From: Gemmatimonadota bacterium
Lineage (GTDB): Bacteria; Gemmatimonadota; Gemmatimonadetes; Gemmatimonadales; GWC2-71-9
NCBI GenBank assembly: GCA_022563595.1
Contig: JADFNB010000001.1
Coordinates: forward strand, 65,416-129,415
Length of the DNA stretch: 64,000 bases
Direction: 5' to 3'
Shown here: piece by piece, positions 1-64,000 of the stretch
Numbering within the stretch: the stretch's first letter is position 1
Layout: the number at the start of each line of letters is the position of its first letter
The notes under the pieces: model-generated
What the model was told of the DNA's origin: nothing
The model's database searches: none
What the model saw: the letters and a program-made list of their open reading frames with translations, nothing else
Program-made: the position numbers and the translations under genes

Positions 1-483
1 CACCATCCCCTGTCTCGGTCGTTCGCCGCCCCCGTCCCCGCCCCTGCCCCCGCCCCCGGCGTCATCTGTCTCGCCAGCCTCTTCCAGCACGACCTGCTCG
101 CGCGGCACGATCTGCCGGCCGTGGTAGTGCTTGACGGGACCGGTGACGAGGAGGAGTTGTCCCGGCTCGATCACGCGGTCAAGGAACGCCTGGCCAGGCC
201 ACGCGCACTCGATCACGCCGGAATCGTCCCGCAGGATAGCGCGGAAGATGCGAAGCCCTCGGCGGGTGGGAATGACGTCCTTGGAGACCACGCGCCCCAC
301 CAGGGTCACGTCCAGGCCTACCACCGCGTGCGTGATGGGCGTGACGTTGGTGGCGTCGAGGTAGCGGTGCGGCGTGTGATAGAGGAGATCTTCGACCGTG
401 TCCACGCCGATACGGGCGAATGCCTCGGCACGCCGCGGCCCGACCCCTTTGAGAAACTGGACCGGGGTATCGAGCCGGATCAT
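1..483 (-). CDS. recG: ATP-dependent DNA helicase RecG, N-terminal part (gene continues beyond the left window edge)
   Basis: Absent from the ORF track because there is no stop inside the window. My own minus-strand translation from the ATG at 481-483 gives MIRLDTPVQFLKGVGPRRAEAFARIGVDTVEDLLYHTPHRYLDATNVTPITHAVVGLDVTLVGRVV..., a typical RecG N-terminus/wedge region. The start overlaps the ftsY stop (ATGA). Confidence 0.7.
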   Translation of the reverse strand, partial: MIRLDTPVQFLKGVGPRRAEAFARIGVDTVEDLLYHTPHRYLDATNVTPITHAVVGLDVTLVGRVVSKDVIPTRRGLRIFRAILRDDSGVIECAWPGQAFLDRVIEPGQLLLVTGPVKHYHGRQIVPREQVVLEEAGETDDAGGGGRGGDGGGERPRQGMV

Positions 484-1403
484 CAGTCGGCGAGGAGCCG
501 CTCCGCGAACACGAGTGGCTCGAAATCCTCCAGATCCTCGAGCCGTTCGCCAACCCCGAGGAACCGAATGGGGACACCCAGCTCGCGCCGGATGGCGGCG
601 GCCGCGCCGCCCTTCGCCGTCCCGTCGAGCTTGGTGATGACCAACCCCGTCACCGGCACGGCCGCGGTGAACGCCCTCCCCTGCTGAATCGCGTTCTGAC
701 CCACCGTCCCGTCCAAGACGAGCAGGGTCTCATGGGGCGCACCGGGACGCCGCCTGCCTATAACGCGCACCACTTTCTTCAGCTCCTCCATCAGGTTGTC
801 CTGGGTATGGAGCCTACCGGCCGTATCGACCAGCACAACATCAATTCCGCGCGCTTCCGCCGCATCGATCGCATCGAACGCCACAGCCGCGGGGTCGCCT
901 TTGGGGCTGCCGGTGACGCACGCGACACCGAGCCGGTCCGCCCAAACCTTGAGCTGATCGCTCGCTCCCGCACGATACGTGTCTGCTGCGGCCACCAGGA
1001 CCGTCTTCCCGGCACCGAGCAATCGGTGCGCGACCTTCGCGAGCTGCGTCGTCTTGCCGACGCCGTTCACGCCCACGAATACCACGACAGCCGGCCCACC
1101 GGTAACGTCCAGGTCAAGCGCGCCGCCCCCGTCCGCGAACTGCTGCGCCAGCACCTGCGCCAGCCACTCGCGCATAGCATCCTCCGTGCGAATCTCACCA
1201 CGCCGGAGCTTCCCTTCCAGCGCTTCCACGATGTCGAACGCGGCCGCTCCGAGATCGGCCTCGAGCAGAATCCGCTCGATCTCGTCGAGCGCGTCGCGGT
1301 CGAGGCCCTTGACGAGCACCGCGACATCGCTGAGCGCGATGCGCTTGATCTGTCTCCACAGTCCGCCCTTCACGGTAGCCCCTGTCTGGTGCGCCACGCC
1401 CAT
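483..1403 (-). CDS. ftsY: Signal recognition particle receptor FtsY
   Basis: 306-aa ORF with an SRP-GTPase NG domain: GVNGVGKTTQLAKVA (G1), DTAGRLH (G3), TKLDGTAKGG (G4). Confidence 0.95.
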   Translation of the reverse strand: MGVAHQTGATVKGGLWRQIKRIALSDVAVLVKGLDRDALDEIERILLEADLGAAAFDIVEALEGKLRRGEIRTEDAMREWLAQVLAQQFADGGGALDLDVTGGPAVVVFVGVNGVGKTTQLAKVAHRLLGAGKTVLVAAADTYRAGASDQLKVWADRLGVACVTGSPKGDPAAVAFDAIDAAEARGIDVVLVDTAGRLHTQDNLMEELKKVVRVIGRRRPGAPHETLLVLDGTVGQNAIQQGRAFTAAVPVTGLVITKLDGTAKGGAAAAIRRELGVPIRFLGVGERLEDLEDFEPLVFAERLLAD

Positions 1404-3232
1404 TCACCCACCAGCGCGGCAATGACCACGACGAACAACCACCATCGGTCCCGGGCCCCGACGAGGAAGGACCGGGCACGGCCCGATCCTGCGCTGGACA
1501 TAGCGGTTACCGGTCCGGGGTGGAACTCCGGAGAATACGACTCTACGACCGCGACGCCCGACGCGCCCGTGAGACCCGGAACACGCCAGCGGTATGTAGC
1601 GGGCGGCAGGCGCAGGGTGGCGGTTCCCTCGTCGTCGAACCTGAGCGATACGACGAACGTCGAGTCGGGTCCCCGCATCTCGAGTTCCACATCGCGCCCG
1701 GGGCGCTCGCCGGACCACCGGAACAGGATCGGGTGACCGCGCAGAGTGGCATTCGTGGCGGATAGCGGGACGCGCCGCAGCAGCGCTTCGGAGGCGAGCA
1801 ACCAGTCGACGCCGGCGGCAAGCAGCGTGCGGTACGCCTCGCGGGACGCGCCGCCGCGGAACGCCCAGCGCCACATCCCGCCTGCTGCCGTGGTGATCTC
1901 ACGAACACCAGCCGAGTCATGTCCCACGATCACTGGCCGCTCGGCGCCACGCCGGCCGAGCCGCGCCGAGAGCGCCACCCACTCGCCTTCCACAGGCGCG
2001 ATCGGCACGATCCCGGTGAGGGGCGGCAGTGAGTCCCACTCCACGACGCCGAGGGGACCGGCGAGGGGCGAGGCGGGCACGCGGCGTACCGGATACCAGT
2101 CACCCCGGGCGAACCGAACGCCGGCGGCGCCCGACGGCCAGCGCCACCGCGGTCGCCGGGTGGCGGCCTCCGACCACCTCCCGCGGGTCACCAGGAGCGC
2201 CGCCGTCCGCGCCGCAGCCCGTAGCGTGGCCGCGCCCACCGGCTGCTGCGTCTCCATTTCGATCCAGCGACCGTCCCCGATCTCGCCGTACCCTCGCACG
2301 TCGCCACCGGTCACCTCCGCGAGTTCGCGCATCAAGAATCGGCCTTCCCAGTCTGCCGGGCTGGCCACGACCACGACCGCCGGCACCTCCGAGACCGTCA
2401 CGACGCGCCATCGCACGTCGTCGCGCTCCTCGGAATCGCCTGTAACGCTGAGGCCGACCCGAACGGCGTGGCTGCCGGACGCCAGCGCGCCGGGCGGAAG
2501 CCACACCGTGCGGCGCGCCGCCCCTGGCGGTGTGGGGATCGGAATCGAGCGTCGCAGCAGCACGCGGCCGGTCGCAGAGATCTCCAGTGTACCAACGGAA
2601 TCACTCAGGGGGCCCCAGGTCCCGATCTCGACGGTGATGGGAATGGAGTCTTCCTGCCGGACGCGAGACGGTATGACGACCTCGAGCAGCGCCGCATTGG
2701 GCACGGTGTCACGCACCAGCAGCACGACCGACGCATCGTCGCGGAGCGCGGCGGGCAGGGAAGCGTAGTCGGCGATCTCGCCATCAGTGACGATGTAGAC
2801 GGGTCCGCTGCGACCGGCGGCGGTGCGCAACGCCTGATCGACGAGCGTGAGGCCCGCCGTCGGCGGTGTGGTATCGAACGGGGCGACGCCGTCCCCAAAC
2901 CGCAGGATCACGCCACGGTCACCGGCAAGAACCCGTGCGGAGTCGAGCGCGGCGTCCCACCTACCCCCGGCGGCGGCCAGAGAGAGAGAGGCATCGAGCA
3001 GGACGGTCGGCGGGGCCGCTTCGCCCGGCCGCTCGCGCACCGGGTTCACGAGCAACAGGATCAGGGCGCCCAGCGCCGCGGTCCGGAGCGCCGCCAGTCC
3101 CCAACCCGCGAGCCCCAACCGCTCATGCGCGAGATAGACGAACCCCGCCACCGCAGCAGCCACCCCCACCCCCACCCCTACCAACGCTATTATGCCGAGC
3201 ACGCCAGGGCCTCGGCGAGCGTGAAGCGACAC
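1370..3232 (-). CDS. Membrane-anchored hypothetical protein (two N-terminal TM helices, large extracytoplasmic part)
   Basis: 620-aa ORF co-oriented with its neighbours. N-terminus GIIALVGVGVGVAAAVAGFVYL...LGALILLLVNP is hydrophobic. No motif I can name. The start may lie downstream of 3232, since the ORF overlaps the hisA-like gene by 43 nt. Confidence 0.55.
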   Translation of the reverse strand: MSLHARRGPGVLGIIALVGVGVGVAAAVAGFVYLAHERLGLAGWGLAALRTAALGALILLLVNPVRERPGEAAPPTVLLDASLSLAAAGGRWDAALDSARVLAGDRGVILRFGDGVAPFDTTPPTAGLTLVDQALRTAAGRSGPVYIVTDGEIADYASLPAALRDDASVVLLVRDTVPNAALLEVVIPSRVRQEDSIPITVEIGTWGPLSDSVGTLEISATGRVLLRRSIPIPTPPGAARRTVWLPPGALASGSHAVRVGLSVTGDSEERDDVRWRVVTVSEVPAVVVVASPADWEGRFLMRELAEVTGGDVRGYGEIGDGRWIEMETQQPVGAATLRAAARTAALLVTRGRWSEAATRRPRWRWPSGAAGVRFARGDWYPVRRVPASPLAGPLGVVEWDSLPPLTGIVPIAPVEGEWVALSARLGRRGAERPVIVGHDSAGVREITTAAGGMWRWAFRGGASREAYRTLLAAGVDWLLASEALLRRVPLSATNATLRGHPILFRWSGERPGRDVELEMRGPDSTFVVSLRFDDEGTATLRLPPATYRWRVPGLTGASGVAVVESYSPEFHPGPVTAMSSAGSGRARSFLVGARDRWWLFVVVIAALVGEWAWRTRQGLP

Positions 3233-3867
3233 TCGTGGAGCGCCCGCCCCACGATCACGCCCTCCAGTCCGAGCTGCCGCGCGCGCGCGATCTCGTCCAC
3301 GCTACCTACGCCGCCCGCCAGAATGATCCCGGCCCCCCGGCCGACCAGGCGCACGGCGCCTTGGAGATCAGCACCCACGAGCGTACCATCACGATCGAGG
3401 TCGCGGTACACAATCGTCGTAACGCCACAGGCCACCACGCGATCCACGATCTCTTCCGCACTGCCGGCTACGGTGCCCGAACCGAGCCGGGCGGTGGGGA
3501 GGCCGGCGCGGACCTCGAGGTTCACGCCCAGGCGCTCGGGACCGAGTTCGCGTGCCAGTGGAGCCAGTCCCGCGATCAGTTCGGTCCCTACGATCACGCG
3601 TGCAACCCCCCAGCCCGTCGCGGCGCGCGGCAGTGCCGGATCGCTACAGCCACCGCCGAGTTGCACCCGCGCGCCCGCTATTTGCGCGATCTGCCGAATG
3701 GCGGCTGTGTTGTCGCCGCGGCCGAACACGCGATCCATGTCCACGACGTGGAGCCACCGCGCGCCGGCACGGCACAACGCGGTGGCCTCAGTCACGGGGT
3801 CAGCCGAACCGGCTGAGCCGCGGGCTACTCGACCACCCTCGATGTCGATGGCGGGATAGATCTGCAC
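3190..3867 (-). CDS. hisA: HisA/PriA-family (beta/alpha)8 isomerase (ProFAR isomerase-like)
   Basis: MQIYPAIDIEGGRVAR at the N-terminus and YRDLDRDGTLVG later. These are the two catalytic-Asp regions typical of HisA/HisF-family barrels. Confidence 0.7.
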   Translation of the reverse strand: MQIYPAIDIEGGRVARGSAGSADPVTEATALCRAGARWLHVVDMDRVFGRGDNTAAIRQIAQIAGARVQLGGGCSDPALPRAATGWGVARVIVGTELIAGLAPLARELGPERLGVNLEVRAGLPTARLGSGTVAGSAEEIVDRVVACGVTTIVYRDLDRDGTLVGADLQGAVRLVGRGAGIILAGGVGSVDEIARARQLGLEGVIVGRALHECRFTLAEALACSA

Positions 3868-3900
3868 GGATTGGGCATACCCGGAAAGGACGTCGAACGA

Positions 3901-5157
3901 TCAATCCACCGGTACCGAGCGGTCAGCGGAAGCGCGTCCCAACAAGCGGTCGAAGCGCACGCGCAGCGCGTCGAACTCCGCGCGGCGGGCCGCGGGCACG
4001 GGCTCGCCGTCACCGAGATCCACCCGGCGCGGGTTCAAGTACCGGCCGTTCTTCAAGAACTCATAGTGCACGTGCGGCCCGTTGGCGAGGCCGCTCATGC
4101 CCACGCTGCCGATCCACTGACCCTGGCGCACGCGCACGCCGGGGCGAATGCCCGGTGCCAGCCGTCGCATGTGACCGTATCGCGTCTCGATCCCTTTGGG
4201 GTGCCGGATCGAGACCATGATCCCATACCCACCCCAACGACCGGCCCGCGTGACCGTGCCGTCACTGGTAGCCTCGATCCGCGTACCCGTTGCCGCCGCG
4301 TAGTCGACGCCCAGATGGGCACGCCGGGTCCGCAGCACCGGATGGAGCCGGCTACCGAAGCTCGACGAGATGCGCCGATACTGCACCGGATACATCTTGA
4401 ACGCCCGCCGCAACGACCGGGCGTGCTCATCGTAGTAGACGTTCCGGCCCGCCTCGTCGGTCATGACGTAGGCGGTGTTCTCCGGTCCCCTGGTCTGCAC
4501 GCTCGCCGCTAATACCCGGCCGTACCGCGTCTCGCCGAGTGATGAGGTCAACCGCTCGTAGAGTACGACGAAACGATCGCCGGGATAGATGTCGCGGAAG
4601 AAATCGATCTGCCAGCCGTAGATCTCGTCGGCGAGGTTCCAGACGAGGAGCTCCCGGTCACGAAACGGGAGGATCGAATCGGGAATGGCCCGATGAATCG
4701 CCTCATTGAGCGTGGATTCGATCGCGCCAGTGACCCGCTTGGTGTGCACCGTCCAGGTGATCTTCTCGGACAGCGCGCTCCAGCGCCCGTCGTCCGTCCG
4801 GTCGAGCCGCAGGAACTCCTCGTCACGCAGCCGCACGCGCACGCGATCGGGCAGCGAGTCCCCCACCGGATAGCGGAACTCGAAGACCGTGTTGGGACGC
4901 ACGCGACGCGGGTTGACGCCGTCCATCTGCGCGAGAAGGTTCACGAAATCCGCGCCGACGATCTGCTGGCGCGCAAACACTTCCGACAGGGTCTCGTTGC
5001 GGCGGATGGTATCGGCGACGTCAACGAACGCGCGGGTGACGACGATGGGAAGAGCGACCGGGACCCTCCCCATGGACCAGGCCTTACCCCCCAACCATGC
5101 AACGGCGCCCACGAGCGTGGCACCGGCCACGCCGACTCGAACCACGCGCCGCAGCAT
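3901..5157 (-). CDS. M23-family metallopeptidase (murein DD-endopeptidase-like)
   Basis: HLGVDYAAATGTRIEATSDGTV...GYGIMVSIRHPKGIETRYGHM...GMSGLANGPHVHYE is the HxxxD ... HxH M23/LytM signature. An N-terminal TM helix is present. Confidence 0.9.
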   Translation of the reverse strand: MLRRVVRVGVAGATLVGAVAWLGGKAWSMGRVPVALPIVVTRAFVDVADTIRRNETLSEVFARQQIVGADFVNLLAQMDGVNPRRVRPNTVFEFRYPVGDSLPDRVRVRLRDEEFLRLDRTDDGRWSALSEKITWTVHTKRVTGAIESTLNEAIHRAIPDSILPFRDRELLVWNLADEIYGWQIDFFRDIYPGDRFVVLYERLTSSLGETRYGRVLAASVQTRGPENTAYVMTDEAGRNVYYDEHARSLRRAFKMYPVQYRRISSSFGSRLHPVLRTRRAHLGVDYAAATGTRIEATSDGTVTRAGRWGGYGIMVSIRHPKGIETRYGHMRRLAPGIRPGVRVRQGQWIGSVGMSGLANGPHVHYEFLKNGRYLNPRRVDLGDGEPVPAARRAEFDALRVRFDRLLGRASADRSVPVD

Positions 5158-6305
5158 CAGTCCATCTGCCGCCGGATGAAGGTAGGGATCTCCATTTCCG
5201 AGACGTCACCCGCCTCGCCTTCAGCGGGAGCGGCCGGCTTGGGTTGCGGGGTGACCGGCCGGCTGACCCGCGGCTGCGTGCCGCGCTGCGGGAACGGGAG
5301 CACGCCGGGTGTCGCCCGACCGAACGGGCCTTTGCCCTGCGCGGCCTGTTTGTCGAAGCCGGTGGCGATCACCGTCACACGCACCTCACCCGCCATCGCC
5401 GGGTCGTGCACGGCTCCGAAGATGATCTCCGCCTGATCGCCGGACGCGTCGTGGATCACCTCGGAGATCTGGTTGACCTCGCCGAGCGTGAGGTCCTCGC
5501 CGCCAGTGATGTTGACCAGCACGCCGGTCGAACCGTTGATCGAGACCTCGTCGAGCAGCGGGCTCGAGATGGCCTGCTGCGCCGCTTCGAGCGCCCGGTC
5601 GTCACCGCGACCGATACCGGTGCCCATGAGTGCCGACCCGCCGTTCTGCATGACCGTCCTGACGTCGGCGAAATCGACGTTGACCAGCCCGGTCACGCTG
5701 ATCAAGGTAGAGATCCCCTGCGTCGCGTGCAGCAGGACCTCGTCAGCTTTCTTCAGCGCCTCCTGAAACGGAACGTTCTTCCCGACGACCGCCAGCAGGC
5801 GCTCGTTAGGCACCACGATCATCGTGTCGACGTGCTTCCGCGTCTCCGAGATGCCGATCTCGGCCTGGCGCATCCGCCTGCGGCCCTCGAACAGGAACGG
5901 TTTGGTGATGATGCCTACCGTGAGCGCGCCGACATCCCGCGCGAGCTGGCAGATGATCGGTCCGGCGCCTGTACCCGTACCCCCGCCCATCCCACAGGTC
6001 ATGAACACCAGGTCCGCGCCATCAAGAGCGCGCAGCACGTCGTCCCTGTTCTCTTCGATCGCCTGCCGTCCGATCTCCGGCCGCGCGCCGGCGCCCAGAC
6101 CGCGGGTGAGCTTCTTCCCGATCTGGATCTTGACATCGGCCCGGTTGTTCAGCAGTGCCTGCGAGTCCGTGTTGACCGAGATGAACTCGACGCCACTCAA
6201 CTGTTCGTGGATCATGCGGTTCACGGCGTTGCCGCCACCGCCGCCGACGCCCACGACCTTCATGCGAGCCTTCTGTGAGGTCGTCTCCTCGAGTTCGAAC
6301 ACCAT
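5157..6305 (-). CDS. ftsZ: Cell division GTPase FtsZ
   Basis: GVGGGGGNAVNRM and the tubulin signature GMGGGTGTGAGP. The C-terminal tail ends EIPTFIRRQ. Confidence 0.98.
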   Translation of the reverse strand: MVFELEETTSQKARMKVVGVGGGGGNAVNRMIHEQLSGVEFISVNTDSQALLNNRADVKIQIGKKLTRGLGAGARPEIGRQAIEENRDDVLRALDGADLVFMTCGMGGGTGTGAGPIICQLARDVGALTVGIITKPFLFEGRRRMRQAEIGISETRKHVDTMIVVPNERLLAVVGKNVPFQEALKKADEVLLHATQGISTLISVTGLVNVDFADVRTVMQNGGSALMGTGIGRGDDRALEAAQQAISSPLLDEVSINGSTGVLVNITGGEDLTLGEVNQISEVIHDASGDQAEIIFGAVHDPAMAGEVRVTVIATGFDKQAAQGKGPFGRATPGVLPFPQRGTQPRVSRPVTPQPKPAAPAEGEAGDVSEMEIPTFIRRQMD

Positions 6306-6323
6306 AGGCCGTTCTCGTCTCGC

Positions 6324-7583
6324 TTAGAAGAAGTCCTGGAGCCAGCGCTTGACCGGCCCGAAGATCCGCCCGACCGCCACACCACCATCATGTGCTCCCA
6401 GTACCCGCTCCCGCGCCGCCCAGAGTGCCAGGCCGACCGGGACAGCATAGCGCGGCGACTGCACACTGTCGATGAGCCCGCCGATCCCCTGTTCGGGCGT
6501 ACCGACGCGCACCGGCATCGCCAACACCTCGCGTGTCAATTCAATGGTGCCAACAAGTTGCGCGCCACCCCCAGTGAGGATCGCTCCGGCGGCGAGCCTG
6601 CCGACGTACCCGGAACCCTCGAGATCCTGCTGCACCAGACCAAGGATCTCGTCGATCCGCTGATGAATGATATGCGCGAGCAGCTCACGTTTGGTCCGGC
6701 GCTGCCCCTGCCCCGGAGTCCCGGGCAGCTCGATGGTCTCGTCCGGATCAACCAGCGGTGCGTACGCCACACCGTATCGCTCTTTCAGGCGCTCGGCATC
6801 GGCCTGCGTGACCCCGAGTCCCTGCACTATATCGTTCGTCACGTGCGAGCCGCCGAACGGCAACGACCCGTAGTGGCGGATCTTACCGTCTTTGAAGATC
6901 GCCAGGCTGGTCGATCCGCCACCCAACTCGACGAGCACACACCCCAGTTCACGCTCCTCGGCGGTCAGAACGGCGAGGGAGGCGACCAGCGGCTCGAGCG
7001 CCAACCCCGCGACGCGATACCCCGCCCGCTCGACGGCCCGGCGCAGGTTCTGCGCGGCCGTACTCTGCATCGAGACGAGATACATGTCGACTTCTAACCG
7101 CAACCCCGTCATGCCGACCGGATCGGAGATCCCACCCTGGCCGTCGACCTTGTACTCCTGCGGGATGTTGTGCAGGAGTTCCCGATCGGCGCCTAGGGTC
7201 ACCGCTCTCGCTCCGTCGTCCACACGATTCACGTCGGCGCGGGTGATCTCATCGCCCGTCACGGCTCCCAGTCCGACCTCGTTACGGGTCTCGACGTGCT
7301 CGCCGGCAATGCCGCATAACAGGGCGTGGCACTGCACACCGGCCATGCGCTCCGCGTCGCGCATCGCCTGCTCAATGCTACGCACCGTCTCCTCGATATC
7401 GCGTACCATGCCGCGCCGCACGCCCGTGCTCTTGGCAACTCCGACTCCCAGCACCTTGACGCCCGGGCTACGGGCCTCGCCTGTCGCCTCGCCAATCACG
7501 GCACACGTCTTGGCACTTCCGAGATCCAAGCCGGCGATCAGCCGGTCACGCCTCACGTACGACTCCGCCGCGCCACGACCCAA
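6324..7583 (-). CDS. ftsA: Cell division protein FtsA
   Basis: Actin-like ATPase fold motifs (LDLGSAKTCAVIGE, VELGGGSTSLAIF, ILTGGGAQL). Located directly upstream of ftsZ. Confidence 0.95.
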   Translation of the reverse strand: MGRGAAESYVRRDRLIAGLDLGSAKTCAVIGEATGEARSPGVKVLGVGVAKSTGVRRGMVRDIEETVRSIEQAMRDAERMAGVQCHALLCGIAGEHVETRNEVGLGAVTGDEITRADVNRVDDGARAVTLGADRELLHNIPQEYKVDGQGGISDPVGMTGLRLEVDMYLVSMQSTAAQNLRRAVERAGYRVAGLALEPLVASLAVLTAEERELGCVLVELGGGSTSLAIFKDGKIRHYGSLPFGGSHVTNDIVQGLGVTQADAERLKERYGVAYAPLVDPDETIELPGTPGQGQRRTKRELLAHIIHQRIDEILGLVQQDLEGSGYVGRLAAGAILTGGGAQLVGTIELTREVLAMPVRVGTPEQGIGGLIDSVQSPRYAVPVGLALWAARERVLGAHDGGVAVGRIFGPVKRWLQDFF

Positions 7584-8233
7584 CCCGCAAACCGCGCATC
7601 CAGTTCCGCGGCGGTATCGCCCACCGCCTCCAAGTGCCGCTGCACCGCACCCACCGCCTTGATCTCATCAGTTGTAGGCAGCATCCGCAGGAACACGCGT
7701 TGCCATCCCAAGTCGAGCGCGACGCCGTCTTCGCCGGCTGCACGTGCCCAGTTGACGTTCCGGTACATCGTCAAGTCGCTCGCGCGGACGATACACAATG
7801 TGCGCACCAACCTCCGATCGGCACGCCCGACCAGCGGCAGGTCGAGCCCGCCCCGTGTCGGATCGTACGGCAGCGGGCGCGCGTCGCAGTCGAGCGGGAT
7901 CATGCCCGTCGGGCCGGATACGAAGGCCGCCGGCACCCGCTCCACCAGGGTCACGCGCAGCGTACCCGGCAGCCGCCGCTCGATACGCGCCTCCACCACG
8001 CCCGCCATGCCTTGCACCCGGCGAATCGCTTCCCCCACCGGATCGAACAGATTTTGATCCGGCTGCAGCGCCAGGGCATCGAGTACCCGTTCTGCCGCGA
8101 GATAGCGCAGGCCGACCAGCTCGACCTGCCGCACCCGAAAAAACGGGATCTGGCGCAGCAGCAACGGCGCCGTCACCGCCAGCGCACCCGCGGCCGCAAC
8201 GGCCCCGATCCACACCGCGATCCTCTGATTCAC
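7553..8233 (-). CDS. ftsQ: Cell division protein FtsQ (POTRA domain)
   Basis: N-terminal TM helix followed by FFRVRQVELVGLRYL (POTRA start). Located between murC and ftsA. Confidence 0.85.
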   Translation of the reverse strand: MNQRIAVWIGAVAAAGALAVTAPLLLRQIPFFRVRQVELVGLRYLAAERVLDALALQPDQNLFDPVGEAIRRVQGMAGVVEARIERRLPGTLRVTLVERVPAAFVSGPTGMIPLDCDARPLPYDPTRGGLDLPLVGRADRRLVRTLCIVRASDLTMYRNVNWARAAGEDGVALDLGWQRVFLRMLPTTDEIKAVGAVQRHLEAVGDTAAELDARFAGWVVARRSRT

Positions 8234-9609
8234 GTCGCCTCGCCCCGCAACTGTCGCAGCAGTTCGGGACCGACGCCGGTTATGTCACCCGCGCCGAGCG
8301 TCAGCACGACGTCACCCGCGCGGACCAGGCTGGCAAGTTCGCCGGCCAATGCCGCCCGCTCCGCAACCCAACGCGTCTCCGCCCCCGCCCGCTCCGCCGC
8401 CCGCATCACCTGCCGCCCCGACACCCCGCGCACCGGAGCCTCGCGCGCGGCGTAGATCTCGGTCACGACCACGACGTCCGCCAGCGCGAGCGCGACCCCG
8501 AGGGCTTCTCCGTGCGCCGCGGTGCGCGAATACAGGTGCGGCTGGAACACCGCAACCAGGCGCGCCGCCGGAAACCGCTGTCGGGCGGCCGCAAGCGTCG
8601 TCGCGACCTCGGTCGGGTGGTGCGCGTAGTCGTCGACCACCGTGATACCGCGCGCTTCGCCCACCACCTCAAACCGGCGCGACACGCCGCGAAACGCCGC
8701 GAGTGCCTCAGCGGCCGCCTCGACATCACCATCGAGGCTCCCCACCACGGCTAGTGCCATGGCGGCGTTCCGCACATTGTGCAGCCCGGGCACGCTGAGC
8801 CGCAGCGCGACTCTTCGGCCGCCCGCAATCGTCACCGCCGCCCGGGTGACCTCACGGTCCGGCACGATATCGCTCACACGCACGTCGGCGTCGGCATGGA
8901 GGCCGACACGCCATACCGGCCTGCCGAGCGCGTCCGCCACCCGCAACGCACCCCCGTCATCGGCACTGACGAGCACCCGTTCGGCATGTCCCGCGAACTC
9001 AACGAACGCGCCCTCGAGCGCCTCTACGGTACCGTAGCAGTCGAGGTGATCGGCCTCGACGTTGTTGACGACCGCTACATTCGGCCGCAGCACGAGAAAC
9101 GCGCGATCGTACTCGTCCGCTTCGACGACGAACCATGCGTCGCCGCCCAGGTACGCGTTCCCACCCCACGCCGCAACCCGCCCCCCTACGAGACCCGTCG
9201 GCCGAAAGCGCGCGGCCGCGAGCGCGTCAGTCGTCATGACGGTCGTAGTCGTCTTGCCGTGCGTTCCGCCGACGGCGACGACCTGCCCGTGCGCAACGGC
9301 CTCCTGAAGCGCTTCGGCCCGACGCATGACGGGAATCCCCGCCTTGCGTGCCGCACGCAGCTCCGGATGATCGGCCGGCACCGCCGCCGTATAGACGACG
9401 GCACGCGCGTCCGTTACGTGGCTCGGGTCGTGCCCGGTCCGTATCTCAGCACCAGCTCGCGCGACATCAGCCGCGCCCGCAGGATCGGTATCACATCCGG
9501 TGACTGTCACGCCACGGCGCCTAGCCATGAGCGCCAGGGCACTCATCCCCGCGCCAGCTATCCCCATGAAGTGGATCGGTCGGGGATCATCCGAGGCAAA
9601 CAGCAGCAT
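8230..9609 (-). CDS. murC: UDP-N-acetylmuramate--L-alanine ligase
   Basis: IHFMGIAGAGMSALA and VGGTHGKTTTT, the Mur ligase P-loop. Position in the dcw cluster fits. Confidence 0.95.
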   Translation of the reverse strand: MLLFASDDPRPIHFMGIAGAGMSALALMARRRGVTVTGCDTDPAGAADVARAGAEIRTGHDPSHVTDARAVVYTAAVPADHPELRAARKAGIPVMRRAEALQEAVAHGQVVAVGGTHGKTTTTVMTTDALAAARFRPTGLVGGRVAAWGGNAYLGGDAWFVVEADEYDRAFLVLRPNVAVVNNVEADHLDCYGTVEALEGAFVEFAGHAERVLVSADDGGALRVADALGRPVWRVGLHADADVRVSDIVPDREVTRAAVTIAGGRRVALRLSVPGLHNVRNAAMALAVVGSLDGDVEAAAEALAAFRGVSRRFEVVGEARGITVVDDYAHHPTEVATTLAAARQRFPAARLVAVFQPHLYSRTAAHGEALGVALALADVVVVTEIYAAREAPVRGVSGRQVMRAAERAGAETRWVAERAALAGELASLVRAGDVVLTLGAGDITGVGPELLRQLRGEAT

Positions 9610-9662
9610 TGGTTGGGCAGCAAAGATAAGATCAAATCACCATTTACGAAAGACTTACGCGA

Positions 9663-10748
9663 TCATGGCACGAGCAATAACAGGCGTTCCGCGATGGCCC
9701 TCGCCGCGTCCGGACGGCCCCGCCGACGCGCAGCCTCGGCCATCCGGGCAAGCCGGTCGCGTTCGCCGAGCAGAGCACGGACCCGCTCGGCGAGCACGAC
9801 GGCCGACAGCGCCGCCTCCGGCAGGTGGGTTGCCGCGCCGGCCATCTCGAGCGCACGCGCGTTCGCCGTCTGGTGATCCGCGGCGGCCGACGGCAACGGG
9901 ATCAGTATGCTGGGAAGTCCCCACGCCGCGAGTTCCGCGGTCGTCATCGCGCCCGCACGCGCTACGACGAGATCGGCGGCGGCGTACGCATCGCCTATGG
10001 GATCCCAAAACGGCCGCACGAGCACGCGGTTCGGTTTGGCGAAGGCTCGGAACTGTTCGTAGGTGCCGTGACCGGTACTCCACAGGAGCGTCATCTCGCC
10101 GAACGCGGCATCCGCCAGCGCATTCGCCACGGCGTGGTTGATGGCGCCCGCCCCCTGACTCCCTCCCATCACGAGCGTCACAGGAACATCGGCCGGGAGC
10201 CCCAGCGCCCGCCGCGCCTCGTCCCGCGTTCGGCTCGATGGAGGCACGATCGGGTTTCCGAACTCGTAGACGGCAGCGTTCGGACCGCAGCGGATGCGCG
10301 CCCTCGCCTCCGGGAAGCCGAGATGGATCTGTTGCGCGCGCGGTGCGAGCCGCCGGGTCGTGAACCCCGGATAGGCGTTCTGCTCCTGGAGCGCGAGGGG
10401 GATGCCCCGGCGCACCGCCATGTGGAGGATCGGACCCGCCGCATAACCACCGGTCCCCACAACGAACACCGGCCGCTCCCGCTGCAGCACTTCCCGGCAG
10501 CGACCGAGGAGACGGGGCAGCAGAAACGGCCACCGGGCATTGCGCCACCAGGCGCGCCGATGGATCGGCTCCGCCGGGAGCAGGTGATATCTGAATTCGC
10601 GCTGCGGCAGGATCTCCGATTCCACACCCCGGAGCGCCCCGACCAACACGGGTTGCACGTCGCTCCGCAGCTCGCGCAACGCCGCTGCGATCGCGAGGGC
10701 CGGCATCAGGTGTCCGCCGGTCCCGCCTCCGGCGAGGAGGACGTTCAT
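9663..10748 (-). CDS. murG: Lipid II synthase MurG (undecaprenyl-PP-MurNAc-pentapeptide GlcNAc transferase)
   Basis: Trimmed to the internal ATG at 10746-10748, giving MNVLLAGGGTGGHLMPALAIA (the MurG G-loop). The 75 upstream codons of the track ORF overlap ftsW and look non-coding. Confidence 0.93.
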   Translation of the reverse strand: MNVLLAGGGTGGHLMPALAIAAALRELRSDVQPVLVGALRGVESEILPQREFRYHLLPAEPIHRRAWWRNARWPFLLPRLLGRCREVLQRERPVFVVGTGGYAAGPILHMAVRRGIPLALQEQNAYPGFTTRRLAPRAQQIHLGFPEARARIRCGPNAAVYEFGNPIVPPSSRTRDEARRALGLPADVPVTLVMGGSQGAGAINHAVANALADAAFGEMTLLWSTGHGTYEQFRAFAKPNRVLVRPFWDPIGDAYAAADLVVARAGAMTTAELAAWGLPSILIPLPSAAADHQTANARALEMAGAATHLPEAALSAVVLAERVRALLGERDRLARMAEAARRRGRPDAARAIAERLLLLVP

Positions 10749-10752
10749 CGGC

Positions 10753-11886
10753 TCAACGGCGCGCTCGTGCCCCGGCACGGCCGATACTGATGAGTACGCC
10801 CGCGCTGAAGATCGACACGAGCAGGTTCGAGCGCCCGAATGAGATGAACGGCAGCGGCAGACCGGTGGTGGGAATGAGGGCGAGCGTGACGGCGACGTGC
10901 AGGATCGCCGTGACTCCCACGAGCGCCGTGAGACCAACCGCCAGCAACATCCCGAACCGGTCGGCGGCACCACGCGCGATTCGCAACCCCACCCAGATCC
11001 AGAGGCCGAACAGTAGGATGATCACCGTTCCGCCCACGAACCCCCACTCCTCGCCGATCGTACTGAAGATGAAATCCGAATAGGCCAAAGGCAGATAACC
11101 GAGTTTCTGTAGTCCTTCTCCGAACCCGACTCCAACCACGCGTCCCGCACCGATCCCGATCAGCGACTGCTGGATCTGCCAGTTGGCCTCGGTGACTTCG
11201 GCACCGGAACTGAGGAAAGTCACCATGCGCGAGAGCCGGTACTGCACATTTACGAGTTCGTGCCAGAGCACGGGCGTCGCGGCCACCAACAGGATCAGAA
11301 AGTGCCCGATCCGGGCTCCAGCGGTGAACAGCACGATCCCGCTCACCAGGGCGGTGAGCAGCGCGGTCGACAGGTTGGGTTGAAACAGGATGAGCACGCA
11401 GACGGGCACGACGATCACGAGAAACGGCAAGACCCCCTGCCGAAACTCGCGAACGGTCTCACCTTTCTTGGTAGCCAGCATTGCTACCCACACCACCACG
11501 ACGAACTTCACGAACTCGGACGGCTGAAGTCGTACGGGACCGATCGCAAGCCAGCGGCGGGCACCGTTGATCTCCGGCACGAGTCCGCGCAGCCCGGGCA
11601 GGAACGGCAGCCACAGGATCGCCAGCGACACCAGCATGAGCGGCCACGCGCTCCGGCGCCACACGTGGTAATCCACCCGCGCCGCGACCAGGAGGCCGAG
11701 CCCTCCCACGACGACGCCGGTCAGCTGTCGGAGGGCGAACGACGCTCCCAGCGCACCGTTTTGCACGGCGAGAATGCTCGACGCGCCGTAGACCGCCGCC
11801 ACACCGAAGACGGCCAAGGCCGCGGTCACGATCGCAAGAAGCCTGCCCTGCCAATTCACCATAGGGGAAAGCGCATTCGTGGTCAT
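10753..11886 (-). CDS. ftsW: SEDS-family peptidoglycan polymerase FtsW
   Basis: Polytopic membrane protein with SEDS motifs (QPSEFVKF, AYSDFIFSTIGEEWGF, GLPLPFISFGRS). The start chosen at ATG 11884-11886 forms an ATGA overlap with the murD stop. Confidence 0.92.
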   Translation of the reverse strand: MTTNALSPMVNWQGRLLAIVTAALAVFGVAAVYGASSILAVQNGALGASFALRQLTGVVVGGLGLLVAARVDYHVWRRSAWPLMLVSLAILWLPFLPGLRGLVPEINGARRWLAIGPVRLQPSEFVKFVVVVWVAMLATKKGETVREFRQGVLPFLVIVVPVCVLILFQPNLSTALLTALVSGIVLFTAGARIGHFLILLVAATPVLWHELVNVQYRLSRMVTFLSSGAEVTEANWQIQQSLIGIGAGRVVGVGFGEGLQKLGYLPLAYSDFIFSTIGEEWGFVGGTVIILLFGLWIWVGLRIARGAADRFGMLLAVGLTALVGVTAILHVAVTLALIPTTGLPLPFISFGRSNLLVSIFSAGVLISIGRAGARARR

Positions 11887-13229
11887 AGCGACAGCACGAG
11901 GGCGCGGAAGCGCTCGCCGCGCTCCTCGTAGTCGGTGAACGCATCGAAACTCGCGCACGCAGGCGAGAGCAGCACCACGTCGCCTGAGCGCGCGAGTGCC
12001 CTGCTCCGCACCACCGCGTCGTCCAGCGCGTCGACCGCCGTCACCGGCACCTGATCACCGAGGTCGCGTTCCACCAGCGGCGCCGCTTCACCGAACGCAA
12101 CGACGCCGCGGCAGCGGCCGACAAGGACCGGGGCGATCGCCGTGTACGGCTGCCCCTTGTGACGCCCGCCCAGCAGCAGCACGAACGGACGTAGCATGGC
12201 CCGCGCCGCCTTCACGGTCGACGCCAGGTTCGTCGCCTTGGAGTCGTTTATCCACAGGACACCATCCAGGTCCCGGACCGGCTCCAGTCGATGCGGCAGC
12301 GGACTGAACGCGGTGAGCGCCTGGCCGATCGCCTCGGTCGCCACGCCTGCGCTCCGGGCGGCGAGCGCGGCGGCGAGCGCGTTCTCGATGTTGTGCTCCC
12401 CGAGCAGGGGAAGCTCGCGTCGTGCGAGCAGAACAGTATCCTCGAGCATCAGCCGCTCGGTGGTCCTGTCATACCAGGCATCCGCAGGAGCCGACAGGCG
12501 CCACAGGCGGCGCGTTCCCACCGAGTCGCCGGCCAGCTCGAGTACCGCCGTGTCGTCGCCGTTCAGTATCCATACCGATCGGCTCGACGCGTTGCGAAAC
12601 AACAGCCGCTTGTCGGCATAGTACTCCTCAACCGAGGCGTACCGGTCGAGGTGGTCGGGTGACAGGTTGGTGAGCACGCCGACGGCAGGGTCGAGGAGGG
12701 GCGAATCGTGCAGCTGGAACGACGACGCCTCGACCGCTATCCACTCCGGCTGCTGCATCTCGCCGGCCAGCTCGATGAGCGGACGACCGATGTTCCCGGC
12801 CGCTTCCGCCCGGATGCCGGATGCGCGCAGGAGATGCGCGATGATGGCTGTTGTGGTGCTCTTACCGTTCGTGCCGGTGACGACGATCAGCTTGGCCGCC
12901 GCCAGGGCCGCGGCCGCCACATCGAGTTCGGAGCGAATCGCGACACCTGCCGCCCGTGCCGCGACGACCGGTGGCGCGTCCGGCGGCACCCCGGGGGAGA
13001 CGATCACTGCCGCCGCGCGCGCGACCCGCTCGACGTCGTGCGCGCCGATCTCGACCGCGACGCCGAGCGCCCGCAGCTGCTCCGCCGTCGCGACGGTTGC
13101 CGCGGTGGACGCGACGTCGGACGCGTACACCGCCACACCGCGGCCTGCGAGCCAGCGGCTCATAGCGCTGCCGCTGCGCGCGATCCCGATCACCGCCACC
13201 TCGCCGTGCCGCCAGGCGTCGGGGATCAC
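11883..13229 (-). CDS. murD: UDP-N-acetylmuramoylalanine--D-glutamate ligase
   Basis: VAVIGIARSGSA (Rossmann-type fold) and VTGTNGKSTTT (P-loop). The start chosen at GTG 13227-13229 forms a GTGA overlap with the mraY stop. Confidence 0.92.
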   Translation of the reverse strand: MIPDAWRHGEVAVIGIARSGSAMSRWLAGRGVAVYASDVASTAATVATAEQLRALGVAVEIGAHDVERVARAAAVIVSPGVPPDAPPVVAARAAGVAIRSELDVAAAALAAAKLIVVTGTNGKSTTTAIIAHLLRASGIRAEAAGNIGRPLIELAGEMQQPEWIAVEASSFQLHDSPLLDPAVGVLTNLSPDHLDRYASVEEYYADKRLLFRNASSRSVWILNGDDTAVLELAGDSVGTRRLWRLSAPADAWYDRTTERLMLEDTVLLARRELPLLGEHNIENALAAALAARSAGVATEAIGQALTAFSPLPHRLEPVRDLDGVLWINDSKATNLASTVKAARAMLRPFVLLLGGRHKGQPYTAIAPVLVGRCRGVVAFGEAAPLVERDLGDQVPVTAVDALDDAVVRSRALARSGDVVLLSPACASFDAFTDYEERGERFRALVLSL

Positions 13230-14347
13230 CGGATCTTGAGCGTCGACAGTGCAACCAGCGCACACAGCAACCCCACGATGTAGAACCGGGTGACGATCTT
13301 CGACTCGGGCCAGCCGATCTTCTCGAAGTGATGGTGCAGCGGCGCCATACGGAACACCCGATGCTGCTCGGCGTATTCGCGACCCCGGCGGCGGCGGCGC
13401 ACCTTGAAGACGGCCGTCTGGATGATCACTGAGAGGGCTTCAGCCACGAAGACTCCGCCGACGAGCAGCAGCAGGAACTCCGACTTGAGCAGGATCGCCA
13501 CGGTGCCGAACGCGCCGCCGAGCGCCAGGCTTCCGGTATCACCCATGAAGACCTCGGCGGGATGCGCATTGTACCACAGGAAACCCAGCGCGGCACCCGC
13601 GAGGCTCCCGCAGAAGATCGTCAGCTCTCCCGCGCCGCGCAGATAGTAGAGACCGAGGTAACCGGCCCAATCGACGCGGCCAACCAGATAGGCGAACACC
13701 GCGAAGGCCACCGCCGCGATGAGCGAGAGGCCGGTGGCGAGGCCGTCGAGGCCGTCCGTGAGGTTCACCGCGTTGCTGGTTCCGGTTACCACCAAAGTCA
13801 CGAACACCACGTATGCCCAGGGCGCGAATATTACGATGACATACTTGAAGAAAGGCAACGTCGTAGCGTTCGCCGGCACGGTGTCGGCCAGTGGGTAGAG
13901 GAGCAGGTAGATCCCGAGCATCACGCCGAACGTGATTTGGCCCGCCAGCTTGTGTCGGGCAACCAGCCCGCGCGGTTTGCCGCGGACGATCTTCAAGTAG
14001 TCGTCGATGAACCCGATGGCCCCCATCCACAGCGTAGCGATCACCGCCACCCACACGTAGCGGATGTCCAGCCGGGCCCACAACAGCGTGGGGAGAATCG
14101 CGCAGGCGAGAATGATCAACCCACCCATCGTGGGGGTCCCCCGCTTCTCCCGGTGTGTGGCGGGACCGTCCGCGCGAACGATCTGTCCGACGCCGCGCCG
14201 TTCCAGCACCCGAATGATCGGCGGCCCGATGACGAAGGCCAGCAATCCGGCGGTAACCGCCGCACCGACCGTGCGGAACGAGATATAGGTGAAGAGGTTG
14301 AAGAGCTGGAAATCACCAGCGAGCGGCGTCAGGAAGTGGTAGAACAC
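13226..14347 (-). CDS. mraY: Phospho-N-acetylmuramoyl-pentapeptide transferase
   Basis: TPTMGGL, NAVNLTDGLDGLA, MGDTGSLALGG and HHHFE, the canonical MraY motifs. Confidence 0.97.
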   Translation of the reverse strand: MFYHFLTPLAGDFQLFNLFTYISFRTVGAAVTAGLLAFVIGPPIIRVLERRGVGQIVRADGPATHREKRGTPTMGGLIILACAILPTLLWARLDIRYVWVAVIATLWMGAIGFIDDYLKIVRGKPRGLVARHKLAGQITFGVMLGIYLLLYPLADTVPANATTLPFFKYVIVIFAPWAYVVFVTLVVTGTSNAVNLTDGLDGLATGLSLIAAVAFAVFAYLVGRVDWAGYLGLYYLRGAGELTIFCGSLAGAALGFLWYNAHPAEVFMGDTGSLALGGAFGTVAILLKSEFLLLLVGGVFVAEALSVIIQTAVFKVRRRRRGREYAEQHRVFRMAPLHHHFEKIGWPESKIVTRFYIVGLLCALVALSTLKIR

Positions 14348-15699
14348 TGGGCCTCGCGATTGGGAAGAATATGCGGGAGCGCCCGCTCGAGCTGCACGCC
14401 CCGGGACGCCTTGAGCAGCACGAACTCACTTCCCACCAGGCGGGACGCCACCCGGCGCCCGAGTTCCTTCGCCTCATCTGCGATGACCAGCCGACCCGCC
14501 AGCAGGTCATGATGTCGCTCGAAGGCCGGCACGAACGCGCCGAGGGCGCCGATCACGGCGGGCTCGGCGGCTACGATTGCGTCGGCTACGCTCTCGTGCG
14601 CCTCTATTGTGGTGGGCCCGAGTTCGAGCATAGTGCCCACGATCACGACGAGCGGACGCCGGCCGCACAGCACGGCGGCCGTCTCGAGTGCGGCCGCGAA
14701 CGACGCCGGATTGGCGTTGTACGAGTCATTGAGCACCGTGAGCCCGCCCGCCCGAAGCAGCTGGCAGCGCCCGTCCGGCAAGGTGACCGTCTCAAGCGCC
14801 TCGGCAACGCTCTTGATATCCAGTCCGAGCACTTCGGCGAGTGCCAGCACCAGCATCGCGTTCTCTCCCTGGTGCCGTCCGAGCAGTGGAATGCGCACAC
14901 GCTGACCGCGGAAGACCAACTCGGGTCGACCGATCCCGTCCAGGCACCAGCTGTCGGGACGGACCTCCGCACCGTTCCCGAGGCCCGCGCTCGCCGTCGG
15001 AACGCCCAGCGCCCGCGCCCGCTCGATGAGGTCCGGTGGATCCGTCCCGACCACGGCACTGTTCACACCGTGCAGAATGAACAGCTTCTCCTCGAGCACC
15101 GCTTCCAGCGATCCGAACCCCTCCACATGCCCGGTGGAGACGTTCGTGATGATGGCGGCGGTCGGGGCGATGATCCGGCGCAATCGCTCGATCTCGCCGC
15201 GCTCGCTCGCTCCAGCCTCGACCACGAGTGCGTCGGTATCATCTGGTGTCGCGAGAATGGTCAGCGGCACCCCGATCTCGTTGTTGAGGCTGCCACGCGT
15301 CGCGTGGACGGACCACCGCACGCCAAGAGCCCGCGCGAGCAGCTCCTTGGTGGCGGTCTTCCCGTTGGTACCGGTGATCCCCACCACCGGTCCGGTCACG
15401 TCCTCCCGCCGCCGGCTCGCGAGCCGGTGAAGCGCGGGCAGCGTATCCTCGACCTCGAACAGGGCCAACCCCTCGACGGGCCGTGTCCCCCGACACACTA
15501 CCGCCCCGGACGCACCGGCGTCGCGGGCCGCCTCCAGGAAATCGTGACCGTCGAACCGTTCCCCGCTGAGCGCGACGAACAGATCGCCCTCGGTGAGCGT
15601 GCGGGTATCGGTCGAGACGGCGCGGAACCGACGGGCCGCACCCGCCGGATCCGGGATCTGTAGCGTCTCGGCAACCAGCCCACTCGTCCAGTCAGTCAT
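14329..15699 (-). CDS. murF: UDP-MurNAc-tripeptide--D-alanyl-D-alanine ligase
   Basis: ITGTNGKTATKE P-loop and Mur ligase middle and C-terminal domains. Located between murE and mraY. Confidence 0.92.
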   Translation of the reverse strand: MTDWTSGLVAETLQIPDPAGAARRFRAVSTDTRTLTEGDLFVALSGERFDGHDFLEAARDAGASGAVVCRGTRPVEGLALFEVEDTLPALHRLASRRREDVTGPVVGITGTNGKTATKELLARALGVRWSVHATRGSLNNEIGVPLTILATPDDTDALVVEAGASERGEIERLRRIIAPTAAIITNVSTGHVEGFGSLEAVLEEKLFILHGVNSAVVGTDPPDLIERARALGVPTASAGLGNGAEVRPDSWCLDGIGRPELVFRGQRVRIPLLGRHQGENAMLVLALAEVLGLDIKSVAEALETVTLPDGRCQLLRAGGLTVLNDSYNANPASFAAALETAAVLCGRRPLVVIVGTMLELGPTTIEAHESVADAIVAAEPAVIGALGAFVPAFERHHDLLAGRLVIADEAKELGRRVASRLVGSEFVLLKASRGVQLERALPHILPNREAQCSTTS

Positions 15700-17156
15700 G
15701 CCGCAGGCGACCCCAACGCGTCGAGCACGATAACACGCTCGTCGAACGGGTGTTTCTCTGTCCCGAAGATCTGGTATGTCTCGTGGCCTTTCCCCGCCAG
15801 GAGCAAGCAGTCGCCCGGCGCCAGCATCGTGAGGGCACGATGGATGGCGTCCTGGCGATCCAGGATACGAAGATGTGGGACTTCGGCCATTCCCGCCGCG
15901 ATGTCGTCGAGGATACGTTCTGGGTCCTCGGTGCGAGGATTGTCCGCGGTCAGGATCACGACATCAGCCTCGCTCGCGGCGATCTTCCCCATCACCGCGC
16001 GTTTGCCCCGGTCTCGGTCTCCTCCGCAGCCGAACAGCACGATCAACCGCGCTGCGGTCACCCGCCGGAGGGTGCGGAGAACCCGCAGCATGGCGTCGGG
16101 CGTATGCGCGTAGTCGCGCAGAACCGTGTAGCGCTCCGACACGAGCCGTTCCATCCGACCCGGGACCTGCGGCGCGTCACGCAACGCACCCGCCACGGCC
16201 TCCGGTTCACCGCCTAGACCCCACGCCGCCGCCGCCGCCGCGAGAGCGTTGCTCACGTTGAACTCGCCGAGGAGCGGCAGCACTGTGCGCGTCTCGTAGG
16301 TCTCGAACCGAATTGTGAGCGCGCTGCCGGTGGCGTCCGCCTCCACCGCGACCGCCCGCACCGTGGCGTCCCGGTGGACGCCGTAGGAGATGCGTCGCAC
16401 CCGGTCGCGCGACGGGAGCGCCTCCCATGCCGGATCGTCGGCGTTGATGACCTCGATGCCGTCATCTTCGATCTGGTCGGAGAGGAGCGCCTTGGCTGCC
16501 AGGTAGGCGTCGAGCTCGCCGTGATAATCGAGGTGCTCGTGTGTCAGGTTGGTATAGACGCCCGCCTGGAACGAAAGCTCGGCGGTGCGGCGCTGGTGGA
16601 GCGCGTGCGATGAGATCTCCATCACGACCGTCCGCACGCCACGATCGCGCAGCGCGGCGAGTGTAGCCTGCAGCTCGACGGGGCCGGGCGTCGTGAGCCC
16701 GGTGGCGTCGGGCAGGCGTTCTCCGGCCCCGCCCACCACCCCAAGGGTTCCCAACGCCGCCACGTCGCCCGCCGCGTTCATCAGATGGCGGGTCAGACTC
16801 ACGGTCGTCGACTTCCCGTTGGTGCCGGTGACACCGACGAGCCGGAGCGCGTCACCGGGCCGGTCGTACCATGTGGCGGCCGCAACCGCCGCCGCGATCC
16901 GGCTGTCCCGCACGACCACTTGGGGAATGGCCGCCTCGACCACTCGGGTGACCAGCGCAGCCACCGCACCGCGGGCAGCGGCGTCGGCCACGTAGTCATG
17001 ACCGTCGGCGACCGTACCTTGGACGGCGCAAAACAGGACCGCACCGTCAACGCGCCGCGAGTCGTCGACCACACCGGCGATCTCGGGTGCCGCGTCGGGG
17101 GCGCGGACCAGCTCGCCGCGCGCATCCAGCGCGTCGGCTATGCGTCGCAACTCCAT
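15696..17156 (-). CDS. murE: UDP-MurNAc-L-Ala-D-Glu--2,6-diaminopimelate ligase
   Basis: VTGTNGKSTT P-loop. The ADNPRTEDP (DNPR) motif is characteristic of meso-DAP-adding MurE. Confidence 0.95.
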   Translation of the reverse strand: MELRRIADALDARGELVRAPDAAPEIAGVVDDSRRVDGAVLFCAVQGTVADGHDYVADAAARGAVAALVTRVVEAAIPQVVVRDSRIAAAVAAATWYDRPGDALRLVGVTGTNGKSTTVSLTRHLMNAAGDVAALGTLGVVGGAGERLPDATGLTTPGPVELQATLAALRDRGVRTVVMEISSHALHQRRTAELSFQAGVYTNLTHEHLDYHGELDAYLAAKALLSDQIEDDGIEVINADDPAWEALPSRDRVRRISYGVHRDATVRAVAVEADATGSALTIRFETYETRTVLPLLGEFNVSNALAAAAAAWGLGGEPEAVAGALRDAPQVPGRMERLVSERYTVLRDYAHTPDAMLRVLRTLRRVTAARLIVLFGCGGDRDRGKRAVMGKIAASEADVVILTADNPRTEDPERILDDIAAGMAEVPHLRILDRQDAIHRALTMLAPGDCLLLAGKGHETYQIFGTEKHPFDERVIVLDALGSPAA

Positions 17157-19093
17157 CAGAGTGACCCCGCCCGCGCGCAGAATAGCGTCACCATCCCGCC
17201 CGGCTCCACCGAATCTCCCGCCACCGGACGTGAGCGCACCACGATGTCCCCCACGACCTCGACCCGTGAGTTCAGCCCGGCCTTGTGCAGCCGGCGGACC
17301 GCCTCACGCAGGTTCAATCCGGTGATGTCGGGCACGAGGCGGGGGCCGCGCACGGGCCGCGCGGAGGTGTCCGGCCAGGCCACCACGAACGGAACGGTGC
17401 CGGCATCCACCGGCACGACCGGGATCGGGAGCGGAGGGATCCCGCGCGCCAGGCGGCTCCGGTCGAGCGCTGCCGTTTGCGCGGCGAGTACCTGCTCGAG
17501 AACCGCGCGGGTGAGGGGGGCCGCGGTCAATGTAGCGTAGGTCCCGCGCGGGTTCTCCAGCTTCACGATCATGACCAGCTGGGGATCGTCCGCGGGAAAG
17601 AGCGACGCGAACACCGCGATGTGCGAACCCGGGACGTAACCACCCGGACCGGCGACCCGGGCCGTTCCCGTCTTGCCTGCGACCTCATAGGTGCTGAGCG
17701 CCGCGCTGGCGCCGGTTCCGCCGCGTGCCGTGGCGGAGCGGAGCATCGCCCGCAAGCGTCGGGCGATCTCCGGTGTCACTACCCGACGCACCGGTTCCGG
17801 ACGGTGCGAGTAGGTCACCGAGCCGTCCGCACGACGGATCTCGCGCACCAAGGTAGGGCGGAGGAGAATCCCGTCATTCGCGATCGCCGCATACGCGAGA
17901 GCGAGCTGCAGCGGGGTCACCGCGATCTCGTATCCGATGGCCAGTGCGGCCGCCGTCGTGCCACTCCATTTACGGGGCCGCCTGAGAATGCCCCGGGATT
18001 CGGCGGGATACTCGATACCGGTCGGGGAGCCGAAACCCATGTCACGCAGCATACCGAATTGTTCCACCGGGCGGAGCCGGGAGGCGAACTTCACCATTGC
18101 GATGTTGCTCGAGAACCTGATCGCCTGATCGAGCGTTATCCACGCAACGTCCAGTTCGTGATCGTCTACGAGCGTGCGGTGCGGCAGCTCCCAACGCCCG
18201 CCCTCGCCGTATACCGTATCGGTGGCCACGACCCGGTCATGGACCAGCAACGCCGCCGCGGCGAAGATCTTCGCCGTCGACCCGGGCTCGAACACCGTGG
18301 TAAACGCGCTCGCCGGGGCAGATCCGTCGGACCGGCGGGATGCGACGGCCAGTACCTCACCAGACTCCGGCGCGAGCACGACGACGTCTCCGCCATCGGC
18401 GCCAAAACGGTCGACGGCCTCCGCCAGCGCGTTCTCCACGATCTCCTGTATGCTCATGTCGAGCGTGAGCTGGATGTCGTGACCGCCGACGGGGAACGCG
18501 CTCAACCGTGACGGCGATTCGTATACCCGGCCGCGGCCATCCCGAATCACGACGGCGCGCCCCGGGGTCCCCGCCAAGAGCGAATCGAACACCCGCTCGA
18601 TGCCACCCGCCGGCCGGCCGGCCGCCGGAGGACGACCGAGTACGGAGCGCGCGAAGTCCGGGTCGGGATAGAACCGCGTGAAGACCGGCGACAGGTGGAC
18701 CCCGCGCAGCCGGCGTAGCGGGTGCACCTGCGCGGAGCTGAAGGGACCGTCGAAGTACGCCCACCGCCTGCGGAGCGCGCGCTGCACCTCAGGCTCCGAG
18801 AGCCCCAGTTGCGATCCGATCAGCCGCGCGGCGGCGGCGGGATTTCGCAGCTCGTTGGGCGCGAGCCCGACGTGGAAGCTCTCCTGCGTGGTCGCGAGCG
18901 GCACACCGTTCCGATCGTACAGTACACCGCGGCGCGCGGGAAGGACGACGGTTTCGGTCCGCTGGCTGTCGGCGAGCGCCGCATAATGGCTGCCCCGGAC
19001 GAGCTGTACTTGGGCGGCCCGGATCACGAGGACGGCGATCCCGATCGCGAACGCGATTCCCACTGCCGTCAATCGGACCTCGGGCTTGGCCAT
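17156..19093 (-). CDS. ftsI: Class B penicillin-binding protein FtsI (PBP3) with a C-terminal PASTA domain
   Basis: Transpeptidase motifs STAK (EPGSTAKIF), SSN and KTGTA. The last ~60 aa (VPDITGLNLREAVRRLHKAGL...GDIVVRSRP..G) look like a PASTA domain. Confidence 0.93.
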   Translation of the reverse strand: MAKPEVRLTAVGIAFAIGIAVLVIRAAQVQLVRGSHYAALADSQRTETVVLPARRGVLYDRNGVPLATTQESFHVGLAPNELRNPAAAARLIGSQLGLSEPEVQRALRRRWAYFDGPFSSAQVHPLRRLRGVHLSPVFTRFYPDPDFARSVLGRPPAAGRPAGGIERVFDSLLAGTPGRAVVIRDGRGRVYESPSRLSAFPVGGHDIQLTLDMSIQEIVENALAEAVDRFGADGGDVVVLAPESGEVLAVASRRSDGSAPASAFTTVFEPGSTAKIFAAAALLVHDRVVATDTVYGEGGRWELPHRTLVDDHELDVAWITLDQAIRFSSNIAMVKFASRLRPVEQFGMLRDMGFGSPTGIEYPAESRGILRRPRKWSGTTAAALAIGYEIAVTPLQLALAYAAIANDGILLRPTLVREIRRADGSVTYSHRPEPVRRVVTPEIARRLRAMLRSATARGGTGASAALSTYEVAGKTGTARVAGPGGYVPGSHIAVFASLFPADDPQLVMIVKLENPRGTYATLTAAPLTRAVLEQVLAAQTAALDRSRLARGIPPLPIPVVPVDAGTVPFVVAWPDTSARPVRGPRLVPDITGLNLREAVRRLHKAGLNSRVEVVGDIVVRSRPVAGDSVEPGGMVTLFCARAGSL

Positions 19094-19096
19094 CGT

Positions 19097-19384
19097 TCAG
19101 CGCATCTCCGGCGCAGGTACCTGCAGAATGACGATCTCTGTGTCGGCGGGCAAGCGCAGCCCCAAAGACTCGGCCCGTGGGATCAGGATCGCGCGGCTCC
19201 CGCCCTCCCGGATGCGTCGCAGGAGAACGGCCTTTTCGGCTTCCGCGGCGGACCGTTCCGTGCGCACTTCCACCAGATCGACGGCCGCCACGAGCGCCGA
19301 GGTCTGTCGCGTGTTCACCCAGACGAGCACGCCGAGCAGGAACGCCAGCCAGACGGCGAACCAGTAACGGCCCTTAGCTGCCAT
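19097..19384 (-). CDS. ftsL: FtsL-like cell division protein
   Basis: 95-aa single-TM protein (WFAVWLAFLLGVLVWV) followed by a short coiled-coil-like region. Canonical position between rsmH and ftsI. Confidence 0.7.
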   Translation of the reverse strand: MAAKGRYWFAVWLAFLLGVLVWVNTRQTSALVAAVDLVEVRTERSAAEAEKAVLLRRIREGGSRAILIPRAESLGLRLPADTEIVILQVPAPEMR

Positions 19385-20285
19385 GAGTCCGCTCGAACAC
19401 CCTGAGCTTGGCTGAGCGCGCGCGCGGGTTGGCGGCGATCTCGTCCGCGCTGGGGAGGATCGGCCGTCGTGGCGTGAGGGTGCCGAGCGGTGCGCCGCGA
19501 CACGTACAGATAGGCTGGCCCGGAGGGCAGATACACGAACGCGCCCATTCCCTAAACGCGTGCTTTACAATGCGATCCTCGCCCGAATGGTAGGTGATCG
19601 CAGCGAGCTTGCCGCCCGGAGTGAGCGCGTCCCGCAGGACGGGCAGAGCGGTTTCAAGTTCGTCCAGCTCCCGGTTGACGGCGATCCGTACGGCCTGGAA
19701 CAGGCGGGCAAACACGGACGGGCCGGCCGTCGGACCGAGCGCCCGTCGGATGGCGTTGACCAGATCGTCGCTCACGGTCAGGGGCTTTCGTGTGCGACGC
19801 TCGACGATCGTGCGGGCGAGTCGCGCCGCGCGCCGCTCGTCGCCATAGGTGCGAAAGATGTGCGCGATTTCGTCCTGTGGCGCGCTGTTCAGCAGATCGG
19901 CGGCGTTCGCTCCGCGGTTCGACATGCGCATGTCGAGCGGCACGCCGGGACGAAACGAGAACCCGCGCGCATCGGCATCCAACTGCCGGGAGGATACGCC
20001 AAGGTCCAACAGCACCAGGTCCGGAGCGAATCGCACGATCTCCCCGATAACTCCGGCCGATCCAAAGCTCCCTTCCATCCAGCTCACCGAATCACCCAAA
20101 CGCGCCCGGCTTGCGGCCAACGCTTCCGCGTCGCGATCGACGGCGAGAACCTCCGCCCCGGCCGCCCGCAACAGGACAGCGTGTCCGCCGCCTCCCACGG
20201 TCGCGTCTACCGCCCGCAGTCGGCCGCGCGCAAGCACGGCCACGGCATCGGCGAGCACGGGAGTGTGGTAGGCCGTGGTACTCAC
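19374..20285 (-). CDS. rsmH: 16S rRNA (cytosine1402-N4)-methyltransferase RsmH (MraW)
   Basis: HTPVL, DATVGGGGH, DLGVSS.Q and ITYHSGEDR, the typical RsmH motifs. Confidence 0.95.
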   Translation of the reverse strand: MSTTAYHTPVLADAVAVLARGRLRAVDATVGGGGHAVLLRAAGAEVLAVDRDAEALAASRARLGDSVSWMEGSFGSAGVIGEIVRFAPDLVLLDLGVSSRQLDADARGFSFRPGVPLDMRMSNRGANAADLLNSAPQDEIAHIFRTYGDERRAARLARTIVERRTRKPLTVSDDLVNAIRRALGPTAGPSVFARLFQAVRIAVNRELDELETALPVLRDALTPGGKLAAITYHSGEDRIVKHAFREWARSCICPPGQPICTCRGAPLGTLTPRRPILPSADEIAANPRARSAKLRVFERTHGS

Positions 20286-20359
20286 ATCCGTAAAGAAAGC
20301 GGCCCCGCGCGTTTGGCAAGCGGGGCCGTTGATTGTGCGACAACCGAGTTGTCGCTGAG

Positions 20360-20433
20360 CGGGGCTGACGGGATTCGAACCCGCGACCTCCGGTGTGACA
20401 GACCGGCACTCTAACCAGCTGAGCTACAGCCCC
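20360..20433 (-). tRNA. tRNA-Asp (anticodon GTC)
   Basis: Minus-strand read GGGGCTGTAGCTCAGCTGGTTAGAGTGCCGGTCTGTCACACCGGAGGTCGCGGGTTCGAATCCCGTCAGCCCCG. It folds as a cloverleaf with a 7-bp acceptor stem, anticodon stem CCGGT/ACCGG, loop CTGTCAC and a GGTTCGAATCC T-loop. CCA is not encoded. Confidence 0.9.
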
Positions 20434-20489
20434 CGATACGGCTAACCGTTGAAGCTAGAGCCCAGCGGCGTCACTTTCAAGCGGGCGGT

Positions 20490-22250
20490 TCACGGACACT
20501 CGAACGCCGGCTTGTAGGTCTTGACCGCCGTCTCGTAGTGGCCGATGTACTCCAGGATCTGTGTCGCCGTTTGCTCGCTGACCGACCGGCCCAGCTCCAT
20601 CGCCCGATTCGCCCGGTCGATCAGGTCGATCTCCTTGTCCACCATCTCGCATGTCTCGCTCTCGCGGACCTCGAGGTCGAGTTCCGTAACCCAGAAGAAG
20701 TATGCGAGCGCCAGGAAGAAATTGGCCGGCGCGGTAAGGCTACCGCGCAGGTCGTGCGCCAGCGCCTGCTCCAAAAAGTGGGCGGCGAGCGGGAGATGCG
20801 CCATGAGCCTCAGCTGCGCGATCCTGGAGCCCGGGTTGTAATAGAGCGCGGCGAGGTTCATCGAGGTCGCCGTATCGCTCGTCTGCGCCGCGACCAGCTG
20901 GAGCAGCGTGTCGGCCTTCCACAGCCGTGCCGTATCGAGCGGCACGGCCGTGTCGACCACCAGAGAGCTGTCGAGCAGCAACTGCACGGCCGCCAGCGCG
21001 CTCGAGACCTGGCTCGAGTCGAGCATGAGAATCCGGTCATACGCAGCTAGCGCTCCGTCATGCTCGCTGGCTGCCTTGAGCGCGGCAGCCCGCGCCCGCC
21101 ACAACGAGATCGAGTTGGGGAGATGCTCAACCGCCTCCCCCGACCACCGCAGCATAGCCGCGATGTCCTCGATCGACTGTGCCACGCCAAACACACGCGC
21201 GTAGAAGATCGAGTCGCCGATCAATGAGGAATCTACCTCGTATTCTGCGCCCAGCGCGTCGAGGGCACACTCCCATAGCTCGCCTTCGACGCACGCGCGC
21301 GCCTTGTACTGGAGTGTCAGCAGATCCAGCGGGTTCCGGTCGAGCGCGTACTGGAGGATCTCCACCGCTTCCTCATGCCGTCCCTGTTGCATGCGCGCGA
21401 CCGCCACTCCGTGCCGCAGCTTGATGTTATTGAGCTCCGCCCGGAGCTGCGACGCGAACGCGTCCACACCCTTCGTCGTGTCACCGGCATCGAGATAGCG
21501 GCGTCCGAGCATCTCCCACGCCCGCCCGTTGAGCGAATCGCCGCGCACCGCCCGCTCGAGAGCGAAGATCAGCGAATCGTTCGGCTGCTGCTGCACCTCA
21601 AAGAGCAGGGCCAGGCACAGCGCCGCAGACGGGTGGTTGGGATTGATCTCGAACGCCCGCTTCACCCGATCACGGGCCCCGCGGAAGTCGCTGCGACCGC
21701 GCCGCTCGTCACACTCACGCGCATACCCGGCTGCTTTGACCTGGTCGTCGAGGGCATCGGCCACGTCACGAGCGATGTTCCGCGCCGACCGGTCGCCGCG
21801 GGATACAACCACTGTCCAGCCGGACAGGCCCGAGCCGGCCGCATCGACCAGACGCAATGTTACCTGGACACTGTCACCCGTGCGTTCCACCCAACCCACG
21901 ATGTAGCCCCGCGCCTGCAGAAACCGCGCAAGCGGGCCGGCGTTCGCGGCCGGCAGTGGCTTGTCGCATTCGAATCCCGAGGCCTCGAGTGCCTCGCAGA
22001 TCGTCTCGCCCGGGATGATCCGCATCTTGAACCGGAACTTCGATTCCATGCGGCGGCGAATCTCGTTGCCAAGCTCGATGGCGAACGCCGTATCGACGGC
22101 GCCCACCGGAATGGGAGGCAACACCAGCACGCGTTCGTTCGACCGGCGGACGGCATTCTGAGCGTGAATCGCTCCTGGCGTTGCCGCCGCCATAGTAATC
22201 GAGGCGAACCACAGCAGGCGCATTCGCCTGATCGAGCTGGGTATCTGCAC
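20490..22250 (-). CDS. Secreted TPR-repeat protein
   Basis: 586-aa ORF with an N-terminal signal peptide (LLWFASITMAAATPGAIHAQ) and helical-repeat composition downstream. No catalytic motif recognised. Confidence 0.7.
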   Translation of the reverse strand: MQIPSSIRRMRLLWFASITMAAATPGAIHAQNAVRRSNERVLVLPPIPVGAVDTAFAIELGNEIRRRMESKFRFKMRIIPGETICEALEASGFECDKPLPAANAGPLARFLQARGYIVGWVERTGDSVQVTLRLVDAAGSGLSGWTVVVSRGDRSARNIARDVADALDDQVKAAGYARECDERRGRSDFRGARDRVKRAFEINPNHPSAALCLALLFEVQQQPNDSLIFALERAVRGDSLNGRAWEMLGRRYLDAGDTTKGVDAFASQLRAELNNIKLRHGVAVARMQQGRHEEAVEILQYALDRNPLDLLTLQYKARACVEGELWECALDALGAEYEVDSSLIGDSIFYARVFGVAQSIEDIAAMLRWSGEAVEHLPNSISLWRARAAALKAASEHDGALAAYDRILMLDSSQVSSALAAVQLLLDSSLVVDTAVPLDTARLWKADTLLQLVAAQTSDTATSMNLAALYYNPGSRIAQLRLMAHLPLAAHFLEQALAHDLRGSLTAPANFFLALAYFFWVTELDLEVRESETCEMVDKEIDLIDRANRAMELGRSVSEQTATQILEYIGHYETAVKTYKPAFECP

Positions 22251-22293
22251 GCTTATCGACCTCCAAACGGGCCGTCGTCATTGGCTTGCAAGA

Positions 22294-22368
22294 TGGGCGA
22301 AGAGGGATTCGAACCCCCGACATCCTGCGTGTAAGGCAGGCGCTCTAGACCAGCTGAGCTATTCGCCC
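22294..22368 (-). tRNA. tRNA-Val (anticodon TAC)
   Basis: Minus-strand read GGGCGAATAGCTCAGCTGGTCTAGAGCGCCTGCCTTACACGCAGGATGTCGGGGGTTCGAATCCCTCTTCGCCCA. Anticodon stem CCTGC/GCAGG, loop CTTACAC, canonical T-loop. Confidence 0.9.
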
Positions 22369-22381
22369 AACGCGGCACCGG

Positions 22382-22573
22382 TTACAGCGCGAGCCCGAGG
22401 GGAAACAATACGCAATAGCCGAGCACCAGCAGTATCGGGGCGAGCGTGGTCGATCCCCCCGCGAGCAATCCGTACCCCGCCGCGAGGGCAAGTACCGCGG
22501 CCCCGAGAATGACAAAGTTCTTCGGGCCGAAGTGCAACTTGGCCGCCGACACGCCCTTACCCGACATAGACAC
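22382..22573 (-). CDS. Small two-TM membrane protein
   Basis: 63-aa ORF with two clear hydrophobic helices (FVILGAAVLALAAGYGLL, LAPILLVLGYCVLFPLGLAL), co-oriented at the end of the operon. No family assigned. Confidence 0.45.
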   Translation of the reverse strand: MSMSGKGVSAAKLHFGPKNFVILGAAVLALAAGYGLLAGGSTTLAPILLVLGYCVLFPLGLAL

Positions 22574-22600
22574 TGACGCTAACCGGAAGTTCCAAGCTCG

Positions 22601-23512
22601 TCAAGCAGGGTTTTGGGGCTCCTCGGGCGGGATCACCCACCCCTCGTCCAGCAACGCTTTCCGATCCCGGTCCCTGCGGCGGCGGCGTGCCCAGACCACA
22701 CCAACGACTACAGCCGTCACGCTCCAGAACAGCGCGAACGACGTAAAGATCCGCAACCACCCGTATCGCGCGCGGATGTCGCGGTGCCACATCGCCTCCA
22801 GCTGATCCAGCGTGACGAGGTGGGTGCGCCGTACCGCCCGCTCGAAGCTGCCTGTCGCGCCGGCGTTGGCGATCAGCGGTCCGAGCCCTCGCTCTCGTCC
22901 CAATCGCTCCAAGAACAGCACCGCCGCCGTCGCGAGCGCGTACGCAGCCCGGGCGTGCGTCGGGCCGCTTCGCAGTTCCGCGTTGAGGCGTCCGAAAGAT
23001 GGGATGTCACCCGTCATCAGCGCCCAGTTCAACCCCAGCGCGTCGAGCCGTCCCCATTCCTGCGCCGCCCGGGCCGCATACCCCTCGGCGAACCATAGAG
23101 GCAGGCGCGCGGCCGCGCGATGGAGCGCCAGATGGGCGAGCTCGTGCGCGAGGGTACCGAACGGATCTCCGGCGAGCATGATCACTACCGTGTTGGACCT
23201 GGGGAAAGCCGCACCACCGCTCCACGACGGCAGGCGACCGCGGGTGACGGAATCGAAGCGCTCCGCGGAGCGCGTCACGATGAGCCGTATCGGGGCCGAA
23301 TCGAGCGCGGGCATCCCGGGCCACGGACCCGCACGGTCGGCGAATTCGGCCAGGGCCGTGGCGGCCGCCTCGTCACCCTGCCAGTATACCGCCTCCACCC
23401 TGCCCACCCGAACGGTAGCGGGCTGCTGGAAGGAGAGGCCGACTGATACCGCGAAGATTACGAGCGAGGAGGCTCCTGCCCCTGGGCGGCCAGGTCGAGC
23501 GCCTCGCGGCAT
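22601..23512 (-). CDS. Putative zinc metallopeptidase (HExxH) with a C-terminal TM helix
   Basis: LAHELAHLALH is an HExxH motif and FAEGYA lies about 20 residues downstream (gluzincin-like). C-terminal helix FALFWSVTAVVVGVVW. The start is uncertain: ATG at 23510-23512 was chosen, and the track ORF extends to 23560. Confidence 0.6.
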   Translation of the reverse strand: MPRGARPGRPGAGASSLVIFAVSVGLSFQQPATVRVGRVEAVYWQGDEAAATALAEFADRAGPWPGMPALDSAPIRLIVTRSAERFDSVTRGRLPSWSGGAAFPRSNTVVIMLAGDPFGTLAHELAHLALHRAAARLPLWFAEGYAARAAQEWGRLDALGLNWALMTGDIPSFGRLNAELRSGPTHARAAYALATAAVLFLERLGRERGLGPLIANAGATGSFERAVRRTHLVTLDQLEAMWHRDIRARYGWLRIFTSFALFWSVTAVVVGVVWARRRRRDRDRKALLDEGWVIPPEEPQNPA

Positions 23513-24321
23513 TTCTTGCCCCAGGGATTGAACTTGTTGGTTTCGAACCCTTTCAGCCACGTTGCCTTGGCAGCATCCCGGTCACCCGCGCGCCAGTGCG
23601 AGCGACCGAGTTCGTAGTACGCCTCGATGAGATTCGGTCCGAGCTGCAAAGCCTTCTGGAAAAACGTCTGCGCATCCTCGTACATCTCACGCTCGAAATA
23701 CACGAGCCCGAGGTAATAGTGCGCGTAGAGTGTCGCCTTCTTGTCGTTGTCGAGCCGGATTGCTTTGGAGAGGTGCTCGATCGCCTCGCCGAATATCTGT
23801 TTCTTGAGACAGACGTATCCGACATTGATCCGCGCCAGCGAGTTGGCTGGCTCTTTCATGAGCACCTTCTGGAAGGCCCCGAGTGCGTTGTCGTAGTCCT
23901 CGTGTTTCATCTGGGCCCAGCCGAGCAGCGACTCTGCCTGCACGTCGCCCGGCGAGTACTGGAGCGCCGTAGACAGCGCCTGGATGGCGCCTTCATAGTC
24001 TCCCAACGAGATGAGATTCCAACCTTTCTCTATCAGGGTCGAAGCGTCGATGTGGCTGGCGTGCAGCGCTGGCATCTGGCCCGTGAACTGCGGCGCCTGA
24101 TCTCCTATCTGGCTTTCCCGCAGTTCCTTGTATTTGTCGACCAGGACGCGGATGTCTTCCTTCAGTGCCTGCAGATCTGTGATCGACTCGTCGACGATCT
24201 TGAACAGCGCGATGATCTCCCGCTTGACCGCTTCGCGTTGACTATTCGACTTCGCTTCGTCGAGACGACGTGAGATCGACGAGTAGCTGGCGCGCAACGG
24301 CGCCACGGCTGCATCACTCAT
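23458..24321 (-). CDS. TPR-repeat protein with an N-terminal coiled-coil
   Basis: 287 aa with repeated TPR-like units (GDYEGAIQALSTALQYSPGD, EDYDNALGAFQKVLMKEPAN, QIFGEAIEHLSKAIRLDND, MYEDAQTFFQKALQLGPN). Confidence 0.8.
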   Translation of the reverse strand: MSDAAVAPLRASYSSISRRLDEAKSNSQREAVKREIIALFKIVDESITDLQALKEDIRVLVDKYKELRESQIGDQAPQFTGQMPALHASHIDASTLIEKGWNLISLGDYEGAIQALSTALQYSPGDVQAESLLGWAQMKHEDYDNALGAFQKVLMKEPANSLARINVGYVCLKKQIFGEAIEHLSKAIRLDNDKKATLYAHYYLGLVYFEREMYEDAQTFFQKALQLGPNLIEAYYELGRSHWRAGDRDAAKATWLKGFETNKFNPWGKKCREALDLAAQGQEPPRS

Positions 24322-24810
24322 GTCCCGCCCCCACCATCAAGTCCTCGAGGGTCACCCGCTCGGCGGACGACAAGAGCCGCGAGACCGCGAGGATGACAAT
24401 CGTCCTACCACCGACATTCAGAATCCCGCTCATGAACTCCGCCGCCAGCTCACGCACTACCCCCGTGTTGGATCGCCGCCTGGGGCATCCCATAGATAAC
24501 CGCCGTCTCCCGATCCTGCGCGAACCCCGCCCCACCGGCATCGCGAATGGCGCTCAGTCCTGCGGCGCCGTCCCGTCCCATGCCCGTCCATACGACTCCG
24601 ACCGCGTGGGGGCCGAACAGCTCGGCCACCGAACGAAACAGTGGATCTAGGGACGGACGCCCCACGCCGGGGCACGCCGGGTGAGCCGAAGGCAAGGGCC
24701 GTCGAACCCCATGTCCACCAGCAAATGATAATCGCCGGGTGCGACGTACGCCGTATCGGCCAGCAGGGGCGCCCTGCCAACTGGCAGTATACAGCGCCGT
24801 CGCGCGCCGC
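24314..24810 (-). pseudogene. cheB: CheB methylesterase remnant: only the C-terminal ~110 residues, split over three reading frames
   Basis: My minus-strand translation reads, in frame A, ..[35 protein letters not shown] then TAG (24647-24649). Frame B reads [69 protein letters not shown] then a stop (24450). Frame C reads [15 protein letters not shown]... These match the conserved CheB blocks (APGD.H, RPS.D.LF.S, TGMG.DG, GMP..A). The N-terminal part of the catalytic domain and any REC domain are absent. Confidence 0.8.
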
Positions 24811-24960
24811 TCACAGCCCCGGAAGCACGCTCCTAGCCAGCGCATCCCAGGTCTCCCTATTGCGAAAGAACTTGGTGACGTTGATCGTCAGCGTATCCAG
24901 CAGCCGCTCATACTCCGCCGTGTCGCATGCGAGGATCCTGGAGCGGCGGACAGGGCGGGA
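24811..24960 (-). pseudogene. cheR: CheR methyltransferase fragment (about 35 conserved residues, no start codon, premature stop)
   Basis: Minus-strand translation ..[41 protein letters not shown] then TGA (24811-24813). This matches the CheR N-domain/MTase junction motif (T.N.T.FFR....f..L). The SAM-binding domain is missing. Confidence 0.7.
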
Positions 24961-24973
24961 TCCTGCTCGTCCG

Positions 24974-26593
24974 TCAAGTGAGTGCGCTCAGCGTTTCGAG
25001 GTTGGTCTTGACCAGTTCGTGACCCGGGTTCAGCTCCAGAGCGTGTTTCCAGCAGGTGGCGGCCTGCTCGCGGTCGCCGCGCTTGTAGGCGATGTTGCCG
25101 AGCTTGAAGTAGATGTCGTCCCCGAGCGTGGGGTCGAGCTTCACCGCCCGTTGATATGCCGCAGCCGCGTCGTCATACTGGGTCGTGCGGTACAAGATAT
25201 CACCGAGATTCTTCGACAGTTGTGGTACCGACGGGTCGTTCGCGAGCGTGGACCGCAGGATCTCCTCCGCCTGCTCTAGCTCGCCCAGGATCTCCAACAG
25301 CGCCGCCAGGTTGTTGCACAGGATGGGATGCCCGGGATGCTGCTCGAGACCGTCACGCAGCAGCACCTCGGCGGCAGCGTATTCATCTTGCGCGGCGGCG
25401 GTGAGCGCCCTGGCCCAGTACCACAGTGGGGGAAGCTGGTTCTCGCCCGCGATCTCACATGCACGGTCCAACCGGCCTTCGGCCACCCGGTACTCCCCGC
25501 GCTGGAGGGCGACGACACCCCATCCGGTCATGATACGGTGGTCCCGCCGCGCGCGGGTCGCCGCATCACCGTATGCGGTATCCGCGTGATCGAACTGACC
25601 GAGTTGTTCGTAGGCGAGCGCCAGGTTGTGCAGCACGCTCGGTTTGGCCCCGACCCGCTCAGCCGCGGTCCGCAGGAACCCCATGGCGTCCTGCCATCGT
25701 GCGTGCTTCAGCGCCACGATACCGAGGTAGAAGAACGCCTCCCCGTCATCGGGCCGGAGTTCCGCTACCCGGCGGAATTCTCGCGCCGCCTCATCGAGCA
25801 TCCCGGTCTTGTAGAACACCACGCCAAGGTTGTGGTGTTCCTGGATGCGGACATCGTTCACGTCCGCCGGTCGCGGCGCCTGGCTCCTGCCAGTGCGGTG
25901 TGCGAATCCCGCAGAGATGAGCCCGTAGAGCGCTTTGCCCACCTCGAACTCCACGATGCCGGCGTCCTCGATCACACTTGCGACATCACGGACCCCATCC
26001 AGCAACGGGAGAATCTGCCGCTGTTGCTCGGTCAGCTCGATGTCGGAGGATTCGAGCCGCTCGCGGTCCACCGAGAAGACCAGGTCGAACGAAGTGATCT
26101 TCTTTTCGATCAGGCTCCACTCGTCGATGCGACGTGCGCCTTCGAGCAGCAGCGATTGAGGGCTGATCGAGACCAGGAATTCCTCCCGCTCGGGATACAC
26201 GTCGCTCTCGAAGCTGAACGTGCCCTGCGTCCAGGTGAAGAGGAAATAGACCGCTTCCTCTATCTGAACGCGTATGAAATGTTCGAGGTCCTCACGCGTT
26301 ATCGCATTGTGCGAGATGAGGATCTCGCCCAGCCGGCGGTCGCGCTCGTGAGCCTGCTCCTCGACCGCTGCGTTCAGCTGCTCCGGCGTGATCTTCTTAT
26401 GTTTGACGAGTATGTCACCGAGTCGATCCCGCCGGTTCACGATGGACGCGTACGAGATCCGCCCCTTGTCGAAGTAGATGTACCCAAAGTTGTTCCGGTC
26501 GGCGACCGAGAGGCAGCCGGGTTTCTGCCCCAACGCGAGGAGTTGGAACACGTCCGGCAACGACGCTTCCTTGAGGCTCCCCTTGATCGCCAT
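24974..26593 (-). CDS. PATAN (DUF4388) domain protein with a tandem MshEN/T2SSE_N-like motif and C-terminal TPRs
   Basis: Start chosen at ATG 26591-26593 (ATGA overlap with the upstream stop), giving [43 protein letters not shown] (DUF4388 signature). This is followed by RLGDILVKHKKITPEQLNAAVEEQ and RLGEILISHNAITREDLEHFIRVQ, and then by several TPR units. Confidence 0.85.
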   Translation of the reverse strand: MAIKGSLKEASLPDVFQLLALGQKPGCLSVADRNNFGYIYFDKGRISYASIVNRRDRLGDILVKHKKITPEQLNAAVEEQAHERDRRLGEILISHNAITREDLEHFIRVQIEEAVYFLFTWTQGTFSFESDVYPEREEFLVSISPQSLLLEGARRIDEWSLIEKKITSFDLVFSVDRERLESSDIELTEQQRQILPLLDGVRDVASVIEDAGIVEFEVGKALYGLISAGFAHRTGRSQAPRPADVNDVRIQEHHNLGVVFYKTGMLDEAAREFRRVAELRPDDGEAFFYLGIVALKHARWQDAMGFLRTAAERVGAKPSVLHNLALAYEQLGQFDHADTAYGDAATRARRDHRIMTGWGVVALQRGEYRVAEGRLDRACEIAGENQLPPLWYWARALTAAAQDEYAAAEVLLRDGLEQHPGHPILCNNLAALLEILGELEQAEEILRSTLANDPSVPQLSKNLGDILYRTTQYDDAAAAYQRAVKLDPTLGDDIYFKLGNIAYKRGDREQAATCWKHALELNPGHELVKTNLETLSALT

Positions 26594-28548
26594 CAGGTCA
26601 GCTCCTCGATGATGCGGTTTGCCGCGTCTGGCCAACGCCAGATCATCTTCTCCCGGCTCTGCACACCCCCGGAGGGTGTCACGACGATCCCGCTGGTGCG
26701 AAGTCGAGCCGACGAGCGCCGCGGCCGCTCTGCCACTCCTTCCAGTAGCTCGCGCGCGAACCCGACCGATACCGCTACTCCCTGTGATTCAGCGGAGTCG
26801 GTCACGCGTTGCACCGTGGCAATCACGGAGCGGAGTGACTCGGCCTGACGGTCGGCCAGATACGCGGCGAGGTCGTCATCAACGTCACCCACGCGGGCGC
26901 TCAACTCGCGCTTCACCAGCGCCAGGCGAAGGTCGCGGTCAGGCGGCGCAAGATGGGTAACGAGCCCACCCTCCATGCGCGATATGAGCCGCTCATTGAC
27001 GCCGTCGAGTTCTCGCGGCGGCAGGTTGACCGTAAAGATCACCTGGAACTGTTTATCGACGAGCACGTTGAACAGGTTAAACAACTCCTCCTGCGAGCGT
27101 TCCTTGCCTGCCAGCAGATGCACGTCGTCCAAGAGCAGCGCGGAGACCCTGCGGTAGCGCGACCTCCAGGCGTCGAGCCGGTCCCGCTCTATGGCCTGAA
27201 CCAACTCGTCGAGGAAGTCCTGAGCCGACAGGCACGCCACGAGGGCGTCGGGCCCGGCCGAGAGGGCGTGGCCGATCGCGTGCAGGAGATGCGTCTTCCC
27301 AACACCGGTCGGGCCGACGATCACGAAGGGGTTGTAGAGCGTTCCCGGATTCTCTGCGACCGCGCGCGCCGACGTGAGCGCGAGTCGATTGGACTCGGCC
27401 TGCACGAAATCATCGAACGCCCAGGCGGCAGACGGGCCCGGCGGCGGCGCTAGTCCGGCTTTGGCCAAGCGGACCAGCTCCTCCGCGTCGGCTAGCCGGT
27501 CCGGATCGTGGAACGCGGCATCGCCCGCACACGCGGCGTCGAGAGCCGTCATCTCCCGCTCGAGTTCCTTCAGGCGCGTGACGTCGAGCCCAAACTGGCG
27601 CACGACCACGTCCGCGCCCACCGGTGTCTGCTGTTCGAGGAGCTTCGCTATGCGGGCCGCACGGTACCCGTGCCCCTCCCAATACACGACCGCTTCATGA
27701 AGGCGCCTCCGCCACGCCTCCATCTGCTGTGACAGTGCGGTCCCGACCGATAACAGGAACTGGTCGAACTCGTCGGGGGCTGATGTAGCTTCGGCGGCCG
27801 GTTCCCCCACCGCCACCACCTTGGCGGACTCCTTCAGACCCAGCAACGTGCACGCCCCCTCCGCCGTGAGTGCCGCTTCGTTCACCGCCTGGAACGCTAT
27901 CAACCGGTTGAGGAGTCCCAGTAGCTCGCGCACGTTGCGCGACTCGTACTCGGCCACCGATGCCAGCACCGCCTGCTCGAAATTCACGCCACGCTCCTCG
28001 GCCTTGCGCTTGAGAATGGCAAGCCGGGTCTCGAACTCGGGCTGGTCGATATCGACCACGAGCCCGCCCGCGAAGCGTGAGGTAAGCCGCTCGTCGAGGT
28101 CCCCGATCCCGGTCGGGGGCCGGTCGCTCGAGAGGACGATCTGCTTTTGGGATTCCAGAAACGCCGTGATGAACCGCAGCAACTCCGACTGCGTCTCGAG
28201 TCGGTGGGCCAGAAACTGCACGTCGTCCAGCAACACGATATCGACCGAGTTGAACCTGTTGCGGAACGCGTCGCTCTGTCCCGCGGCGACGGCGGCGTGA
28301 TATGCTTCGACGAACTCCTCGAGGGTCAGATACTCGACGGCCAGTTGCGGCGAGATGGTCTGGGCAAGATGACCCAACGCCATCATCAGGTGGGTCTTGC
28401 CCATTCCGCTGGCGCTGTAGATGAAGAGCGGGTCGTACGCGGTTCCGGGGCTCTCGGCCACGGTGCGCGCCGCGGCGACCGCGAGCCGGTTGCTCGGCCC
28501 GACGACGAACGAGTCGAAGGTGAAGCGCGGGTTCAGCTCCCGGGTCAC
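26593..28548 (-). CDS. Tandem DnaA-type AAA+ protein (two DnaA domain-III modules, no domain IV)
   Basis: Module 1 (res ~6-235): [59 protein letters not shown]. Module 2 (res ~376-605): [48 protein letters not shown] linker of about 140 aa separates them. The C-terminal tail lacks the DnaA domain IV HTH. The GTG start overlaps the mglA stop (GTGA). Confidence 0.85.
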
Positions 28549-29144
28549 GTCGGACTTTCCTCGCTCAGCTTGCGGAGCACCCGCTCGGAGATGGCCTTCA
28601 ACGTCTCGAAGACGCCCCGGCCGGTCACCGCCGCCGCCGGGAAGCTCGGGACGCCGCGGAAGTTGAGCTGCTCGTCCATCTCCTCGTGTGTGAGCACCAG
28701 GTCGCGCGGCAGGTCCTGCTTGTTGTACTGCAGCACCAATGGCACCGTGCGCACATCGATGCCCTGCTCCAACAGGTTGGCTTGGAGGTTCTGCAGGCTC
28801 TCGATGTTCTCATCGAGCTGCCGGGCCTGACTATCGCTCACGAACACCACACCGTCCGCACCCTGCAGCACCAGCTTGCGGGTCGCGTTGTAGTAGACCT
28901 GGCCGGGAACCGTGTAGAGCTGGAACCGCGTCGTGAACCCGGAGATCGTGCCCAGCTCGATCGGAAGAAAATCGAAAAACAGGGTCCGACCCGTATGCGT
29001 CGCGAGCGAAACCATTCGGCCACGACGTTCTTCCGGCACCCGTGTGTAGACGTACTGCAGATTCGTCGTCTTCCCCGACCGTCCGGGGCCGTAGTAGACG
29101 ATCTTGCACGTGATCTCGCGGGTCCTGAAGTTGACGAGCGACAT
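28545..29144 (-). CDS. mglA: Ras-like polarity GTPase MglA
   Basis: [32 protein letters not shown] (intrinsic Arg finger), [12 protein letters not shown] (catalytic Gln) and QYNKQDLP. It is alignable along its whole length to Myxococcus MglA as I remember it. Confidence 0.93.
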
Positions 29145-29151
29145 GTGCCCC

Positions 29152-29619
29152 TTACTGGAAAAGGGTCGCGAGACTCTCGTTCAGATCCCGCTCAAAGTCC
29201 GCCGCCAGGACAGCTCGTTTGGGTGCCAGAGCCGGCGCTGCCGCGGACAGCTCCGCCACCAGCTCTTCGAAGAATAACTGTACCAGCCCGACCGAGGACT
29301 CGGCACCGTAGACCACCAAGACCAGCAGTCTGCCGCGGGGCGAGTCGAAACCCGCGAGGAACACGCCGTGCCGGTCCCCTTGGTGACTCAAGGCCCGGAA
29401 CTCCCGTCCCTGGAGCATGCGCGCGAGTTCACTGGTGGACGCGACGATCCCCGCGCCCAGCACGGCTGCCGACATGACGTCCACCGCTCGCGTGAACCCA
29501 TGCTGCGCCATGACCTGACCCGATGGAGTCATCACTAGGGTCAGCCGCGCACCCGCCTCACTGACGAATCGCTCGAGCGGGCCCAGGATCCAGGGCTCTA
29601 CCGCGCGGGTCGGCTTCAC
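29152..29619 (-). CDS. mglB: Roadblock/LC7 protein, MglB-like (putative MglA GAP)
   Basis: 155 aa immediately upstream of mglA (mglB-mglA order as in Myxococcus). Roadblock-like core ..[16 protein letters not shown]...[35 protein letters not shown]. The acidic C-terminal tail [14 protein letters not shown] resembles the MglB tail. GTG start. Confidence 0.78.
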
Positions 29620-29966
29620 GCAATCCCCTCAACGGCCCGCAGCATCTCGAGACGCGCGAGCCCCACGTTGACATCGGCTTCCCCTACCACGACGAGTACC
29701 AAGCCGTCGCCCGCCGGTACAGTGAGCAAGACTCCTTCCTCGGCCTGCAGGTGCACGAAGTAGGGCGTTCCGACACCGCTCGCCTCCGCGGCTCTATGGA
29801 GCCGCTTGACGAGCGATGCCGCCAGCGCCGCAACCGCGTTGCCGCGCACCCCCTCCATCAACGATTCCGCCACCACGATTCCGTCATCCGCCGCGACGAG
29901 CATCGCGCCGTGGACACCGCGCACCCGCGTGATGGTGTCCAGCAGCGCCACGAACCGGAAGTTCAC
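29616..29966 (-). CDS. Roadblock/LC7 domain protein (second paralog)
   Basis: Start chosen at GTG 29964-29966 (GTGA overlap with the upstream stop), giving VNFRFVALLDTITRVRGVHGAMLVAADDGIVVAESL...FVHLQAEEGVLLTVPAGDGLVLVVVGEADVNVGLARLEM, a typical Roadblock/LC7 fold pattern. The longer track ORF (to 30293) overlaps the upstream gene. Confidence 0.75.
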   Translation of the reverse strand: MNFRFVALLDTITRVRGVHGAMLVAADDGIVVAESLMEGVRGNAVAALAASLVKRLHRAAEASGVGTPYFVHLQAEEGVLLTVPAGDGLVLVVVGEADVNVGLARLEMLRAVEGIA

Positions 29967-30754
29967 CGCGGCTCTCCCTCGAGCCAGGCCCGCGCGGCGG
30001 CACCAGCCCGTTCGGCCATCAGCGCCACCCGTCCGGGCGGGATGCTCCGGTCGCATTTGACCAATAACAGTGCTTCTTCGGAAGGCCGCGACACGTACAG
30101 GTGACCCTGCGGCCCTTCCGCCACGATCGCGCGCCAGGCGCCCAGACCGAGCAGGCGTGCCGTGCGCTGGGCCTCCTGCGAGGCACCCGCAAGGTAGGCT
30201 GCGACCTCCTCGGCAGCATCCTCGTTCCGCGCATTGCGCAGCGAGCCACCGAGCACCCGTCCACGATCGTCGACCAGCAGGATGCCTTCCCACGATCCCT
30301 CGAACCCCGCGAACACGTCCGCGGTACGTTCCACGGGTTCGGCGGCCGCGCGCTCGGCCGCCGCCCGCACGCGCCGCAGCGCCTGGATCACCGACCCGTC
30401 GGTCGGGTCAACCGAGAGCGCCGTCTCGAGGTGATCGAGCGCCGCATCCAAGTCACCGTAGCGATAGAACAGAAACCCTATTCCCTTGAGGGCGCCGACG
30501 TGACGCGGCTCGAGCTGCAGGGTGCGCCGCCACGCCTCATGCGCAGCTTCTACATTGCCGGCGTCGATCAGGACCCGCGCGTACACGTCGTGAGCATCCG
30601 CGAGATCGGGATGGCGTTGCAGGCCGGTCAGCGCCACCTTGGCGGCGGCGTCCACCTGTCCGCGCACGCGCAGCGCCTCACCCAACTGGAGGAAGACCAG
30701 GCTGGCCGGATCTCGGGCAAGCTCCGCCGTCAGCCCCTTGATATCATCCGCCAT
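29963..30754 (-). CDS. TPR - Roadblock/LC7-like fusion protein
   Basis: Start chosen at ATG 30752-30754 (MADDIKGL..). The N-terminal half has TPR units (AHDVYARVLIDAGNVEAAHEAWRRTLQLEP, GDLDAALDHLETALSVDP). The C-terminal half, WEGILLVDDRGRVLGG...WRAIVAEGPQGHLYVSRPSEEALLLVKCD, has a Roadblock-like pattern. Confidence 0.7.
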   Translation of the reverse strand: MADDIKGLTAELARDPASLVFLQLGEALRVRGQVDAAAKVALTGLQRHPDLADAHDVYARVLIDAGNVEAAHEAWRRTLQLEPRHVGALKGIGFLFYRYGDLDAALDHLETALSVDPTDGSVIQALRRVRAAAERAAAEPVERTADVFAGFEGSWEGILLVDDRGRVLGGSLRNARNEDAAEEVAAYLAGASQEAQRTARLLGLGAWRAIVAEGPQGHLYVSRPSEEALLLVKCDRSIPPGRVALMAERAGAAARAWLEGEPR

Positions 30755-31925
30755 ATCGCGCCCGCAGGATCGCGTCGAGGGCCTGCGCCGCATCGGCGGC
30801 AGCCGTCACCCGGTTGCGCTCTTCCGGGTCGTCATCTTCCCCTCCCACGGTCAACGACCGCCGCCACCAATCCGCGGCCTCCGCCAGCTTCCCCTGCATC
30901 ACGAGCGCGTCGCCGAGGACACGGTGCCCCGGCGCCAGGAGCGGATCGAGACCGAGTACGCGGCGGCATTCCGCCTCACCTTCTCCTGGGCGTCCCGCAG
31001 CCAACTCAACGGTAGCGGCGGCCAAGTGCACCAGTGGAGATCCGGACTGGGTGGCAAGGAGCTTCTCGACCTCCTGGCGGGCCTGGGCAACCGAACGCTG
31101 CTCGAGCAGCAAGTCGATGCGCGCCAATGCGCTCTGCAGGTCACGCTCGTCACCCCCACCACCACCGCCACCTTTTTCCTCCTCACCGCCGCCTCCCGCG
31201 GCGCCCGAATCCCGTAGCGAGAGGATGCCCGCGCTCTGCAGTCCGAACACCATCTTCGCCACATCGAACTCGGCGCGACCCAGGATCTGGGCGATCCCGC
31301 GCAGATCGCGGGTGCCGTCGACCATCGCCAACACTTCCCACTCGAGGGGCAGCAGATCGAGTTGGCCGCCTTCACCCTCAGCCACGGGCTCCAGGACGGG
31401 GACGACGCCCAGATGGGGAACCTGTCGCTGGATCCGGGACCACTCGTCAGTGCGCCGGGCCGCCTCCATGAGAAGCACTTCGGTCGGGATGCGGACCGGC
31501 GCACCGGTCGCGAGATCCGTGGGCGGGCCTTCGGTGAAAGAAAAGTGCCCTTCCTGCCACCCCATCACCTCGAAGACCACCTCCTCGACCTGGAGTCGTA
31601 TCTGGCGCTCCAGATCACGCGGCGAAAGCGCACCGATCTCGACGAGGATCTCACCAAGGCGTCTGGTGTCTCCGCGCCGCTGCATGTCGTCGGCAATCTC
31701 CAGCTCACCCTCGGTGATCTTCCCGGCCCGAAGCAGGAGCGCACCCAACTGGTGCGGGTTGCTGCGGATCTGAGCGGCGACGACAGCGCCGCTCTCAAAC
31801 TGGATGGCACCGTCGTTCCGCCGCAATTGCGACGTGACGCGCAGCGTCCCGGTCTTCCTGCTCAGGTCGAGCAGTTGGAAGACATCGTGGATGCTCAGCT
31901 CCTTGAGCGGTCCTTCGATCGCCAC
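30744..31925 (-). CDS. PATAN (DUF4388) domain protein with a tandem MshEN/T2SSE_N-like motif, Gly/Glu-rich linker and C-terminal TPR
   Basis: MAIEGPLKELSIHDVFQLLDLSRKTGTLRV..GAIQFESGAVVAA (DUF4388), then QLGALLLRAGKITEGELEIADDMQ and RLGEILVEIGALSPRDLERQIRLQ. A low-complexity stretch GAAGGGGEEEKGGGGGGGDERD follows, then TPR-like helices at the C-terminus. Confidence 0.85.
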   Translation of the reverse strand: MAIEGPLKELSIHDVFQLLDLSRKTGTLRVTSQLRRNDGAIQFESGAVVAAQIRSNPHQLGALLLRAGKITEGELEIADDMQRRGDTRRLGEILVEIGALSPRDLERQIRLQVEEVVFEVMGWQEGHFSFTEGPPTDLATGAPVRIPTEVLLMEAARRTDEWSRIQRQVPHLGVVPVLEPVAEGEGGQLDLLPLEWEVLAMVDGTRDLRGIAQILGRAEFDVAKMVFGLQSAGILSLRDSGAAGGGGEEEKGGGGGGGDERDLQSALARIDLLLEQRSVAQARQEVEKLLATQSGSPLVHLAAATVELAAGRPGEGEAECRRVLGLDPLLAPGHRVLGDALVMQGKLAEAADWWRRSLTVGGEDDDPEERNRVTAAADAAQALDAILRARYGG

Positions 31926-31926
31926 G

Positions 31927-34605
31927 CTATGGGGCCTCTATTTGGAAGATATGCTTGAGATCGAGCGCCGTACGCGCGTGTCGGCGTGCTTTCTGCGCAT
32001 ACGATCCAGCCGGATCCAGCTGGACGACCCGTTCCCAGGCACGGACGGCGTCGCCGTAGCGGCGCAGGCGGGCCAACGCCACACCCATATAGAAGTGCGC
32101 GGCGATGTGGTCCGGATCATGTGCGCTGATGCGTCGGAACGCCTGGAGCGCCTGCTCGATCCGGCCGTCGTCTACCAGAACCTGCGCGAGCGCGAGCAGG
32201 GCATCGAGGTCGGACGGATCGGCATCCAAGATATCCACCAGGAGGTTAGCCGCCTCGCGAAACCGGGCCTTCCTGCGGTAGACCCGCGCGAGGGGGATCG
32301 CCGCCTCTGCGTAGGTGGGCAGCGCTTCCAGCGCCGCTCTGTATGCCGTCTCGGCCATCACCCAGTCCTCACGCTGCTCGTACACCGTCCCCAGCGCTAC
32401 GCGCGCCTGGACCAATCGCGGATCGAGCTCCAACGCAGCCTCGTACGCTTCCCGGGCCGTGTCGAGATCGCCAGTACCCAGCGCGATGTCGCCTTCGAGT
32501 TTCGGGATGTCGGCCCGTTGCGGTGCGCGCCGCCGTGCGGCGCGCACCGCTTCCACGGCGCCGGCCGGGTCACCATTCAGGCGACGCACCTCGGCGGCGG
32601 CGAGCAGCACCTCAAGATCGTCCCGGCATTCCGAGACGAGTCGTTCCGCATCCTCGCGCGCGTCCGAGCCGCGCCCCAACGCAATCAAGGCGCGTACCTC
32701 GCCCAGCCTGGCGTCCACGCGCTCGGGCGCGCGCAGGCGTGCCTGAGCATAGCGCTCGCGCGCCTCACCGTGGAGTCCGCGCCGCGCGAAGATCTCGGCT
32801 GCCAGCACCAGCACCTCCAGTTCGTCCACACCCCGCGCCTCTGCCCGGTTGACCTCGGCCGCGGCCAGCTCCAGCAGCCCCTTGGAGAGATAGTCGCGCG
32901 CCAGCCCCAGTGGGTCTCCTCCCACCCGGGACGGACGGGGAATCGGGCGCTCGAGTTCGCGGACGATCTGGTCCAGCACCGCGGGATCGAATCGCAGGGC
33001 CTGCGACGTCAACTCCGCGGCAACGTCAGCGGAGATCTCCGGTATGACCGAGATCGTGGAGTCCTCGTACTGGAGATCGATGGCGAGCCGAAACTTCTGC
33101 GGCACGTAGTAGGGATCGAGCGTCTGGGCGCGGGTCACCGCGCGGAGCCCGCCGTCGTAGTCGCCCAAGGCCGACAGTGTGAAGCTCAGGTTGTAGTGCG
33201 CCTCCGCCGATCCCGGGTCGCTCTCCACTGCGCGGGCGAAGGCGTTGCGGGCGTCGCTGATGCGCCCCAGCTCATTGAGCACCAGGCCAATCCCGTTCCA
33301 CGCCGGGGCCGACAGCGGGTCGACATCGAGGACCCCTTGATACGCCTGTAGCGCGAGCTGCAGCCTGCCGAGCTGCGCCAACAGCAGCCCCAAGTTCAAG
33401 CGCGCAACGAGCAACGACGCATCCGCGCGCATCGTGTCGTGGAATGCCTCGATCGCGTCATCGTGTTTGCCCTGATGCGCCAACGTCACCGCGAGGTTGT
33501 TGCGCGCCAGCGCATATTCGGGCGTGATCTCGATCGCCTGTCCGTAGGAGGCGATCGCGTCGGCGGGATGCCCCAGCTGGTGGTACACGACACCTCGCTC
33601 GTTCCACAGCTTGGGTGAGCCCGGCGCCTCCCGCACGAGCGTCTCGTACAGTTCGAGCGCCGAGCTGTAGCTCCGCTTCAGCAGATGCACCTCCGCCATC
33701 GCCTGGAGCACGAGATGCCGGTCTTCCCCGCGCTCCAGGGCGAGGCGGTACTCGCGCAGCGCCTCGTTGTAGTATCCCTTCTGCCGGAACGCGAGCCCGA
33801 GGTTGTAGTTGGCCAGCACCTGCCCTGCGATTACCTCGGGTTCGTCGGGGATGCGCATCGGCTGGCTCTTGCGGTCACCCACGTATCGCTCGAGCGACAG
33901 GTTCGTCTGAGCCCGCGCGAACGTGGGATTCAGCCGGATCGCCCGCTTGCTGGCCTCGCGTGCCGCCTCGTGCCGTCGCAGATCGCCGTACACGAATGCC
34001 GCTAGGTAGTGGGCATCGGCGTTCTCGGGGCTCAGCTCGATCGCCCGCTCGAGCTCCCCGATGGCATCCGTATCGAGACCCCGATTGTAGAGTGTTTCGC
34101 CCAGGTAGAAATGCACGACGCTGCTCTCGGCATCCAGATCCCGCGCGCGCTCGAACCATGCCGTTGCCGCCTCGAGTCTGCCCCGTAGCTTTTCAGCCAA
34201 ACCCAGCTGGATGAGAGCCGCGAGATCGTTCGGCAGCCGCGCCACGATGACCTCGAACTCCTGTATGGCGTCGTCGTACTGCCCGACGGAGGCGTAAGCC
34301 CGTCCCAGCTCCCAGCGAGCTTCCCGGTCGTCGGGCGTGGCACGCAACCGCTCGGTGAGCTGGGTGACACGACGGTCGTAATAACCGGTTTCTTTGTAGG
34401 CGATTTCCAGGTTGCGCTGCGCGACCGACATCCTGGTATCGAGTTCGAGCGCTCGGGTGAACGAGGCGATCGCCTCGTCGATCATCCCTTTCTGGTAGTA
34501 GAGAACGCCGAGATTGTTGTGCGCTCCCGGATCCGACGGGTCGATCCGTCGAGCGAACGAGCGCAGGGCCGCGAGGTCTCGTTCCGACACCACCTCGATC
34601 GACAT
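31927..34605 (-). CDS. Large TPR-repeat protein (892 aa)
   Basis: TPR units run almost end to end (e.g. GMIDEAIASFTRALELD, GQYDDAIQEFEVIVARLPND, GYYNEALREYRLALERG, GKHDDAIEAFHDTMRAD). Only 1 nt separates it from the downstream gene. Confidence 0.85.
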   Translation of the reverse strand: MSIEVVSERDLAALRSFARRIDPSDPGAHNNLGVLYYQKGMIDEAIASFTRALELDTRMSVAQRNLEIAYKETGYYDRRVTQLTERLRATPDDREARWELGRAYASVGQYDDAIQEFEVIVARLPNDLAALIQLGLAEKLRGRLEAATAWFERARDLDAESSVVHFYLGETLYNRGLDTDAIGELERAIELSPENADAHYLAAFVYGDLRRHEAAREASKRAIRLNPTFARAQTNLSLERYVGDRKSQPMRIPDEPEVIAGQVLANYNLGLAFRQKGYYNEALREYRLALERGEDRHLVLQAMAEVHLLKRSYSSALELYETLVREAPGSPKLWNERGVVYHQLGHPADAIASYGQAIEITPEYALARNNLAVTLAHQGKHDDAIEAFHDTMRADASLLVARLNLGLLLAQLGRLQLALQAYQGVLDVDPLSAPAWNGIGLVLNELGRISDARNAFARAVESDPGSAEAHYNLSFTLSALGDYDGGLRAVTRAQTLDPYYVPQKFRLAIDLQYEDSTISVIPEISADVAAELTSQALRFDPAVLDQIVRELERPIPRPSRVGGDPLGLARDYLSKGLLELAAAEVNRAEARGVDELEVLVLAAEIFARRGLHGEARERYAQARLRAPERVDARLGEVRALIALGRGSDAREDAERLVSECRDDLEVLLAAAEVRRLNGDPAGAVEAVRAARRRAPQRADIPKLEGDIALGTGDLDTAREAYEAALELDPRLVQARVALGTVYEQREDWVMAETAYRAALEALPTYAEAAIPLARVYRRKARFREAANLLVDILDADPSDLDALLALAQVLVDDGRIEQALQAFRRISAHDPDHIAAHFYMGVALARLRRYGDAVRAWERVVQLDPAGSYAQKARRHARTALDLKHIFQIEAP

Positions 34606-34609
34606 AGCG

Positions 34610-34864
34610 TCAGGTCAGGCGTATCGCGTCGAAGATGGCGTTCCGCGAGGCGATATCGGGAAGGAGGAGGAAATGTCCCGCCAGCCGCTGGCCCGCTTCC
34701 TGAAAATCGAAGTTCGTGCCGACGCAGAAGACGAAGTCCCGTTCCTGCCCGAAATTCAGATCCGTCGTCGTACGCACGGCAGCCGACAGATCGATGACGA
34801 GATTGGGCACCGATGGCAGGAGCATCATACCCATGAAATCGGAGCGCGCGTGGGAAAGATCCAT
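34610..34864 (-). CDS. CheC/CheX-family half-domain protein (possible remnant)
   Basis: Internal ATG at 34862-34864, 2 nt after the cheY stop, gives an 84-aa product. MMLLPSVPNLVIDLSAAV... and ...AGHFLLLPDIASRNAIFDAI resemble the C-terminal half of Bacillus CheC as I recall it (..YPSVPEVSLDMFGAV.. and ..AHMFMLPDYDSFEKLFVAL). The E-x2-N phosphatase helix that should precede PSVP is absent. Confidence 0.45.
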   Translation of the reverse strand: MDLSHARSDFMGMMLLPSVPNLVIDLSAAVRTTTDLNFGQERDFVFCVGTNFDFQEAGQRLAGHFLLLPDIASRNAIFDAIRLT

Positions 34865-34866
34865 GC

Positions 34867-35229
34867 CTACCCGAGGACCCTCTGGACGGCCTCTAGCACG
34901 CGAGAGGGCTGAAACGGCTTGACTAGGAAATCCTTGGCACCGGCCTGGATCGCCTCTGCCACGAGGGCTTGCTGCCCCATGGCGCTGCACATCAAGACCC
35001 GGGCGTTGGGGTCGTCCTTGATGATCTCACGTACCGCGTCGATGCCGCTCATGTCGGGCATCACGATGTCCATCGTGACCAGGTCGGGCTTGAGCTGTCT
35101 GTACTTCTCGACTGCCTGCAGACCGGTTGCGGCTTCGCCCACGATATCGAACCCAGCCTGCGACAGAATATCGCTGATCATGGTACGCATGAACATGGCG
35201 TCGTCGCAGACAAGTATCGTGTGGTTCAC
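34867..35229 (-). CDS. cheY: Single-domain response regulator CheY
   Basis: 120 aa: ILVCDDAMFMR (DD), LVTMDIVMPDMSG (phospho-acceptor Asp), LMCSAMG (Ser/Thr) and KDFLVKPF (Lys). All receiver residues are intact. Confidence 0.93.
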   Translation of the reverse strand: MNHTILVCDDAMFMRTMISDILSQAGFDIVGEAATGLQAVEKYRQLKPDLVTMDIVMPDMSGIDAVREIIKDDPNARVLMCSAMGQQALVAEAIQAGAKDFLVKPFQPSRVLEAVQRVLG

Positions 35230-35238
35230 GCATCCTCC

Positions 35239-35661
35239 CTAATGAGTGAGAAGCGGTCCCAGCAACGCGTCGAGGTCGAGCACGATGAACGCGCCGCCCG
35301 CGCGCTGACCTACTGCCCGAACCAGTCGCGGATCGATGCCCGGCAACTCACGACGGTGCGCGAGGTCACCGTCGGCGAGTGCTAAGAGGTCCAGCACCTC
35401 ATCGACGGTCACCGCGACGCTGCGGGACCCAACGGTGAGCAAGATGGTCGGACCGCCGTTCGCACTCTACTCCCGGCCGAGTAAGCGCGCGCCGTGGACA
35501 AGTGGAACGAGTTCGCCCCGCAGGTTGATCAGTCCCGCGATCACGGGTGGCGCGCCGGGAAGCCTGGTCGCCCGGCGCGGGGGTAGGATCTCGCGGACCG
35601 CCCGCACATCGGCGGCGCAGACCAGAACCGAAACCCGGAACACGACGAGGCGCAACCGCAT
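35239..35661 (-). pseudogene. cheW: CheW coupling protein interrupted by one in-frame amber codon (TAG at 35467-35469)
   Basis: Track ORFs 35467..35661 and 35239..35442 are in the same frame. Continuous read: MRLRLVVFRV..VREILPPRRATRLPGAPPVIAGLINLRGELVPLVHGARLLGRE-TAG-SANGGPTILLTVGSRSVAVTVDEVLDLL...FIVLDLDALLG. This is a full-length CheW of about 140 aa with conserved blocks on both sides of the stop. Confidence 0.8.
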
Positions 35662-35675
35662 CGAGGTCGGCCATC

Positions 35676-36647
35676 TTATTTAAACACACCAAGATAGTCC
35701 AGCACCCTAGGCCGAGCAAGCAACTCCGGGTCGGCGCTCGCCGCCTCCAGCCCGGGACGGAGGTCGCTCGGCCAATCCGCCTTGAAGACCAGCCATTCCC
35801 GACTCACGGGATGGGCGAATGCGAGGGACGCCGCATGGAGCGCCTGGCGTGGTGTTGCCCGCTCCACCGCGCCGGCGCGGGCCCGTTGCTGGCCGGTCAT
35901 CCGCCGGCTTCCGCCTCCGCCATAGACCTGGTCGCCGACGACCGGGTGCCCGATGTGGGCCAGGTGCACGCGGATCTGGTGGGTGCGGCCGGTCGTGAGT
36001 TGTACGCGAACCAAGTCGCACACATCGAACCGGGCGACCGGCTCGGCAATGCTGCACGCCGGCCGGCCCGTGGCCAGCACCGTCATGCGCTTGCGCTCCC
36101 GCGGATGTCGCGCGATCGGGGCATCGATCTCCACACGTCCTTTCAGATGTCCCCAAACCAGCGCCACGTAGCGGCGCTCGACTCGGCGGGCCGCCAGCGC
36201 CCTGCCGAGCCGCCGGTGCGCGTCATCGGTCTTGGCAATGATCAACAGCCCCGAAGTATCACGGTCGAGCCGATGCACCACTCCCGGGCGCCCGCCGGCG
36301 CCCGAGGAGAGGGGCGCGCCTCGCGCGATCAGCGCGTTCACCAGCGTGTCATCCCAGTGACCGGGCGCAGGGTGCACGACCAGTCCGGCAGGTTTGTTGA
36401 GGACCAGCAGGTACTCGTCCTCGTAGACAACGTCGAGATCCCGCGGGTGTGGTCGGAGCGGGCGCCGCCGCTCCGGCGCTGCGAACCGGACCTCGACCAG
36501 GTCCCCCCGCACCAGTGGCCGGCCGGCACGGCCCGCGACACCGTTGACCGACACGGCACCGCCCCCGATCAGACGACTCGCCTGGGTCCGTGACAGCGCG
36601 AGTTGATCAGCGAGAAAGCGGTCCAGCCGTTCGGTGACGTCCGCCAT
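35676..36647 (-). CDS. rluD: 23S rRNA pseudouridine synthase RluD (RluA family, S4 domain)
   Basis: Start chosen at the internal ATG (MADVTERLDRFLADQLALSRTQASRLI, S4 domain). Catalytic motif HRLDRDTSGLLIIAK and GRTHQIRVH. Confidence 0.9.
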   Translation of the reverse strand: MADVTERLDRFLADQLALSRTQASRLIGGGAVSVNGVAGRAGRPLVRGDLVEVRFAAPERRRPLRPHPRDLDVVYEDEYLLVLNKPAGLVVHPAPGHWDDTLVNALIARGAPLSSGAGGRPGVVHRLDRDTSGLLIIAKTDDAHRRLGRALAARRVERRYVALVWGHLKGRVEIDAPIARHPRERKRMTVLATGRPACSIAEPVARFDVCDLVRVQLTTGRTHQIRVHLAHIGHPVVGDQVYGGGGSRRMTGQQRARAGAVERATPRQALHAASLAFAHPVSREWLVFKADWPSDLRPGLEAASADPELLARPRVLDYLGVFK

Positions 36648-36687
36648 CACCTGGAACGCAATGCGCGTTCCGCCGGCCCCGGCGCCG

Positions 36688-37209
36688 TCAGGGGGAATAC
36701 TCGGCGGCGTCGGGCCGTTCGGCGCCCCGTTCACTGCCCCTCCCCTCCCTCCAGAGCACGACCGCGAGCGCAATCGCGCCGCAACTCACGGCCATGTCGG
36801 CAACGTTGAATGTCGGCCAATGGAAGGATCCGATGTAGACGTCGATGAAATCGACCACCCCGCGGGACGAACGAAATCGATCGATCAGATTCCCGGTGGC
36901 TCCGCCGCATACGAGTGCCAACGCCACCAGGCGGAAGGGTTCGCCCGGCTTGGTGTGACGAACCATCGTGCCGAGGACGGTCAACGCCACGACGGCCAAC
37001 AGCGTGAACACCCAGCGCGAGTGCTCCCCGACATGAATGCCGAAAGCGGCGCCCGGGTTGTAGACCAACCGGAGCAACAACCAGTCTCCCGCGATCCGCA
37101 CCGGGACGCGCGACAAGGTCGTTACCGCGACCATCTTGGTGAGGAAGTCGATGATGACGACTGCCACCAACACCCACCAGAACAACGGTCGTCTAGCGCC
37201 GCTTGTCAA
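36688..37209 (-). CDS. lspA: Lipoprotein signal peptidase II
   Basis: NPGAAFG, GGATGNLIDR and FHWPTFNVADMAVSCG, the LspA catalytic Asp regions. Four TM helices. Confidence 0.92.
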   Translation of the reverse strand: MTSGARRPLFWWVLVAVVIIDFLTKMVAVTTLSRVPVRIAGDWLLLRLVYNPGAAFGIHVGEHSRWVFTLLAVVALTVLGTMVRHTKPGEPFRLVALALVCGGATGNLIDRFRSSRGVVDFIDVYIGSFHWPTFNVADMAVSCGAIALAVVLWREGRGSERGAERPDAAEYSP

Positions 37210-37579
37210 CGTCCTCTTCCTTGGCCTTGCACTTGATGCAGAGCCTGGCGTGCGGCAGCGCGTCCAGTCGCTCGAAGCCGATCGGTTCGCCGCACTCGTG
37301 GCACTGGCCGAACGTTTCAGGGGAACGGTACAGCCGCCGCAGTGCCTCGTTCACGTGCCACAGGTAGCGTCCCTCCTTCGAAGCGAACAGGAACTCTTTT
37401 TCGCGTTCCATCGCGTCGGTACCCTGGTCCGCCATGTGAAAGGAGTAGGACGATAGGTCCCCGTCGGCTGACTGAAGCGTGCCGCTGAACGACTTGTCAT
37501 ACACGCCCAGTTCCTTCATGACGCGGGCGCGTTCTTCCAGGAGTCGCTTCTCCAGATGGTTCAGTTGCTTCTTTTTCAT
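37193..37579 (-). CDS. DksA/TraR-family C4 zinc-finger protein
   Basis: CHECGEPIGFERLDALPHARLCIKCK is a C4 zinc finger. An N-terminal coiled-coil is present. Confidence 0.85.
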   Translation of the reverse strand: MKKKQLNHLEKRLLEERARVMKELGVYDKSFSGTLQSADGDLSSYSFHMADQGTDAMEREKEFLFASKEGRYLWHVNEALRRLYRSPETFGQCHECGEPIGFERLDALPHARLCIKCKAKEEDVDKRR

Positions 37580-37606
37580 CCTCTTCTCTCACCGGTGATG
37601 CCGGCG

Positions 37607-40600
37607 TCAGGACGACCGGCTGGTCTCGTCATGGCGTTGCAGCGTGATGACGACGCGCCTACCGTCGATGTCGACCGCCTCCCGAACATCTGGCTTCTCG
37701 AGATCGTTCCCTGTCTCGAACCGTCGCGCCAGCGTCTCCCCGGCGATGAACGCCTCGAAAGCACCGGATGCCGCGAGGACATCCCGGTCGCCGGAGATAT
37801 GCAAGTTAATCCGTGTTGTGTATTCGTACCCGGCCTCTTTCCGCAGGCGCTGCACCCGGTTGACGACCTCGCGGGCCAGCCCCTCGCGCCGCAGCGTATC
37901 ACTGACCGTAGGATCGAGAGCGACAACGAACGGTCCGTCCGACTGCACCAGCCAATCGGTCACGACTTCGCGCTGCACCGTAACATCCTCGGGCCGATAG
38001 CGGAACTCCCGCCCGCCAGTCTCGAGCGTTACCTCTTTCCCGGATTCCAGAGCCGACAGCGCCCCGCGATCCAGGTTCGCGACCGCCGCGGCCGCCTTCG
38101 GTGTGTCTTTCCCATACACCTTGCCCAGGGTCCGGAAGTTCGGTTTGCCCTTGAGGCGCACCAACTCCTCATCCGAAGCCACGGCCGTCACCTGCTTGAC
38201 GTTGACCTCGGTGGCCAAGAGCCCGAGCAGAGCGTCGAACGCCTCCCCCAGCGCAGCGGCGGGCACCGCCACACGCATGCGCGCAAGCGGCTGTCGCACG
38301 CGGATGCCGACCGCCTCGCGCGCGGCACGCGCGAGCGTAGCGAGTCGCCGGACGGCGTCCATGGCCCGGGCCAGCCCCGGCTCCCGCTCCGGTGCCGGTT
38401 CCGGCATGCGGGCGAGGTGCACTGATTCTCCCGTCAGGCGTCGGTGGATCATGTCGCTCAGGAACGGCGCCGCCGGCGCCAACAGCCGTGTGACGCACAC
38501 CAACGCCTCGTAGAGCGTTGCCAACGCGGCAGGCTCTGCGCTGCCCCCGGGTGCCCAAAACCGTCCGCGGTTCACGCGCACGTACCAGTTCGACAGGTCG
38601 TTGTCACAGAAATCGAGCAGCGCGCGGACACCGGTGGTGACGTCGTAGCCGTCCCACGACCCCCGCACCTTCGCCACCACCCCGTGTAGCCGGTCGAGCA
38701 GCCACCGGTCGACCAGGGCGCGTTCGTCGATCGCCGGTGCGTCCGCCAACCGAAAATCCTCCGCGTAGAGCGCGAAGAACCCATACGTGTTCCGGAGTCG
38801 ATTGAGCGATCCACCCACCGCCTCCGGGATGGCGTCCGGATCGAACCGCTTCTCGTGCCAGACCTGGCTGGATGCGAGAAGATACAGCCGGACGGTGTCG
38901 GCACCGAACCGCTCGACGGCATCGGACGGGTCGACCACGTTCCCGACACGCTTCGACATCTTGCGTCCGTCCGCGTCCAACACGAGTCCGTTGACGACCA
39001 CGTTTCTGTACGCCGTCTCGTCAAAGGCGCCCACCGCGATGGCCAGAAGCGAGTAGAACCACCCCCGCGTCTGATCCAGTCCTTCGCAGATGAAGTCCGC
39101 CGGGAAGTGCCGCCCGAACTCCGCGCGGTTCTCGAACGGGTAGTGCCACTGCGCGAACGGCATGGCTCCCGAGTCGTACCACGCGTCGATGACTTCGGAT
39201 ACGCGCCGCATGGTGCCGCCGCACGCGGAACACGACAGCACGATCTCGTCGATGAAGGGCTTATGCGGATCGAACCCGTCGGGCAGAGCCTCGCCACGCA
39301 AGGACGCAAGCTCCTCGTACGAGCCGACCACTGCGAGTTCCACGCAGTCCTCGCACCGCCAGATCGGGAGAGGTGTGCCCCAAAACCGGTCCCGCGACAG
39401 CGCCCAGTCGACGTTGTTCTCCAGCCACTCGCCGAAGCGACCCTCGCCGACTTCCGGCGGCTGCCATCCAATCGCGCGGTTGCACTCGACCATCCGGTCC
39501 TTGTACCGCGTCGTCCGCACAAACCACGAGGAACGCGCGTAGTAGATCAACGGAGAATCGCACCGCCAACAGAACGGGTAGCTGTGCTCGTAGCCCGCTG
39601 GCTCGTAGCGACCGAACAGTTTCCCCTCGGCGTCGAGCCGCGCGGCGATGACGGGGTTGGCCTCGAACACCGTCTTGCCGTTGATCTCGTCCCACCGCGT
39701 GCCGGTGAAGCGCCCTGCCGCATCTACCGGATTGACGAACGCCAATCCCTCTCTCTCGATCGTCGCGAAGTCGTCGGCGCCGAACGCAGGGGCCAGATGC
39801 ACGAGCCCCGTGCCTTCGTCGCCGGTCACGAACTCGCCCACGACGATACGGAACGCCCGCCCGGGATCGACCTCCACGACGTCCAGCAGTTGTTCGTACC
39901 GCCGGCCGACCAGATCGCGACCGGTGAACGCGCCTACGCAAGGGAACTCAGCGAGCGGCTTCCCGTGAGTCCCACCCGGAACGGTCCTGCCCCGCGCTAT
40001 GGTCTCCTCGACGATCACCAGGCGGCCGTCGATGTCCAGCTCCAGGTAACGTAGATCCGGATGCACCGCGACCGCGATGTTGGACGGCAGGGTCCATGGC
40101 GTCGTCGTCCACACGAGGAGATGGCGCGCGCGCCCGTCACCAGTCGGCTCGGCAAGGCGGAACAGGACGTAGATGGAGGGGCTCTTGTGTGCCGCATACC
40201 CCATCGCCAGTTCGTGGCTCGAGAGCGACGTGCCGCACCGCGGGCAGTACGGCAACACCTTGTGCCCCTCATACAGCAGCCCCCGATCGTGCAGTCGCTT
40301 GAGCGACCACCACACCGACTCTATGTACTCGTTGGTGTAGGTGACGTACGGCCGGTCGTAGTCGAGCCAGTACCCGATGCGGCTGGAGAGCAACTCCCAG
40401 TCGTTCTTGTACCGGAATACGCTCTCGCGGCACCGGCGGTTGAATTCGGCCACCCCGAACCGTTCGATGTCGGCCTTGCCGCTGAGCCCGAGCGCTTTCT
40501 CGACCTCGATCTCGACCGGCAGCCCGTGGGTATCCCAGCCCGCTATACGCGTGACCCGACGGCCGCACATGGTGTGGTAGCGGCACACCAGATCCTTGAT

Positions 40601-40789
40601 GGTCCGAGCGAACACGTGATGGATCCCGGGCCGGCCGTTGGCGGTGGGCGGGCCCTCAAAGAAGACGAAGGGCTCGCCGTCCCGCGTAGCGCGGAGCGTC
40701 TGGTGGAAGAGCCCTTCGCGCTCCCAGGTTGCCAGGAGTTCTCGCTCCAGCTCGGGGAGCGTGCTCTGGCCCAGCGGTGAGTACGTCAT
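37607..40789 (-). CDS. ileS: Isoleucine--tRNA ligase (long, type-2-like form)
   Basis: Trimmed to ATG 40787-40789 (ATGA overlap with the upstream stop). PTANGRPGIHHV (HIGH region), KMSKRVGNV (KMSKS) and a CP1 editing domain are present. Confidence 0.97.
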   Translation of the reverse strand: MTYSPLGQSTLPELERELLATWEREGLFHQTLRATRDGEPFVFFEGPPTANGRPGIHHVFARTIKDLVCRYHTMCGRRVTRIAGWDTHGLPVEIEVEKALGLSGKADIERFGVAEFNRRCRESVFRYKNDWELLSSRIGYWLDYDRPYVTYTNEYIESVWWSLKRLHDRGLLYEGHKVLPYCPRCGTSLSSHELAMGYAAHKSPSIYVLFRLAEPTGDGRARHLLVWTTTPWTLPSNIAVAVHPDLRYLELDIDGRLVIVEETIARGRTVPGGTHGKPLAEFPCVGAFTGRDLVGRRYEQLLDVVEVDPGRAFRIVVGEFVTGDEGTGLVHLAPAFGADDFATIEREGLAFVNPVDAAGRFTGTRWDEINGKTVFEANPVIAARLDAEGKLFGRYEPAGYEHSYPFCWRCDSPLIYYARSSWFVRTTRYKDRMVECNRAIGWQPPEVGEGRFGEWLENNVDWALSRDRFWGTPLPIWRCEDCVELAVVGSYEELASLRGEALPDGFDPHKPFIDEIVLSCSACGGTMRRVSEVIDAWYDSGAMPFAQWHYPFENRAEFGRHFPADFICEGLDQTRGWFYSLLAIAVGAFDETAYRNVVVNGLVLDADGRKMSKRVGNVVDPSDAVERFGADTVRLYLLASSQVWHEKRFDPDAIPEAVGGSLNRLRNTYGFFALYAEDFRLADAPAIDERALVDRWLLDRLHGVVAKVRGSWDGYDVTTGVRALLDFCDNDLSNWYVRVNRGRFWAPGGSAEPAALATLYEALVCVTRLLAPAAPFLSDMIHRRLTGESVHLARMPEPAPEREPGLARAMDAVRRLATLARAAREAVGIRVRQPLARMRVAVPAAALGEAFDALLGLLATEVNVKQVTAVASDEELVRLKGKPNFRTLGKVYGKDTPKAAAAVANLDRGALSALESGKEVTLETGGREFRYRPEDVTVQREVVTDWLVQSDGPFVVALDPTVSDTLRREGLAREVVNRVQRLRKEAGYEYTTRINLHISGDRDVLAASGAFEAFIAGETLARRFETGNDLEKPDVREAVDIDGRRVVITLQRHDETSRSS

Positions 40790-41598
40790 CAGGTCATCCG
40801 CTCCAGCACACCCGTGATCAGCGTCGTCAAGGACGGCTCCGCGCTCGTGGCGGTCGCGATGATGCTGGGCACGTCGGCCGGCTCCAGCGCGTCGGGCAGG
40901 CACTGATCCGTGATGATGGAGACACCCAGGACTCGCATGCCGCCGTGCACGGCGACGATCACCTCGGGAACGGTCGACATCCCCACCGCGTCGGCGCCGA
41001 TCGCGCGCAACATGCGGTACTCGGCGGCGGTCTCCAGATTGGGCCCAGTGACCGCCACGTAGACGCCCTCCCGGAGAACGATCTTCAGGTCGCGGGCGAC
41101 CTCCCGAGCGAGCGCCCGGAGCCGGGGATCGTACGCCGCCGACATATCGGGAAAGCGGGGACCCAGGGAATCGTCGTTCGCGCCGATGAGCGGGTTGTCA
41201 CCCAGGAGGTTGATGTGATCGGCGATGAGCATGAGGTCGCCGGGTCCCCACAGCGGATGCATCCCCCCGCACGCGTTGGAAACGCAGAGTGTGTCCGCGC
41301 CCAACGCCCGCATCACACGAATCGGGAATCCGATCTCCTGCAACGAGTACCCCTCGTAGCGGTGGAACCGTCCCTGCATCGCGACGACACGCTTGCCGGC
41401 GAGTGTCCCCAAGAGGAGCCGCCCGGCGTGCGATTCCACGGTCGAGAGCGGGAACCCCGGAATTCGTTCGTAGCCTAGCTCAGTCTCCACCGCGATCTGA
41501 CCGGCGAGGCCGCCGAGGCCGGTGCCGAGAATCAGCGCCACCTCGGGCTCGAGGGTCGTCTCGGCCCGAATCGCGCGGACAGCGTCGCCGAGCATCAC
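40789..41598 (-). CDS. Purine nucleoside phosphorylase (PNP/MTAP family, PunA-like)
   Basis: GRFHRYEGYSLQEIGFPIRVMRALGADTLCVSNACGG and GVSIITD, typical of trimeric-type PNP. Confidence 0.88.
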   Translation of the reverse strand: MMLGDAVRAIRAETTLEPEVALILGTGLGGLAGQIAVETELGYERIPGFPLSTVESHAGRLLLGTLAGKRVVAMQGRFHRYEGYSLQEIGFPIRVMRALGADTLCVSNACGGMHPLWGPGDLMLIADHINLLGDNPLIGANDDSLGPRFPDMSAAYDPRLRALAREVARDLKIVLREGVYVAVTGPNLETAAEYRMLRAIGADAVGMSTVPEVIVAVHGGMRVLGVSIITDQCLPDALEPADVPSIIATATSAEPSLTTLITGVLERMT

Positions 41599-42086
41599 GG
41601 TGTGGGCGGCGGGCTCCCGTCCCGCCTCTGCGACTCGAGCGCGTCCACCTCCGCTAGATAACGCTCGAGGAGCGCCCGGAACGACGTGAGATATGCGACG
41701 AAGTGCCGTTGCGACGCCTCCGTATCACGGCGCACGTCCTGCTCTGACTCGCGGGCGAGCAGCATTATCTCGTCGGCTTGAGCGCGCGCCTCCCGCAAGG
41801 TGATCTCCGCTTCTTTCCGGGCCGCCGTCTCGGTTTCCAAGCGGAGCTGCTGTGCCGCGACGAGCGCGTCATTCAGCGCCTTCTCTCGTTCGCGGAATGC
41901 CTTGAGTTGCTCGCGCAGGCTCTGCACACGCTCCTCGAGCGTCATGCGCTCCCGCAGCAGCCGTTCCATCTCCTGCGCGACCCGCTCGCGAAAGTCTTCC
42001 ACGCCGGGACGTTCGTATCCCCACGTCGCGCGCCGGAATTCCTGCGCGCGCACATCGACCGGAGTGAGATGGAACTCGTCGTTCAT
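41595..42086 (-). CDS. divIVA: DivIVA-domain cell division/polarity protein
   Basis: LTPVDVRAQEFRRATWGYERPGVEDFRERV is the DivIVA N-terminal lipid-binding domain, followed by a long coiled-coil. Confidence 0.88.
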   Translation of the reverse strand: MNDEFHLTPVDVRAQEFRRATWGYERPGVEDFRERVAQEMERLLRERMTLEERVQSLREQLKAFREREKALNDALVAAQQLRLETETAARKEAEITLREARAQADEIMLLARESEQDVRRDTEASQRHFVAYLTSFRALLERYLAEVDALESQRRDGSPPPTP

Positions 42087-42769
42087 CTTCGCTCTCCAAA
42101 GAGGACCGTCCCGAGCCGCACTATGGTCGCTCCCTCAGCCACCGCCGCCCGGTAGTCACCCGACATACCCATCGACAGCTCCGGAAGCGGCAACTCGGGT
42201 GTCGCGACTTCGTCGCGCAACCGCCTCAGATCACCGAACACTTCCCGTTGGACTGGCTCGTCTTCGGTCAACGGCGCCATCGTCATCAACCCCACGGGAT
42301 CCAGTGCCTGCAGCCCCCCGACCCGGTGGACCAGTGAGGCCACCTCGCCGGGCGGACATCCGCTCTTTTGCGGTTCCGCAGCTAGGCTCACCTGCACCAG
42401 CACCCGCATCCGTTCCCCGACCTTGTCAAGGGCTTCGGCAAGGGCCTCCGCGATCCGAATGGAATCGACCGAGTGCACCATCCAGAAACGGCCCGGCACG
42501 TACTTGGCCTTGTTGGTTTGCAGATGCCCGACCATATGCCAACGTACCGGGACGGGTGGTCCCCCATCCTGTTTCGCCACGGCTTCCTGGATGCGGTTCT
42601 CGCCAACGTCCTCGAGCCCCGCCTCTGCGGCGGCTTCCGCGGCGGCGCGCGGATGACCCTTGGTGATGCCGACGATCCGAACCGTACCGGATATCCGTGC
42701 GGCAGCCTGGATTCGGGCGATCTCCTCACGCACTCGCGCCAGGTTGACGGGTAGGGCCGCGAAGGTCAT
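42083..42769 (-). CDS. yggS: YggS/YlmE-family pyridoxal-phosphate homeostasis protein
   Basis: VRIVGITKGHP (PLP Lys), WHMVGHLQTNKAKY, MGMSGDY and IVRLGTVLFG. Confidence 0.9.
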   Translation of the reverse strand: MTFAALPVNLARVREEIARIQAAARISGTVRIVGITKGHPRAAAEAAAEAGLEDVGENRIQEAVAKQDGGPPVPVRWHMVGHLQTNKAKYVPGRFWMVHSVDSIRIAEALAEALDKVGERMRVLVQVSLAAEPQKSGCPPGEVASLVHRVGGLQALDPVGLMTMAPLTEDEPVQREVFGDLRRLRDEVATPELPLPELSMGMSGDYRAAVAEGATIVRLGTVLFGERR

Positions 42770-42814
42770 AGCCTACAAGAGTATCGACACTTAGCCCCCC
42801 CTTCAACCCTGCGG

Positions 42815-45280
42815 CTACCGGTCTCTGGAGGGCTGCTCCGCCGGTCGCAGCGCTGTGTCGCCGAACAGCACCGTGGGGGCGGGCGGTGACAGCATTTGGA
42901 TGAGACCTGCCAGGTGCGAGTCGGGCGAGAGGTGATAACCCCGCCGCAGATACTCGACGCTCTTCTCCCGCTCGCCCAGCATCTCGTAGGCCTGGCCGAG
43001 GGTGAGGAACGGCAGGCTCAGGTTGGTCGCGATGTTGCGGTTGGTCGGGTCGAGATCGAGACTGTCGACCTCGAACAGACCGGCGTAGCGGTATATGAGA
43101 TTCACCAGTGAGTCGGTGCGCGGGAGGTTTACCGGGAGGCCCAGCAAGGTGCCGTGCACTAGGCTGGTGGAGTCGGGCGGATTCACGGCATTCACCCGTA
43201 GGACCAGGCCTTCGCTGGTCAGGTATTGGCGCAGGCCGAGCCAGTTGCTGCTTCCCGCCGTAATGGAGTAATAGATCGGCCGTTTGCCGACGTTCTCCAG
43301 CATTAGGCGGAGCATCAGTACATCCTTGACGTACATCGGTGTGCCGGCCTCGAACCGTCTGGTCAACCGGCCCGCCCGGAAGGTGAAGCCGCGCCGCAGG
43401 AGCTGCGGGAGCAGCGAATCGATTTGTGCGTCGGTCCACGAATGGAGCGCCGGCGGCAGGGTCTCGGGCGCCAGGTCCGCGAACCAAGGCGCCTGCTCCG
43501 GTTCGAACGGCCGCACCGGATTGTCACGCAGCTGTTTGATGTACCAATCGGTATTGCCCAGGGAGAGATTCACGACGGCGACGTCGCGCCGGATCCCCTC
43601 GACCTCCTGGAGATACCACAGGGGGAACGTATCGTTGTCACCGTTCGTGAAGACGATCCCGTACGGCTCGACCGACTGCAGCAGGTTGTAGGAGAAATCC
43701 CGCGCCAGCGTGTTCACCGGCGTGTGGGCGCGGCTCGCGGCTTTGAAGTTGAGCACGAACGGAAGGAAGGCGAAAGCCAAGATGCCCACCATGGCCGCCC
43801 GGCCGGCGGCGTGCGCTGCGCCGATGCGGTCGCGCAGCGCGCGTGCGATGCCGGCGATCCCGATCCCAACAAACAACCCCCACACCAGGAACGAGACCGT
43901 GAAGAAGTAGTCGCGCTCGCGCACTTCGTGCTGAGCGGCGTCCGGAAACTGCGCGAACCCTATCGAGTAGCCGGGCTTGAAATTCATGTAGCCCATGAGG
44001 GCCGGCCCCGTGGTGACGAACAGCACGACCAGCAGCCAGAAGACCGACCGGTCACGATTGTAGAGCTGGGAGGCACCGTAGAGTCCGAGCGAGGTGAACG
44101 CGAGGGTGAACGGCAGCCGGACCGGCGCGAATACCGGCGATGTCGGAGCCAGGCCGTTGGCCCACTGCCAGTCGAAGTACTGCAGATAGTTCTGCAGCTG
44201 GAGCAACATGATCGTGAGGCTCCGCCCCGGATTGTCGGGACCGGACGGGAACAGCGGGTTGTCTATCGGTAACCGCGGCGGGTATTGCTCCCGCCGGATC
44301 ACGGACCACAGCCGCTCCCACGTGGACGGATCCGCCTCGTTGATGAAGGGATCGAGCCCGGCGCGGATGTAGAGAAACAGGTAGCTCGATACGCCGATGG
44401 CCGCGACCCCGAGCACGATGAGGGCGAACCCGAGCGCGCCCGTCGTGGCGGCGTAGGCCGTCGCCGCGAGGAAGGCGATCCCGCCGAGCACCATCAAGGT
44501 TGTGCTGCCCAGTCCGGCACCGATGAGCAGCGCCCATACGCCGGCGAGCACAGCCCACTGTGCCCATTCGGTGCGCCGGTCGACCGCGTCGGGCGACGGT
44601 TCCGTGCGGAGCACGTGCCACTGGTACCCCAGCAAGGCGGGGCCGACGAGCAGCGTGAGGAGGTGGCTCCCGATCGACACCGCGCCGATGTAGACGATGA
44701 GGAGCAGGATGTGCGCGGCGCGCTCCGTGCGACGATGTTTGCGCCAGAGCCACGCGAGCCAGCAGATGGCGGCGATGCTGAACGTCGCCACCATGTAGAC
44801 CTCGGTCTCGTTCGAGTTCTGCCACACGGTGAACACGAACGCGGAAACGATGGCGGCGGCGGTGGCTCCGCCCAGGGCGAACAGTGGATCGACATGCTCT
44901 TCCGGCCGGCCCGGCCCGGAGGCCATCCAGCCCTTGAGCGCCTGGGCCACCAGCAGGAAGAGAAACGCCGCGGCAGCGGCGCTGAAGAGCGCCGTCATGA
45001 AGTTGGTGCCGTAGGCGAAGTCGCCGAACGGGAAGAACCGTCCGAACACATTGCCGAGCAACACGAAGAGCGGTGTCCCGGGTGGGTGAGGAATCCCCAG
45101 GATTCTCGCGCTCGCGATGAACTCTCCGGCATCCCAGAAGGTCACGGTCGGCGCGAGGGTCCAGACGTATCCTGTCAGGACAACGAAAAAGACCGCGACC
45201 GCGGCCATGTATGGCGGCCGGTCGGTGGTTGGCGCGCTGGGAGCGGCAGCAGCAGCCGCAGCAGTGTCAGTATGCGGCAT
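42815..45280 (-). CDS. DUF2723-like polytopic membrane protein (GT-C/PMT-like glycosyltransferase fold)
   Basis: 821 aa. The N-terminal half has more than 10 TM helices, with TFWDAGEFIASARILGIPHPPGTPLF near the start (typical of DUF2723/PMT_2-like proteins). A large soluble C-terminal domain follows. Confidence 0.65.
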   Translation of the reverse strand: MPHTDTAAAAAAAPSAPTTDRPPYMAAVAVFFVVLTGYVWTLAPTVTFWDAGEFIASARILGIPHPPGTPLFVLLGNVFGRFFPFGDFAYGTNFMTALFSAAAAAFLFLLVAQALKGWMASGPGRPEEHVDPLFALGGATAAAIVSAFVFTVWQNSNETEVYMVATFSIAAICWLAWLWRKHRRTERAAHILLLIVYIGAVSIGSHLLTLLVGPALLGYQWHVLRTEPSPDAVDRRTEWAQWAVLAGVWALLIGAGLGSTTLMVLGGIAFLAATAYAATTGALGFALIVLGVAAIGVSSYLFLYIRAGLDPFINEADPSTWERLWSVIRREQYPPRLPIDNPLFPSGPDNPGRSLTIMLLQLQNYLQYFDWQWANGLAPTSPVFAPVRLPFTLAFTSLGLYGASQLYNRDRSVFWLLVVLFVTTGPALMGYMNFKPGYSIGFAQFPDAAQHEVRERDYFFTVSFLVWGLFVGIGIAGIARALRDRIGAAHAAGRAAMVGILAFAFLPFVLNFKAASRAHTPVNTLARDFSYNLLQSVEPYGIVFTNGDNDTFPLWYLQEVEGIRRDVAVVNLSLGNTDWYIKQLRDNPVRPFEPEQAPWFADLAPETLPPALHSWTDAQIDSLLPQLLRRGFTFRAGRLTRRFEAGTPMYVKDVLMLRLMLENVGKRPIYYSITAGSSNWLGLRQYLTSEGLVLRVNAVNPPDSTSLVHGTLLGLPVNLPRTDSLVNLIYRYAGLFEVDSLDLDPTNRNIATNLSLPFLTLGQAYEMLGEREKSVEYLRRGYHLSPDSHLAGLIQMLSPPAPTVLFGDTALRPAEQPSRDR

Positions 45281-45300
45281 CTGGTGAGACGGTGGTGTTT

Positions 45301-46107
45301 TCAGGAGGCTGAAGGCTCGCTAGGAGCGGTCGTCAAGGCAAGCGACGGGTGCCCGCGATTCGCGAGCGCCTCGCGGACCTGCGGGGCCGTCATGCCCTGA
45401 TGCAGGAGCCCGCCGACCGCGATCGAGATCCGTGAAGTCTCTTCGGACACTACTACGACCACCGCGTCCGACTCCTCAGAGAGCCCGAGCGCGGCGCGGT
45501 GCCGCGTGCCCAACGACTTGTCCGTGACGGGGAACTGGGTGAGCGGCAACACGCAGCCCGCGCCCACAATCTGGTCGCCGCGGATCACGACGGCCCCGTC
45601 GTGCAGCGGCGAATACGGCGTGAAGATCGTGCTCAGGAGTTCGCCTGAGACCATCGCCCGCATCTCGGTCCCGGTCTCGAGGTAGGCGTCGAGCGACACG
45701 TCACCCTCGACGGCGATAATGGCGCCCGTTCCGGCGCGGGACAGGCGATCGACCGCCTGAGCGATCTCGTCGGCCACGACGTTCCGGCCGCCGGTCGTGA
45801 AATACGCGAGGGCACGCGAGCCGCCGAGTCGCGCGAGCGCGTGCCGCAGCTCGGGCTGAAAGACAACGATCGCCACGAACGCCCCGTACGTGAACACCAC
45901 GCCGAGGAGTGTGACGATCATGTTGAACTTGAGCACCAGCGCGGCGAAATAAACCACGACGAGGACAATCAGGCCGAGGATGATCTGGAGCGCGCGGGTA
46001 CCCGCCAGGAAGAGGAGCGCGCGATAGATGATGTAGGCGACGACGAGGATCTCGAGGACGTCGCGGAGACTGGGAACCAGGAACCGAAACTGCTCGAGTT
46101 GGATCAC
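45301..46107 (-). CDS. cdaA: Diadenylate cyclase CdaA (DisA_N domain, three N-terminal TM helices)
   Basis: TGAIIAVEGD, SPLHDGAVVIRGD, LGTRHRAALGLSEESDAVVVVVSEETSRIS (DGA and RHR motifs). Confidence 0.9.
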   Translation of the reverse strand: MIQLEQFRFLVPSLRDVLEILVVAYIIYRALLFLAGTRALQIILGLIVLVVVYFAALVLKFNMIVTLLGVVFTYGAFVAIVVFQPELRHALARLGGSRALAYFTTGGRNVVADEIAQAVDRLSRAGTGAIIAVEGDVSLDAYLETGTEMRAMVSGELLSTIFTPYSPLHDGAVVIRGDQIVGAGCVLPLTQFPVTDKSLGTRHRAALGLSEESDAVVVVVSEETSRISIAVGGLLHQGMTAPQVREALANRGHPSLALTTAPSEPSAS

Positions 46108-47273
46108 GCGGACCGGATGGCGGCGGCGATGTCGAGTGCCTCACGCACCTGCGCCACAGCGTGTACGCGAAACAGCTGCGCCCCTGCGCCGTAAGCCGCC
46201 ACACACGCCGCGGCGGTGGCGTTGTCCCTCTCACCCGGGCCATTGCCGGTCACCGCGCCGAGAAACCGTTTGCGGGACGGCCCCACCATGACCGGGTGTG
46301 GCAGGCTCGCGAAGGCCGAGAGTCCGCGCAGCACTGCGTAGTTGTGCTCGGGCAGCTTACCGAACCCCAAGCCGGGATCCACAACAATACGGGCTGCCGG
46401 GACGTCACGCTCGTCCGCCACGCGCAGCGCGGCCCGCAACTCGCGAACGACATCGGCCACGACGTCGTCATAAGCAGCATGGAGGTAGGATGCGATCTCG
46501 GATAATGCGCCTCGCGAGTGCATCAGAATCAACCCCGCCCCGTGCGCCGCGCACACTTCGCCGATCCGGGGATCAAACCGCAGGCCGCTCACGTCGTTGA
46601 CCGCCCAGGCGCCGGCATCGAGCGCGCGACGAGCCGTTTCCGCCTTGACCGTATCGATGCTGAGCGGCGTTTCGGGGAAACGTCGCACCAGCTCCGGCAG
46701 CACGCGGGCGAGCCTCCGCCATTCCTCGTCCGCCGGTACCGGATCGGGCAGGCCCGGTCGGGTCGATTCCGCCCCGATGTCCAGCATGTCCGCGCCGGCG
46801 GCAACCATCGACTCCGCGTGGCGCAGGGCCGCGGCCGGCTCGAGGTACGTCCCACCATCGCTGAACGAGTCGGGCGTGATATTGAGGATACCGACGACCA
46901 CCGGGCGGTCGAGCGCGATGTCCCCGCGCGCCGTCTCCCACACCGTCGGCGGCTCCGTGAGCCCTCGCAAGGTCCGACCCAACTCTGCGGCAAGCGGGCC
47001 GTCGAGCACGCCGCGCGCCGGTCTCACCAGGCCCGCGAGCTGGGCGGCCGGTGCCGAGACGAGGACCCATCCATCTCCGGTGAGGTAGGCGATGCCCTGC
47101 TCGTGGGCGGCCAGTGCTACGCGATCGCGCGCCTCCTGATCTAAGGCGTCGAGCACGACTGTCGCCGGCGTGAGCCCGCGCGCCGCCGCCTCGGCCCGCA
47201 CAGGGTTCATCCCCCGCCGCTGGAGCGCGTCCCGAACGGCAGCGGGGGTGAGGGCGACGGGAGCGACGGTCAC
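46104..47273 (-). CDS. folP: Dihydropteroate synthase with an N-terminal extension of about 125 aa
   Basis: VVGILNITPDSFSDGG, DIGAESTRPG, SIDT, VNDVSG and VGPSRKRF. The first ~125 residues have no DHPS counterpart. Confidence 0.92.
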   Translation of the reverse strand: MTVAPVALTPAAVRDALQRRGMNPVRAEAAARGLTPATVVLDALDQEARDRVALAAHEQGIAYLTGDGWVLVSAPAAQLAGLVRPARGVLDGPLAAELGRTLRGLTEPPTVWETARGDIALDRPVVVGILNITPDSFSDGGTYLEPAAALRHAESMVAAGADMLDIGAESTRPGLPDPVPADEEWRRLARVLPELVRRFPETPLSIDTVKAETARRALDAGAWAVNDVSGLRFDPRIGEVCAAHGAGLILMHSRGALSEIASYLHAAYDDVVADVVRELRAALRVADERDVPAARIVVDPGLGFGKLPEHNYAVLRGLSAFASLPHPVMVGPSRKRFLGAVTGNGPGERDNATAAACVAAYGAGAQLFRVHAVAQVREALDIAAAIRSA

Positions 47274-49252
47274 GCCCCGGCGGGTTCGGCCGGCGGAGTT
47301 CCCAGGACGGTGCCGGGACCGGGCGCCGTCTTTTTCTCGGGCTTGGCCACGGGCAGAGGTGTGGGGATGACCGCGGTCTTCGGTGGGAGTGCCTTCCCCT
47401 CGACCAGCAGCTTGACCTCATCGCGGTCGAGCGTCTCACGATCGAGCAGCGCCTGCGCCATGGTGTCGAGCAGCTCCCGCTCGTGCTGCAGGATCTCCCG
47501 GGCGCGGTGCAGAGCCTCGTCGAGGAGCCGCTTGATCTCGGCATCCACAACCTCGGCTGTCTTCTCCGAGACCTCGTGCCGCCGGGAGATCTCCCGACCG
47601 AGGAAGATGTGTTGCTCGCGCTCACCGACGGCCATGGGGCCCACGATTTCGCTCATGCCGAACTCGGTAACCATGCGGCGCGCCAGCTCGGTCGCGTGCC
47701 GGATGTCCTGCGCGGCGCCCGTCGTGATCTTGTCCGTCCCGAAGATGATCTCTTCCGCCACGCGCCCGCCATACGCCATCGCGAGCTGGCCAAGGATGAA
47801 CTTCTTGGTGTGGGTGCGGCGGTCTTCCTCGGGAAGCGAGACGGTGATGCCGAGCGCCTGGCCGCGCGGAACGATCGTGATCTTGTGGATCGGGTCGAGT
47901 CCCGGAATACGGACGCTCACGATCGCATGCCCCGCTTCGTGATATGCCGTGAGCTTGCGCTCCTCGTCGGTGAGGACGAGGCTCCTGCGCTCGACACCCA
48001 GCATGACCTTGTCCTTGGCATCCTCTAAATCGACCATCTCGAGGTGCTGCTTGGCGCGGCGGGCGGCGAGCAGCGCGGCCTCGTTCACGATGTTGGCGAG
48101 GTCGGCGCCGGCCAGCCCCGGCGTCGCCTTGGCGAGCGTCGCGAGATCTACGTCCTTGGAGAGCGGCTTTTCCCGTGCGTGCACCTTGAGAATCATCTCG
48201 CGACCGCGCACATCGGGCATATCGACCACGACATGGCGGTCGAACCGGCCCGGCCGCAGGAGCGCCGGGTCTAGCACGTCGGGACGGTTGGTCGCCGCAA
48301 TGAGGATGACCCCTTCATTCGACTCGAACCCATCCATCTCCACAAGCAACTGATTCAGCGTCTGTTCCCGCTCGTCGTGACCACCGCCCAACCCTGCACC
48401 ACGGTGCCGCCCGACCGCGTCGATCTCGTCGATGAAGATGATGCAGGGGGCATGCGCCTTCCCCTGCTCGAAGAGGTCACGAACCCGGGAGGCGCCGACA
48501 CCGACGAACATCTCGACGAAATCCGATCCCGACATGGAGAAAAACGGTCGGGCGGCCTCGCCCGCCACTGCGCGCGCGAGGAGCGTCTTCCCGGTGCCGG
48601 GCGGGCCCACCAGCAACACGCCCTTCGGGAGTCGCCCTCCGAGCCGTTGGAACTTTTGCGGGTCTTTCAGGAACTCGATGATCTCCTGAAGCTCGGCCTT
48701 TGCCTCGTCCGCCCCGGCCACGTCGCCGAAGGTGACCTTCGGCGTATCACCGGTGAGCAGCTTCGCCTTGGACTTGCCGAACGCGAACGCCCGATTCCCA
48801 CCCGCCTGGACCTGGCGGAAGAAGAAGAGCCAGAGCCCTATCAGGATCACCCACGGCAGGAGCGAAATGAACACGGTGCCAAACGAGGTCTTCGGCTCCT
48901 TCGCCCGAATGGGGACACCCTGATCCTCGATGCGTTGAATCAGCATCTCGGAGTTCTGGATCGGGAACAAGACCCTGAACCGGGTGACGCGGTTCCCGTC
49001 CTGGGCGGTCACCGCCTGGCGGAACTCACCCTGTACGTACTGGCCGCTGGTGATCTCGACCTCGACCACGTTCCCCTGCTCGAGCTGGCGGGCGTACACC
49101 GAGTAGTTGACCTCGACGTAGTCCTCGCGGCCCGAGTCGATCATCTGATAGAACACAAACGGCAACAGGATGACGAGCATCCAGAAGACCGCCGTCTTAC
49201 TCGTCTGTCCCCAGTTGAGCTTCTTGTTGTTGCGTGGCGTGCGTTCCGCCAT
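47270..49252 (-). CDS. ftsH: ATP-dependent zinc metalloprotease FtsH
   Basis: [13 protein letters not shown] (Walker A), IIFIDEID (Walker B), [18 protein letters not shown] (SRH) and HEAGHAI (HExxH). Confidence 0.98.
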
Positions 49253-49280
49253 AGTGTCCTTCTATTCCTTCCGTTCCAAT

Positions 49281-49838
49281 CTATTCGTTCAGGCTCGCGA
49301 TGAACGGCAGGTGCCGAAAATCTTCCGCGTGATCGAGCCCGTACCCGACCAGGAACTGTTGCGGCGCGTCGAACCCCACAAAGCGCGGCTCCAGCTCGAG
49401 CTGCGCGGCGATGCGCTTGTGCAGCAGCGCGCAGATCTCGAGACTGCGTGGCCGCCGCTCTCTCAGCAACCGCACCAGGCGGTTGATGGTGTTCCCCGAA
49501 TCGACGATATCCTCGACGAGGATGATGTGCTTCCCCTTGAGCGTCGTCTCGGGATCGTAGAGCAACCGCACGTTGCCCGAAGAGGTCGTGCCGCTGCCGT
49601 ACGACGATGCTACCATGAAGTCTACCTGGTGTGGTCGCAAAATGCTCCGCACCAGGTCGCCCAGGAAGATAAAGCTCCCCTTCAACAACCCCAGCACCAG
49701 CAGCTCGCCGTCGGGGTATTGCTCGGTGACCTCGAGCCCCAATTCCCGCACCCGCCGGGCGATGGTCTGCTCGTCGTAGGTGACGCCCGCGATCTCGCGG
49801 CCACCCGTGAGCCTAAGGATATCGGTTGCGGCGTGCAT
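49281..49838 (-). CDS. hpt: Hypoxanthine-guanine phosphoribosyltransferase
   Basis: HIILVEDIVDSGNT is the PRPP-binding motif. YGLDHAEDFRHLPFI lies at the C-terminus. Confidence 0.93.
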   Translation of the reverse strand: MHAATDILRLTGGREIAGVTYDEQTIARRVRELGLEVTEQYPDGELLVLGLLKGSFIFLGDLVRSILRPHQVDFMVASSYGSGTTSSGNVRLLYDPETTLKGKHIILVEDIVDSGNTINRLVRLLRERRPRSLEICALLHKRIAAQLELEPRFVGFDAPQQFLVGYGLDHAEDFRHLPFIASLNE

Positions 49839-51159
49839 CGAGCCTCAATGCCGGTTCGCCCGGGTTCGGAAGAGCGGCGTCGCTTCGACAGATGCCCGGA
49901 ATCCAGAGAATGTCGCCGTCACGGACGACGAGCGGATAGCTATGCCGTTCGGAGCGCGGGACACGCGCCTCCATCAACACTCGACGGACTTTGCGACGAC
50001 CCACGCCTCCGAGCGGCCGAATACGGTCTCCCGGCAGCAGGCCGCGGATGATCCCCGCCCCGGGCGTCATCCAAGTCGTGGTCGCGTCACGGCGCCCGCG
50101 TCCAGCGGCGTCCCGAGACCAGGCGATGCTCCAGCCGCCCCAGCGCAGCTCTCCATGGTCTGCCCCACCCCAATCCACCTCGGACGGACGCGCTGACGGG
50201 CGGTAGATCCGCAGGCGGTCGAACGCGGTCTCCGCGAGCCAACCGCTGCCCAACTCCATGGCGCGACCGCTCTCGCTGCCTGCGGAGAAAGCCAAGACCC
50301 GTCGTGCGTGCGCGTCGGCGAGCCGGCATCCGGCTGCGCGGGCAGCAGCACGCAACAGAGCCACCGACAACGTTTTATCATACCGTTGCAGGAAGGGCCG
50401 AGCAACCTCGACACCACCGTCGATGGGCCGATACTCGAGCGCATCGAGCGCGGTCAATACCGCGTCCCAGGCCTCCCGCTCATCCTGCGCCTGCCGCGCC
50501 ACCCGCAGCACACGATCGTCCAAGTCACCGTAGCGCTCCCGCAGGAGCGGCAACGCGCGCCCGCGGATCCACGACCGTTCATGAACCGGGTCAGCGTTCG
50601 CGGGGTCGACCGCGACGATGAGTTCGGGCGCGCGCTCACGCAGCCACGCCTCGACCTCACGTTTGTGAAACGGCAGCAGCGGGCGAATCAGACCGCGCGG
50701 ACCGCGAACCGGGATACCCGCGAGTCCCGCCGGCCCCGAACCGCGCAGGAACCGAAACAGCAGGGTCTCAACTTGGTCGTCCGCGTGGTGTGCCGTCACG
50801 AGATAGCGTGCGTCCAACTCCGCCTGCAGGCGACGCAGCGCGCGGTACCGCTCGCGCCGGGCCACGGTCTCCGATGTTCGGGCACCGAGCGCCAGACGCA
50901 CTACGTACGAGGCCACGCCGATATGCTCGGCAGCAGCCTGGACCGTGCGTCCCCAATCGGCACTTTGCACCACGATCCCATGATCGACGTAGGCGACCGC
51001 GAGGTGGAGCCCGCAGTCCGGGCAGGCGTCGTGCAGCAGATGGAGCAGCGCGAGCGAGTCGGGTCCGCCGCTCACGGCGACGAGTGCCAACCCCGGCTCG
51101 GGGAAGAGGTTCTCCCGAGTGAGGTGTTCCCGAAAGCGCACCCCCAGGTCGTCCCGCAC
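49813..51159 (-). CDS. tilS: tRNA(Ile)-lysidine synthase
   Basis: LVAVSGGPDSLALLHLL is the PP-loop SGGxDS. The start is uncertain: GTG at 51157-51159 was chosen, just downstream of the preceding gene's stop at 51176, and the track ORF extends to 51309. Confidence 0.85.
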   Translation of the reverse strand: MRDDLGVRFREHLTRENLFPEPGLALVAVSGGPDSLALLHLLHDACPDCGLHLAVAYVDHGIVVQSADWGRTVQAAAEHIGVASYVVRLALGARTSETVARRERYRALRRLQAELDARYLVTAHHADDQVETLLFRFLRGSGPAGLAGIPVRGPRGLIRPLLPFHKREVEAWLRERAPELIVAVDPANADPVHERSWIRGRALPLLRERYGDLDDRVLRVARQAQDEREAWDAVLTALDALEYRPIDGGVEVARPFLQRYDKTLSVALLRAAARAAGCRLADAHARRVLAFSAGSESGRAMELGSGWLAETAFDRLRIYRPSARPSEVDWGGADHGELRWGGWSIAWSRDAAGRGRRDATTTWMTPGAGIIRGLLPGDRIRPLGGVGRRKVRRVLMEARVPRSERHSYPLVVRDGDILWIPGICRSDAALPNPGEPALRLDARRNRYP

Positions 51160-51175
51160 GATCAGGCGCTCCCGC

Positions 51176-51652
51176 TCAACTCTCGCCCGTCCCGGTGGCG
51201 CGCCTGCGGGCCTCTGCAAGATATCCGGGTCGCAGCTCGAGCAGCGTCGATAGCTTGCGCATGAGATAACTCTCGTGTTTCTCGAGTTCGCCGTCGGCGT
51301 ACACCACACGCCACATGATCTCGGCTAGCACCATTCGCTGACCCTCGTCGTAGTTGGTCGTGATCAGCGACGTGAATTGATAGAGATCGACCGACGCACG
51401 CCGTTCCCGGTCGGCGAGCGCGATCAGCTCGCGCGACATCTCGGGTGAGAGCGCGAAATGCCGCTCGAGCACCTCCTCGATGTGCGCGCGCTCATCGTCG
51501 GTAAACTCGTCATCCGCGTGCGCCAGCTCCAACAGAAGCGCGCAGGCCGCGACTTGAACCGGATCGTGACCGTGGGTCGGCGCCGGCGCCGCCACGGGCT
51601 CAGCCGCCATGTTCTTCTGGAAGAATGCCTGAATCGCCTTGAGCACGCTCAC
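51176..51652 (-). CDS. TerB-family (tellurite-resistance-like) protein
   Basis: LLLELAHADDEFTDDERAHIEEVL and VLAEIMWRVVYADGELEKHESYLMRKL, the duplicated acidic helix pattern of TerB-like domains. Confidence 0.65.
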   Translation of the reverse strand: MSVLKAIQAFFQKNMAAEPVAAPAPTHGHDPVQVAACALLLELAHADDEFTDDERAHIEEVLERHFALSPEMSRELIALADRERRASVDLYQFTSLITTNYDEGQRMVLAEIMWRVVYADGELEKHESYLMRKLSTLLELRPGYLAEARRRATGTGES

Positions 51653-52173
51653 GACCCCGGTTCAGTTTCTGGAACGAAGGCAAGCTCTACAATCTTCCAT
51701 ACCCCGTTAAGCCGCAAGAGGATGAAGGCATCGATCCCTTCCCACTCGGCCACGTTTCCCGCGTCCCCGAACCGAGCCCGATAGCGCACCCACGCCTGTG
51801 CCAGGTCACCCGCGATCGTGACCGTGGCATCGAGCATCGTTTCCTCGAAGATCTCACGACTCCCGGGCCCTGACGGGGCCTGTGCGACGAACTCCGGGAC
51901 CGGGGTCACCACCACCCGCACGGCCGTCTCGCCCGGAGGCTGCCATGCCGTGGTCACGTCGGCACCCGGCCAGAAGTGCGAGGCGAACGCTTCCCAATCC
52001 CGCGCCGAAAAGTCCCGGTAGTAGGCCTCGAGTTCGGCGACGACCCCAGCCTGCTCGGCGACATCGGGATCGGCCGGCGCGCGGACCGGGTGCTCCTCGA
52101 TCCGGCACGCCATAGCGAGGACCAATACGACCAACACCGCTGTGGACTTCCCCATCACTCGCCGCGATTCCAC
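51649..52173 (-). CDS. Putative lipoprotein, SnoaL/DUF4440-like (NTF2 fold)
   Basis: Lipobox-like LVLAMAC near the N-terminus. YYRDFSARDWEAFASHFW is typical of NTF2-like/DUF4440 proteins. Family assignment is tentative. Confidence 0.5.
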   Translation of the reverse strand: MESRRVMGKSTAVLVVLVLAMACRIEEHPVRAPADPDVAEQAGVVAELEAYYRDFSARDWEAFASHFWPGADVTTAWQPPGETAVRVVVTPVPEFVAQAPSGPGSREIFEETMLDATVTIAGDLAQAWVRYRARFGDAGNVAEWEGIDAFILLRLNGVWKIVELAFVPETEPGS

Positions 52174-52835
52174 TGCACGACCTCGTCAAGTGTCTTCCGG
52201 GAGATGTCGGGCACCTTGGCATCATCCGCCGGATACCCCACCGGAAAGAGGATATACGGTTTCTCGTTGGCAGGCCGCTCCAGAAGCTCCGCCAGGAAAC
52301 CCATGGGGCTGGGCGTGTGGGTCACCGTTGCCAGTCCCATCGAATGAATAGCGGCGATGAACAGCCCGCACGCCAATCCAACGCTCTCATTCACGTAGTA
52401 GTTGGTGACCTTGCGGCCCCGGTCGTCCCGCCCGTATGTCTCCTTGAACACCACAACCAGGACGGGCGCGGTCTCCAAGAACGGCTTCCGCCAATCGGTG
52501 CCGAGGGGTGCCAGCGCATCCTTCCACTCCTGCGGAAAGCGATGCTCATAACTCTCCTTTTCCTCCTTCTCGGCCGCAATCCGGATCTGCCGCTTGAGAT
52601 CACGGTCGTCGACGATGACGAAGCGCCACGGCTGACGGTTAGCGCCGGACGGAGCACTGCACGCGGTGCGGATCGCGAGGTCGATACATTCCTTCGGCGG
52701 CGGCTCGCTCGTGAAGTGGCGCACGGAGCGGCGGCGCCACATACGGTCGAGGAACTCCCGCCCGGCCCGCACCATCACGTCCGGGTCGAGCCGCTCGAAG
52801 TCGAGGGGGATGAACTTGGGCTCGATGGTGGTCAT
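52155..52835 (-). CDS. Nitroreductase-family flavoprotein
   Basis: RRSVRHFTSEP and SAPSGANRQPWRFVIV, the classic nitroreductase FMN-binding motifs. Confidence 0.85.
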   Translation of the reverse strand: MTTIEPKFIPLDFERLDPDVMVRAGREFLDRMWRRRSVRHFTSEPPPKECIDLAIRTACSAPSGANRQPWRFVIVDDRDLKRQIRIAAEKEEKESYEHRFPQEWKDALAPLGTDWRKPFLETAPVLVVVFKETYGRDDRGRKVTNYYVNESVGLACGLFIAAIHSMGLATVTHTPSPMGFLAELLERPANEKPYILFPVGYPADDAKVPDISRKTLDEVVQWNRGE

Positions 52836-53020
52836 GCGCCGAGTCTCTAGCTGTGGTGGTGCGCTCGGGCAACGGTATGCGCGGCGCGTGCGTTGGTGAC
52901 GACCCGATCAAGTTCGCCGGTACCGGGGGCCCGCGCTAGATTGCGGCCGTGGGCATCGAATATCAACGTGAGGAACGGCACTGTACGCTCTCCGGCTATA
53001 GCGGCCGCACGACTGAGGTC

Positions 53021-53347
53021 ATGGTCGAGCTTATCTCGTTCGACCGCACGCAACGCATGCGACGCGCGTGGCTGGGACTAGCCGCGTGGTGGGCCGCCGC
53101 CGCCGCCACGGTGTTCATACCCGTGGCGCATTTCTTTCTGGTCCCCGGATTCTTCGCGTTTGGAATCTACAGCTTCTTGCAGCGTGCCCGTACCGCGGTG
53201 GTCGCGGTCGCGGTGAGCGGTATCTGCCCGGATTGTGAAGCCGAACAGAAGTTCGAGGCCCCGGCCCGGTGGAGCGAGTCCGTCACCCTCGCCTGCGCGA
53301 ACTGCGGGCGGAGCCTGAGGCTCACTGCCCCACAGCCGGCGGTCTGA
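53021..53347 (+). CDS. Small membrane protein with a C-terminal CxxC...CxxC zinc-ribbon
   Basis: Internal ATG (MVELISFDRTQ..). Two TM helices, then CPDCEAEQ....CANCG. No family assigned. Confidence 0.4.
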   Translation: MVELISFDRTQRMRRAWLGLAAWWAAAAATVFIPVAHFFLVPGFFAFGIYSFLQRARTAVVAVAVSGICPDCEAEQKFEAPARWSESVTLACANCGRSLRLTAPQPAV

Positions 53348-53658
53348 ACGGGTCCGTGACGCGTTCCTCGGCCGAATCAGCGGCGTAGTAGCCCGCGCCG
53401 CGAGCCCTTCCGGCGACTCGTACCAGCCGTCCCTACACTCAACCACCCCGCGATGCTTGCGGCTGGAACCATGCTAACATCATATGCCAACATCATTTAC
53501 ATGACCGCATCGGAGCCGGCGCCCCGTCACCGTAGCGCGGCGTTGTCCCCTTCAAACAGCGCATCCACCGTAGGGATGCGCTCCCGCAACATCTTGGCGG
53601 CGCCGTACGCTCAGGCATGGCGGGCGGGGCCACCCCGCGCACAGCTTGCGAGCACGTG

Positions 53659-54240
53659 ATGCCAAACCCTCGCCGAACGATTCTTGTCGCCGCTGTGCTG
53701 TTCGAGGGCGGCCTGCTGCTGGCGGCATGGGTCGGCGGACGGCTGACGGGACACCCGCCCTTCTCGGGCGCGGTCGTAACGCTGCCCGCCATAGCCTGGG
53801 GAGTCGCGGCAACGCTACCGCCACTCCTGGCCTTGGGAGGCCTGACCCGGTGTCGCTGGCCGCCGTTCCGGCGCCTGCTGGAGTCGGTCGACGCCGCCGT
53901 CACCCCGCTGTTCGTCCGGTGCACTCTGGTCCAGCTCGCGGTGATCGCCGCGGTTGCGGGTCTGGGGGAAGAGGCGTTGTTCCGCGGGCTGATCCAGGGC
54001 GGCGCCGTCGAGTGGTTGGGAGACGCCGGCGGGCTCCTCGCTGCCAGCGTGTTGTTCGGGCTCGCCCACCTGGTGACCCCGGTCTATGCCATTCTGGCGG
54101 GAATAATGGGGCTCTACCTCGGCGTACTCCAACTGTGGTCCGGCAACCTGGTCGTACCGATCGTGGCCCACGCAGTGTACGATCTAGGGGCGCTGCTCTA
54201 TCTGGTTCGCGGCCGCCTCCGCGCCAGCCGTGAGCCATAG
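53659..54240 (+). CDS. CPBP-family intramembrane glutamic endopeptidase (CAAX protease-like)
   Basis: GLGEEALFRGL (EExxxR), FGLAH and IVAHAVYD, the three CPBP motifs. The start is uncertain (ATG 53659 chosen). Confidence 0.8.
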   Translation: MPNPRRTILVAAVLFEGGLLLAAWVGGRLTGHPPFSGAVVTLPAIAWGVAATLPPLLALGGLTRCRWPPFRRLLESVDAAVTPLFVRCTLVQLAVIAAVAGLGEEALFRGLIQGGAVEWLGDAGGLLAASVLFGLAHLVTPVYAILAGIMGLYLGVLQLWSGNLVVPIVAHAVYDLGALLYLVRGRLRASREP

Positions 54241-54263
54241 CACCCGGCGGGAGGAAGCGTGAT

Positions 54264-54530
54264 ATGAAACGAGTCCTGGGACGCGTGCTCCGCCTGGTCC
54301 TCGTCTTTGCGGCGGGCGCAGCCACCGGCTACTACGCTCGCGATCGGCGACAGGGCGACGAGCTGCGCGAGGCGGTCGAGCGGGCGCGGCGCGAGATGCT
54401 GGATGTCGGTCTGGGGGCGATCGAACGTGCCCGGCAGGCCGGCGCGGGACTCACGGCGGGCGCGGAGGCGGCCGCCGAGAGCACACGGGCAGCGTTTGGG
54501 AAGCTGCTGGACGACGATGACGCCCGGTGA
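54264..54530 (+). CDS. Small hypothetical protein with an N-terminal TM helix (YtxH-like flavour)
   Basis: 88-aa ORF: LRLVLVFAAGAATGYY followed by a charged helical region. Weak evidence. Confidence 0.4.
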   Translation: MKRVLGRVLRLVLVFAAGAATGYYARDRRQGDELREAVERARREMLDVGLGAIERARQAGAGLTAGAEAAAESTRAAFGKLLDDDDAR

Positions 54531-54566
54531 CGGACGCTCCGGTGTCGGCCCGCGTCCCGACCGCGA

Positions 54567-55178
54567 TCAGAACAGGAAGCCGGCGCTCACCCGCAGCGTA
54601 TTGGCCTGCCGGACGTCGCCGGTCGTCACGCTGAATCCGCCCGCGGTGAACTGCTCGTCGGTGATCCCCGAGAGGCCGAACGTATATCGAATCTCGCCCA
54701 GCAACGGGCCGACTTGCACGCCGACGCCGACGCCGGCATTGGCGACGACCGCTTTCAGGTCATCCTCGAAATCGGGCTCGGCGTCGGTCGAAAGGAGATA
54801 GTAGAACTCCGGACCGACAAACAGATACAGCAGCGGCAATCGCAGTCGCAGATCCACCGGCACGGTCACATAATCGACATCGAAGTCGCCGTTGCCTAGA
54901 AAGCTCGCCCCCTCGAACAGTGCGCCCATACGCAGGAAGTTGACTCCCACCCGGACCCCCACGACCGGAAGCGCTAGATCGGCGAAGGCGCCAAAATGGA
55001 ATCCGGTGCGGTTGTCGAATGTCTCGCTCACGCTCCCCAGCCGGACGTCGTCGAACGAGGTGAAGTTCACACCGCCGCGAATCCCGAACCCTACCTGGGC
55101 GGCGGCATTGGACGGTGTCCCCCCAACCAGCGTGACCAAGATCGCGAGTGCCGTGACACCCGGTAGCGGACGCTCCAT
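54567..55178 (-). CDS. Outer-membrane beta-barrel protein (OmpA-like transmembrane/porin-family fold)
   Basis: Signal peptide ending NAAAQ. Alternating hydrophobic beta-strand pattern with a C-terminal aromatic residue (..LRVSAGFLF). Confidence 0.7.
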   Translation of the reverse strand: MERPLPGVTALAILVTLVGGTPSNAAAQVGFGIRGGVNFTSFDDVRLGSVSETFDNRTGFHFGAFADLALPVVGVRVGVNFLRMGALFEGASFLGNGDFDVDYVTVPVDLRLRLPLLYLFVGPEFYYLLSTDAEPDFEDDLKAVVANAGVGVGVQVGPLLGEIRYTFGLSGITDEQFTAGGFSVTTGDVRQANTLRVSAGFLF

Positions 55179-55273
55179 AGTGATCTTCTCGAGGTTGTGG
55201 ACAGCCGCAATCTAATGGAGGCAGTCAAGCCTTCCCCTTGCGGCCCGCTGGGGGCTCGGCAACGTTGCCCATC

Positions 55274-56470
55274 ATGGTGTCACCCCACACGCTCATCGTC
55301 GGCGCCGGCATCTACGGGGTGACCGCGGCACTCGAGCTGCGCGCGCGCGGGCACCGCGTCACCGTCGTCGATCCCGGTCCCCTGCCCCATTCACTGGCCG
55401 CCAGCACCGACATCAGCAAGGTCATCCGCATGGAATACGGTCCGGACGACGCCTACATGGGGTTGATGGAGGAGGCCCGCGACGGCTGGCTCCGTTGGAA
55501 CGCCGAGTGGGCGGCGAGCGCTGCCGATCCGCTCTACCACGAGACCGGCGTCGTCATGGTCTGTCGCGCTGCGATGGAGCCCGGCGGGTTCGAGTACGAC
55601 AGCTGGCAAACGCTCCGTGCTCGCGGCCACGCGCCGGAGCGCATGAGCGCGGAGGATCTCGTCAGACGGTTTCCCGCCTGGAGCAGCGGGCTATACGTCG
55701 ACGGATTCTTCCACGCGCAGGGAGGCTACGCGGAGAGCGGCCGGGTGGTCGAGCGATTGATCCGATCGGCGGTGCGTAGCGGGGTGAGCGTCGTGTCGGG
55801 ATGCCGCATGACCGCGCTGGTCGAGCGTGACGGACGGGTGAGAGGTGTGCGCGACGAGCACGGCAACGCGCTGGCGGCGGATCATGTCGTGGTCGCGGCG
55901 GGGGCGTGGACCGGGAGGCTTCTCGGGCACCTGGGCGACTCCATCAGTGCGAGCGGCCACCCGGTCTTCCACTTGCGGCCGCCCGATCCGGAGCTGTTCC
56001 GGGCCGAACGGTTCCCGACGTTCACCGCGGACGTAGCCCGCACGGGCTACTACGGTTTCCCGCTGCACCCCACGGCGGGCATCGTGAAGATCGCGAACCA
56101 CGGGCTCGGCGTAGCCGTCGATCCCGACGGCCCGCGGAACGTTCCCCGAGCCGAGGTCGAGCGCCTGCGGGATTTCCTGGCCGCAACGTTCCCCGCCCTC
56201 GCCGACGCCGAGATCGTCTCTACGCGGCTCTGCCTCTACGCCGATACCCAGGACGAGGACTTCTGGATCGCGCGCGATCCGGAGCGCGACGGGCTCACGG
56301 TTGCCGGCGGCGGTAGTGGACACGGGTTCAAGTTCGCGCCCGTTCTGGGAGCGATCATCGCCGACGCCGTGGAGGGACGCGACAACCGGTGGCTGGAAAG
56401 GTTCCGCTGGCGCCCCGATGTGCGGCTGGCGCACGGCGGCGAAGCCGCCCGGTGCCACACGGCTCACTGA
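55274..56470 (+). CDS. FAD-dependent oxidoreductase (DAO/sarcosine-oxidase-like)
   Basis: LIVGAGIYGVTAALELRARGHRVTVVD is a GxGxxG dinucleotide fold. GGSGHGFKFAPVLG lies near the C-terminus. Start chosen at MVSPHT. Confidence 0.85.
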   Translation: MVSPHTLIVGAGIYGVTAALELRARGHRVTVVDPGPLPHSLAASTDISKVIRMEYGPDDAYMGLMEEARDGWLRWNAEWAASAADPLYHETGVVMVCRAAMEPGGFEYDSWQTLRARGHAPERMSAEDLVRRFPAWSSGLYVDGFFHAQGGYAESGRVVERLIRSAVRSGVSVVSGCRMTALVERDGRVRGVRDEHGNALAADHVVVAAGAWTGRLLGHLGDSISASGHPVFHLRPPDPELFRAERFPTFTADVARTGYYGFPLHPTAGIVKIANHGLGVAVDPDGPRNVPRAEVERLRDFLAATFPALADAEIVSTRLCLYADTQDEDFWIARDPERDGLTVAGGGSGHGFKFAPVLGAIIADAVEGRDNRWLERFRWRPDVRLAHGGEAARCHTAH

Positions 56471-56528
56471 CCCACGGCACAGACTCCCGAGCCGCGGACA
56501 TCCTGACGCCCGACCATCCCTCTCAGTG

Positions 56529-56873
56529 CTAGTCGCTTGCGAACGACTCCGCCAAGCGCACACCGCGCTCGAGGTGTCGCTCGAACTCGCCTAGTGCCGG
56601 CGTGCGGCTCGCTTCCAGGAGTTCCTTCAGACGGATGGTGACCTGGTGACGTTCTAGCGGCGGGTTGGTGGCTATTGAGTCCTTCCACAGCGCCTCGGTG
56701 GCGTCGTGGAACGCTACGACCTCATCGAGGTCCGCGTCGTCGTAGCGTTTGTGCAGGATGCCGTCGCGAATATCGGACACGATCCGCCCGAGGAGTATCT
56801 GGACGGATTCGCGTGCCCCCCACCCCACAGTGGAAATGCGCCGGACGAACTCCGACCGTCGGATCTCGCTCAT
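56529..56873 (-). CDS. Hypothetical protein
   Basis: ORF from the internal ATG (MSEIRRSEFV...). No recognisable motif. Coding status is inferred only from length and codon look. Confidence 0.35.
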   Translation of the reverse strand: MSEIRRSEFVRRISTVGWGARESVQILLGRIVSDIRDGILHKRYDDADLDEVVAFHDATEALWKDSIATNPPLERHQVTIRLKELLEASRTPALGEFERHLERGVRLAESFASD

Positions 56874-57203
56874 GCCTCGTTTCCCCCGTCCACCGGGCCG
56901 CTGGATGATCTCCGTGTGCTCACTATCTACCCACCTCACACCACACGAGTTCAAGTTGCACCGACGCGCCTGCCGGAGCCAACCGGCAGGCCCCCGGACG
57001 GCAACGATCGGGCGGTGCGGGCTACCCCTTCAAGAGAGCGCATGGAGGCCAACTCCTGCCATCAGAACAAGTTGCTCCTAACGGGCTATGCGATTACTGA
57101 ATCCTTCATTAGGGAATCTGTAGGAAACCCGAGCGCGCCTGTTTCCTTAGAAGTATCTTTGCGCAGTCACCTGACGTTCTGTTCCACTGCAGAAAGGGGC
57201 GAT

Positions 57204-57797
57204 ATGCACCGTACGATGATGGCCGTTGCCGTGGCGGCCTGCCTCGGCGCCGCGGCGCCGATCGCGGCACAGGATCGAGGGACACCGCTCGAGGTCGGCA
57301 CCGTAGCACCCGACTTCGAGATCCCGGGTGCTACACGCTACGGGGTGCTGCGCGAGCCGATCCGGCTGAGCGATTTCCGCGGGAAGACCGTCGTCCTGGC
57401 GTTCTTCTTCCGCGCCCGAACGCGTGGCTGAACGATCCAAATGCATGCGTACCGTGATCAGTACGCACAGATGTTCCGCAACGGTCGCGATATCGTCCTG
57501 ATCGCGATTAGCACCGATTCACCGGAAGCGCTGTTCGAGTGGGCGCGGGACGACGAGTTCCCGTACCTGTTCGCCAGTGATGAGGAGTCGCTTGCAGGCA
57601 AGCTATACGGAGCGTGGCAGACAACGCGGTCCGGGCCGATCGACAACCGGACGGTCTTCGTGGTGAACCCGGACGGCGTGATCGAGTGGGTGGCGGCTCC
57701 GTTCCGCGAGATCGATCCCACGGCCTACGAGGAACTCGGCGCCGCAATCCAGCGAAGCGCGCCGCCGCTCGAGCAAGACGAAACGAGGGAGCAATAG
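57204..57797 (+). CDS. Peroxiredoxin-like (AhpC/TSA, Bcp-type) candidate selenoprotein; in-frame TGA at 57429-57431 at the peroxidatic Cys position
   Basis: ATG at 57204 is preceded by GAAAGGGG. A signal/lipobox-like N-terminus (MMAVAVAACLGAAAPIAAQ) is present. APDFEIPG...LSDFRGKTVVLAFFFRARTRG-TGA-TIQMHAYRDQYAQMF...IAISTDS...NRTVFVVNPDGVIEWV reads through in one frame, joining track ORFs 56706..57431 and 57441..57797. T-x-x-[TGA] aligns with the Prx T-x-x-C motif. Confidence 0.65.
57446..57467 (+). promoter_or_regulatory. Candidate bacterial SECIS-like hairpin
   Basis: TGCGTAC-CGTGATCA-GTACGCA: a perfect 7-bp stem and an 8-nt loop containing GU, starting 15 nt after the TGA at 57429-57431. 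Confidence 0.45.
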
Positions 57798-57802
57798 GGG
57801 GT

Positions 57803-58357
57803 TCAGGGCGCCTGCGGGAACAGGCTGCGGAGTGCCCCACGCACGTCCTGTGACGGTCCGACCCCCGTGTACGTCACAGTCCCGGACGCGTCGAGGATGA
57901 CGATGTAGGAGGTCGTGGGGGCCTTGAAGGCGCGCGTCGCCCGCCCGCGCGTGTCCCAAACGACCGGGTATGGCACGGGATGCCGCGTGAGATGCCGGCG
58001 GATCGACCGCTTGGATTGGGCCACGGCGACGGCAACGGCGACAAAGGCCACCCGCTCGCCGAACTCCGCGTACGCCGCCTCCATCTCCGGGAGCAGCGCC
58101 GCGCAGTTCTCGCACCATGTGGCCCAGAACTCGAGCAGCATGGGTGTCGAGCCGACCAACTCCGCGAGATCGTAGGCGTCCCCGCTGAGGTCCTCGATGA
58201 CCACCGGCTCGGGACGGGCGCCGACGGGTAGGCCGACCACGTCCTCGCCGCCCTGCGCGAGCGCCGGGGTCACCATCACCGGCAGCAGCAATAACGGGAT
58301 GAGTGCCCCCAGCGTCATAAGAACCTCCGCGTTTCCAGTAAACGTCCGCGGCCTCAT
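57803..58357 (-). CDS. TlpA/ResA-like periplasmic thioredoxin (thiol:disulfide oxidoreductase)
   Basis: C-terminal 184 codons of the track ORF, from ATG 58355-58357 (ATGA overlap with the ccdA stop). Signal peptide LIPLLLLPVMVTPALAQ and active site LLEFWATWCENC (CxxC). Confidence 0.85.
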   Translation of the reverse strand: MRPRTFTGNAEVLMTLGALIPLLLLPVMVTPALAQGGEDVVGLPVGARPEPVVIEDLSGDAYDLAELVGSTPMLLEFWATWCENCAALLPEMEAAYAEFGERVAFVAVAVAVAQSKRSIRRHLTRHPVPYPVVWDTRGRATRAFKAPTTSYIVILDASGTVTYTGVGPSQDVRGALRSLFPQAP

Positions 58358-59076
58358 AGGCTCATACCCGCCGCAATGAAGTAGTACTGGGCCACACCGA
58401 GCAGAACAACTCCACCCGCCCTCTTGATCCACACCATCCATGTCCCGGCCTTTGGCAGCGCCGCCAAGGTGCCGGACGACAGCCCCACGACCACCAGGAG
58501 TGCTGTCATGCCAAGCGAGAAGACGAACAGGTAGACGAACCCCATGACGGCACTCTGCGTGGCGGCCACCCAGGTAAGGACGACCGCGAACGCCGGCGCG
58601 CCACACGGGGCGGCAACGATCCCCGATGTCGCGCCGAGCAAGAAAACCGCGGGATAGGATCCGCCGGAGAGCGACCCGACCCACCTGACGAGGCGTTCTG
58701 GCGCGGACACCGGGAACACGTCGAGCATCGCCAGCCCGAAGACGAGTATCAGGTTCCCTGCGGCGACCCGCACCCAGGGGTTTGCCGAGATCGTCCCGAA
58801 GAGCGTCCCGGTGAGCCCGGCGATCATGCCGAGCAGCGCGTAGAACAGCGCCAGGCCCGTCACGTACGTCAGTGTGAGGAGCACAGTACGGCGTCGCGAC
58901 GCCGCGCCGGCACCCGCACCGGCGAGAATGCCGGCGGTGATGGGAATCATCGGGTAGATGCACGGCGTCAGGCTGGTCACGAGACCCGCGCCGAACAGCA
59001 CGACAAGGGCGGCTAGCGGCGCGTTCTGGAGGCTCTCGGAGAGGCCTTGTACCGGTGCGAGGGCGAGGTCGAGCAT
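58354..59076 (-). CDS. ccdA: Cytochrome c biogenesis/thiol-reductant transporter CcdA (DsbD-family transmembrane domain)
   Basis: Six TM helices. Conserved Cys-Pro motifs LTPCIYPMIP and VAAPCGAP. Confidence 0.88.
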   Translation of the reverse strand: MLDLALAPVQGLSESLQNAPLAALVVLFGAGLVTSLTPCIYPMIPITAGILAGAGAGAASRRRTVLLTLTYVTGLALFYALLGMIAGLTGTLFGTISANPWVRVAAGNLILVFGLAMLDVFPVSAPERLVRWVGSLSGGSYPAVFLLGATSGIVAAPCGAPAFAVVLTWVAATQSAVMGFVYLFVFSLGMTALLVVVGLSSGTLAALPKAGTWMVWIKRAGGVVLLGVAQYYFIAAGMSL

Positions 59077-59129
59077 GTCCCAAGGTAGCTCTGGTTCGGG
59101 CGTTGCGGAGCCGGTGTCAGCGCGGTGCG

Positions 59130-59633
59130 TCAGGCACGGTAGTTCCCGAAGTTCAACTCGACGCCGTAGTCCTGTTCCTTCAGAAACGCGATGACCGCCT
59201 GAAGCGTGTCACGCGACGGACTGGTGACCCGTACCTCATCCCCCTGAATCGCCGCCTGGGTTTTCTTCCACCCTTGCGCCCTGATGTCCCGCACGATCGC
59301 CCGTGCGGTGTCTGCCGGGAGACCCTGCATGAGAGCGACGTTCCGCCGCACGCGCCCCCCGGCCGCGGGCTCGTCCTCACCTGCCGTGACGTTGTCGAGC
59401 GGCACCTTGCGGCGCACGAGCTTGCTCTGGATCACGTCCCAGAGAGCGTTCATGCGGAACTCGTCGTCGGCCTCGAGCGTGATGGACGCCTTGGACCGGT
59501 CGAACTCGATCACGCAGTTGCTACCCTTGAAGTCGTAGCGTTGCCGGATCTCTTTCCGCGCCTGGTTGAGCGCGTTGTCTACCTCCTGGAGATCGGCTCC
59601 TGTCGAGACGTCGAACGATGCCTGTGCTGCCAT
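59130..59633 (-). CDS. yajQ: YajQ-family nucleotide-binding protein (UPF0234)
   Basis: ASFDVSTGADLQEVDNALNQARKEIRQRYDFKGS is a typical YajQ N-terminus. Length is 167 aa. Confidence 0.9.
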   Translation of the reverse strand: MAAQASFDVSTGADLQEVDNALNQARKEIRQRYDFKGSNCVIEFDRSKASITLEADDEFRMNALWDVIQSKLVRRKVPLDNVTAGEDEPAAGGRVRRNVALMQGLPADTARAIVRDIRAQGWKKTQAAIQGDEVRVTSPSRDTLQAVIAFLKEQDYGVELNFGNYRA

Positions 59634-59665
59634 GGGGCGATCCTGTAGGGGATGGTTTCAATGTC

Positions 59666-59701
59666 AAGGATGGAAAGGATGGTAGGAATGGTAAGGGGAT
59701 G
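59666..59701. repeat. Four degenerate tandem 9-mers (AAGGATGGA AAGGATGGT AGGAATGGT AAGGGGATG)
   Basis: Read directly from the sequence in the yajQ upstream intergenic region. A fifth related copy, AGGGGATGG, lies at 59647-59655. Confidence 0.6.
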
Positions 59702-59829
59702 CCACGTCGAAGCCCACCTGCCGCAGAACCCGCTGCAGCTCGGCGCGTACCTCCCTACACTGTCTTTCCGGCCGAGGATCATTGCGAGCAGCGCGCTCCC
59801 GCGGGGAACGCCCCGACCCTACTGCACCA

Positions 59830-60486
59830 CTACGCCCCAGGAATGACGTAATAGAGGATCGCGAAAAAGTGGAACGCGCTGCCCGCCAGGACGAAGAGAT
59901 GCCAGATCGCGTGACTGTAGGGCAGCCGCCTCGACGCGTAGAACCCGATTCCAGCGGTATACGCCACTCCCCCGGCCGCCAATAGCAGCAGCCCGCCCGG
60001 CTCAACGGTCGCGAACATCGGCCTGGCCGCCACCACCCCCACCCATCCCATGGCGACGTACAGCGCTACCCGCGCGACCACCCACCGGCGGGCGACGGTG
60101 ACCTGAGAAACTATCCCAAGGACCGCAAGGCCCCAGATCACGCCGAAGAGAGACCAGCCCCAGGGACCGCGCAGGCTGACCAGGGTGAACGGGGTGTAGC
60201 TCCCCGCGATCAGGAGATAGATGGCCGCGTGGTCGAGAGTCCTCAGTACGCGCTTCGCACGGGGACTCGGGATGCTGTGATACAGGGTCGAAGCCCCGTA
60301 CAACAGGACCAGCGTCACACCGAACACGCTGGCACCTACTATGTGCCAGGCATCTCCACGAAGGCTCGCGAACGTGGTGAGTACGGCTAGCCCGCCTACC
60401 GCCAGGAGAGCGCCGACACCATGGATGACGCTGTTGGCGATCTCTTCACCGCGATTGTACCGGGCCGCGTTGGCTGTAACTGTCAT
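59830..60486 (-). CDS. Hemolysin III / PAQR-family membrane protein
   Basis: Seven TM helices with EEIANSVIHG, STLYH and HAIWHLFVLAGSAFHF, the PAQR/HlyIII motifs. Confidence 0.9.
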   Translation of the reverse strand: MTVTANAARYNRGEEIANSVIHGVGALLAVGGLAVLTTFASLRGDAWHIVGASVFGVTLVLLYGASTLYHSIPSPRAKRVLRTLDHAAIYLLIAGSYTPFTLVSLRGPWGWSLFGVIWGLAVLGIVSQVTVARRWVVARVALYVAMGWVGVVAARPMFATVEPGGLLLLAAGGVAYTAGIGFYASRRLPYSHAIWHLFVLAGSAFHFFAILYYVIPGA

Positions 60487-61042
60487 TACACGAACTCTAA
60501 CCCAGTTCGTCGCTCACCGCCGGCATCCGGGGTTCCACTGACCGCACAAACCGCGTTCCGCAGTGTAGTGGGAACCGCAGAACAGTGGTTATCCGTTAAC
60601 TTAATTCGAGAGGATCCCGGCGGGCGCTGACCAAGAGCGCTGCGATCGAACTGAGTCTCGCCGCGCTGGTCCTGGGAATCACGTCGGTCTTGGTGGCACT
60701 GCCGTTGGAACCCTGAGCCACACCCCATGAAGGTTTTGGCCACGGCGCGGCACGGAAGTTGTACTTTGTCCACGATGCCCGAGCCCGCATCGCTTCGGGG
60801 AGTCTTCGCGACCGGAGACAGTCCCAGCCGCCCAACCTTCCGAGTGATGCGGGCTTAGGGCGCCACAGCTCACCTCTACCCGCCCGCGCCCAGCTTAGGA
60901 AGCGGCCATTCTTGTCGAAAGATGGCACCAGGTGTTGGGCCCACTCTACGTGGCCTGAGTTTGCCACGCGATCGCCTATACTTTATACTACAAAGTACTT
61001 GGCAAAATAGCATGACACCAATACCCCAACCGGGGAGGAAGC

Positions 61043-61483
61043 GTGCTGCACGCGGCGACGCAGCGTTTGACGAGAACCGGGATCGTGTACCTCGTGCTGC
61101 TGGCCGCCGTGATGATCGCGGCGACCGCCGGGCTCTTCCCGGGCACAGGGGAGGTAGGACCAAGCGAGCGGGTGCTCGGACATCCCTACCGCATCTCAAT
61201 GGGGATTGCGACCCTGGTGCTCGCTGTATATCTCGGCGCGTGGTCCGCCGTGCTGGGCCGCATGCGAGGGAGGTGGCTGGTCGGCCTCGCGAGTCTGATC
61301 GCCGGGGGTGCGGTCACTGGCATCGTGTTAGGCTTCGCGCCTTACGTGCTCTATCCGGGCGACCAGTACCCGGTCACGTTCATGTGGCTGTTGGGGGGCG
61401 CGCCCGCGGGGTTCGCCACTTGGCTCGCCTGCACGCTGGGTCCACGTCCTACCTCTGGACGCCATACCACCGTCGCCGTATGA
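61043..61483 (+). CDS. Hypothetical four-TM membrane protein
   Basis: 146-aa ORF (alternative start codon) with four hydrophobic helices. No family assigned. Confidence 0.45.
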   Translation: MLHAATQRLTRTGIVYLVLLAAVMIAATAGLFPGTGEVGPSERVLGHPYRISMGIATLVLAVYLGAWSAVLGRMRGRWLVGLASLIAGGAVTGIVLGFAPYVLYPGDQYPVTFMWLLGGAPAGFATWLACTLGPRPTSGRHTTVAV

Positions 61484-61579
61484 CACCGGCGGTTGGCGGG
61501 AAGCTGGTAAGCGGGTAGCGGGTAGCGGGCCGTCAGGATCGTGGCAGGGAGGGGCAGAGGGGCACGCGCCTGGGAGTGG

Positions 61580-62359
61580 CTAGGAAGCGCCGCCGGACCG
61601 GCGGCGCCGGCTCTCCAGATACTGCGCGGTGAAAGGGACGGCTCCGTCCAGCTCTCGCGCCATCATTTCCCGCATCTCGGCGATGTCCAGTTCCGCTCCG
61701 TCCGCGGCGGGCGTTTCTGGGAACCGCTCGCACAGCGTGATCAGCTCGGGAAGCGCTTTCCGCGGAGTGCCCAGCTTGTTGGTATACAGGTCGATGATCT
61801 CCTGAATGACGAGCAGTTCCTGGCCGCTCGAGAGCCGGGCGTCGGTGCGGGCGCGCCGGAACCAAGTGAGGGCGTCGTCGTACTGGTGCAGTTTGTCCCG
61901 ATAGAGCCGTGCGAGCTGGAGATAGGGCTCGGGATCCCCGTCCGATTCGAGGGCCGCGATCTCGAACGCTTCCGCGGCCTCGCCGTACTTGCCCTGGACC
62001 AGCAGCGCCAGCTCCCGCGAGTACTCGTTCTTGTGCGGGGTCGACTTGCCAGAGGGATTGTGAATCGTGCCCGCGGCGGCGGCCGCGGCCATGGTCATGC
62101 GCAGCGAGATGAAATACACGCCGAGCATAGTGAAGACCGAAAAACCAATTGCCCACGCAAGCGGGTTGCCACCTCTCACCATAGACACAGCGAATCCCCA
62201 GAGCGGCCCGGCAACCATCCCGATGCTAACGGCATGGACGCCAGCCCTGATGCGGATCGCCCTGGCGGCAAGGTCCACGTCCCGCCCGTACTGGCGCTCC
62301 TGGTAGACCCGTCTGGTTGGTTGAACTGTCGGTGGCTGCTCGGACTCCGCGTCGCTCAT
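61580..62359 (-). CDS. Hypothetical membrane protein with a C-terminal TPR-like helical domain
   Basis: Two TM helices (HAVSIGMVAGPLWGFAV, AIGFSVFTMLGVYFISL), then GKYGEAAEAFEIAALESD..PYLQLARLYRDKL. Confidence 0.5.
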   Translation of the reverse strand: MSDAESEQPPTVQPTRRVYQERQYGRDVDLAARAIRIRAGVHAVSIGMVAGPLWGFAVSMVRGGNPLAWAIGFSVFTMLGVYFISLRMTMAAAAAAGTIHNPSGKSTPHKNEYSRELALLVQGKYGEAAEAFEIAALESDGDPEPYLQLARLYRDKLHQYDDALTWFRRARTDARLSSGQELLVIQEIIDLYTNKLGTPRKALPELITLCERFPETPAADGAELDIAEMREMMARELDGAVPFTAQYLESRRRRSGGAS

Positions 62360-62445
62360 CGTGTACCTCCAGGGAGGCAGCCTAAGTTACCGGTGGCCGA
62401 CGGCACGGGCCAGGGAGGGATGTGCATCGGGAAGGATGCGGGACT

Positions 62446-63999
62446 CTATTTAACGGGCAGGATGCCCCCCCGCTCGATCCGGCGGACCAGCTCGTTCGGC
62501 CCCAGGATCAAGATCTCGTCCCCGTTCCGGAACACGTAGTCGGCGGCGGGACTGGTCAACCGATCCTCCCCCGCCTCCCCGGTCTGCTTCACCATCAGGA
62601 CGCTCACGCCGAAGCGCTGCCGCACGCGCAGATCGCTAAGAGAGTGGCCCACGAAGTCCCGCGGCACCGGGACCTGCGCCATCACCGTGTCCGCCGACGC
62701 AGGCACAGGCTCGATCCTTCCCTCCCCCGCAACGGTGGACGCCATGCCACCGACCATGTCCCGTTTGAAGACCTCGGTGTTGTAGCGCTCGATCACGTCC
62801 TCAGGCCAGATGACACCGGCAACCTGTCCGTCCCTTAGCACCGGAATCTCACCGCGATAGCCACCTAGCAGACGCATCACGTCGGCCAGTGATTGCTCCG
62901 GCGTGACCCGCGGGAACCCCCCGGCTACCATCACGTCCTCCGCGATCACCAGGCCCTCGAGCGACGCCGGGTCGCGCATGATGGGGCGGATCTGTTCGAC
63001 CGTGATGATGCCGAGCAGCGTGTTCTCCTCGTCGGCCACGAAGACCGTGCTCCCCGGATGGTCGATGAACTTGGTGAGCACATCCACCAGTCCATCCTCG
63101 GGCGGTACGGTCACGGGGTCCGGCCGCATGATCTCCCTGACACGCACGTGCTGGAGCACGTTCACCGCCCGTCCGCGATGGATGTCGACGCCGCGACGCA
63201 GGAGCTTGAGCGTGTAGATCGACGCGCGTTGCAACCGGGTAGCGACCAGCGTGGCGATGATGCAGCTGATCATCAACGGGAGAATGATCTCGTAGTCGTT
63301 CGTCAGCTCGAAGATGATGAGGATCGCCGTGATCGGTGCGTGCGTGCCGGCCGCCACGACGGCGCCCATGCCAACGAGCGCATACGCCCCGACGCCTGCC
63401 GTGCTAACCGGCCAGATCGTGTGGACCACGGTCCCCACCGCGCCACCCAGCATCGCGCCGATGAAGAGCGAGGGAGCGAAGATCCCGCCCGATCCTCCCG
63501 ACCCGATCGTGATGGCGACGGCTAGGATCTTGACCCCGACGAGCAGCAGCATGAACTGCCATACCAGGGTCCCGTTCAACGCCTCGTTGATAGCCTCGTA
63601 TCCCACGCCGAAGACGTGGGGCACCCAGATTCCGATCGCCCCGATCAGCAGCCCGCCGAACACCGTCTTGAGCGGCGGAAAGACGCGCACCTTGTCGAAT
63701 GCATCCTCCAGTGCGTAGAGCGTCCGGATGAACACCAGGGCGGCGAGCCCGGCGAGAATACCCAGGCCGGCGTAGGCGAACAGCTCCGAGGCGTGAACGA
63801 GGCTGTAGCTGGGGACCTCGAACGCCGGGAAATCTCCGAGGAACCGATGGCTCACGACCGTAGCCGCCACCGACGAGATGACGATCGGCGAGAAGTGGGC
63901 CACACCGAAATCGCCGAGGATGATCTCGACTGCGAACAGGGCTCCCGCTATCGGCGCATTGAACGTGGCGGCGATACCGGCGGCGGCGCCGCAGCCCAC
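62446..63999 (-). CDS. ClC-family chloride channel/antiporter with CBS pair and TrkA_C (RCK C-terminal) domain; N-terminus lies beyond the right window edge
   Basis: GSGGIFAPSLFIGAMLGG (GxFxP) and ClC TM helices. Two CBS-like units follow (VREIMRPDPVTV..., AEDVMVAGGFPRVTP...). A TrkA_C-like end is present (GHSLSDLRVRQRFGVSVLMVK...GDEILILG). The track start at 63999 is a window-edge artefact. Confidence 0.9.
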   Translation of the reverse strand: MGCGAAAGIAATFNAPIAGALFAVEIILGDFGVAHFSPIVISSVAATVVSHRFLGDFPAFEVPSYSLVHASELFAYAGLGILAGLAALVFIRTLYALEDAFDKVRVFPPLKTVFGGLLIGAIGIWVPHVFGVGYEAINEALNGTLVWQFMLLLVGVKILAVAITIGSGGSGGIFAPSLFIGAMLGGAVGTVVHTIWPVSTAGVGAYALVGMGAVVAAGTHAPITAILIIFELTNDYEIILPLMISCIIATLVATRLQRASIYTLKLLRRGVDIHRGRAVNVLQHVRVREIMRPDPVTVPPEDGLVDVLTKFIDHPGSTVFVADEENTLLGIITVEQIRPIMRDPASLEGLVIAEDVMVAGGFPRVTPEQSLADVMRLLGGYRGEIPVLRDGQVAGVIWPEDVIERYNTEVFKRDMVGGMASTVAGEGRIEPVPASADTVMAQVPVPRDFVGHSLSDLRVRQRFGVSVLMVKQTGEAGEDRLTSPAADYVFRNGDEILILGPNELVRRIERGGILPVK

Positions 64000-64000
64000 C

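Follow-up and report, generated by a model that had tools for sequence, protein, structure and literature searches.

What does a stop codon mean when it stands exactly where a peroxiredoxin should carry its catalytic cysteine—that the gene has decayed, that it has been split in two, or that the codon is read through, and if so as which amino acid? The question arises in a 64,000-nt stretch of Gemmatimonadota DNA (the whole of which we call the window), where a TGA interrupts a peroxiredoxin gene at the catalytic position, just upstream of a perfect hairpin. The original prediction, made from the sequence of the window, was that this TGA encodes selenocysteine (Sec).

A single peroxiredoxin reading frame

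Two mechanically called ORFs, 56706..57431 and 57441..57797, had been proposed to form one protein, and translation bears this out: they share a frame, and 57204-57797 on the forward strand comprises 198 codons with a single internal stop, the TGA at 57429-57431, flanked by FFFRARTRG upstream and TIQMHAYRD downstream. Once joined, the two parts match AhpC/TSA family PF00578 as a single peroxiredoxin (Pfam search, residues 31-162, E = 1.6e-25, bit score 89.9 with a cutoff of 26). The gene is laid out as follows:

57194..57199, forward strand: putative Shine-Dalgarno-like AAGGGG, read from the sequence, 4 nt before the ATG at 57204
57204..57797, forward strand: predicted complete selenoprotein ORF for a 197-residue AhpC/TSA (BCP/PrxQ-like) precursor, ending in TAG, proposed from translation, Pfam, structure matches, and codon-position entropy
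57204..57269, forward strand: predicted signal peptide MHRTMMAVAVAACLGAAAPIAA, then QD, proposed from the leader features of homologs

In public annotation (gene callers and NCBI), the locus appears as a 118-aa “redoxin domain-containing protein” with a separate upstream ORF of 71/75 aa or 241 aa. The 118-aa product is found on 11 contigs and the whole 594-nt ORF recurs exactly in loci L171 and L173; with the identical sequence recurring in independent assemblies, an error of assembly does not explain the TGA.

The nearest solved structures, by sequence and by fold, are BCPs. Scores against curated NCBIfam models were 62 for the BCP equivalog PRK09437 (cutoff 140) and 53.2 bits for NF040737, the curated PrxU model (cutoff 270, thus below membership), and none of the curated NCBIfam models covers the family. 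On these comparisons, we class the predicted protein as BCP-like, outside the curated BCP equivalog. As a stand-in for its fold we used a natural Phe+Cys homolog, P0101 (~50% identical), whose AF2 model (pLDDT 88.3) found its best Foldseek matches in the PDB among BCPs and Prx1/2, with probability 1.00 and a target-normalised TM-score of ~0.8—a modelled result that supports a peroxiredoxin fold.

Export to the periplasm appears probable from the leader, which we assessed by eye: a positively charged N-terminus, a hydrophobic stretch, and the A-x-A-Q sequence recur among homologs, and residues 1-20 of the P0101 model have low pLDDT throughout. The leader had originally been described as “signal or lipoprotein”; a signal peptide is still predicted, whereas a lipoprotein leader is rejected, since homologs do not keep Cys13.

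Conservation of TGA across divergent genomes

TGA occupies the Sec codon in all 80 GTDB species-representative genome loci, mostly from Gemmatimonadota. Of 80 metagenome loci, 75 have it and the other five have TGC. The complete Gemmatimonadota genomes CP070716.1 and OZ252291.1 are among the carriers of the TGA form. Together with the window itself, the 155 retrieved loci give 156 TGA sequences, compared with 5 TGC loci from the same two collection scans; neither TAA nor TAG was ever found at this position, so that the interrupting codon is TGA in 156/156 interrupted genes. Orthologs therefore alternate between Cys and Sec, as a selenoprotein reading had anticipated, rather than showing a strain-specific nonsense mutation, and the TGA-form proteins are only 56-88% identical. 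Mean entropy at codon positions 1/2/3 is 0.46/0.38/1.25 before the TGA and 0.50/0.35/0.97 after it; because it is low at positions 1 and 2 and high at position 3 on either side, both halves are translated in one frame. Among the 21 long high-GC3 ORFs of the window, 15 end in TGA, which is thus the ordinary stop codon in this stretch.

Two apparent departures from this pattern were examined and rejected—a Trp in protein P0008, an annotation artefact taken up below, and a Leu in P0011, encoded by TTA on a contig of 1.6x coverage whose hairpin is intact. The database protein P0106 has Val at the same column.

A predicted active site with selenocysteine in place of cysteine and an aromatic residue in place of proline

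Four elements define the predicted active site:

57408..57410, forward strand: codon for Phe69, at the site of the conserved Pro of PxxxTxxC, placed by alignments
57420..57431, forward strand: T-R-G-U (TxxU) motif, aligned with TxxC of Cys homologs and of the PDB BCPs 2ywn and 2cx3
57429..57431, forward strand: UGA probably read as Sec, residue 76, at the peroxidatic position, proposed from the conservation of TGA and the consistent lack of TAA/TAG
57648..57650, forward strand: Arg149, presumed peroxiredoxin active-site Arg, invariant and 73 residues past Sec

The stop had been predicted to replace the catalytic Cys, and in alignments the TGA does fall on the peroxidatic Cys column of ~105 full-length Cys homologs (FFPRARTxGCTIQMHAYRD) and of solved BCP structures, with T73-R-G-U76 in register with the peroxidatic TxxC at the start of the active-site helix. 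This position and its conservation make it very probable that the in-frame TGA is a genuine selenocysteine codon in the active site. Arg149 is invariant in 111 aligned sequences, and its spacing and conservation point to a role as the catalytic Arg. Also confirmed was the expectation that the mature part contains no Cys: the only one in the protein, C13, lies within the leader. The +5 resolving-Cys position is His, and no extra Cys was found in the core among 259 family members; with every member lacking a resolving Cys, this is a 1-Cys/1-Sec family.

The Pro of the peroxiredoxin PxxxTxxC motif has been called “absolutely conserved” (PMC3322552). It is P in 117/120 Cys forms, whereas F or Y takes its place in 158/158 Sec forms, including the window protein, which with Phe69 lacks the conserved Pro of peroxiredoxins. 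The switch between P and F is repeated in three close, independent Cys/Sec pairs, with both the Cys-Sec and the Pro-Phe/Tyr relations judged from a neighbour-joining tree and pairwise identities. Replacement of Pro by Phe/Tyr may thus have remodelled the active-site pocket to suit selenium. A broader reading, to which we give about an even chance, is that the Cys-to-Sec swap is tied to loss of this Pro (to Phe/Tyr) repeatedly and in both directions, defining a selenium-adapted FxxxTxxU/YxxxTxxU pocket, and that an exported 1-Sec peroxidase with a TlpA/CcdA relay is a standard but so far unannotated part of the cell envelope in much of Gemmatimonadota.

A bSECIS-like hairpin conserved at the nucleotide level

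Immediately downstream of the TGA, and within the coding sequence, lies the hairpin:

57446..57467, forward strand: bSECIS-like hairpin with a 7-bp stem and 8-nt apical loop, UGCGUAC-CGUGAUCA-GUACGCA, supported by conservation and covariation
57453..57460, forward strand: apical loop CGUGAUCA, with G at loop position 2, then U; nearly invariant

The perfect 7-bp stem and the GU of the loop (positions 2-3) are as originally described, and the gap from TGA to stem is 14 nt. Published criteria for bSECIS elements allow 3-9 nt in the loop, 4-16 bp in the stem, and a spacing of 16-37 nt, and they ask for a G within the first two loop positions and an MFE <= -7.5 (PMC13188914); the values here—8 nt, 7 bp, G at loop position 2, 21 nt from UGA to apical loop, and -8.6 kcal/mol for the hairpin alone—all fall within them. 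A 52-nt segment folds at -11.9 kcal/mol, which relative to shuffles (z = -0.84) is within chance for a single sequence, and the significance of the hairpin accordingly comes from comparative data, not from the single-sequence fold.

Of the stem pairs, six never vary, and the outer one shows covariation (CG 36, UA 21, GC 1). The conserved Tyr codons of Y-R-D-Q-Y largely dictate four of the seven (GUAC/GUAC). Codon choice is nonetheless restricted as well: the codons GCG TAC CGT GAT CAG TAC are invariant or nearly so among 130 unique Sec sequences, and third positions T27 and T30 are retained in 124/130, whereas elsewhere in the same genes CGT makes up 10% of Arg codons and GAT 31% of Asp codons. 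Third-position entropy across codons +6 to +11 of the Sec forms drops to 0-0.33; the synonymous sites of the hairpin region are frozen in Sec forms only and vary freely in Cys-type genes. Searches of all loci for the hairpin core GTACCGTGATCAGTAC, allowing <=2 mismatches, found it nowhere outside this peroxiredoxin gene family. Rfam scans by gathering threshold and by E-value returned two tRNAs and chance-level matches, with no SECIS family among them.

Conserved tlpA-ccdA neighbours and a proposed catalytic cycle

Two genes on the opposite strand adjoin the peroxiredoxin gene:

57803..58318, reverse strand: tlpA/resA-like exported thioredoxin with WCENC, convergent with the peroxiredoxin gene; Pfam Redoxin, AhpC-TSA, Thioredoxin_8, and Thioredoxin
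58354..59076, reverse strand: ccdA/DsbD-family membrane electron transporter, in the same operon upstream of tlpA; Pfam DsbD_TM, E = 1.6e-46

This pair borders the Sec-peroxiredoxin gene in 64/80 genome loci. A ccdA gene also adjoins several Cys-type homologs, and some Cys-type homologs have no tlpA-ccdA neighbours. Sec in the TlpA-like neighbour was ruled out, its motif being CxxC in all loci. By synteny, the tlpA-ccdA neighbourhood suggests a periplasmic reduction chain in which TlpA and CcdA may act as electron donors.

We propose that UGA 57429-57431 is read as selenocysteine during translation, with the hairpin at 57446-57467 recruiting SelB carrying Sec-tRNA(Sec). The mature protein would begin past the AxA-Q signal-peptide site and act in the periplasm, presumably as a peroxidase, where the Sec76 selenolate, positioned by Thr73 and Arg149, would attack peroxide and become a selenenic acid. 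Because no family member has a resolving Cys, an external dithiol would have to reduce the selenenic acid, the likeliest donor being the adjacent TlpA-like thioredoxin (WCxxC), which the neighbouring CcdA could in turn re-reduce by passing electrons through the membrane from cytoplasmic thioredoxin. Taken whole—UGA decoded as Sec, an exported 1-Sec peroxiredoxin of the BCP/PrxQ type, reduction through TlpA/CcdA, and a remodelled pocket—this is the best explanation, and one that we think quite likely to be correct.

Selenocysteine machinery and alternative readings of the TGA

Using approximate queries (E. coli SelA/SelB/SelD), tblastn gave no match to selA, selB, or selD, whether in the window (64 kb) or in the related loci (919 kb). 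ARAGORN likewise found no tRNA-Sec in the window and none among the 8 tRNAs in the related loci. These negatives mean only that the genes are not nearby; from the conserved codon and hairpin, we infer that Sec is actually inserted and that the host possesses SelA, SelB, SelD, and tRNA-Sec. A scan of the window for in-frame TGA between coding-like segments was insensitive, the peroxiredoxin gene itself falling narrowly under the GC3 threshold (0.79, downstream half). Its one candidate, at 19099 on the reverse strand, was rejected: the TGA there ends an ftsL-like gene, and an ftsI/PBP gene comes next.

That the machinery was not found in these loci would also fit a SelB-independent read-through, in which a near-cognate tRNA (Trp, Cys, or Arg) decodes UGA, perhaps aided by the hairpin, to give an ordinary residue 76. 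We regard this as distinctly unlikely. One source does translate P0008 with Trp at the Sec position, but the contig has TGA there, and the Trp is an artefact of annotation. A peroxiredoxin with Trp or Arg at this site would be inactive, and an ordinary Cys codon would supply Cys more simply than read-through. Moreover, a stop codon conserved in the column of the catalytic Cys, with TGC as its sole alternative, is the signature of Sec, and the hairpin has bSECIS geometry along with the required loop G.

Termination at the TGA, yielding a 75-residue exported N-terminal peptide and a separate 118-residue C-terminal protein started at the ATG at 57441, is how gene callers and NCBI currently divide the locus, and that ATG does lie only 9 nt past the TGA. 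We nevertheless consider such a split gene very unlikely: Met 57441 belongs to the TIQM motif, which uninterrupted Cys forms also keep, no Shine-Dalgarno-like sequence accompanies this internal ATG, and the C-terminal fragment would be left with neither signal peptide nor catalytic residue and with half of the fold missing. Nor does a split gene fit a stop that falls exactly on the catalytic Cys column and is exclusively TGA in every interrupted gene. Finally, although a single base change converts TGC or TGT to TGA and the hairpin is statistically ordinary as a single sequence, a nonsense mutation that inactivated a Cys peroxiredoxin is hardly credible and is effectively refuted already by TGA conservation and codon-position entropy, given a TGA shared among 80 or more species-level genomes and 75 metagenome loci at 56-88% protein identity, purifying selection on both halves, nucleotide-level selection on the hairpin, and retention of the neighbouring genes.

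Implications of a probable selenoprotein peroxidase in Gemmatimonadota

If the TGA is indeed read as Sec, at least 80 species-level genomes are mis-annotated at this gene, which a family profile would correct, and the near-invariant 20-nt SECIS core would provide both a simple probe for the gene and a defined ligand for SelB recognition in Gemmatimonadota. The many natural pairs of Cys/Pro and Sec/Phe(Tyr) forms, at 85-89% identity, offer a clean system for the benefit of selenium to a thiol peroxidase, and for testing why an “absolutely conserved” Pro turns dispensable or harmful. An exported selenoprotein peroxidase, apparently fed by TlpA/CcdA, in Gemmatimonadota MAGs from varied environments would widen the view of bacterial selenium use, and should the FxxxTxxU/YxxxTxxU reading prove true, Gemmatimonadota would emerge as a broad, previously unappreciated user of selenocysteine. 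Our literature search on Sec use in this phylum found nothing relevant, and a 2026 selenoproteome review mentions Gemmatimonadota 0 times (PMC13188914).

Comparison with known systems

Sec-containing peroxiredoxins are known from PrxU of Eubacterium acidaminophilum and from a “Prx, PF00578, TxxU” family in Deltaproteobacteria and Clostridia, for which Cys homologs and past Cys-to-Sec conversions are documented (PMC13188914, PMC1794560); those catalogued come mainly from anaerobes (PMC1794560). The protein described here resembles them in being an apparent thiol peroxidase of the AhpC/TSA fold, in placing Sec at the Cys of the peroxidatic TxxC, and in having a SECIS-like hairpin inside the ORF just past UGA. 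The published motif is, however, PxxxTxxU (PMC13188914), whereas in the Gemmatimonadota family the Pro is always Phe/Tyr, and the protein further differs in its predicted signal peptide, its lack of a resolving Cys, its conserved tlpA-ccdA neighbourhood, and a host that belongs to Gemmatimonadota rather than to the anaerobes.

Solved BCP/PrxQ proteins (Sulfolobus Bcp1/Bcp4, 3drn, 3hjp, and 2ywn; Aeropyrum, 2cx3; M. tuberculosis BcpB, 5epf) share the active-site helix, the Thr, and the downstream Arg, but are only 21-29% identical, and relative to them the +5 resolving Cys (CTKEMC) is replaced by His, the Pro by Phe, and the Cys by Sec. As in the bSECISearch model (E. coli fdhF type), the hairpin is an in-ORF stem-loop past UGA whose upper stem has 7 bp and whose 8-nt loop carries GU, at a spacing of 21 nt and with an MFE < -7.5; it differs from SECIS models in that its 20-nt core is unusually invariant over order-level divergence, partly via the overlapping A-Y-R-D-Q-Y-A peptide.

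For the proposed route of reduction, the closest parallel is PprX-TlpA-ScsB of Caulobacter crescentus, an experimentally established TlpA-dependent pathway for a periplasmic BCP-type peroxiredoxin (PMC3322552). PprX is an exported BCP/PrxQ with a signal sequence that is reduced by TlpA, itself kept reduced by a DsbD-family transporter (PMC3322552). The Gemmatimonadota protein has a signal-like leader too, and its gene lies next to tlpA-like and DsbD_TM genes, a likeness whose functional side is drawn from synteny. PprX differs in having Cys, the Pro of PxxxTxxC, and a resolving Cys, and where its partner ScsB is a three-domain DsbD homolog, its presumed Gemmatimonadota counterpart is a minimal, 240-aa CcdA.

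An in-frame TGA at the peroxidatic position of a BCP-like peroxiredoxin

Translation of the candidate gene showed one reading frame of 198 codons that ends in TAG and is broken solely by a TGA at 57429-57431 (...VVLAFFFRARTRG*TIQMHAYRDQY...), as the original prediction of a selenocysteine (Sec) peroxiredoxin had described. The gene and its convergent neighbours, the latter assigned with Pfam, are:

57204-57797 (+), Sec-prx, candidate Sec peroxiredoxin, BCP/PrxQ-like
57803-58318 (-), tlpA-like, TlpA/ResA-like exported thioredoxin with a WCENC motif, directly downstream of Sec-prx and convergent with it
58354-59076 (-), ccdA, CcdA/DsbD_TM transporter, convergent with Sec-prx

A Shine-Dalgarno-like AAGGGG lies 4 nt 5' of the ATG at 57204, and inspection found no comparable motif 5' of the internal ATG at 57441. 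TGA keeps its ordinary role as a stop codon in this genome: among the window's long ORFs with high GC3, 15 of 21 terminate with it, and so does the adjacent tlpA-like gene.

With Cys substituted at the stop, the protein matched Pfam AhpC/TSA (E = 1.6e-25) and also Redoxin, and reached none of the NCBIfam equivalog cutoffs (BCP model, score 62 against a cutoff of 140; selenoprotein PrxU model, 53 against 270). The nearest solved structures by sequence are the archaeal BCPs 2ywn, 2cx3 and 3hjp. Archaeal BCP ...AFYPAAFTQVCTKEMCTFRD... aligns with ...AFFFRARTRG[U]TIQMHAYRD... of the window, so that the stop falls exactly on the peroxidatic Cys, as predicted, His occupies the +5 resolving-Cys site, and Phe replaces the motif Pro. 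The sole Cys, C13, lies in the leader, which leaves the mature part free of Cys, again as proposed. A structure model of P0101, a natural homolog combining Phe with Cys (mean pLDDT 88.3), retrieved BCPs as best Foldseek matches in the PDB, followed by Prx1/2. A protein search returned ~1,100 homologs; the best 120 were mostly full-length Cys forms (190-200 aa, signal-like leader, FFPRARTxGCTIQM), and five shortened entries (115-119 aa) all start at MHAYRDQY, directly after the stop position.

The TGA is conserved across Gemmatimonadota

Scanning one genome per GTDB species yielded 80 loci, nearly all from Gemmatimonadota MAGs (Gemmatimonadales, Longimicrobiales) and including two complete chromosomes, and every one carries TGA at the catalytic codon (80/80). 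Despite being seeded with Cys-type proteins, a metagenome scan recovered 75 loci with TGA and 5 with TGC; neither TAA nor TAG occurred at this codon in any genome or metagenome locus. The alignment of orthologs thus displays the Cys/Sec alternation that the original prediction had proposed to look for. Independent assemblies carry the gene as well: the window's 118-aa product is present on 11 contigs, and of three loci fetched from these, L171 and L173 match the whole 594-nt ORF exactly. Averaged entropies for codon positions 1/2/3 were 0.46/0.38/1.25 in the part before the TGA and 0.50/0.35/0.97 in the part after it. Judged by these patterns, both halves are coding and the TGA is a conserved codon, not a lesion. 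Every gene caller split the gene, and NCBI annotates the 118-aa fragment on its own as a 'redoxin domain-containing protein'.

A few TGA-type loci (L039, L057, L060) belong to MAGs with record titles that name Vicinamibacterales, Chloroflexi or 'Bacillati bacterium ANGP1'; these are either mis-binned Gemmatimonadota contigs or occasional horizontal transfers of the Sec-prx/tlpA/ccdA module.

The downstream hairpin behaves like a SECIS element

The perfect 7-bp hairpin claimed for 57446-57467 is present (UGCGUAC / CGUGAUCA / GUACGCA; -8.6 kcal/mol in isolation). Alone it is unremarkable in fold energy (52-nt fold, -11.9 kcal/mol, z = -0.84 against shuffles), so its meaning must come from comparison with other sequences. 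Across 130 unique Sec-type sequences, the stretch 19-38 nt beyond the U of UGA hardly varies, even at third codon positions, and reads GCG TAC CGT GAT CAG TAC GC; third-position entropy is 0-0.33 at codons +6 to +11 versus ~1.2-1.5 elsewhere. Codon bias is excluded as the cause, since CGT and GAT make up only 10% of Arg and 31% of Asp codons outside the hairpin in the same genes, yet each occurs in 95% of hairpins. In 12 Cys-type genes encoding the same A/T/S-Y-R-D-x-Y peptide, codons vary freely (GCC/ACG/TCG, TAT, CGC/CGG, GAC). The residue after QY is A, E, P, S or Q in Cys forms and always Ala (GCN) in Sec forms, which completes the stem.

Covariation is confined to one pair, the outermost (columns 18/39, both synonymous), and four of the seven stem pairs (GUAC/GUAC) are dictated by two conserved Tyr codons; across 77 distinct genome sequences the outermost pair was C-G in 36, U-A in 21, G-C in 1, G-U in 1 and unpaired in 18, a covariation score that 0 of 500 shuffles reached, and a larger set gave C-G 61, U-A 47 and G-C 2. 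The published bSECIS model allows 3-9 nt in the loop and 4-16 bp in the upper stem, and asks for G within the first two loop positions and a UGA-to-loop distance of 16-37 nt, with MFE <= -7.5 kcal/mol (PMC13188914). The SECIS check suggested for the region after the TGA bore the prediction out: the hairpin agrees with all four constraints, having an 8-nt loop, a 7-bp stem, G at loop position 2 followed by U, and a UGA-to-loop distance of 21 nt. No matching family was found in Rfam. The comparative pattern is nonetheless that of a SECIS element.

Cys/Sec transitions coincide with a Pro to Phe/Tyr switch

The Pro, Thr, Cys and Arg of peroxiredoxins have been called "absolutely conserved" (PMC3322552), and the Sec peroxiredoxin motif is given as PxxxTxxU in a 2026 selenoproteome review (PMC13188914). 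Here, none of the 158 Sec forms has the motif Pro: the position is Phe in 130 and Tyr in 28. Of 120 Cys forms, 117 have Pro. The exceptions fit a decay series. One locus (L168:2501-3076, protein P0035) has TGC with Tyr at the Pro position and a hairpin decayed to ACC TAC CGC GAC CGC TAC CCC, which looks like a Sec-to-Cys reversion caught ahead of the return of Pro; P0101 pairs Cys with Phe; and in L169:332-334 (P0011) TTA (Leu) stands in place of the Sec codon, with the hairpin intact, on a contig of 864 bp at 1.6x coverage, probably a sequencing error or very recent loss. An apparent Trp at this column in P0008 was discounted, the contig (L170:749-751) having TGA that the source had translated as Trp. 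Val (P0106) and Leu (P0012) also occur at this column in the protein collection.

By pairwise identity, three Cys/Pro groups are nearer to a Sec/Phe sequence than to other Cys groups: P0003/P0014/P0009 (87-89% with Sec-type L081 against <=79% with any other Cys group), L140/L148 (83-85% with L107 against <=73%) and P0026/P0027 (78-79% with their nearest Sec-type loci, L135 and L144 respectively, against <=75%). Pro/Phe is the sole column shifting consistently in one direction in all three pairs, and a rough neighbour-joining and parsimony count gave at least five Cys/Sec changes. One genome (GCA_945889655.1, CAMDCH010000001.1; L166:3001-4177) carries both forms in tandem: a first copy with TGC at 3247 and FFP, and, starting 1 nt later, a second with TGA at 3848, FFF and an intact hairpin, split by the gene caller into 79 aa and 105 aa. 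We read these patterns as suggesting that chalcogen and pocket residue are functionally coupled.

Probable export and a putative electron supply

Throughout the family the leader combines a basic N-terminus with a hydrophobic segment and A-x-A-Q, and none of 259 family core sequences contains a second Cys. Together these features point to an exported 1-Cys/1-Sec peroxiredoxin that would require an external resolving thiol. The tlpA-like and ccdA pair adjoins Sec-prx in 64 of 80 genome loci, and several Cys forms likewise; in the loci examined the TlpA-like motif is always CxxC, never Sec. A precedent is the experimentally established ScsB -> TlpA -> PprX pathway of Caulobacter, in which PprX is an exported peroxiredoxin of the BCP/PrxQ type (PMC3322552). 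By analogy, we infer that electrons would pass from cytoplasmic thioredoxin through CcdA and the TlpA-like protein to the Sec peroxiredoxin, which would act as a peroxidase reducing peroxide.

A YajQ/DUF520 gene (59130-59633, -) lies directly upstream of ccdA-tlpA; it is probably outside the conserved module, because it adjoins prx in only 3 other genome loci. Divergent from prx is an ORF (56529-56954, -) that gene calls on related contigs give as 114 aa, without a Pfam match and not detected beside prx in other loci at E <= 1e-5; the contig set has a spurious 241-aa plus-strand call in this region, running into the prx leader.

Sec machinery and a second candidate

Neither the 64-kb window nor 919 kb of related loci contained selA, selB, selD or tRNA-Sec; the window's only tRNA genes are tRNA-Asp (GTC; 20359-20433, -) and tRNA-Val (TAC; 22292-22369, -). 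Literature searches brought up no account of Gemmatimonadota using Sec, and the phylum is absent from the 2026 review (PMC13188914). A further selenoprotein candidate in the window (17156-19564, -), with TGA 19099 between in-frame open frames of 155 and 646 codons, was rejected: this TGA terminates a gene for a small ftsL-like membrane protein, and the 3' open frame is an ftsI/penicillin-binding-protein gene, both in a cell-division cluster.

Comparison with known Sec peroxiredoxins

Bacterial selenoproteins are recognized by pairing with a Cys homolog, by orthologs that also carry TGA and by a bSECIS element (PMC13188914), and the comparative signature of Sec-prx matches this description. It is difficult to see how 80 species would keep such a signature if they had no functioning Sec system. 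The comparative evidence supports the originally predicted Sec peroxiredoxin, and the TGA very probably encodes Sec in a functional enzyme.

Proteins of this kind are known, since Sec peroxiredoxins are an established family: the description of PrxU dates from 2001, the catalogue had reached 12 genes and five Cys-to-Sec conversions by 2006, and the family's entry reads "Prx, PF00578, TxxU" (PMC13188914, PMC1794560). Compared with these, the Gemmatimonadota family is a distinct BCP-like lineage outside all curated models, apparently exported, with a single Sec and no resolving Cys; it has F/YxxxTxxU where known members have PxxxTxxU, lies in a conserved TlpA/CcdA neighbourhood, and is widespread in a phylum where it has been annotated only as fragments.
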